A DNA stretch of 64,000 nucleotides, from assembly GCF_003334335.1 (NCBI RefSeq), contig NZ_QOWQ01000001.1; one strand, given 5' to 3'. The DNA comes from Escherichia coli (GTDB taxonomy: Bacteria; Pseudomonadota; Gammaproteobacteria; Enterobacterales; Enterobacteriaceae). Numbering within the stretch: the first letter of the stretch is position 1; every line of letters begins with the position of its first letter. Below are positions 1-64,000 of this stretch, piece after piece. A program made the translations under genes and the position numbers. The notes beneath the pieces are model-generated. The model ran no database searches. It was not told the DNA's origin and worked only from the letters and a program-made list of their open reading frames with translations.

Positions 1-1
1 G

Positions 2-1801
2 CGTATCCACGTTGTAGGGAAAGGCCAGGCTGCGAATCCGGTGGCCTGCCATCACTGCAACAATGCCCCTTGCGTTACGGCTTGTCCGGTTAATGCTCTG
101 ACTTTCCAGTCCGATAGCGTACAACTGGACGAGCAAAAATGTATTGGTTGTAAAAGATGCGCAATCGCTTGCCCCTTTGGCGTCGTTGAGATGGTCGATA
201 CGATTGCGCAGAAATGCGACCTTTGTAACCAGCGCAGTTCCGGCACGCAAGCCTGTATTGAAGTTTGCCCAACACAGGCGTTACGACTGATGGACGATAA
301 AGGGTTGCAGCAGATAAAGGTGGCCCGCCAGCGCAAAACGGCAGCAGGAAAAGCGTCATCAGACGCTCAGCCATCTCGCAGTGCAGCGTTGCTCCCCGTT
401 AACTCGCGTAAAGGCGCAGATAAAATTTCAGCGAGTGAACGGAAAACCCACTTTGGCGAAATATATTGCGGGCTGGATCCACAACAAGCGACTTATGAGA
501 GTGACCGCTGTGTTTATTGTGCCGAAAAAGCTAACTGCAACTGGCATTGCCCGCTGCATAACGCTATTCCGGATTACATCCGTCTGGTACAGGAAGGAAA
601 GATTATTGAAGCGGCAGAACTTTGCCACCAGACCAGTTCCTTACCAGAAATTTGCGGCAGGGTATGTCCACAGGACCGTCTTTGTGAAGGCGCATGTACT
701 TTGAAAGATCACTCGGGCGCAGTCTCTATCGGTAATCTGGAACGCTACATCACCGATACCGCGCTGGCGATGGGCTGGCGTCCCGATGTCAGCAAAGTTG
801 TTCCCCGTAGCGAAAAAGTGGCGGTGATTGGCGCTGGGCCTGCAGGGTTAGGGTGTGCTGATATTCTGGCGCGCGCAGGAGTTCAGGTCGATGTCTTTGA
901 TCGCCATCCAGAAATTGGCGGTATGCTGACTTTTGGCATTCCTCCTTTCAAACTCGATAAAACGGTATTAAGCCAGCGGCGAGAGATATTCACCGCAATG
1001 GGAATCGACTTTCATCTTAACTGTGAAATTGGCCGCGATATTACCTTTAGCGATTTAACTTCTGAATATGATGCAGTTTTCATCGGCGTGGGGACTTACG
1101 GGATGATGCGAGCAGATCTGCCGCATGAAGATGCGCCCGGTGTCATTCAGGCTCTACCGTTCCTGACTGCCCATACCCGCCAGCTCATGGGATTGCCGGA
1201 GTCTGAAGAGTATCCGCTGACGGACGTGGAAGGTAAGCGAGTCGTGGTATTGGGCGGTGGCGATACGACAATGGATTGTTTGCGGACTTCCATCCGCCTC
1301 AATGCCGCCAGCGTGACCTGCGCGTATCGTCGTGATGAAGTCAGTATGCCGGGCTCGCGCAAAGAGGTGGTTAATGCGCGCGAGGAAGGTGTCGAGTTTC
1401 AGTTCAATGTTCAACCGCAATATATCGCTTGTGACGAAGATGGGCGTTTAACTGCGGTGGGCCTGATTCGTACCGCCATGGGTGAGCCGGGGCCGGATGG
1501 TCGCCGTCGTCCTCGTCCGGTAGCGGGTTCAGAGTTTGAATTGCCCGCCGATGTTCTGATTATGGCCTTTGGTTTCCAGGCGCATGCCATGCCGTGGTTG
1601 CAGGGCAGCGGAATTAAACTCGATAAATGGGGCCTGATTCAAACCGGTGACGTCGGGTATTTACCTACCCAGACGCATCTGAAAAAAGTCTTTGCTGGTG
1701 GTGATGCAGTTCATGGCGCGGATCTGGTTGTCACTGCAATGGCCGCAGGAAGGCAGGCGGCGCGCGATATGTTAACTCTGTTTGATACGAAGGCATCGTG
1801 A
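2..1801 (+). CDS. ygfT: Fused 4Fe-4S ferredoxin / GltD-like NAD(P)H-FAD oxidoreductase. The 5' end lies outside the window; the reading frame is open from nt 2.
   Basis: The ORF is open to the window edge. It has CxxCxxCxxxCP ferredoxin motifs followed by [11 protein letters not shown] and GGGDTAMDC dinucleotide-binding motifs. The sequence is recognised as the E. coli YgfT/AegA family. Confidence 0.9.
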
Positions 1802-2289
1802 TGAAATCGTTAATTATCGTTAATCCGGCTGACTGTATTGGCTGCCGTACTTGTGAAGTAGCCTGTGTGGTCGCTCACCCTTCAGAACAGGAGTTGAATG
1901 CCGATGTCTTTTTACCCCGGCTGAAGGTACAGCGACTGGACAGCATCAGTGCGCCGGTGATGTGCCATCAGTGTGAAAACGCCCCTTGTGTTGGCGCTTG
2001 CCCCGTGGGGGCGCTGACGATGGGCGAGCAGGTGGTGCAGACCAATTCTGCCCGTTGTATTGGCTGTCAGAGTTGCGTCAGTGCGTGCCCGTTTGGAATG
2101 ATCACCATTCAGTCGTTGCCGGGGGATACCCGACAACAAATTGTGAAATGCGATCTCTGTGAACAGCGGGAAGAGGGGCCAGCCTGCGTTGAATCTTGCC
2201 CAACACAGGCGCTGCAGTTGCTTACTGAAAGAGAACTCAGGCGAGTCCGCCAGCAGCGTATTGTTGCCAGCGGTGAGAATCCTCTCTGA
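1801..2289 (+). CDS. ygfS: 4Fe-4S dicluster ferredoxin-type protein
   Basis: The protein is 162 aa from the ATG at 1801, and a GTG at 1798 is also in frame. The start overlaps the ygfT stop. It carries four CxxCxxCxxxCP-type motifs. Confidence 0.9.
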
Positions 2290-2295
2290 AAGAAA

Positions 2296-2319
2296 TCTCC
2301 GCGCTGAAAGGCGCGGAGA
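2296..2319. terminator. Hairpin between the convergent genes ygfS and ghxQ
   Basis: A 9-bp stem (tctccgcgc / gcgcggaga) with a 6-nt loop. On the minus strand it is followed by tttcttt. Confidence 0.6.
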
Positions 2320-2324
2320 ATCTA

Positions 2325-3692
2325 TTAGATTGCCCAACCACCCGCGTAAAATGCGACCAGTGCGGCAGTAATGATCACCGTACCAATATTCAGCTTTTGC
2401 CATTCGCGTGCAAAGACGCGGCCTACGACCAGTGTCACAAAGCCCAGCATAATACCGGTAACGATATTACAAGTCAGAACGATGAACACGGCACACACCA
2501 GGCCAGCCATAGCGTCAATAAAATCATTGAAATCCAGCTTCGAGACGTTACTTAACATCAGCAAACCTACGTACATCAGAGCGGGTGCAGTGGCGTAACC
2601 AGGGATCAAAAATGACAGCGGTGATAAAAACAGAATTAACAGGAATAACGCCCCCACTACGGTTGCGGTTAAACCTGTTTTACCCCCGGCGGCGGTTCCT
2701 GCCGCTGATTCGATATAAACCGCTGCGGGCGCTGCGCCCACCAGGCCGGAGAATATTGAACTTACTGAGTCACTGGTCAGGGCTTTGCCGCCGTTGATGA
2801 TCTGGTTGTCTTTATCCAACAAATTCGCCTGACCGGCGACGGCACGGATGGTGCCAGTAGCGTCGAACACTGCGGTCATCACCAATGCCAGTACACTCGG
2901 AAGTACAGTTGGCTGGAGTGCACCCATAATATCGAGGCTGAAAATCAGAGACTTACCATCTTCGCCAGTCAGGCTTGGCATCGCCACCAGACCGTGGTAT
3001 TTCACCGCTGGGTCAAAGATTAAGCCGATGATCGAAATTGCAATAATCACCAACAAGATCCCGCCGGGTACGCGACACTTCTCCAGGCCGAAGATGACCG
3101 CCAGCCCCAGCAAGCTCATCATCACCGGGAAGGAGGTAAACGCACCGAGCGCCACTGGCAAGCCTTCAATCGGGTTTTTGATAACCATACCCACACCGTT
3201 AGCAGCAATCAGCAGCAGAAACAGCCCGATACCGATACCTGTACCGTGAGCGATACCCATCGGCAAATTACGTAAGATCCAGGTACGCACACCGGTTACG
3301 GAAATGGCGGTGAAGATGACGCCCATCAGAAATACCGCGCCCAGTGCGACAGGAACGCTAATTTGTTGCCCGAGTACCAGACTGAATGCGGTAAACGCCG
3401 TCAAGGAAATCGCGCAACCAATCGCCATTGGCAAATTAGCCCATAATCCCATCAGCAACGAGCCGAAGCCCGCGACCAGACAGGTGGCAACAAACACAGC
3501 TGCGGGAGGAAAACCTGCTTTGCCCAGCATTCCCGGAACGACGATAACGGAATAAACCATGGCCAGAAAGGTCGTTAAGCCAGCCAGTACTTCCTGACGA
3601 ACGGTACTGCCACGAGCGGTAATTTTAAAATAATTATCCAGCGCGCCCTGTGGCTTTGGTGCGTCCGGTGTTTGTAGGATGTCTCCAGACAT
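2325..3692 (-). CDS. ghxQ: Guanine/hypoxanthine permease (NCS2/AzgA-like family)
   Basis: A 455-aa polytopic membrane protein. The N-terminus [34 protein letters not shown] is recognised as GhxQ (YgfQ). Confidence 0.92.
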
Positions 3693-3727
3693 AATGATGT
3701 CCTCACGAGGATGTTAAAGTTTTATTA

Positions 3728-5047
3728 TTAGTTGCGTTCGTACACCAGACGACCATCAACGTAGGTGCGGTAGATCGAACGGTCATCGCCCAACGTCATC
3801 ATCACGAACAATTTGTCGACTAAAGAAACAGAGTTGTCATAGCGCAGCTGCTGTAGCGGAGTGGCGGTGGGTTCCATCACCACGAAATCAGCCTCTTTGC
3901 CAGGTAAAAAGTTGCCAATCAAATCGTCAAGGCCCAGAGATTTCGCTCCGCCGAGCGTGGCCAGGTAAAACGCTTCATATGCCGAGAGGCGATAGCCTTG
4001 TAATTGCAATACTTTGTAGGCTTCGTTCAGCGTTTGCAGCATGTTGAAAGTGGTTCCGGCACCGATATCCGTTCCCATGCCCACTTTAACTTTCTTCTGC
4101 CATGCTTTTTTCAAGTTGAATAAGCCGCTGCCGAGGTAAAGGTTGGAGGTCGGACAGAAAGCAATGCTGGATTTGGTTTCGCTGAGACGATCCCACTCTT
4201 TTTCTTCGAGATGGACGCAGTGAGCAAAGACACAGTTTTTACCGGTCAGGCCGTACTGATGGTAAACATCCAGATAACCATCATGGTCAGGATAAAGCGA
4301 TTTCACCCAGGCAATTTCATCTTTGTTTTCACAGAGATGGGTATGTACCCACGTATCCGGATATTCTTCTTTCAGGCGTTGCGCCATCGCCATCTGTTCA
4401 GGAGATGAGGTCGGGGCGAAGCGTGGCGTAATCGCATATAGCAGACGACCATTTTTGTGCCAGCGTTCGATCAGTTCTTTGCTTTGGTGATAGCTGCTTT
4501 CGGCAGTGTCGAGCAGATAATCCGGTGCGTTGCGGTCCATCATCACCTTACCGGCAATCATACGCATATTGATATGACTGGCGGCTTCAAACAGCGCATC
4601 AACAGATTGCGGATGAACAGTGCCAAACACCAGCGCCGTGGTGGTTCCGTTACGTAAAAGCTGCTTGATGAAGAACGCCGACATTTCGCGGGCGTACTCT
4701 AAATCCTCATAACGACGTTCAGTAGGGAAGGTGTGTTTATTCAACCACTCCAGCAATTGCTCACCATAGGCCCCCACCATTTCACTTTGCGGATAATGGA
4801 TATGTGTATCGACAAAGCCCGGTACTATCAGTTTGCCGCGATAGTCGCGCACGCGAATGGTGTCAGGAATTTGATGCTTTCCGTTTTCCCATTCGCCAAA
4901 CCATTCCACTTTTCCCTGTTTAATGAGTAATAAACCATCCTCAATAAACCGCAGCGCAGAGGCAATCTCTTCCGGGTTATCGATCGTACGGGTGACATCA
5001 ATAAAACTGCCTCGTACCGCTTTTAACGTGTGTTCTCCTGACATCAT
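3728..5047 (-). CDS. guaD: Guanine deaminase
   Basis: 439 aa from the start MMSGEHTLKAVRG. It has the amidohydrolase motif PGFVDTHIHYPQ. The upstream 40-codon extension in the ORF track was discarded. Confidence 0.93.
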   Translation of the reverse strand: MMSGEHTLKAVRGSFIDVTRTIDNPEEIASALRFIEDGLLLIKQGKVEWFGEWENGKHQIPDTIRVRDYRGKLIVPGFVDTHIHYPQSEMVGAYGEQLLEWLNKHTFPTERRYEDLEYAREMSAFFIKQLLRNGTTTALVFGTVHPQSVDALFEAASHINMRMIAGKVMMDRNAPDYLLDTAESSYHQSKELIERWHKNGRLLYAITPRFAPTSSPEQMAMAQRLKEEYPDTWVHTHLCENKDEIAWVKSLYPDHDGYLDVYHQYGLTGKNCVFAHCVHLEEKEWDRLSETKSSIAFCPTSNLYLGSGLFNLKKAWQKKVKVGMGTDIGAGTTFNMLQTLNEAYKVLQLQGYRLSAYEAFYLATLGGAKSLGLDDLIGNFLPGKEADFVVMEPTATPLQQLRYDNSVSLVDKLFVMMTLGDDRSIYRTYVDGRLVYERN

Positions 5048-5061
5048 TGACTCCTTTACTG

Positions 5062-6462
5062 TTAATCCATCTCTTCCGCTGAGGTAATACCAGGCAGAAC
5101 GTTTTCCTGTCGGTAGCCACCAGGGAGGATAATATTTAATAAAATCGCAGTTAACCCGCCAGCACAAATAGGGTTTTCAACTAATACATAAATAGAGGCT
5201 GGCAATATTTTAAAAATTTCGGGATCGTAGGAGACGCCAAGCCCTAAACCTAAAGAAGTGGCGACAATAAGTGTTTCACGGCGCTTTAAACCGTTGGTGA
5301 TGATGATGCGAATCCCTGCGATGGCAATCATGGAAAACATCAACGTCATTGCGCCTCCCAGAACTGCCGAGGGAATGGTCGTGAAGAAGCTGCCAATCAT
5401 CGGAAATAAGCCGAGGATAACCAGCATTACCGCGATGGTTCGCCCGACATAACGTGAAGCGACGCCAGTCATCTGAATAACCCCATTATTTTGCGCAAAC
5501 GTGGTTAATGGTAATGAACCGACAGCGGAGGCGATAACAGAAACCAGACCATCTGCCAGCACGCCGCCTTTCAGCCGGGACTGATACTCTTCCCCCTGAA
5601 TGGGGCGGCGGGAAACCATTGCCGTGGCGGTGATATCGCCGACTGCTTCCAGCACGCTAAGCAGATAAATCGTGCCAACCACCAGGAACTGATGGAAGCT
5701 AAAACTAAAGCCGTATTTGAACGGATGCGGGATGGTGATTAACGGCAAATTGCGCATACTGCTGAAATCCACCATGCCCAGGCATAACGATGCGATATAG
5801 CCGACACATAGCCCAATGGCGATCCCTCCCATGCGTAGCAACGGACTGCGACAGCAGTTAAAGCCGATCACCACAATTAAAACCAATAAACCAACGCCGA
5901 GATGTTCGTAATTGCCGAACGTACCGCTGCTTTTGGCTGCAAATCCTCCACCAAAATCGATAATGCCGACTTTAATCAGGCTTAAGCCGATCATCAGTAC
6001 CACAATACCGCTGACGGTAGGCGTAATAACCCGACGTAAATAGGGCAAGATAAATGAAGATCCGACAACCAGAAATGCGCCAACGAAGGAGACGCCGAGA
6101 AGCGACGACATGATTAACTCTTCGTGAAAACCGTCGCTTTTCATGCTGCTGCCCAGCGCAATCATGACCGTAACAAATGAAAAATTGACTGACTGAATTG
6201 AGAGTAGGCCAGAACCGACGATGCCGTAGCGGTTTACTTGTAACCAGGTACCAATACCAGAGGCGATCATCGCCATAGAAACAAGATAGGCAGTTGTTTC
6301 AGCGGAAAGCTGTAAGGCCGCACCCACGATTAACGCGGGGGTTACCATCGGAACGAAAATTGCCAACAGATGGGTAATGGCACCAACGAGAGCCTGATGA
6401 AAGGGAGGGCGATCCTCCAGTTCAAATATAAGGTCAGAACCTGCATGGTTTATATCAGACAT
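5062..6462 (-). CDS. xanQ: Xanthine permease (NCS2/NAT family)
   Basis: 466 aa from MSDINHAGSDL, with the SD aaggag upstream. The sequence is recognised as XanQ (YgfO). Confidence 0.92.
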   Translation of the reverse strand: MSDINHAGSDLIFELEDRPPFHQALVGAITHLLAIFVPMVTPALIVGAALQLSAETTAYLVSMAMIASGIGTWLQVNRYGIVGSGLLSIQSVNFSFVTVMIALGSSMKSDGFHEELIMSSLLGVSFVGAFLVVGSSFILPYLRRVITPTVSGIVVLMIGLSLIKVGIIDFGGGFAAKSSGTFGNYEHLGVGLLVLIVVIGFNCCRSPLLRMGGIAIGLCVGYIASLCLGMVDFSSMRNLPLITIPHPFKYGFSFSFHQFLVVGTIYLLSVLEAVGDITATAMVSRRPIQGEEYQSRLKGGVLADGLVSVIASAVGSLPLTTFAQNNGVIQMTGVASRYVGRTIAVMLVILGLFPMIGSFFTTIPSAVLGGAMTLMFSMIAIAGIRIIITNGLKRRETLIVATSLGLGLGVSYDPEIFKILPASIYVLVENPICAGGLTAILLNIILPGGYRQENVLPGITSAEEMD

Positions 6463-6601
6463 CCCTTCACTCCTTTTAAAGTAAATTTGATCATCTGAAT
6501 TAGTAAAATAAATTCCCACGAATTTGGGGCGCAGGACGCCTTGAGAACGGCTTATCTCATTTTCGCAGTCACTATTTAGTCATCGTTCAAACAGAGAAAC
6601 A

Positions 6602-6617
6602 GGCCGCCGAAGCGGCC
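6602..6617 (-). terminator. Probable intrinsic terminator after xdhD
   Basis: On the minus strand the hairpin is ggccgc-ttcg-gcggcc, followed by tgtttctctgttt. Confidence 0.55.
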
Positions 6618-6626
6618 ATTTATTAT

Positions 6627-9497
6627 TTATATTTTTTCCAGCGCAGTGAGTATTTTCTCCGGTGTGAAATGCCATTCGCGTAACCAGATGCCGCATGCAT
6701 CGTGAATTGCGGTAGCAATCGCCGGAGCTGCGCCATTTACACCGATTTCCGAGATCGATTTCGCCCCGAACGGGCCGACTTTATCGTCGCTCGGCACCAG
6801 CACAGCGCGGAAATCACGCGGAATGTCACCAATTTTCGGTGCGCCGTAACTGCGTAAATCACGCGTTAACGGGTGACCTTCGGCGTCATAAATGATCTCT
6901 TCGCTCATACTGTGGCCGATAGCACGCAGGGTGGCACCGTAGATTTGTCCCAACGCTAACTCTGGATTGACCGGTGTACCGCAGTCCAGCAAGGCGTAGA
7001 ATTTATCCAGGCGGATTTCACCCGTACGCGTGTTGACGGCAACTTCAGCGAAGTTTGCGCCATACGGGAAGGCGAAATCAGGCGTGATATAACTGCCAGT
7101 TCCCACCAGTGAACCAAAGCCGGTGCCGGTTTCGCCTTTATGGGCAATATCCCCGAAACTAACTTCGCCTTTCTTGCCGCGCACGACGCCCGGCGTTGCC
7201 AGTTGAACATCTGCCACTGGCTCACCCAACATTTGCGCGCCGTGGAACAGAATTTTCTCCCGTAGATTTTCCGCTGCCAAACGCGCCGCGTTACCCGAGA
7301 AGCAAGTACCGGACGAGGCATATGCGCCTTTATCAAACAACGCATGATCGGTATCACCGGAGATAACATGCACGTCCTGCGGTGGGCAGTGCAGCACTTC
7401 TGCTGCCAGTTTCGTCACTACAGTATCCAGACCAGTACCAATATCCGCACCGCCAGAATGAACGATAAAGGTGCCGTCCGATTCCAGTTTGATCATGCAG
7501 TTAGCCTGATCGATATCCGGGATACCCGATTTCTGCATGATAATGGCGACGCCGCGACCGATGTGCCAGTCACCATTTTGCGGTTTCGGTGACGACCATT
7601 GGATCATCTCGCGACCCTGACGCAGGATCTCTTCCAGTGCACAGCTGGCGGCGGAAGGAACGGAGGTCGGCGCTTTACCTTCACCGATTGCACCGAGAAT
7701 TTTCAGCTCTTGCCCTTCGTGTACCCGGTTACGTTCGATAATTTCCAGTTGGTCGATCTGTAACTGTTCAGCCAGTTCCGCTAATGCCATGGTGATAGCG
7801 AAGTTACCTTTCGGTGCGCCATAACCCTGATAAGCACCATTTGGGCAAATGTTGCTGTAGTAGGTGGTGACCTGGAAATCGACGTTATCGCACGGATATA
7901 ACGGCAGCGACAGCGCCGGTCCGTTACACGGTACGGTGAGTGAGTGGTTGCCGTAAGGGCCAGTGTTGGCGCGGAAATCCATCTTCACTGCCGTCAGGCG
8001 ACCATCTTTTTTCGCTCCCAGTTTGACGGTGACTTTCGCGACGTGACGAGAGGTGTTAGCAATAAACTCTTCTTCACGGGTGTAGCGGAACAGTACCGGA
8101 CGCCCGGTCACGCAGGTTGCCCAGGCGCACACTTCTTCCAGCAGGATGTCCTGTTTGGAACCAAAACCGCCGCCAACTCGCTCTTTAATGACATGAACTT
8201 TATGCTGTTTCATGCCCACGAGGCGCGCGACCTGGCGGCGTAAGTGCCATGGTACCTGGGTGGAGGCGTGGATAACCAGACGATCGCCGTCCATACGAGT
8301 AAAGCAGATATGTGTTTCAGTCGGGCACTGCTGCGCTTGCGTTGAGTTATAGGTTCGCTCAATGATCACATCGGCATCGGCAAAGCCTTTGTCCATATCG
8401 CCAATATGACCATGAATACTGGCGGCGATATTTTTGCGAGGGCGAGAACCGATCGGGAAGTTGATGATCATATGCTCGCCGCGCTGGGCTGCATGGCTGT
8501 TATCGTCTTCCAGAGTATCTGGCGCACCAGCAACATACACCACCGGTTCATCGTGCACGACAGGCGCATCTTCCGCCATTGCTTCGTCGATCGACATTAC
8601 CGGCTTAAGCACTTCATATTCAACGTCGATGAGCTTCAGTGCTTCGAGCGCAATTTCTTCACTTTCTGCGACGACCGCAGCAACACGATCGCCGACGTGA
8701 CGCATTTTCTTGCCGAACATACGGCGGTCAAGCGGTGACGGTTCCGGTGCGCTCTGACCACCCGGGGTATAGTAGATATCCGGGCAATTCAGGTGAGTAA
8801 TAACGTGAACGACGCCCGGTAAGGCTTCAGCTTTGCTGACATCCAGATGAGTAATCAGTGCGTGAGCGTGTGGGCTACGTAACATTTTAATGACGCAGGC
8901 GTCAGCCGTTACGCGGTCTTCAACATAGCAGGGTTTCGCCTGCACCATTTTCGCGGCATCAGTTTTAGGATAATGCTTACCAATGACTTCTAGGTCGTCA
9001 CGGAAAGTCGGAGCGATATCAATGGTGGCCTGCGGATTATTTTTACGTGCAACCGCCAGTTCAATGACCTGATAGTATTGCTGCCAGCCAGCATCGCGGC
9101 TGAACAAACCAGAAAGCGCGTCGTCGATCTCTTCGCGGGTAGGTGCGGCGATGCGATCGAGAAGATCGGTGATAATCAGAGCTGCAGCTGGATCGTTATA
9201 ACCAGACTGCACCACGCCAACATCAACCATTGCCTGTTGAACCAGACTTAACTCGTTCCATTTGCCCAGAGATTCTGCGGTACGAATATCTGCCTTCTCT
9301 AACTGTGCGGCAATAAGCAAGGACGCGTTAACGATATTACCGTTAAAGATTATTGCGTCAGAACCGGCAAACCCGAAACCATCATCACTGTTGCGTACAG
9401 AGTGCATTCCCATGTTAAACAACAGCTTTTGCACGTTTTCGCCTGGATTAACGGTTAGCTCCTGAGGCGCGCCATTTAAAGTAAAGTGGATGATCAT
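6627..9497 (-). CDS. xdhD: Molybdopterin hydroxylase large subunit with a fused N-terminal 2Fe-2S-like domain (putative hypoxanthine oxidase / selenate reductase Mo subunit)
   Basis: 956 aa. The central and C-terminal parts match the aldehyde oxidase / xanthine dehydrogenase a/b-hammerhead and Moco-binding domains (GGGFG motif). The sequence is recognised as XdhD (YgfN). Confidence 0.93.
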   Translation of the reverse strand: MIIHFTLNGAPQELTVNPGENVQKLLFNMGMHSVRNSDDGFGFAGSDAIIFNGNIVNASLLIAAQLEKADIRTAESLGKWNELSLVQQAMVDVGVVQSGYNDPAAALIITDLLDRIAAPTREEIDDALSGLFSRDAGWQQYYQVIELAVARKNNPQATIDIAPTFRDDLEVIGKHYPKTDAAKMVQAKPCYVEDRVTADACVIKMLRSPHAHALITHLDVSKAEALPGVVHVITHLNCPDIYYTPGGQSAPEPSPLDRRMFGKKMRHVGDRVAAVVAESEEIALEALKLIDVEYEVLKPVMSIDEAMAEDAPVVHDEPVVYVAGAPDTLEDDNSHAAQRGEHMIINFPIGSRPRKNIAASIHGHIGDMDKGFADADVIIERTYNSTQAQQCPTETHICFTRMDGDRLVIHASTQVPWHLRRQVARLVGMKQHKVHVIKERVGGGFGSKQDILLEEVCAWATCVTGRPVLFRYTREEEFIANTSRHVAKVTVKLGAKKDGRLTAVKMDFRANTGPYGNHSLTVPCNGPALSLPLYPCDNVDFQVTTYYSNICPNGAYQGYGAPKGNFAITMALAELAEQLQIDQLEIIERNRVHEGQELKILGAIGEGKAPTSVPSAASCALEEILRQGREMIQWSSPKPQNGDWHIGRGVAIIMQKSGIPDIDQANCMIKLESDGTFIVHSGGADIGTGLDTVVTKLAAEVLHCPPQDVHVISGDTDHALFDKGAYASSGTCFSGNAARLAAENLREKILFHGAQMLGEPVADVQLATPGVVRGKKGEVSFGDIAHKGETGTGFGSLVGTGSYITPDFAFPYGANFAEVAVNTRTGEIRLDKFYALLDCGTPVNPELALGQIYGATLRAIGHSMSEEIIYDAEGHPLTRDLRSYGAPKIGDIPRDFRAVLVPSDDKVGPFGAKSISEIGVNGAAPAIATAIHDACGIWLREWHFTPEKILTALEKI

Positions 9498-10273
9498 ACG
9501 GCTTCCTCCCCAGCCTGTTGGCAGTCGGCATACAGGTCGGCTACCAGAACTCCCGTGATATAGCGTTTATAGGCCACGCTGCCCCGCAAATCTTCCTGCG
9601 GGAAAATGGCGTTGGCGACAGCCTGTTCAAGTGCATTGCCTTCCAGATTTTGTTTTTCGACATCATGCAGACGCAGTGCTTTACTGGCGACGCCATCCAG
9701 CGCAATTCGCATACCGTCGTGGTCTGTCATTGCAACGGCTGCCGTCACGACGGTTAAACCTGCCTGAGAACGGCTAATTTTGCGGGTCGCACAGGTGCGA
9801 TACGGATCTTTAATGATAATTTCGGTTAGCAGGCGATCGCATGGGCAGGCCAGGTAGTCCTCGATTGACAGCGTTTCGCCGTTGCCAAAAACCAGTTCAG
9901 CATCCAGTGCCAACAGGACGGGAAGCAGCACCGACTCTTCCTGGCGGGCGGCGATTTCACCACCAATGGTCGACTGATTACGAACATGGCGTGAGTAAAC
10001 AAAACCGAGGGCTTCACGCAGCGCTGCAGGAATAAATCGCGCATCACGCAGTGGCTGCAAGCGAGACATTGCGCCAATCCGCAGTGCACCGTTATCCCAG
10101 TCAACCCAGTCCAGTTCCAGATCCTGTAAGGAAATGGCAATCTTTTTATCGGTACGGGTTGGTGTAGCATTGAGTTTGCTGCCCCCGGCGAACCAGACGG
10201 CTTCATCCTGGTAGCGGCGCTTCAGTTCCAGCGCCTGTTCGACAGAGTCGGGCCTGAAAAATTGTTCAATCAT
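9494..10273 (-). CDS. ygfM: FAD-binding subunit of the molybdenum hydroxylase (CO dehydrogenase flavoprotein-like)
   Basis: 259 aa. The stop overlaps the xdhD start by 4 nt (ATGA). It resembles XdhB (AGGS/TxL motif). Confidence 0.9.
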   Translation of the reverse strand: MIEQFFRPDSVEQALELKRRYQDEAVWFAGGSKLNATPTRTDKKIAISLQDLELDWVDWDNGALRIGAMSRLQPLRDARFIPAALREALGFVYSRHVRNQSTIGGEIAARQEESVLLPVLLALDAELVFGNGETLSIEDYLACPCDRLLTEIIIKDPYRTCATRKISRSQAGLTVVTAAVAMTDHDGMRIALDGVASKALRLHDVEKQNLEGNALEQAVANAIFPQEDLRGSVAYKRYITGVLVADLYADCQQAGEEAV

Positions 10274-10323
10274 CTTCTTTCCTTATTTAACCCTCTTCCC
10301 TGCGGGAAGAGGGCATCTGTCAT

Positions 10324-19399: not shown

Positions 19400-20785
19400 T
19401 TAGAGCACGGGAGGGACAAACGGTTTGCGTCGCAGGAAACGACCTCGCCCGGCTTTGCCTGTAAAGGTGCCGTCACAGAAAATCGTTTCACCACGGGATA
19501 AGGTTCTGACAATCGCGCCCTGACAGGTAAAACCCTCCCATGGCGAGTAGTCGGCGTTGTCGTGGAGATGGCGATGCTGAATTTGTTGGCTCTGACGTGG
19601 GTCGATAATCACCACGTCGCCGTCGGAACCGGGCGCTAATAATCCTTTTTGCGGCCACAGGCCAAACAACCTGGCGGGCATTGCGCTGGTTAATTCAACA
19701 AAGCGTTCCGGTGTTATACGTCCCGTCATCACGCCACTGGAAAACAGTAACTGCATGCGGTTTTCCACACCGGGTAAGCCATTTGGGCAGCGACTGAAAT
19801 CGCCTTTAGAAATTTGCAGGCGTTGAGCCATCGAGAAGGTGCAGTGATCGGTTGCCACCACGTCAATCGCACCATCGCTGATGCCACACCACAGTTTGTC
19901 CTGCTCGCGTACGTTACGCAGCGGTGGGCTAAGAATGAACTTCATGCCATCTTCTGTATCGTAACTGCGTTCGTCCAACAGGAGATATTGTGGGCAGGTT
20001 TCAACCCAGACTGGCTGGTGATTCGCACGGGCAAGACGCAGATAATCCAGACCTAAGCCGTTAGACAGGTGCACGATATAGAGCGGGGCGTTACCGGCAA
20101 TTTGTGCCAGGTTAATCATGCGGGCGATGGCTTCCGCTTCGCATTCCAGAGGGCGACTCAAGGCATGATAGCGCGGCGCGGTTAACCCTGCGGCGATAAA
20201 TTCCGCCCGCTTGCTGGCGATAGCCGCATCATTTTCCGGGTGCACGGTGGTCAGCGCGCCGGATTCATGCAAGCGGCGTAATGCCTGCAAAACCTCGTCA
20301 TCGTTGAGTTTGTATTGATAGGTTAAATAGAGTTTAAAACTGCTCAGTCCTTCCTCGACCATCATCGGGATTTCGTCGAGGATTGCGTGATTAATGTGCT
20401 GGATCACACCGTGAAAGCTGTAATCGATGACCGCTTTATGGGCGGCATAACCACGATAAACCTCCAGTTGATGGCGTAACCGACAGCCGTTTGGGCCAAA
20501 TCCCATATGGTCAATAATGGTTGTTGTACCGCCACACGCAGCTGCGCGGGTACCGGTAAAAAAATCATCACAACTGCGCGCGATGCCGACATCAATATTG
20601 AAATGCGTATGGACATCCACGCCGCCAGGGAAAACGTAACAGCCAGTGGCATCAATTTCTTCATACGGGAGCTGCGGCGAAATATTGTTGCCCAACTGGC
20701 GAACAATCCCGCTTTCAATCAGCAAATCCTGTTTGGCTTGTCCATCTGCGTTAACGACAGTGCCGTTTTTGATCAATACGCGCAT
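19400..20785 (-). CDS. hyuA: D-hydantoinase / dihydropyrimidinase-family amidohydrolase
   Basis: 461 aa from MRVLIKNGTVV. It has the GGVDVHTH metal motif. The sequence is recognised as HyuA (YgeZ). Confidence 0.92.
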   Translation of the reverse strand: MRVLIKNGTVVNADGQAKQDLLIESGIVRQLGNNISPQLPYEEIDATGCYVFPGGVDVHTHFNIDVGIARSCDDFFTGTRAAACGGTTTIIDHMGFGPNGCRLRHQLEVYRGYAAHKAVIDYSFHGVIQHINHAILDEIPMMVEEGLSSFKLYLTYQYKLNDDEVLQALRRLHESGALTTVHPENDAAIASKRAEFIAAGLTAPRYHALSRPLECEAEAIARMINLAQIAGNAPLYIVHLSNGLGLDYLRLARANHQPVWVETCPQYLLLDERSYDTEDGMKFILSPPLRNVREQDKLWCGISDGAIDVVATDHCTFSMAQRLQISKGDFSRCPNGLPGVENRMQLLFSSGVMTGRITPERFVELTSAMPARLFGLWPQKGLLAPGSDGDVVIIDPRQSQQIQHRHLHDNADYSPWEGFTCQGAIVRTLSRGETIFCDGTFTGKAGRGRFLRRKPFVPPVL

Positions 20786-20800
20786 AGCAAACTCCAAAAA

Positions 20801-20820
20801 CCCTCCGGCGAACCGGAGGG
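20801..20820 (-). terminator. Intrinsic-terminator-like hairpin between ygeY and hyuA
   Basis: The minus strand reads ccctccgg-ttcg-ccggaggg followed by ttttt. The hyuA SD ggag follows immediately. Confidence 0.6.
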
Positions 20821-20837
20821 GAATAAGTGAAGAGTAA

Positions 20838-22049
20838 TTACTCTGTTGCCAGCCAGCTTAACGGGATTGCAGCGTACATCGCGGCACAGGTCACCAGGTG
20901 AGATTTCCAGGTTTTTTCGTTAGGTGCATGCGCTTCAGGTTCTTTACCCGGGCCAAAGCCGATCACCGGAATGCCGTGACGGCCCATGATAGATACGCCG
21001 TTAGTTGAGAAGGTCCACTTATCAACAACCGGCGCTTTGCCAAACAGCCCTTCGTAGGCATTCACCAGTGCTTTAACGGTGAAGTGATCTTCTTCCACTT
21101 TCCAGGTCGGGAAGTAGCATTCGGTTGGGTAAACCAGGCCAGTCCAGGACGGACGGTCGTAGTTGTACATAGAAACAACCGCGTTAGCTTTCTGTACTGC
21201 AGGCAGGGCGCGGATTTCGTCCAGCGCGCCTTCCCAGGTTTCGCCCCAGGTCAGACGACGGTCGATTGAAACTGCGCAGCTGTCTGCTACAGCGCAACGG
21301 CTTGGGGATGTGAAGAAGATTTCAGAAACGGTGAGGGTGCCTTTGCCGAGGAATTCGTCATAACCCAGACGTTGGGAGAGTTCTTGTAATTCGCCAAGAA
21401 TCGGACCCATTTTGAAAATGGCGTTATCACCGCGTTCTGGTGCAGAACCGTGGCAGCTAACACCCTGAACATCAATACGAATTTCCATACGACCGCGCTG
21501 ACCACGGTATACCTGGCAGTCGGTTGGTTCGGTACTGACCACAAATTCCGGGCGAATGCCGGATTGTTCAATAATGTACTGCCAGCACAGACCGTCGCAG
21601 TCTTCTTCCTGCACCGTACCGGTAACCAGCAGGGTATATTCATCTTCCAGACCGAGGTCTTTAATGATTTTACCGGCATAAACCATAGAGGCCATGCCAC
21701 CTTCCTGGTCGGAAGTACCGCGACCACCAATCAGTTCATCAGTTTCCATGCCTTCGTACGGATCGAAGTCCCAGTTTTTGATGTTGCCAATGCCGACGGT
21801 ATCGATATGAGCGTCCATTGCCACCAGACGCGGGCCGTGGCCGATATAACCGAGAACGTTGCCCATCGGGTCGATTTCAACTTTATCGAAGCCGACTTTT
21901 TCCATCTCTTCTTTAATACGATGTACTACGCGTTTCTCGTCGCAGCTTTCACTGGGAATAGCAACCATGTCGCGCAGGAAGCGAGTCATATCCGCCTGGT
22001 AATCTTTTGCTTTTTCAAGAATCAGTTTGAATGGAATATTCTTAGCCAT
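20838..22049 (-). CDS. ygeY: M20-family peptidase / amidohydrolase
   Basis: 403 aa. It resembles the ArgE/DapE/ACY1 family ([16 protein letters not shown]). The sequence is recognised as YgeY. Confidence 0.9.
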
Positions 22050-22106
22050 TATTTTTCTCCAGATTTTTTACTCCCCGTTTTGCAGGGAGCAGTTCCAATA
22101 GGGTGA

Positions 22107-23303
22107 TTAAGGTGCTACAGCGTGTTTGCCTTCCCAGACAACTTCGCGGTAGTGCTTCACGTCGGTGTCGCCTTCAGTGCTGATAACCAGCACCACGGCA
22201 TCTTTGTTCAGCGCCAGTTTTTCCATCAGGCTTTGACGTTGCGGGTGATAATGAACCGCTGCGAGAACGCCCAAACCGACAGCGCCGGATTCACCGGAGA
22301 TGATGCGCGGGTCGTTGCCGTACGGATTACCCAGCACGCGCATACCTAATGCGGCAACGCTGTCCTGGCAGGAGATGAATTGGGTGGCGCAGTTACGTAG
22401 GATTTCCCAGCCCAGCGGGTTAGGTTCGCCACAGGCCAGGCCTGCCATGATGGTGGCCATATCACCGCCAACGTTGACGATGTCGCCTTTGACGCCGGAG
22501 CGATAAATACAGTCAGCTTTGTCAGGTTCAACAATAATGCTGTGCAGATTTTGCGGGCTATAGACGTCGACCAGATAACCCAGCACACCACCGGCCATTG
22601 CTCCGACACCGGCTTGCAGCAGAACGTGCGTCGGGGTTACGCCCATTTCACGCATTTGCTCGACGGCTTCATCTGCCAGGGTTGCGTAGCCTTGCATGAT
22701 CCAGGTTGGGATTTTGGTGTAACCTTCCCATGCCGTGTCCTGTACCACTTCCCAGCCGTGCTGCTGCGCGTGTTGCATGGTCAGGCGAACGGTATCGTCA
22801 TAGTTCATATCCGTGACGATGCACTCGGCACCGAGGTTCAGAATGGCGTCAACGCGTTCCTGAGCAGAACCTTTCGGCATGTAAATCACCGCATTCTGTC
22901 CGAGTTGCTGTGCTGCCCACGCCACACCGCGCCCGTGGTTGCCGTCGGTGGTGGTCGCGAAAGTCATTTTTTCGCCGATGGCATTTTTCAGGTGCTCAAA
23001 TGACAGCGTTTCGATATCAAGATGATATTTTTCACACAATAATTGAGCGATGGCGTACGCACCGCCAAGCATTTTGAAGGCGTTCAGACCGAATCGTTTT
23101 GATTCGTCTTTGACGAGAATTTTCTTCACACCAAAAAGGTTTGCGAGATCGTCCAGCGCACAAAGCGGTGTTGGGCGATAACCAGCTATTTTCTGGTGGA
23201 ACTGGCGCGCCAGTTTGGCCTGGCTTTGCGAAAAGAGCGGTGATGTTTCGCCGTTGAAAAATTTGTTATCGGCGATATCAATCTTCAATGAGAAAACGGA
23301 CAT
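22107..23303 (-). CDS. ygeX: 2,3-diaminopropionate ammonia-lyase (PLP-dependent)
   Basis: 398 aa. The PLP lysine context is ESKRFGLNAFKMLGG. The sequence is recognised as YgeX (DpaL). Confidence 0.92.
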   Translation of the reverse strand: MSVFSLKIDIADNKFFNGETSPLFSQSQAKLARQFHQKIAGYRPTPLCALDDLANLFGVKKILVKDESKRFGLNAFKMLGGAYAIAQLLCEKYHLDIETLSFEHLKNAIGEKMTFATTTDGNHGRGVAWAAQQLGQNAVIYMPKGSAQERVDAILNLGAECIVTDMNYDDTVRLTMQHAQQHGWEVVQDTAWEGYTKIPTWIMQGYATLADEAVEQMREMGVTPTHVLLQAGVGAMAGGVLGYLVDVYSPQNLHSIIVEPDKADCIYRSGVKGDIVNVGGDMATIMAGLACGEPNPLGWEILRNCATQFISCQDSVAALGMRVLGNPYGNDPRIISGESGAVGLGVLAAVHYHPQRQSLMEKLALNKDAVVLVISTEGDTDVKHYREVVWEGKHAVAP

Positions 23304-23360
23304 ATCCTATCCTTTTGGCCTCTGGAAATAGAGGGCCGACCAGCTGATCGGCCCGAGGGG

Positions 23361-24551
23361 TTATTTCACGCGTTCTTGCGCTTCTTTCAGCAGTTGCTCG
23401 AGCAGTGCACCTGGTTTGGCGTATTTACGGGACAGGATCATCGCGGCGATGATATAAGGCTTCCAGCTGGCTTCTTTGTAGGTAGCGATACGGTATTTTT
23501 CGAATACGCCTTCAGTCACTTCACCTTCTTTACAGGATACGCCGCTGATATCAGCTGGCAGGCAGTGCATGTACAGGGCTTCGCCATCACGGGTCAGTTC
23601 CATCATCTCTTCAGTACAATGCCAGTCTTTGTGTTGCGCGTTCTGTGCCAGACACTGTTTTTCCAGTGCTTTTAAGCCTTCGTGATCGTTCGCACGCAGC
23701 AATTCAGTACGCTCTTCCATCACTTTGTAAGGTGCCCATGACTTCGGATAAACGATGTCTGCGTCTTTGAAGGCTTCTTCCATGCTGGTGACCTGACGGA
23801 AGCTACCACCGGAGGCTTTAGCATTGTTTTTCGCCACTTCAACCACATCCGGGATCAGGTCGTAGCCTTCCGGATGGGCCAGGGTGACATCCATACCGAA
23901 GCGAGTCATCAGACCGATGATGCCTTGTGGTACAGAGAGCGGTTTGCCATAGCTTGGAGAGTAGGCCCAGGTCATGGCGATTTTTTTACCTTTCAGGTTT
24001 TCCAGTGAACCAAAGTGTTCACGTAACCACGCGAGGTCAGCCATTGACTGAGTCGGGTGGTCAATATCGCATTGCAGGTTCACTAAAGCCGGACGCTGTG
24101 GCAGTACACCCTGCTTGTAACCGTCATCAAGTGCAGCGCCAACTTCACGCATATAGGCGTTGCCTGCGCCCAGATACATATCGTCGCGAATACCAATAGC
24201 GTCGGCGCAGAAGGAGATCATATTGGCGGTTTCACGCACGGTTTCGCCGTGAGCGATTTGTGATTTGCCTTCGTCGAGATCTTGTTGTGCAAGGCCGAGC
24301 AGGTTAAGCGCGGAAGCATAAGAGAAGCGGGTACGGGTGGAGTTGTCGCGGAATACGGAAATACCTAATCCACTATTAAAGACTTTGGTTGAGATGTTTT
24401 CAGCACGCAGTGCTTTTAATGCTGCGGCAACGTCCAGTACTTGTTTCAGTTCATCTGGCGTCTGTTCCCACGTTAACAAAAAATCTTTCTCGTGAAGGTG
24501 AGAGGTCAGCGAATTGATATCCTTAATCAGCTCATTAACAGTTTTCATCAT
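23361..24551 (-). CDS. ygeW: Knotted catabolic carbamoyltransferase
   Basis: 396 aa. It has the transcarbamylase motifs STRTR and HCLP. The sequence is recognised as YgeW. Confidence 0.92.
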   Translation of the reverse strand: MMKTVNELIKDINSLTSHLHEKDFLLTWEQTPDELKQVLDVAAALKALRAENISTKVFNSGLGISVFRDNSTRTRFSYASALNLLGLAQQDLDEGKSQIAHGETVRETANMISFCADAIGIRDDMYLGAGNAYMREVGAALDDGYKQGVLPQRPALVNLQCDIDHPTQSMADLAWLREHFGSLENLKGKKIAMTWAYSPSYGKPLSVPQGIIGLMTRFGMDVTLAHPEGYDLIPDVVEVAKNNAKASGGSFRQVTSMEEAFKDADIVYPKSWAPYKVMEERTELLRANDHEGLKALEKQCLAQNAQHKDWHCTEEMMELTRDGEALYMHCLPADISGVSCKEGEVTEGVFEKYRIATYKEASWKPYIIAAMILSRKYAKPGALLEQLLKEAQERVK

Positions 24552-24642
24552 AAAGTCCCGGTAGTGGAATGACAGGCAAAGTGGTTTATTTCACTGTGAC
24601 TTGCCAAAGTGATTGGTGTTTTCACAGCTATACCTGGGACTA

Positions 24643-24657
24643 ACAATAAGTGTGCCA
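24643..24657 (-). promoter_or_regulatory. Weak candidate sigma-54 promoter for ygeW
   Basis: The minus strand reads TGGCACACTTATTGT. The -24 element is perfect, but the -12 element is TTGT rather than TTGC. It lies about 90-105 nt upstream of the ygeW ATG. Confidence 0.35.
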
Positions 24658-25026
24658 GAATTATCCGCGCGGCTGCAAAAGACTAATTTGACGGATAATG
24701 TGTGGGGTTGATCACAAATTGATGCCAGCTTCTGGTTGTTTGTAAAATACGAAAACGTTTGGCTTTTTTTATCGCGTTATTTATTTGCTGCTAAGTATCA
24801 GAAATAAGATAAAGGGGCAGGCTATCTCTCTTCAGTTTGATAAACTCACCGCCGTAATTCTCATATTGATATAGAAATGTGATATCTCTTCCATAATTTC
24901 ATTAGAAAATGATAAAAATCTTATGTTTTTATCAAAGCCAATTTCGCCTGAGTTAATATCATCATGATCTGTGAACCATCAACGTCTTCAATGATCGACT
25001 TTTAAGTAAGTCTGGAAGGTAAAGCT

Positions 25027-26805
25027 ATGGAGCTTGCTACTACGCAGTCAGTATTGATGCAAATTCAACCGACAATTCAGCGTTTTGCCAGAATGCTTGC
25101 CAGCGTTTTGCAGCTTGAGGTTGAGATCGTTGATGAAAACTTGTGTCGCGTTGCCGGAACGGGCGCGTATGGGAAGTTTCTTGGTCGCCAGTTGAGCGGC
25201 AACTCACGCCTGCTCCGCCACGTCCTGGAAACGAAAACTGAAAAAGTTGTGACACAGTCTCGCTTCGATCCCCTTTGCGAAGGTTGCGATAGTAAAGAAA
25301 ATTGCCGCGAAAAAGCATTTCTGGGTACGCCTGTCATTTTACAGGATCGTTGTGTTGGGGTGATAAGTTTGATTGCCGTTACCCACGAGCAACAAGAGCA
25401 TATCAGTGATAATTTACGCGAATTTTCTGATTATGTTCGCCATATATCCACCATTTTTGTTTCGAAACTTCTGGAGGATCAGGGGCCAGGAGATAACATC
25501 AGTAAAATATTTGCGACCATGATCGATAATATGGATCAGGGCGTATTAGTTGTAGATGATGAAAATCGGGTTCAGTTTGTTAATCAGACTGCCTTAAAAA
25601 CACTTGGTGTTGTGCAAAATAATATTATTGGGAAACCTATCCGTTTCAGACCATTAACATTTGAGAGTAATTTTACCCATGGACATATGCAGCATATTGT
25701 TTCATGGGACGATAAAAGTGAATTAATCATTGGTCAATTGCATAACATTCAGGGCCGACAATTATTTTTAATGGCGTTTCACCAATCGCATACCAGTTTT
25801 TCTGTAGCAAATGCACCTGATGAACCGCATATTGAACAATTGGTTGGCGAGTGCCGTGTTATGCGGCAATTAAAACGACTCATTAGCCGTATTGCACCCA
25901 GCCCATCCAGCGTTATGGTGGTTGGTGAAAGCGGCACGGGTAAAGAAGTCGTCGCCCGTGCAATCCATAAGTTGAGCGGAAGACGGAATAAACCCTTTAT
26001 TGCTATCAACTGTGCCGCGATTCCGGAGCAGCTTCTGGAGAGCGAACTGTTCGGTTATGTTAAAGGTGCATTTACTGGCGCTTCTGCCAACGGTAAAACA
26101 GGGTTGATTCAGGCGGCGAATACGGGCACGCTGTTTCTCGATGAAATAGGTGATATGCCATTAATGTTGCAGGCTAAATTACTGCGCGCTATTGAGGCAC
26201 GTGAAATTCTGCCGATTGGTGCCAGTAGCCCAATACAAGTCGACATTCGCATCATTTCTGCAACTAATCAGAATTTGGCCCAGTTCATTGCCGAAGGTAA
26301 ATTCCGCGAAGATCTCTTCTACCGACTTAATGTTATCCCGATAACTCTGCCACCGCTGCGTGAACGTCAGGAAGATATTGAACTATTGGTGCATTACTTT
26401 TTACATCTGCATACCCGTCGTCTGGGATCGGTTTATCCTGGCATTGCTCCCGATGTCGTCGAAATATTGCGTAAGCATCGTTGGCCCGGAAACCTGCGCG
26501 AGTTAAGCAATTTGATGGAATATCTGGTTAACGTGGTTCCTTCAGGTGAAGTTATCGACAGCACGCTATTGCCGCCAAATCTGCTGAATAATGGCACAAC
26601 GGAGCAAAGTGATGTAACAGAGGTCAGTGAGGCGCACCTGTCACTCGATGATGCGGGCGGCACGGCGCTGGAGGAGATGGAAAAGCAAATGATCCGCGAG
26701 GCGCTTTCACGTCATAACAGCAAGAAGCAAGTTGCTGATGAACTGGGCATCGGCATTGCTACGCTCTATCGCAAGATTAAGAAATATGAGTTGTTAAACA
26801 CATAA
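25027..26805 (+). CDS. ygeV: Sigma-54-dependent transcriptional activator (bEBP)
   Basis: 592 aa. The AAA+ core has GESGTGKE and GAFTGA motifs, and there is a C-terminal Fis-type HTH. Confidence 0.94.
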   Translation: MELATTQSVLMQIQPTIQRFARMLASVLQLEVEIVDENLCRVAGTGAYGKFLGRQLSGNSRLLRHVLETKTEKVVTQSRFDPLCEGCDSKENCREKAFLGTPVILQDRCVGVISLIAVTHEQQEHISDNLREFSDYVRHISTIFVSKLLEDQGPGDNISKIFATMIDNMDQGVLVVDDENRVQFVNQTALKTLGVVQNNIIGKPIRFRPLTFESNFTHGHMQHIVSWDDKSELIIGQLHNIQGRQLFLMAFHQSHTSFSVANAPDEPHIEQLVGECRVMRQLKRLISRIAPSPSSVMVVGESGTGKEVVARAIHKLSGRRNKPFIAINCAAIPEQLLESELFGYVKGAFTGASANGKTGLIQAANTGTLFLDEIGDMPLMLQAKLLRAIEAREILPIGASSPIQVDIRIISATNQNLAQFIAEGKFREDLFYRLNVIPITLPPLRERQEDIELLVHYFLHLHTRRLGSVYPGIAPDVVEILRKHRWPGNLRELSNLMEYLVNVVPSGEVIDSTLLPPNLLNNGTTEQSDVTEVSEAHLSLDDAGGTALEEMEKQMIREALSRHNSKKQVADELGIGIATLYRKIKKYELLNT

Positions 26806-26814
26806 CCTCAGTGA

Positions 26815-26838
26815 ATCCGGCCTGAATTCAGGCCGGAT
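26815..26838. terminator. Perfect palindromic hairpin between the convergent genes ygeV and xdhC
   Basis: atccggcctg-aatt-caggccggat forms a 10-bp stem. Confidence 0.6.
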
Positions 26839-26844
26839 ATCCTT

Positions 26845-27324
26845 TTACTTCGTTTTCTCGCAATCCAGAACTGTATTTACAATCATCTGATACCCCGTGC
26901 AGCGACAAAGATTTCCCGCCAGTCCGCGACGAATTTCCGTAATGGTTAATGGCTTCTCGCGTGGTTTCGCCAGCATTGCCGTGGTAGCCATAATCAGGCC
27001 AGGCGTACAAAACCCGCACTGCACTGCGCCGGATTTCGCATAAGCCTGCTGAACATGAGAAAGTTTTCCGCCTTTCGCTTCACCTTCCAGCGTGCGGATC
27101 TCTTTTCCTTCAGCCCAGGCGGCAAGGTATAAGCAACTGTCTATTGCTGTGCCGTCGACCAACACCGTACAGGCACCACATTCACCCACGCAGCACCCTT
27201 GTTTGACACTTAGCAGTCCTTGTTCGCGGAGTAATTCCGAGAGCGGCGTGCCTGGTGCGGCGTGAAGCTGAAAAGGCATCCCGTTAATGGTGCATTCGAT
27301 GGTAATTGTTTCGCTGTGATTCAT
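26845..27324 (-). CDS. xdhC: Xanthine dehydrogenase 2Fe-2S subunit
   Basis: 159 aa with the canonical Cys motifs [20 protein letters not shown] and NLCRCTGY. Confidence 0.94.
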
Positions 27325-28199
27325 TGCAATTTTCCCCCCGCCGCGGCGACGGCTTCGCTAATCACTTTTTTGGTCATCGTCTGGATGAGATGCAGACGAA
27401 ACTCTTTACTGGCCCGCCATGAAGAACGCGGGGCGACATCTTGCAGGACAGATTCGCTGATAGCTTCCAGCGTTTGCAGGTTTAATGGCGCATTTTGTGC
27501 AGTCTGTTCGGCATGTTGGCAGCGAATCGGCGTTGGCGCGGCAACACCAAATGCCAGGCGTAATTCGCTGAAATTGCCGTTATCCAGTCGGCAATGTGCG
27601 GCGCAGCCAATCGTTGAAATATCCATTGCGTCGCGCATGGCATATTTAAAATGCGCGCTGCCCGCGTGTTCTTTCGGCTGTGGCGGAAAATGAAAGGCGA
27701 CGAGGATTTCGTCATGCTCAAGAGACACTTTGCCCGGCCCGGTGTGAAAGCCATTAATCGGGACGAAACGAACACCGCGCGGGGAGTGGATCTCCAGTTT
27801 CGCGTCATAAATTAGCGTTGGCGTGGCAGAATCTGCGCTGGTGGCACCGTTGCAAATATTTCCACCGTAGGTAGCGACGTTACGGATCTGCGGTCCAGCA
27901 ATGGACGTGGCCGCAGCACATAACGCCGGGAGATGACGTTGAGTTATAGGATCTTCTATTAGCTGGGTAAATGTCGTTGCAGAGCCGATACGTAGCGAGC
28001 CATCTTCCGCCAGCGTAATTCCCCGCAGCTCCGCCAGATTATGAATATCAACAATATGGCGATAACGGTCATTGTGATGGTGGAGCTGAATCAGTACGTC
28101 AGTGCCACCGGCGAGCAGTTTGGCCTGCGGGTTGTCAGCCAGCAGGTTGATGGCATCGGCAAGGGTTGCTGCGCGATGGTAAGAAGCAAAATCAAACAT
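27321..28199 (-). CDS. xdhB: Xanthine dehydrogenase FAD-binding subunit
   Basis: 292 aa. It overlaps xdhC by 4 nt and has the AGGTDV motif. Confidence 0.94.
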
Positions 28200-28209
28200 G
28201 ATGTTATCC

Positions 28210-37558: not shown

Positions 37559-37852
37559 TTAATGAGTTAAATGATCTTGTGAAATGACAAGCAATTGATA
37601 CATACTCATCTCTTTATAAGCTGGAACTGTAGTAACCTGTGCAAATTCGCGATATAGCTTTTGCTCCAGTTCTGCTGTAGATATATATTCCGGGTGTTCG
37701 CTAAAGAACTGTCTTGCATCTACTATCGCTTGGGATTCGCCACTTCTTTTATTTTGATTCTCCTTTAATGAATTTTCTCTGGTGCATGCAGAGAGCAACG
37801 ATATCAGCGCGATGGTTATTATGATTTTACTATTATATCCTACTAATGACAT
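37559..37852 (-). CDS. Small lipoprotein of unknown function
   Basis: 97 aa with a signal peptide and the canonical lipobox LLSAC. The start codon lies 1 nt after the stop of the upstream LuxR-type gene (TGA-T-ATG). Confidence 0.7.
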   Translation of the reverse strand: MSLVGYNSKIIITIALISLLSACTRENSLKENQNKRSGESQAIVDARQFFSEHPEYISTAELEQKLYREFAQVTTVPAYKEMSMYQLLVISQDHLTH

Positions 37853-37853
37853 A

Positions 37854-38354
37854 TCAACTTTCTCTTACGCAAGATTGGAGTTTAAAATAATGTTTATCCC
37901 ATTCACAGAGTGCTATAAACAACTCAACAGTACCTTTTATGTTAAGTTTATTTAGGGCTCTTATTTTGTGATATGATACTGTTTTATAATCAATTCCTTT
38001 AATAATGGCTACTTGTTTTAACGAGTAAGAAACACATAACCGCAGGATATCTATATCATCATGGGTAAGTGCTTCTTGTGTGGAATACACATTTTGTGTA
38101 TGAAGATTCGAAATCAGGAAATGCGTTAAATCAGATAATCTAATATTCTTATTGATCCTGATGAAATTGTTGCTTAAAAGGATGTTTACAGGTTCTGTAT
38201 TTGGTTTGAGATTTCGATGTTGATGCTCATCAATAACAACGAATGAATGCCCAAGATCAACCAACGCAACTAAATCGCTGTAATATTCTTTTTGGGATGC
38301 TAATAATGCATTAGTGACTACAGTGAAGTAGACATCACTGGAAAAGACTTGCAT
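37854..38354 (-). CDS. etrA: LuxR/GerE-type HTH regulator, probably the ETT2 regulator EtrA
   Basis: 166 aa. The C-terminal HTH reads LSLKQVAIIKGIDYKTVSYHKIRALNKLNI. It is divergent from eprH. The name is assigned from my memory of the Sakai ETT2 map and is not verified. Confidence 0.55.
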   Translation of the reverse strand: MQVFSSDVYFTVVTNALLASQKEYYSDLVALVDLGHSFVVIDEHQHRNLKPNTEPVNILLSNNFIRINKNIRLSDLTHFLISNLHTQNVYSTQEALTHDDIDILRLCVSYSLKQVAIIKGIDYKTVSYHKIRALNKLNIKGTVELFIALCEWDKHYFKLQSCVRES

Positions 38355-38610
38355 ATGCCAACCTGTACTCTAAAATCATTTAGGGTAAATATTACGTGTA
38401 AAAGTTAAAATAAGAGTAATTGTTATATTTGCTTAACATTGGGGGAATAGGGTTTATACCTTAAATTGTAAATAAAGTTATGCATAGAGGCATTTAAAAT
38501 AGTCCTCGAAATTATAATTTTTTATTCTGTGTCATCATATTTTGGTCATGAAATTTCCGTCTTGTTACACTACTCTAAACTAGAGCTTATGGAATTAGCG
38601 GGTGCTATTC

Positions 38611-39792
38611 ATGGAAAATAATGATAAATTCTTATCACAAGACTTATTGGAATCTTATGCCATTCGTTTGTTGAGCGGACCATTGAATGGATGCGAGTAT
38701 GAAATACTTAATGGGCGTCTACTTGTTATCATTGGTAATGATGTTTCGTTAGGAAGAAGTGATGCTTTTTCTGAGTTACCAGAAAACACAATAGTCGTTC
38801 CTTATGGCGAGCTTACAGGTAGTTTTGAGATAATAATTACTACCGACCCTGATCTGGTAGTAACATTCAGAGAATTAACAGCACAAGAACCTGAAGATAG
38901 AACGTTAACATTGAATCAGCAAATAGAAGTTTTAGGTCTCAAATTTGCTGTAAAAGAAAAAAATGAAGTTTGGCAGTATTCATTGCCAGGCATTATTGAA
39001 AATAACATTATTTCTACAAAACAACATTTCTTTAGCAGTAAGCTGTTTAAGTATGTAATGCTTTTTTTTCTTTTTGCTATCATTTTCATTGCTTTTTATA
39101 TTGTTAATGCCAGTAATGATCCGCAGCTGAGACATATCGATAAAATTCTTGTAAACAAAAACAGGAATTATGAAATTTTATATGGTAGAGATCATGTTAT
39201 CTATATTAATACCAATATTTTGGATGAAGCAGTCTGGGTCAAACAAGCACTGGAAAAAAATCAACCAGGAAAGCCAGTACGGGTGATAAATCCTGATGAT
39301 GAATCGATACGAATTTTTTCATGGCTTGCTGATAATTTCCCTGATTTACAATATTTTAAACTTCAACTATTAGATGCCAGTAATCTAAGATTGACAGTGA
39401 GTAAGCAACGGAACGCTATCACACAGCAACTAATCGATAATCTTATTAAAGGATTACTGCAAACTATGCCATATGCCAGCAATATAAGTATTGCGGTATT
39501 AGATGATAATGTATTGGAAAGTCAGGCTATTGAAACGTTGTCAGCGATAGGTCTTTCTTATGAAAAATATAAAACAGCTAACAATGTGTATTTCAATATC
39601 ATTGGTACGTTAAGTGACAGTGAATTAAATAAAATTAATAACTATGTTGACGAATATTATAAACAATGGGGTAAACAATATGTAAGATTTAATGTGAATT
39701 TGAAAAATCAGGACACAAATAATAGTTCATTTAGCTACGGAGATAACCGATTCGAGAAGTCTCAAGGTAGCAAGTGGACATTTCAGGAATAA
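38611..39792 (+). CDS. eprH: T3SS inner-membrane ring protein (PrgH/YscD family)
   Basis: 393 aa from MENNDKF. The segment IRLLSGPLNGCEYEILNGRLLVIIG parallels PrgH IVRLLNSSLNGCEFPLLTGRTLFVVG. There is a central TM helix. Confidence 0.88.
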   Translation: MENNDKFLSQDLLESYAIRLLSGPLNGCEYEILNGRLLVIIGNDVSLGRSDAFSELPENTIVVPYGELTGSFEIIITTDPDLVVTFRELTAQEPEDRTLTLNQQIEVLGLKFAVKEKNEVWQYSLPGIIENNIISTKQHFFSSKLFKYVMLFFLFAIIFIAFYIVNASNDPQLRHIDKILVNKNRNYEILYGRDHVIYINTNILDEAVWVKQALEKNQPGKPVRVINPDDESIRIFSWLADNFPDLQYFKLQLLDASNLRLTVSKQRNAITQQLIDNLIKGLLQTMPYASNISIAVLDDNVLESQAIETLSAIGLSYEKYKTANNVYFNIIGTLSDSELNKINNYVDEYYKQWGKQYVRFNVNLKNQDTNNSSFSYGDNRFEKSQGSKWTFQE

Positions 39793-39805
39793 TTGAGGAA
39801 GACTT

Positions 39806-40045
39806 ATGGCAGATTGGAATGGTTATATTATGGACATCAGCAAACAATTTGATCAGGGCGTTGATGATCTGAACCAGCAAGTTGAAAAAGCGTTGGAGGA
39901 TTTAGCAACCAATCCTTCCGACCCGAAATTCCTTGCCGAATATCAAAGTGCATTAGCTGAGTATACATTATATCGAAATGCGCAATCTAACGTTGTAAAA
40001 GCGTATAAAGATCTTGATTCGGCAATCATACAAAACTTCCGCTAA
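39806..40045 (+). CDS. eprI: T3SS needle filament protein (PrgI/MxiH family)
   Basis: 79 aa. The C-terminus YTLYRNAQSNVVKAYKDLDSAIIQNFR is near-identical to the PrgI C-terminus. Confidence 0.93.
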   Translation: MADWNGYIMDISKQFDQGVDDLNQQVEKALEDLATNPSDPKFLAEYQSALAEYTLYRNAQSNVVKAYKDLDSAIIQNFR

Positions 40046-40064
40046 ACTGGATAAGGATTTTATT

Positions 40065-40397
40065 ATGTCAGTAAGCAATATGCCACCTATTGATAGAGCT
40101 GAGCAATCAACTGCTCATGAAATACAGCAAGCGAAAGTGATTGATTTAAATGACCGGGTTCTCAATCTTGACAACCCGGATGATAAAATGATCTCCGCTT
40201 TTGCTAACTATGCTGTACAAACTGAAAATTGGCAGCAAAATGCGTTACAAGCATTAACGTCTGATAAAAAAGGATTAACTCCTGAAAAATTATTAGTCTT
40301 GCAGGATCATGTGCTTAATTATAATGTCGAGGTTTCATTGGTGGGAACATTAGCAAGAAAAATTGTCGCTGCAGTTGAGACGTTGACCCGCTCATGA
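40065..40397 (+). CDS. eprJ: T3SS inner rod protein (PrgJ family)
   Basis: 110 aa from MSVSNMPP, with the SD aaggat upstream. It sits between the needle and PrgK-like genes. The ORF-track start at 40014 overlaps eprI and was discarded. Confidence 0.8.
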   Translation: MSVSNMPPIDRAEQSTAHEIQQAKVIDLNDRVLNLDNPDDKMISAFANYAVQTENWQQNALQALTSDKKGLTPEKLLVLQDHVLNYNVEVSLVGTLARKIVAAVETLTRS

Positions 40398-41128
40398 AAT
40401 ATATATCATTATTATTGTTTATCCTGCTGTTGTGCGGCTGCAAGCAGCAGGAATTACTGAACCATCTTGATCAACAGCAAGCTAATGATGTCCTTGCTGT
40501 TTTACAAAGACATAATATTAATGCTGAAAAGAAGGATCAAGGCAAAACTGGATTCTCAATCTATGTTGAACCAACGGATTTTGCTTCTGCGGTGGATTGG
40601 CTAAAAATCTACAATCTCCCGGGTAAGCCTGATATTCAAATATCGCAGATGTTCCCTGCAGATGCACTCGTTTCATCTCCACGAGCGGAAAAAGCAAGGC
40701 TATATTCTGCTATTGAGCAGCGGTTAGAGCAATCTCTCAAAATTATGGATGGTATTGTTTCTTCGAGAGTACATGTTAGTTACGATGTTGATACTGGCGA
40801 TAGTGGTAAAACTGCTTTACCAATTCATATTTCTGTACTTGCAGTATATGAAAAAGATATCAATCCAGAAATAAAAATAAATGACATAAAGAGATTTATT
40901 GTTAATAGTTTTGCAAGCGTACAATATGAGAATATTTCTGTTGTATTGTCAAAACGAAGAGACATTATTGAGCAAGCACCAACATATGAAATTAGCGAAC
41001 CTGTTTTTGCTTATGATAAGGCTATGCCGGTTTCTATCTTACTTGCATTAATATCCGTAGCGACTTGCTGGCTGTTATGGAAGTATAGGGCCATTCTAAC
41101 TAATTTAGTCAGGTTGAAAATTAAGTAG
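40394..41128 (+). CDS. eprK: T3SS inner-membrane ring lipoprotein (PrgK/YscJ/EscJ family)
   Basis: 244 aa. It has the lipobox LLLCGC, a YscJ-family core and a C-terminal TM helix. It overlaps eprJ by 4 nt. Confidence 0.9.
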   Translation: MKYISLLLFILLLCGCKQQELLNHLDQQQANDVLAVLQRHNINAEKKDQGKTGFSIYVEPTDFASAVDWLKIYNLPGKPDIQISQMFPADALVSSPRAEKARLYSAIEQRLEQSLKIMDGIVSSRVHVSYDVDTGDSGKTALPIHISVLAVYEKDINPEIKINDIKRFIVNSFASVQYENISVVLSKRRDIIEQAPTYEISEPVFAYDKAMPVSILLALISVATCWLLWKYRAILTNLVRLKIK

Positions 41129-41143
41129 ACATATGAGAACGTT

Positions 41144-41724
41144 ATGAATCTTGCCCTAAGAAAGATTATATATGATCCAATTAGTTATATTCATCTCAAC
41201 GAGTAAGCTTGAATAATACACCTATTAACAATCCGGTGCTGAGATCTATTACCAATGAAATGATTCTCCTGCAGTATAATCTTTCAGTTGAACATTTTAA
41301 TCTGAATAGTTCACTTATTTACTACATAAACAATTGGAATTTACTTCCATTGATCTGTTTACTCAGTGGTTGTCACTTTTATCGAGAAAGGTTTGCAGAA
41401 CGCGGGTTTTTTTATAAGGTTCCTGATGTACTAAGGGATTATTTATCAGCTATACCGCTGGAAATAAATGAAAAGGCACGATACAAACCCGGCATCGCTA
41501 ACTATCACAATATCATCACATGTGGTTTTTCAACGTTGTTACCCTATATAAGGCAACAACCATTGGCAATGCAGCAACGATTTAATTTATTATTTCCTGA
41601 TTTTGTTGACCACATACAATCGCCGTTACCACTTGCATCAACACTTTTAGAGAGAATTACATTTTATGCGAAAAAAAATAGAGATGAGCTTGATAAAATC
41701 TCCTGCAAATGGTGTTGTGATTAA
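41144..41724 (+). pseudogene. orgA: T3SS sorting-platform protein OrgA (YscK family) disrupted by a 1-nt deletion near 41196-41198
   Basis: The ATG at 41144 gives MNLALRKIIYDPISYIHLNE*, compared with Salmonella OrgA ...IIFDPLSYIHPQR. The rest of the protein continues in the next frame (QRVSLNNTP...LLSGCHFYRERFAERG, compared with LLGCHKLRADLARQG). Confidence 0.75.
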
Positions 41725-42373
41725 AAGAAAAATTTCTGATAGATTGAAAGAAATAGTTTCTCTTAAAGAAAAAATCCTTCTTGAAACCACCGCAAAAATT
41801 CAGAGTATTGAGGAAAAGAGAGAAGAAAAATTTATTCAAGGTTATTATGATGGCTATACAAAAGGCATTATTGATGAGATGGATAATTTTATACCCTTGA
41901 TAAGCTTGCTATGCTCAGAACTTGAAAAAAAAAGAATAAACATGATAAACGATCTGAAGAGTATATTGTTAAAACCTTCAGAAGAAGTTGATGTTTTTAT
42001 CAAAATTTTTGAAAGTTGGGTAACAAAATTACCATCAATATCAGGTCCTGTAAATCTCCATATACCTACCAGTTTCAAAGATAAGTCTCTTGAAGTAGAG
42101 TCATATTTTGTCGACAAATCAATATGGAATGTCCATATTACATTTCATGATGATAAGCGTTTTGTGTTTTTTACCGATCAATTTATTGCTGAATTTAGTC
42201 CGCAGGAATTTGTGGATAATTGTGAGCAATATTTAATTAATAATCATTGTTTCTCCCCTGACAAGGTTAACGAAATCTGCGAACAAGCCAGACATTATTT
42301 AGTTGAAAAAATGTTTGAAACACATTCTTTGGATATGAATAATTCTGTTTTGGCAAGCCCTGAGGACTTATAG
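41666..42373 (+). CDS. orgB: T3SS stator protein OrgB (YscL/FliH family)
   Basis: 235 aa; an alternative start is at 41684. GVVIKRKISDRL and IAEFSPQEFVD parallel Salmonella OrgB GILIKRKTLERY and IAEFSPEQFVE. Confidence 0.82.
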   Translation: MRKKIEMSLIKSPANGVVIKRKISDRLKEIVSLKEKILLETTAKIQSIEEKREEKFIQGYYDGYTKGIIDEMDNFIPLISLLCSELEKKRINMINDLKSILLKPSEEVDVFIKIFESWVTKLPSISGPVNLHIPTSFKDKSLEVESYFVDKSIWNVHITFHDDKRFVFFTDQFIAEFSPQEFVDNCEQYLINNHCFSPDKVNEICEQARHYLVEKMFETHSLDMNNSVLASPEDL

Positions 42374-42594
42374 CTCCCTGGCTCAAGTTTAATGATTTGA
42401 ATATAATCTAATTGTAATATTTTAATCATCTCATGATTTTTTAATGCCTGTGGTATTTTTTTACGCAAAAATTTTATTTTTAATTATATTTCATTATTAT
42501 TTCATCAATGTATTCTTTGGATTTTGCTTATAATAATAATGGAAGGGATGATTATAAATGAATGCGTTAAAGCATTTACACTCAGGATGAATAT

Positions 42595-43227
42595 ATGGGA
42601 AAAATTAAAATTGTAGTTTCAGATCAGCAGCCGTTTATGATTGATGGGATAATTGGATTTCTCGGACATTATCCTGATTTATATGAGGTTGTTGGGGGCT
42701 ATAAAGATCTGAAGAAAGCTATAGCGGAGTGTAACAAATCTACAGCCTAAATATTTATTTTAGGAGAATTTGCAGGTGGAATGATGGGGGCCGAACTCGT
42801 AAAATGGGTTAAATCGCATAAGATAGATGCTCATATTATTACATTTGTAGCAAAGATGCCGTATATTGATTCAATAAAATTGCTTGAAGCAGGTGCGAAA
42901 GGATGCGTATGGAAAACCAGTCACCCGGCGAAACTAAATCGTGCTATTGATTCGATTAGTAATGGTTACACTTATTTTGATAGTGTACATATGGATTGTG
43001 AAAAAATATCTTCCAGGTATTCCTCTGATAATCAACTTACAAATCGTGAGTCAGAAATATTACAACTCATAGCTGATGGTAAAACAAACAAAGAAATCGC
43101 TAATTTCTTGCAGTTAAGCAGGAAAACAGTCGAAACTCATAGACTCAATATCATGAAGAAATTAGATGTTCACAGTGGTATCGAGTTGATCAAAACAGCT
43201 TTACGTATGGGTGTTTGCACTATATAA
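42595..43227 (+). pseudogene. ygeK: NarL/FixJ-type response regulator interrupted by an in-frame TAA at 42748-42750
   Basis: [18 protein letters not shown]...CNKSTA* continues in the same frame as [19 protein letters not shown]. The C-terminal LuxR HTH reads [36 protein letters not shown]. Confidence 0.8.
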
Positions 43228-43271
43228 AAAAAAGAGGCTTTAGGCTCATTTTGCTGAAGCCTTACGATTGT

Positions 43272-43748
43272 CTAGTTCATTAAGCCTGGTATATACAATA
43301 TATATTTTGGGGCATATTGCTGTCTCTTTTTTTGGTTATCCATTGCAAAACCCGCATTATAAGTCCCCAGGCATTGCCACGTTACTCCACAACGTGAAAA
43401 ATGGTTATATAAAATCTCGGTTCCTATTTTAATGTTCAGACAAGGGTTATCTAACAAATCTCGTTCATCTTTTATTATTCCACGTTTTTTTAACAGGGGA
43501 ATATGCATCTGGTTTATCTGCATTAACCAATAATCTAAACTCTTTATATTGTTATTCTTATCTCTGTTCTTGCCTATGCTATCCTTTTTTAGATTGCTTT
43601 CAACAAGAGCGATAGCTTTAATTAAATTTGGTTCGATTCTGAACATTGTTCCTGCTTCATTAGAGCAAGAGTTGCTGGCGAAAGACATTTTTGTAATAAA
43701 TATACAAAACGTGAAGATGGTTAAGAATTTAACTTTTGGTGAGCGCAT
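43272..43748 (-). CDS. pbl: IagB-like specialised lytic transglycosylase
   Basis: 158 aa with a signal peptide. The catalytic-Glu context is AIALVESN, and LMQIN and YNAG motifs are present as in IagB/IpgF. Confidence 0.82.
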   Translation of the reverse strand: MRSPKVKFLTIFTFCIFITKMSFASNSCSNEAGTMFRIEPNLIKAIALVESNLKKDSIGKNRDKNNNIKSLDYWLMQINQMHIPLLKKRGIIKDERDLLDNPCLNIKIGTEILYNHFSRCGVTWQCLGTYNAGFAMDNQKKRQQYAPKYILYIPGLMN

Positions 43749-43830
43749 ATTTTTTCATGTGTGAGGATTGAATGAAAGGAACGAGATACTATTATAAAAG
43801 TATCTCGTTATGATTTATTTGGTCAATCGT

Positions 43831-44049
43831 CTACCACTCAATTTTATAGTAAGGTGAGATAGGATTATCTTCTGAATACATATCATTTTGAAAAGGCGCC
43901 ATCCATGTTGAAACTATAAATGCTTGTATTTGATCTGTATCAGTAGCACTGGTGTTGATGTGTTTATCTAATGATACGACTTCATCACCCGTTGCATTCG
44001 CTATATTTGAACTTTGAGATAAATTATTGATACCGATTGGATTAGTCAT
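43831..44049 (-). CDS. ygeI: Small ETT2 protein of unknown function
   Basis: 72 aa from MTNPIGINNL, with the SD gggag 7 nt upstream. The length matches K-12 YgeI. Confidence 0.7.
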   Translation of the reverse strand: MTNPIGINNLSQSSNIANATGDEVVSLDKHINTSATDTDQIQAFIVSTWMAPFQNDMYSEDNPISPYYKIEW

Positions 44050-44216
44050 AAAGCTCCCTTTTTTAATTGTCCAGGCCAATGGTCTTTACATCATACTTTT
44101 AACTCTAGAGCATTTTAAATATCTTGCAATAAGGTGAATATCTTAGATATTTTTATCTCTGTTGTTTAAATAACAAGTTGCATACATCTAAATAATAAAA
44201 TTGCGTCAATAAAAAT

Positions 44217-45593
44217 TTATCGCATACAAATTCTCGTCAGCTGCTTTAATTTCAAAATGTTGTCAATTATAACTCGATGGCTTTCACTCTCAGTTTCTTT
44301 ATAGTAGAGTTTAATGTTGTTTTTGAGCGGGTTAGGCACATACATATCTACACATTCTTTTATCACAACTGCTTTTCGTCTTCTGGGTTCGAGTTGTAGT
44401 GATTTGTCTATACAAATCCTTGCCTCTTCAATTTTTTCATTATGAAAGTGGACTAGTGCCCTATAGTAGTAGAGAGAGGCTATATCAGTTGAGTGTATCT
44501 TAGCCTGTTCAAATAAGATATGAGATACTTTTGCTTGTCCAGACAGACCAGTTATCAGTCCCATAATAGCTAAAATTTTTCCATCGACAGTGGTTATGTC
44601 TGATACATAATCTAAAAGCTCTAATGCTTTTTGAGCAGCAAGTTCAAGTTCACTTTTTCCATGAAGTGCCAAAGACATATGGCATTCCGCTAGAAGGCAA
44701 TAACATTCTGTTTTTAGCGTCTGTATATCACTTTTATTTTGTAATCTATCAAATATAGTCATGGCCCTGTAAATGCTTTCAGGGGTGAAGTCGTAAAGTT
44801 CTTTCTTTCCGGCTAACATTTCATCTGATAAATAATGATTCTTATATCCTTGGTCCTGCTTAGCTAATCTTACAGATCGTTCTGGTTTATGTACCGTTTG
44901 AAGGATATTATCTATAATAAATTGTGATGTATTATGTAGTTCATCAACAGGGAGATGATTACTGGCGATGAGGAAAAGGTTTTTAGCGTCGATCAACTCA
45001 ATGTATAAAGTGTTCACTGCATTATTCTGGTTTATTCTTCCTGTAACGAAATAATCTGGCTTGAATCTGCTCAAGAATGAATTTTGAGATATGTGATCAT
45101 TACAAAAATTTGTCGCAGCCATCGGATAGGTATAGAGACCATCGATTTTTTTATTTGAAATGATTTGCACTAATTCCTGATTAAGTATTAATGGATCCAG
45201 TGTATTCAATGAAGTAGTGAAAGGGAATATAGCTATGGAATAGTCTGAAGTATTATCTTCATTAATTTTAGTTTTGAAAACCTGCCCGCTGAAACGATAA
45301 CCTTTCCGGTAGATTGTTTCTATGCAACGATCATAGCCAATTTTTTCAAAAATGCAGCGCAAAGAATAGATACATCTTGTCAGGGACTCGTCACTAACAA
45401 TAATATTTTTCCATACTGATTCGATGATCATATCTTTCAGTACAACATGACCAGCGGATTCAAGTAATACTATTAATACACCTAACTCTTTCTGTGGAAT
45501 ATAAACTTGCTCATTTCCTTGAGTAAGAATTCCATCTTCCGTGAGCGTTAATCCCTCAAGAAAATGATATGAGAATTTATTTTCTAAGTCCAT
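44217..45593 (-). CDS. ygeH: HilA-like transcriptional regulator (OmpR/ToxR-type winged helix plus TPR-like C-terminal region)
   Basis: 458 aa. The N-terminal winged-helix signature reads [16 protein letters not shown]...[11 protein letters not shown], followed by a long helical repeat region. Confidence 0.88.
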
Positions 45594-45867
45594 TAGTTAA
45601 CCTCTATGAAAAAATTGGTTTCTTGCATCCTGCTTAAGCAATAGAAATTATGGCTATTCATATTTATGTGTCATTAACGCTACAGGAAATTACATTTGAC
45701 ATATCTATGGTTGTGTTCACTAATTTATCTTAGGAATTCAGTGATGTAATCTGAAATAGCCTTATTCAATTTTGATAAAGTAGATTGTTCTCTAACGCAT
45801 TGAAAAATAATGATTTATAGTATGCTCTTAACTGTTTTAAGATGCTGATTTAAGAAAACATAAGAGG

Positions 45868-45903
45868 TGCTGGTTATAGTGGTTAACTGCACTATAACCA
45901 GCA
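45868..45903 (-). terminator. 14-bp perfect hairpin downstream of ygeG
   Basis: tgctggttatagtg-N8-cactataaccagca lies 25 nt after the ygeG stop. The minus-strand tail is moderately T-rich. Confidence 0.55.
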
Positions 45904-45927
45904 AATTTAACCAAATGATTGTAATGC

Positions 45928-46419
45928 TTAGCCATTATCTTCTGAATTATCGTTTAAGAGTTCAATATATGCCTGCGCTTTACTCTTAACACTATCATCC
46001 TCACAATTGTTAATAATGTGATAGAAACATTGCATTGCGTTATCGATATTTTTAGCCCCAATCTGACATTGACCCATACGATAAATAACTGAATAGTCAT
46101 CATACGGGAAGTAATTGTAACTTAGTTTGTAAAGGTCATATGCTTGTTGATATTTCTTTTTGGGCTGACATACTGATGCAAAATCTTTTAGATACTCATG
46201 ATTTTCGAACGCATAAATGCACAAGAATTTATAATAAATTTCTGCGTCCGTTATATTACCCTTTTCATGGTAGTCGAATGCATATGCATATATTCTATCA
46301 AGGATATCAGGAGTTAAACCATGTAGTAATGCCAGATTTTCTCCTTTCGATAATGCGTGTTTTAGTTGATTTGCCCATTCATCACTATTATTGAATATTT
46401 CAATTGTTTCTGTGCTCAT
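45928..46419 (-). CDS. ygeG: Class II T3SS chaperone (SicA/SycD/LcrH-type TPR protein)
   Basis: 163 aa from MSTETIEIF, with TPR-like repeats (YYKFLCIYAFENHEYL...YRMGQCQIGAKNIDNAMQCF). Confidence 0.85.
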   Translation of the reverse strand: MSTETIEIFNNSDEWANQLKHALSKGENLALLHGLTPDILDRIYAYAFDYHEKGNITDAEIYYKFLCIYAFENHEYLKDFASVCQPKKKYQQAYDLYKLSYNYFPYDDYSVIYRMGQCQIGAKNIDNAMQCFYHIINNCEDDSVKSKAQAYIELLNDNSEDNG

Positions 46420-46686
46420 AATATTCCTCTGTGATGTGTCTCGTGATGCCAAATTATTATTGATTGACTCATTGATATTTTTATATTTATCTTTTTTAAA
46501 TTATGAGTTTTAAGCTTGCATTGCTTATGGTATATTTTTCATTATTGGTAAAAGTACTGTTCACTACAAACTAATAACATCATTAGTTGTTTTACTAATA
46601 TTCACCTTATTAGTTATCTTAATTACGACATTACATAAATGCCTTAATGTGTATGACCTGGATTCATAGTATCAATTGCCATTTTT

Positions 46687-47133
46687 TCAATGAAAATTAA
46701 AAAGGGGATTTTTGAGAAGGGTAGAATGTCGTTTGTTTTTTTCTTTATTATGTCTGGTGACGCGGGGGGATAGAACGTCTGTGCATATAGTAGTGAATTT
46801 ATTCAGGTCTACATTATTCTCTATTTTGGTCAGTTTTATGAGTTCATTTACAGCCATACTCATTAAATCATCTGTTATCGAAAATTTATATATGCTCATA
46901 GCAGATAATATTGCTTGCTGAATTATCTCTTCAGAAATATCCGCTATCTTTATTGACAAATCATGTGTTAGATATTTTCCTCCAAGAGATTCTTGTTCAA
47001 TATAATTTAAACCAGACCCCATTGTGATTTTAACTGGATTAACGGATTTCTCTTCATTTTTCTTATTTTTGTTCTCCTGATCAGGAACTAATGGTTGCAG
47101 TGGTAGGCTATTATTAATATTTCGTGGCTTCAT
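46687..47133 (-). CDS. ygeF: ETT2 protein of unknown function, possibly a remnant
   Basis: A 148-aa ORF immediately upstream of the ygeG chaperone. I recognised no domain. K-12 annotation treats ygeF as a pseudogene, as I recall. Confidence 0.5.
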   Translation of the reverse strand: MKPRNINNSLPLQPLVPDQENKNKKNEEKSVNPVKITMGSGLNYIEQESLGGKYLTHDLSIKIADISEEIIQQAILSAMSIYKFSITDDLMSMAVNELIKLTKIENNVDLNKFTTICTDVLSPRVTRHNKEKNKRHSTLLKNPLFNFH

Positions 47134-47326
47134 TTTACATTTCTCTCATTTGATTAGAGCAAAATCCGAATTCGCAGCTTCTGATAATGTCAAATATCAC
47201 CTTATGGAGACGTTACGTAGAATGACTATATTTGTTATCGGCACATTAGGGGTATTAATTTTAGTATTGATGGAAGGTGATTATTGAACAGTAACATCGA
47301 GTCACGGTAAAAATGTGAGGTATACA

Positions 47327-47752
47327 ATGGACATTGAATTTTCGCAGATTCATGAAATGGTCTATATGCATGATATTGTAAATTCGGACTCGAAAAAGAA
47401 ACCAAGGATTCCGTTAAAAAAATTCCTTAATGCTGAGAATGTTCTCACGCAAACAACATCATGGACATTAAATTCAAGATATGTGAATGTTAATTCTGTC
47501 AATAAAGTCAACGTAAAGAGTAAAGTTAAAAACAGTTATATCTCACGATCTGTCAATGATGAGTTTAGTTTAACAGATGATGAAATCAATTCTTTTAAAG
47601 AAACGTTAGTCCTTTCCTCTATTGATTCACTGAGTAAACTGGTTCTTAATAATCCTCTTTCTGTATTGTTTACATCGACTGTACGAAGGAATAATAATCG
47701 AGCTAAGATGAATGTCGAGTTCGACTCATGGATTTGCACCAGATGTTGTTGA
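47327..47752 (+). CDS. yqeK: Uncharacterised protein
   Basis: 141 aa from MDIEFSQ, with the SD gagg 8 nt upstream. Length and position match K-12 YqeK. Confidence 0.65.
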
Positions 47753-47787
47753 TACATGATATTTTACATTGCAAGGAGATGTCTAAA

Positions 47788-64000: not shown

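Follow-up and report, generated by a model that had tools for sequence, protein, structure and literature searches.

The window analysed here is a stretch of 64,000 nucleotides of the Escherichia coli contig NZ_QOWQ01000001.1 (assembly GCF_003334335.1), and it carries the xdhD gene (ygfN) at positions 6627..9497 on the minus strand. XdhD, a protein of 956 amino acids, is composed of a pseudo-FeS module, an a/b hammerhead domain and two Moco-binding domains. The genome also encodes an FAD-binding subunit of 259 amino acids, YgfM (9494..10273, minus strand; FAD_binding_5, E=6e-20; TIGR03312, 489.7 bits), and the ygfM stop codon overlaps the xdhD start codon in an ATGA (overlap sequence GTATGATC). 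An Fe-S flavoprotein of 1032 amino acids, YgfK (11655..14753, minus strand; Fer4_20, Pyr_redox_2, TIGR03315), is encoded in the same operon, and between ygfK and ygfM lies the amidohydrolase gene ssnA (10324..11718, minus strand; Amidohydro_1, E=2.5e-56), whose real start is probably further downstream. Three genes of the Moco cytidylylation/selenium-cofactor trait group are present near xdhD, namely mocA (15075-15653, minus strand; TIGR03310), yqeC (15756-16526, plus strand; TIGR03172) and yqeB (16574-18199, plus strand; TIGR03309); they are accessory genes of the selenium-dependent molybdenum hydroxylase trait. The window further contains xdhC (26845..27324, minus strand; NF007387, 341.9 bits), which codes for the canonical 2x[2Fe-2S] subunit of XdhABC (159 amino acids) with its eight ligand cysteines.

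The Moco part of XdhD places the protein in the xanthine oxidase family (PF01315, E=2.7e-31; PF02738, E=8.1e-73; PF20256, E=3.4e-68), and the whole protein matches the NCBIfam model TIGR03313 (Mo/Fe-S-binding subunit, YgfN/XdhD) with 2122.8 bits for a cut-off of 1101.9. Residues 1-150, translated from 9048-9497 on the minus strand, are clearly homologous to the two [2Fe-2S] domains. Indeed (i) BLASTP aligns residues 7-146 of the window's own XdhC with residues 1-139 of XdhD (33% identity, E=2e-17), (ii) the Pfam model Fer2_2 (PF01799) matches residues 73-145 (E=2.6e-12, 47.1 bits for a cut-off of 30.3), and (iii) a phmmer search of PDB sequences retrieves 3hrd_D over residues 3-154 (E=1.3e-17), that is, over the whole two-domain FeS subunit, together with 4zoh_C, 1t3q_A, 1rm6_C and CoxS 1n5w_A. 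The plant-type [2Fe-2S] ferredoxin model PF00111 found no match on XdhD in the Pfam search, though a beta-grasp fold is predicted there. A preliminary description had aligned residues 1-150 with XdhC and had named as refuting evidence an N-terminus unrelated to ferredoxin-like domains; the alignment is upheld by BLASTP, Fer2_2 and 3hrd_D, and BLASTP, Pfam and phmmer all return homology.

Residues 1-72 (9282..9497, minus strand) correspond to a cluster-free relic of the plant-ferredoxin-type domain (Fe/S II, FAD-proximal) and residues 73-150 (9048..9281, minus strand) to a cluster-free relic of the helical [2Fe-2S] domain (Fe/S I, Moco-proximal). In the first, the PF00111 ligand motif C-x4/5-C-x2-C...C is absent and the positions are occupied by D38 (codon 9384-9386), A44 (9366-9368), D47 (9357-9359) and S59 (9321-9323). 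The second is homologous to Fer2_2 but lacks the C-x2-C ... C-x-C ligands, which are replaced by S98 (9204-9206), N101 (9195-9197), S133 (9099-9101) and D135 (9093-9095). On alignment, these eight residues stand, in this order, opposite C44, C49, C52, C64, C103, C106, C140 and C142 of XdhC, and every XdhC/XdhD motif pair quoted in the preliminary description is correct. Translation and cysteine positions also bear out its statement that the N-terminus is free of cysteine: residues 1-189 contain none, the first being C190 (codon 8928-8930), followed by 201, 238 and later ones. At the cysteine frequency of the rest of XdhD, such an absence from 189 residues has a chance probability of about 0.019; the replacement of all eight otherwise invariant ligand columns, and its fixation, is the stronger evidence.

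Since all eight ligand cysteines are replaced by Asp, Ala, Ser or Asn, the XdhD module cannot hold either cluster, and since no ligand cysteine is left, the wire Moco to Fe/S I to Fe/S II to FAD cannot exist inside XdhD, as had been concluded earlier. It is very probable that the module contains no Fe-S cluster and serves as a structural scaffold. Reviews give two [2Fe-2S] clusters per protomer as the minimum for xanthine-oxidase-family enzymes (PMC9370002); XdhD has none of the eight ligands and YgfM no compensating motif, and the absence of the clusters is deduced from sequence.

An artefact (misalignment, sequencing error, pseudogene or non-homologous region) can practically be dismissed. 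Nothing was found in its favour, and it is countered by the agreement of three independent homology tests, by an intact gene that matches E. coli genomes at 100% identity and is present at >=95% identity in 5177 of 5426 complete ones, by low dN/dS values and by the purification of XdhD in active form (PMC12507026). The ligand loss is not an E. coli quirk either. None of the eight cysteines is found in any of the 79 genome orthologues, which span Enterobacterales, Aeromonas, Vibrionaceae, Ferrimonas, Rhodocyclaceae and Burkholderiales; the ligand positions are likewise without cysteine in 120/120 close database relatives, and a Vescimonas-type clade (121 proteins from Oscillospiraceae, Clostridia and Spirochaetales) has 0-1 cysteine there.

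In contrast, all eight ligand cysteines are kept in a sister clade (120/120 members; Holophaga, Treponema, Rectinemataceae and other Spirochaetota), and in most of these proteins PF00111 is detected. Apart from the cysteines, its YgfM-XdhD orthologues (TIGR03313/TIGR03312) share with XdhD the same architecture, partner and neighbourhood. Indeed, they are about 52% identical to XdhD over the full length with an equal domain order, ygfM lies upstream of xdhD and overlaps its start by 4 nt, and the neighbours are uricolytic (ssnA/hyuA-type amidohydrolases, ygeW-, ygeX- and ygeY-type genes, yqeB/yqeC, selD). A domain swap as the source of their N-terminus was rejected, this N-terminus being nearer to those of the 0-Cys proteins (0.39-0.44 identity) than to those of distant 8-Cys proteins (0.33). 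The 8-Cys orthologues and XdhD form one clade with 100% support, in which the former represent the canonical enzyme and XdhD the cluster-free derivative.

Bootstrapped NJ trees of the Moco part resolve four lineages with 100% support each; the 0-Cys lineages come out as monophyletic with 2.5% support only, and a nested position of the 8-Cys clade has 71%. The losses may possibly have occurred separately in the three 0-Cys lineages. S37, D38, D47, S98, N101 and D135 are nevertheless common to all three, and C to D, like C to N, requires two nucleotide changes, so that these identical two-step replacements argue for a single loss. The same pattern could be expected if the old pockets held another redox-active or metal cofactor, such as a mononuclear or oxygen-ligated metal bound by D38/D47/S59 at site II and by S98/N101/S133(H)/D135 at site I, by which both stepping stones would be kept. 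Asp has also appeared independently at positions 38 and 47 in P0006, which belongs to a separate clade and has lost site II alone, a hint that the substituted residues might do more than fill space; moreover, Aeromonas-type proteins have a His at position 133, and YgfM and its FAD motifs are still conserved, as with a working wire. However, we know of no [2Fe-2S] or other low-potential centre held by Asp, Ser and Asn alone, positions 59 (S/N/G), 133 (S/I/H) and 135 (D/S/A) differ between the 0-Cys lineages, the ligand columns (5/8 invariant, for 25-37% overall in the domain) are not clearly more conserved than their surroundings, and the Asp pair may merely stabilise a loop or bind Mg/Ca. A substitute cofactor is thus considered very unlikely.

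Purifying selection on the module itself is strong. The dN/dS ratio is 0.025-0.075 for residues 1-150 and 0.011-0.026 for the rest of XdhD, and the mean identity among the 79 orthologues is 73% for residues 1-72, 85% for residues 73-150 and 86-88% for the Moco domains. When the clades are compared at equal divergence of the Moco domains, 0-Cys proteins show no faster divergence of the N-terminal module or of YgfM than 8-Cys proteins; together with the low dN/dS, this equal relative divergence led to the rejection of a decaying relic under relaxed selection. The AF2 model of XdhD (mean pLDDT 88.3, pTM 0.90; pLDDT 84-96 in the N-terminus) predicts a beta-grasp pattern for residues 1-72 (E2-7, E10-15, H22-28, E48-51, E54-57, H63-66, E70-72; pLDDT 88-96) and four helices for residues 73-150 (H85-93, H102-115, H121-130, H138-153; pLDDT 84-96). 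Among PDB structures it is closest to the fused FeS-Moco aldehyde oxidoreductases 1sij and 1dgj (TM 0.82-0.87, rmsd 3.9-4.4 Å over the full length), and 1rm6_A and bovine XDH are also matched. According to this model, the cluster-free module is folded and in the canonical position, a placement that may lean toward the canonical one as 8-Cys relatives were included in the AF2 alignment.

The preliminary description had treated ygfK-ssnA-ygfM-xdhD as one enzyme, either a purine hydroxylase or a selenate reductase. Two studies from 2025 have settled the question otherwise (PMC12507026; bioRxiv 10.1101/2025.04.24.650524). XdhD co-purifies with YgfM, and the pair uses NADH to reduce urate to 2,8-dioxopurine, XdhD taking the C6 oxygen off urate; the assay was an end-point assay without kinetics, with 10 uM enzyme and 1 mM NADH (PMC12507026). 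The 2,8-dioxopurine is in turn reduced by YgfK, a separate NAD(P)H-dependent enzyme, and SsnA is a ring-opening amidohydrolase (PMC12507026; bioRxiv 10.1101/2025.04.24.650524; commentary PMC12990295). The XdhD-YgfM pair has an AF3 ipTM of 0.94 (PMC12990295), and YgfM is labelled the electron-transfer module in the 2025 papers. It follows that the physiological direction is into the Mo site, by urate reduction, and not out of it as had been assumed, and that YgfK, as a separate enzyme, is not an electron partner that has to be reached. Of the earlier proposal that electrons reach YgfM and YgfK by another route or that the domain is purely structural, the structural role is the part best supported.

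Fe-S sites are known on FAD-type subunits, in PaoB and in the beta subunit of 4-hydroxybenzoyl-CoA reductase. A compensating site on YgfM was rejected: no conserved 4-Cys motif was found among 84 orthologues, and of the four cysteines of the E. coli protein only C161 and C251 are widespread, C143/C145 being rare. A dedicated FeS subunit acting in trans is equally unsupported as a general solution, an additional XdhC-like ORF being present within 6 kb of xdhD in only 13 of 80 loci and belonging there, each time, to a complete canonical XDH. Directly upstream of ygfM-xdhD in Vescimonas, Aliivibrio and Kluyvera there is, however, an entire XDH operon that includes an FeS subunit of its own, and the isofunctional clostridial XdhAC uses a donor other than NAD(P)H (bioRxiv 10.1101/2025.04.24.650524). 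This would fit a distinct Fe-S protein docking close to the pterin or to the active-site funnel and feeding Mo, YgfM then not being the physiological entry. Candidate donors would be YgfK, the ferredoxin-flavoproteins YgfS/YgfT or AegA, which belong to formate-dependent use of urate, or the neighbouring canonical XDH through its FeS subunit. Purified XdhD with only a co-purifying band of ~30 kDa was nevertheless active on NADH alone (PMC12507026), the canonical FeS-subunit site on XdhD is filled, in the model, by its own relic domain, the additional FeS-subunit genes are few and part of canonical XDHs, and YgfT/AegA may simply regenerate NAD(P)H. A separate donor is accordingly judged unlikely.

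In the normal mechanism of the xanthine oxidase family, Mo=S accepts a hydride. Intramolecular transfer could thus be dispensed with if Mo=S(e) were reduced within the active site by a hydride or two-electron donor, be it NADH or some other reductant, in ping-pong with urate, leaving YgfM and the relic a structural or regulatory role; the loss of both clusters is tolerated and has been fixed in two large clades. Nonetheless, to our knowledge no xanthine-oxidase-family enzyme has its Mo site reduced by NADH. Furthermore, the FAD motif residues G30, G31, R98, N99 and G105 of YgfM are invariant in the 84 orthologues and all lineages examined show translational coupling of ygfM to xdhD, both of which speak against this mechanism. 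The published assay says nothing on the route, and an xdhA deletion strain left xanthine unconsumed, so that xanthine at least is not the reductant of XdhD (PMC12507026). Ping-pong reduction is therefore held to be highly improbable.

The best explanation overall, with a probability of roughly 0.6, is that a cluster-free relic is kept as a scaffold and that electrons pass from NADH and the YgfM FAD across it. The relic module would pack against the Moco domains and form a docking platform for YgfM, reducing equivalents would enter via NADH and the YgfM FAD, and electrons would have to pass through the cofactor-free module on their way to the pterin/Mo. Spacings of ~15 Å for Mo-Fe/S I, ~12 Å for Fe/S I-Fe/S II and ~8 Å for Fe/S II-FAD were reportedly found by Enroth et al. 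in 2000 and Dobbek et al. in 1999, and from these spacings of solved family members a flavin-to-pterin gap of roughly 22-27 Å edge to edge would follow. By our own estimate with the Moser-Dutton rule, the crossing would be a slow single-step tunnelling at ~1e-3 to 1 per second, so that FAD-to-Mo transfer would limit the overall rate; the published end-point assay and the slow urate use by E. coli would still be explained at this speed. Tunnelling as the route is put forward tentatively, at a little less than even odds. Indeed, physiological electron transfer is usually taken to be limited to ~14 Å, which a gap of 22-27 Å without cofactors far exceeds, and YgfM with its FAD motifs is strongly conserved, a sign that the flavin does useful work and a poor fit with a very slow step. 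It is possible, though rather unlikely, that XdhD-YgfM is the first xanthine-oxidase-family flavo-molybdoenzyme without an Fe-S relay that is efficient by a novel route, a solution that would have been reached more than once in view of the independent Asp pair of P0006 and of perhaps separate losses in the 0-Cys lineages. Routes that can be named for such an efficient enzyme are a non-cysteinyl centre in the old pockets, a large flavin-to-pterin domain movement and direct hydride delivery at Mo.

Known systems differ from XdhD in one or more of these features. The aldehyde oxidoreductases (MOP) of Desulfovibrio gigas and D. desulfuricans (1sij, 1vlb, 1dgj) are likewise single chains with two N-terminal FeS-type domains followed by Moco domains and share 24-26% identity with XdhD, but they have two [2Fe-2S] clusters and no FAD subunit, whereas in XdhD the cluster ligands are missing and an FAD subunit is present. 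E. coli XdhABC and the xanthine dehydrogenases of Rhodobacter capsulatus and bovine origin combine, like XdhD, Moco, FeS-type and FAD modules and act on purines with NAD(H), but oxidise (hypo)xanthine at C2/C8 through an intact chain from Moco via Fe/S I and Fe/S II to FAD, of which XdhD has neither cluster. The selenium-dependent 2,8-dioxopurine dehydrogenase XdhAC of Clostridium sporogenes, for which selenium dependence is established, shares with XdhD the reaction, an interconversion of urate and 2,8-dioxopurine, the fused FeS-type/Moco architecture and the pathway, but is described with iron-sulfur cluster binding domains, has no FAD subunit and does not use NAD(P)H (bioRxiv 10.1101/2025.04.24.650524); with E. 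coli XdhD, the counterpart from C. difficile shares only ~26% identity (PMC12507026). The closest solved sequence relative of residues 1-154, the small FeS subunit of Eubacterium barkeri nicotinate dehydrogenase (3hrd chain D), also belongs to a selenium-dependent molybdenum hydroxylase; it is, however, a separate subunit that binds both clusters, and its cysteine columns face D/A/D/S/S/N/S/D in XdhD.

In summary, the sequence of XdhD adds a missing relay to what the 2025 studies established, namely the urate reductase activity of XdhD-YgfM and YgfK as a separate enzyme. The missing cysteines and wire are not mentioned in the openly accessible, searchable papers naming XdhD. By its sequence, XdhD contradicts the review statement that every xanthine-oxidase-family enzyme has at least two [2Fe-2S] clusters (PMC9370002), and the name of TIGR03313, which asserts Fe-S binding, is contradicted by the sequence of E. 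coli-type and Vescimonas-type members and needs correcting. The E. coli enzyme and hundreds of relatives from gut Proteobacteria and Oscillospiraceae lack the cluster ligands, keep the flavin subunit and are reported as NADH-active. XdhD catalyses the first step of anaerobic urate degradation, a pathway that is being engineered into anti-gout probiotics (PMC12507026). If loss of the wire makes urate reduction intrinsically slow, this would be the obvious step to improve, for example via an 8-Cys orthologue; if urate reduction is fast, it would represent an electron-transfer solution new to molybdenum enzymology. Either way, the orthologue pair with and without clusters constitutes a natural experiment.

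The window holds the purine/urate locus of E. coli, xdhABC...ygfK-ssnA-ygfM-xdhD, whose xdhD gene and reaction are already known. XdhD, the molybdenum subunit of urate reductase, is encoded by an ORF of 956 codons (6627-9497, minus strand), and the end of ygfM (9494-10273, minus strand), the gene of its FAD subunit, overlaps the beginning of xdhD in an ATGA. The window xdhD is 100% identical to that of complete E. coli genomes, in which PGAP labels it 'molybdopterin-dependent oxidoreductase Mo/Fe-S-binding subunit'; the gene is present at 95% identity or more in 5177 of 5426 such genomes. No megablast match to xdhD was obtained in 248 of the 5426, so some lineages can do without the gene. In E. 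coli O121 (NZ_CP119441.1, 3911180-3915386), an IS2 element interrupts xdhD, and the detached N-terminal piece, which has no cysteine, is named '2Fe-2S iron-sulfur cluster-binding protein' by PGAP, a clear case of annotation carried over by homology. The xdhD frame of Citrobacter murliniae (CP163158.1; locus L065, 6001-6880) ends after 292 codons and the DNA match goes on, which is either a frameshift/pseudogene or a sequencing error. A database protein of 1215 aa (P0180; 43 member sequences, Logan assemblies) combines YgfM and XdhD in one 259+956-residue product at 100% identity; a one-base indel at the ATGA overlap, as a variant or as an error, probably explains these fusions. The listed GTG start of the ssnA ORF (10324-11718, minus strand) overlaps the ygfK end by 64 nt, and a start site downstream of this GTG is probable for the annotated SsnA of 442 aa.

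Neither [2Fe-2S] cluster can be ligated by XdhD in the known way. The preliminary description had claimed that the N-terminal region (codons 1-150, exactly 9048-9497) is free of cysteine, that it aligns with XdhC, the 2x[2Fe-2S] subunit encoded in the same window, and that every cluster ligand is replaced. All of this holds: (i) the first of the 16 cysteines of XdhD is residue 190, (ii) XdhC shares 33% identity with XdhD residues 1-139 (E=2e-17), and (iii) the eight ligand columns are occupied by D38, A44, D47 and S59 at the FAD-proximal Fe/S II site and by S98, N101, S133 and D135 at the Moco-proximal Fe/S I site. The motif pairs quoted there are each accurate. In Pfam, the helical [2Fe-2S] domain (PF01799) is matched at residues 73-145 above the cut-off, and the plant-type domain (PF00111) gave no match in XdhD. 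Among sequences of solved structures, the best match is 3hrd_D, the small FeS subunit of selenium-dependent nicotinate dehydrogenase (E=1.3e-17, XdhD residues 3-154, both domains), followed by 4zoh_C, quinoline oxidoreductase, 4-hydroxybenzoyl-CoA reductase gamma and CoxS. With the XdhC alignment and the PF01799 and 3hrd_D matches, the homology of the XdhD N-terminus to [2Fe-2S] domains is not in doubt.

This cluster loss is fixed, old and widespread. Indeed, none of the eight ligand columns holds a cysteine in any of 79 full-length orthologues (one genome per species, 69-100% identity; Enterobacterales, Aeromonas, Vibrionaceae, Ferrimonas, Rhodocyclaceae and Burkholderiales), where the replacement residues are nearly invariant, nor in the 120 top-ranking relatives of XdhD in the database. 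Among representatives of 50%-identity clusters, further lineages with no ligand cysteine (0-Cys) came up, namely P0001/P0151 from Vescimonas fastidiosa (pattern DADNSNID) and the metagenomic proteins P0003 and P0118, together with a half-degenerate protein, P0006 (DGDG + CCCC); the full set of eight is present in nearly all other fused relatives listed, except for P0048 and P0075, which are partial alignments. In the Vescimonas-type clade, no fewer than 121 sequences (Oscillospiraceae, Clostridia, Spirochaetales) have 0-1 cysteines at the ligand columns. The eight cysteines are kept by P0165 and by 120 of its 120 relatives, proteins about 52% identical to XdhD that come from Holophaga, Treponema, Rectinemataceae, other Spirochaetota and a Magnetospirillaceae MAG; these 8-Cys YgfM-XdhD orthologues are the closest canonical counterparts of XdhD.

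A ygfM-like FAD-subunit gene overlaps the start of the molybdenum-subunit gene in every lineage examined, with eight, four or no ligand cysteines alike, and the 8-Cys loci are surrounded by the same uricolytic set (ssnA/hyuA-type amidohydrolases, ygeW-, ygeX- and ygeY-type genes, yqeB/yqeC and selD). Since this sister clade has the same ygfM and uricolytic neighbours, the ancestral enzyme had the canonical FAD/2x[2Fe-2S]/Moco set, and XdhD of E. coli is a derived form that has lost both clusters and kept the flavin subunit. In Vescimonas (locus L082, 3814-10880), Aliivibrio (L051, 1385-8874) and Kluyvera (L008-L010, L016), a complete canonical XDH with Moco, 8-Cys FeS and FAD subunits is encoded directly upstream of the cluster-free ygfM-xdhD, in the same orientation; as XDH makes urate and XdhD consumes it, the two enzymes together would be redox-neutral.

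In neighbour-joining trees of the Moco part (724 columns, 200 bootstraps), the XdhD clade as a whole is supported at 100%, as is each of its proteobacterial 0-Cys, Vescimonas-type 0-Cys, P0003+P0118 0-Cys and 8-Cys groups. Monophyly of the 0-Cys lineages received 2.5% support, and nesting of the 8-Cys clade among them 71%. S37, D38, D47, S98, N101 and mostly D135 are common to all three 0-Cys lineages, and since replacing Cys by Asp or by Asn takes two nucleotide substitutions in either case, these shared replacements would favour a single loss. Convergence on Asp does occur: P0006, which belongs to another clade and has lost the FAD-proximal site alone, likewise has Asp at positions 38 and 47. 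The P0006 locus (L083, 1479-4310; GCA_003358065.1, contig PJEL010024581.1) has a ygfM-like gene upstream, and its Moco-proximal site is intact (CCCC).

The enzyme retains its N-terminal module in conserved, folded form. An AlphaFold2 model of XdhD, based on 94 aligned sequences from both clades, has a mean pLDDT of 88.3 and a pTM of 0.90; residues 1-160 (pLDDT 84-96) form a beta-grasp with four helices after it, as in the two FeS domains. The best whole-chain superpositions in the PDB are with the Desulfovibrio fused FeS-Moco aldehyde oxidoreductases 1sij and 1dgj (TM 0.82-0.87, rmsd 3.9-4.4 Å), Desulfovibrio MOP being the closest solved architecture; they place the relic at the usual position of the cluster domains in a model whose alignment includes 8-Cys relatives. 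Comparisons among Escherichia give dN/dS values of 0.025-0.075 over codons 1-150 and of 0.011-0.026 over the remainder of xdhD, and mean orthologue identity to E. coli is 73% for residues 1-72, 85% for residues 73-150 and 86-88% in the Moco domains. When Moco-domain divergence is matched (about 75-80%), the module is 64-74% identical in the 0-Cys clade versus 63-69% in the 8-Cys clade, and YgfM 41-57% versus 43-48%, so neither the module nor YgfM came under weaker constraint when the clusters were lost. A decaying relic is ruled out by the low dN/dS and by conservation equal to that of the 8-Cys clade.

The FAD motifs of YgfM are kept, with G30, G31, R98, N99 and G105 invariant in 84 sequences, and no conserved four-cysteine motif for a replacement cluster was found in YgfM. 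At residue 106, the flavin-subunit motif T-I/L-G-G-N reads T-I/L-G-G-E in 82 of 84 YgfM partners of proteobacterial, P0003/P0118-type and P0006-type molybdenum subunits and still has N in 8-Cys partners, XdhB and Vescimonas, which may be a flavin-site change correlated with cluster loss.

Li et al. (2025) purified tagged XdhD together with a protein of ~30 kDa, taken as YgfM, and detected 2,8-dioxopurine by LC-MS from 10 µM enzyme, 1 mM NADH and 1 mM urate; rates, spectra and metal contents were not reported (PMC12507026). In a commentary by Percudani, the flavin subunit 'provides the electron-transfer module' (AF3 ipTM 0.94; PMC12990295). The clostridial isofunctional analogue of XdhD, XdhAC, has Fe-S domains and no flavin subunit, is selenium-dependent and does not use NAD(P)H (Liu et al., bioRxiv 10.1101/2025.04.24.650524). 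This 2025 work settles the choice between purine hydroxylase and selenate reductase that the preliminary description had treated as open. The structural conclusion of that description was right and its functional framing is outdated: YgfK is a separate Fe-S flavoenzyme reducing 2,8-dioxopurine, so electrons need not pass from XdhD to YgfK. The missing cysteines are not mentioned in the 2025 urate papers or in other searchable papers naming XdhD, and the cluster-free state, its phylogenetic spread and its conflict with the proposed electron path appear undescribed in the searchable literature. What bioRxiv 10.1101/2025.05.07.652715 contains on XdhD probably reflects homology of its N-terminus to PaoA, not a real complex.

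We consider it highly probable (about 0.9) that the XdhD N-terminus is a cluster-free scaffold, which would be retained to link the Moco domains structurally with YgfM. In bovine XDH and CO dehydrogenase, Mo to Fe/S I spans ~15 Å, Fe/S I to Fe/S II ~12 Å and Fe/S II to flavin ~8 Å, from which the flavin-to-pterin edge distance should be roughly 22-27 Å. Two electrons would have to cross from FADH2 to Mo over this cluster-free gap, at about 1e-3 to 1 per second according to the Moser-Dutton rule (zero driving force, reorganisation energy ~0.7 eV), an estimated rate much too low for an ordinary enzyme. With 10 µM enzyme, such a rate would still build up product to hundreds of micromolar within an hour, so the published assay is blind to the difference between a crippled and a working wire. 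The preferred reading of the route, held tentatively, is a slow, rate-limiting transfer from the YgfM flavin, which is intact in its motifs and co-purifies with XdhD (PMC12507026). A non-cysteinyl centre in the old cluster pockets is weakly suggested by the convergent Asp pair at positions 38/47. Alternatively, reduction could occur directly at the Mo site, or an external Fe-S donor (YgfS/YgfT/AegA of formate-dependent urate use, YgfK or a neighbouring XDH) could serve XdhD; ygfT and ygfS are present in the window (41-2289, plus strand). YgfT bears the name 'formate-dependent uric acid utilization protein', and its match covers model positions 55-639, which puts its start outside the window. 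YgfS is a poly-ferredoxin of the HydN type, and both proteins may supply the urate pathway with reducing power.

XdhD belongs to NCBIfam TIGR03313 and, by its Moco domains, is a genuine member of the xanthine oxidase family, whose members have 'minimally, a pair of [2Fe-2S]' clusters according to a recent review (PMC9370002), and it lacks this usual minimal redox complement. A flavin-containing member of the family without Fe-S centres is unexpected to a molybdenum-enzyme specialist, and the 8-Cys orthologues are natural controls for the question of clusters in XdhD.
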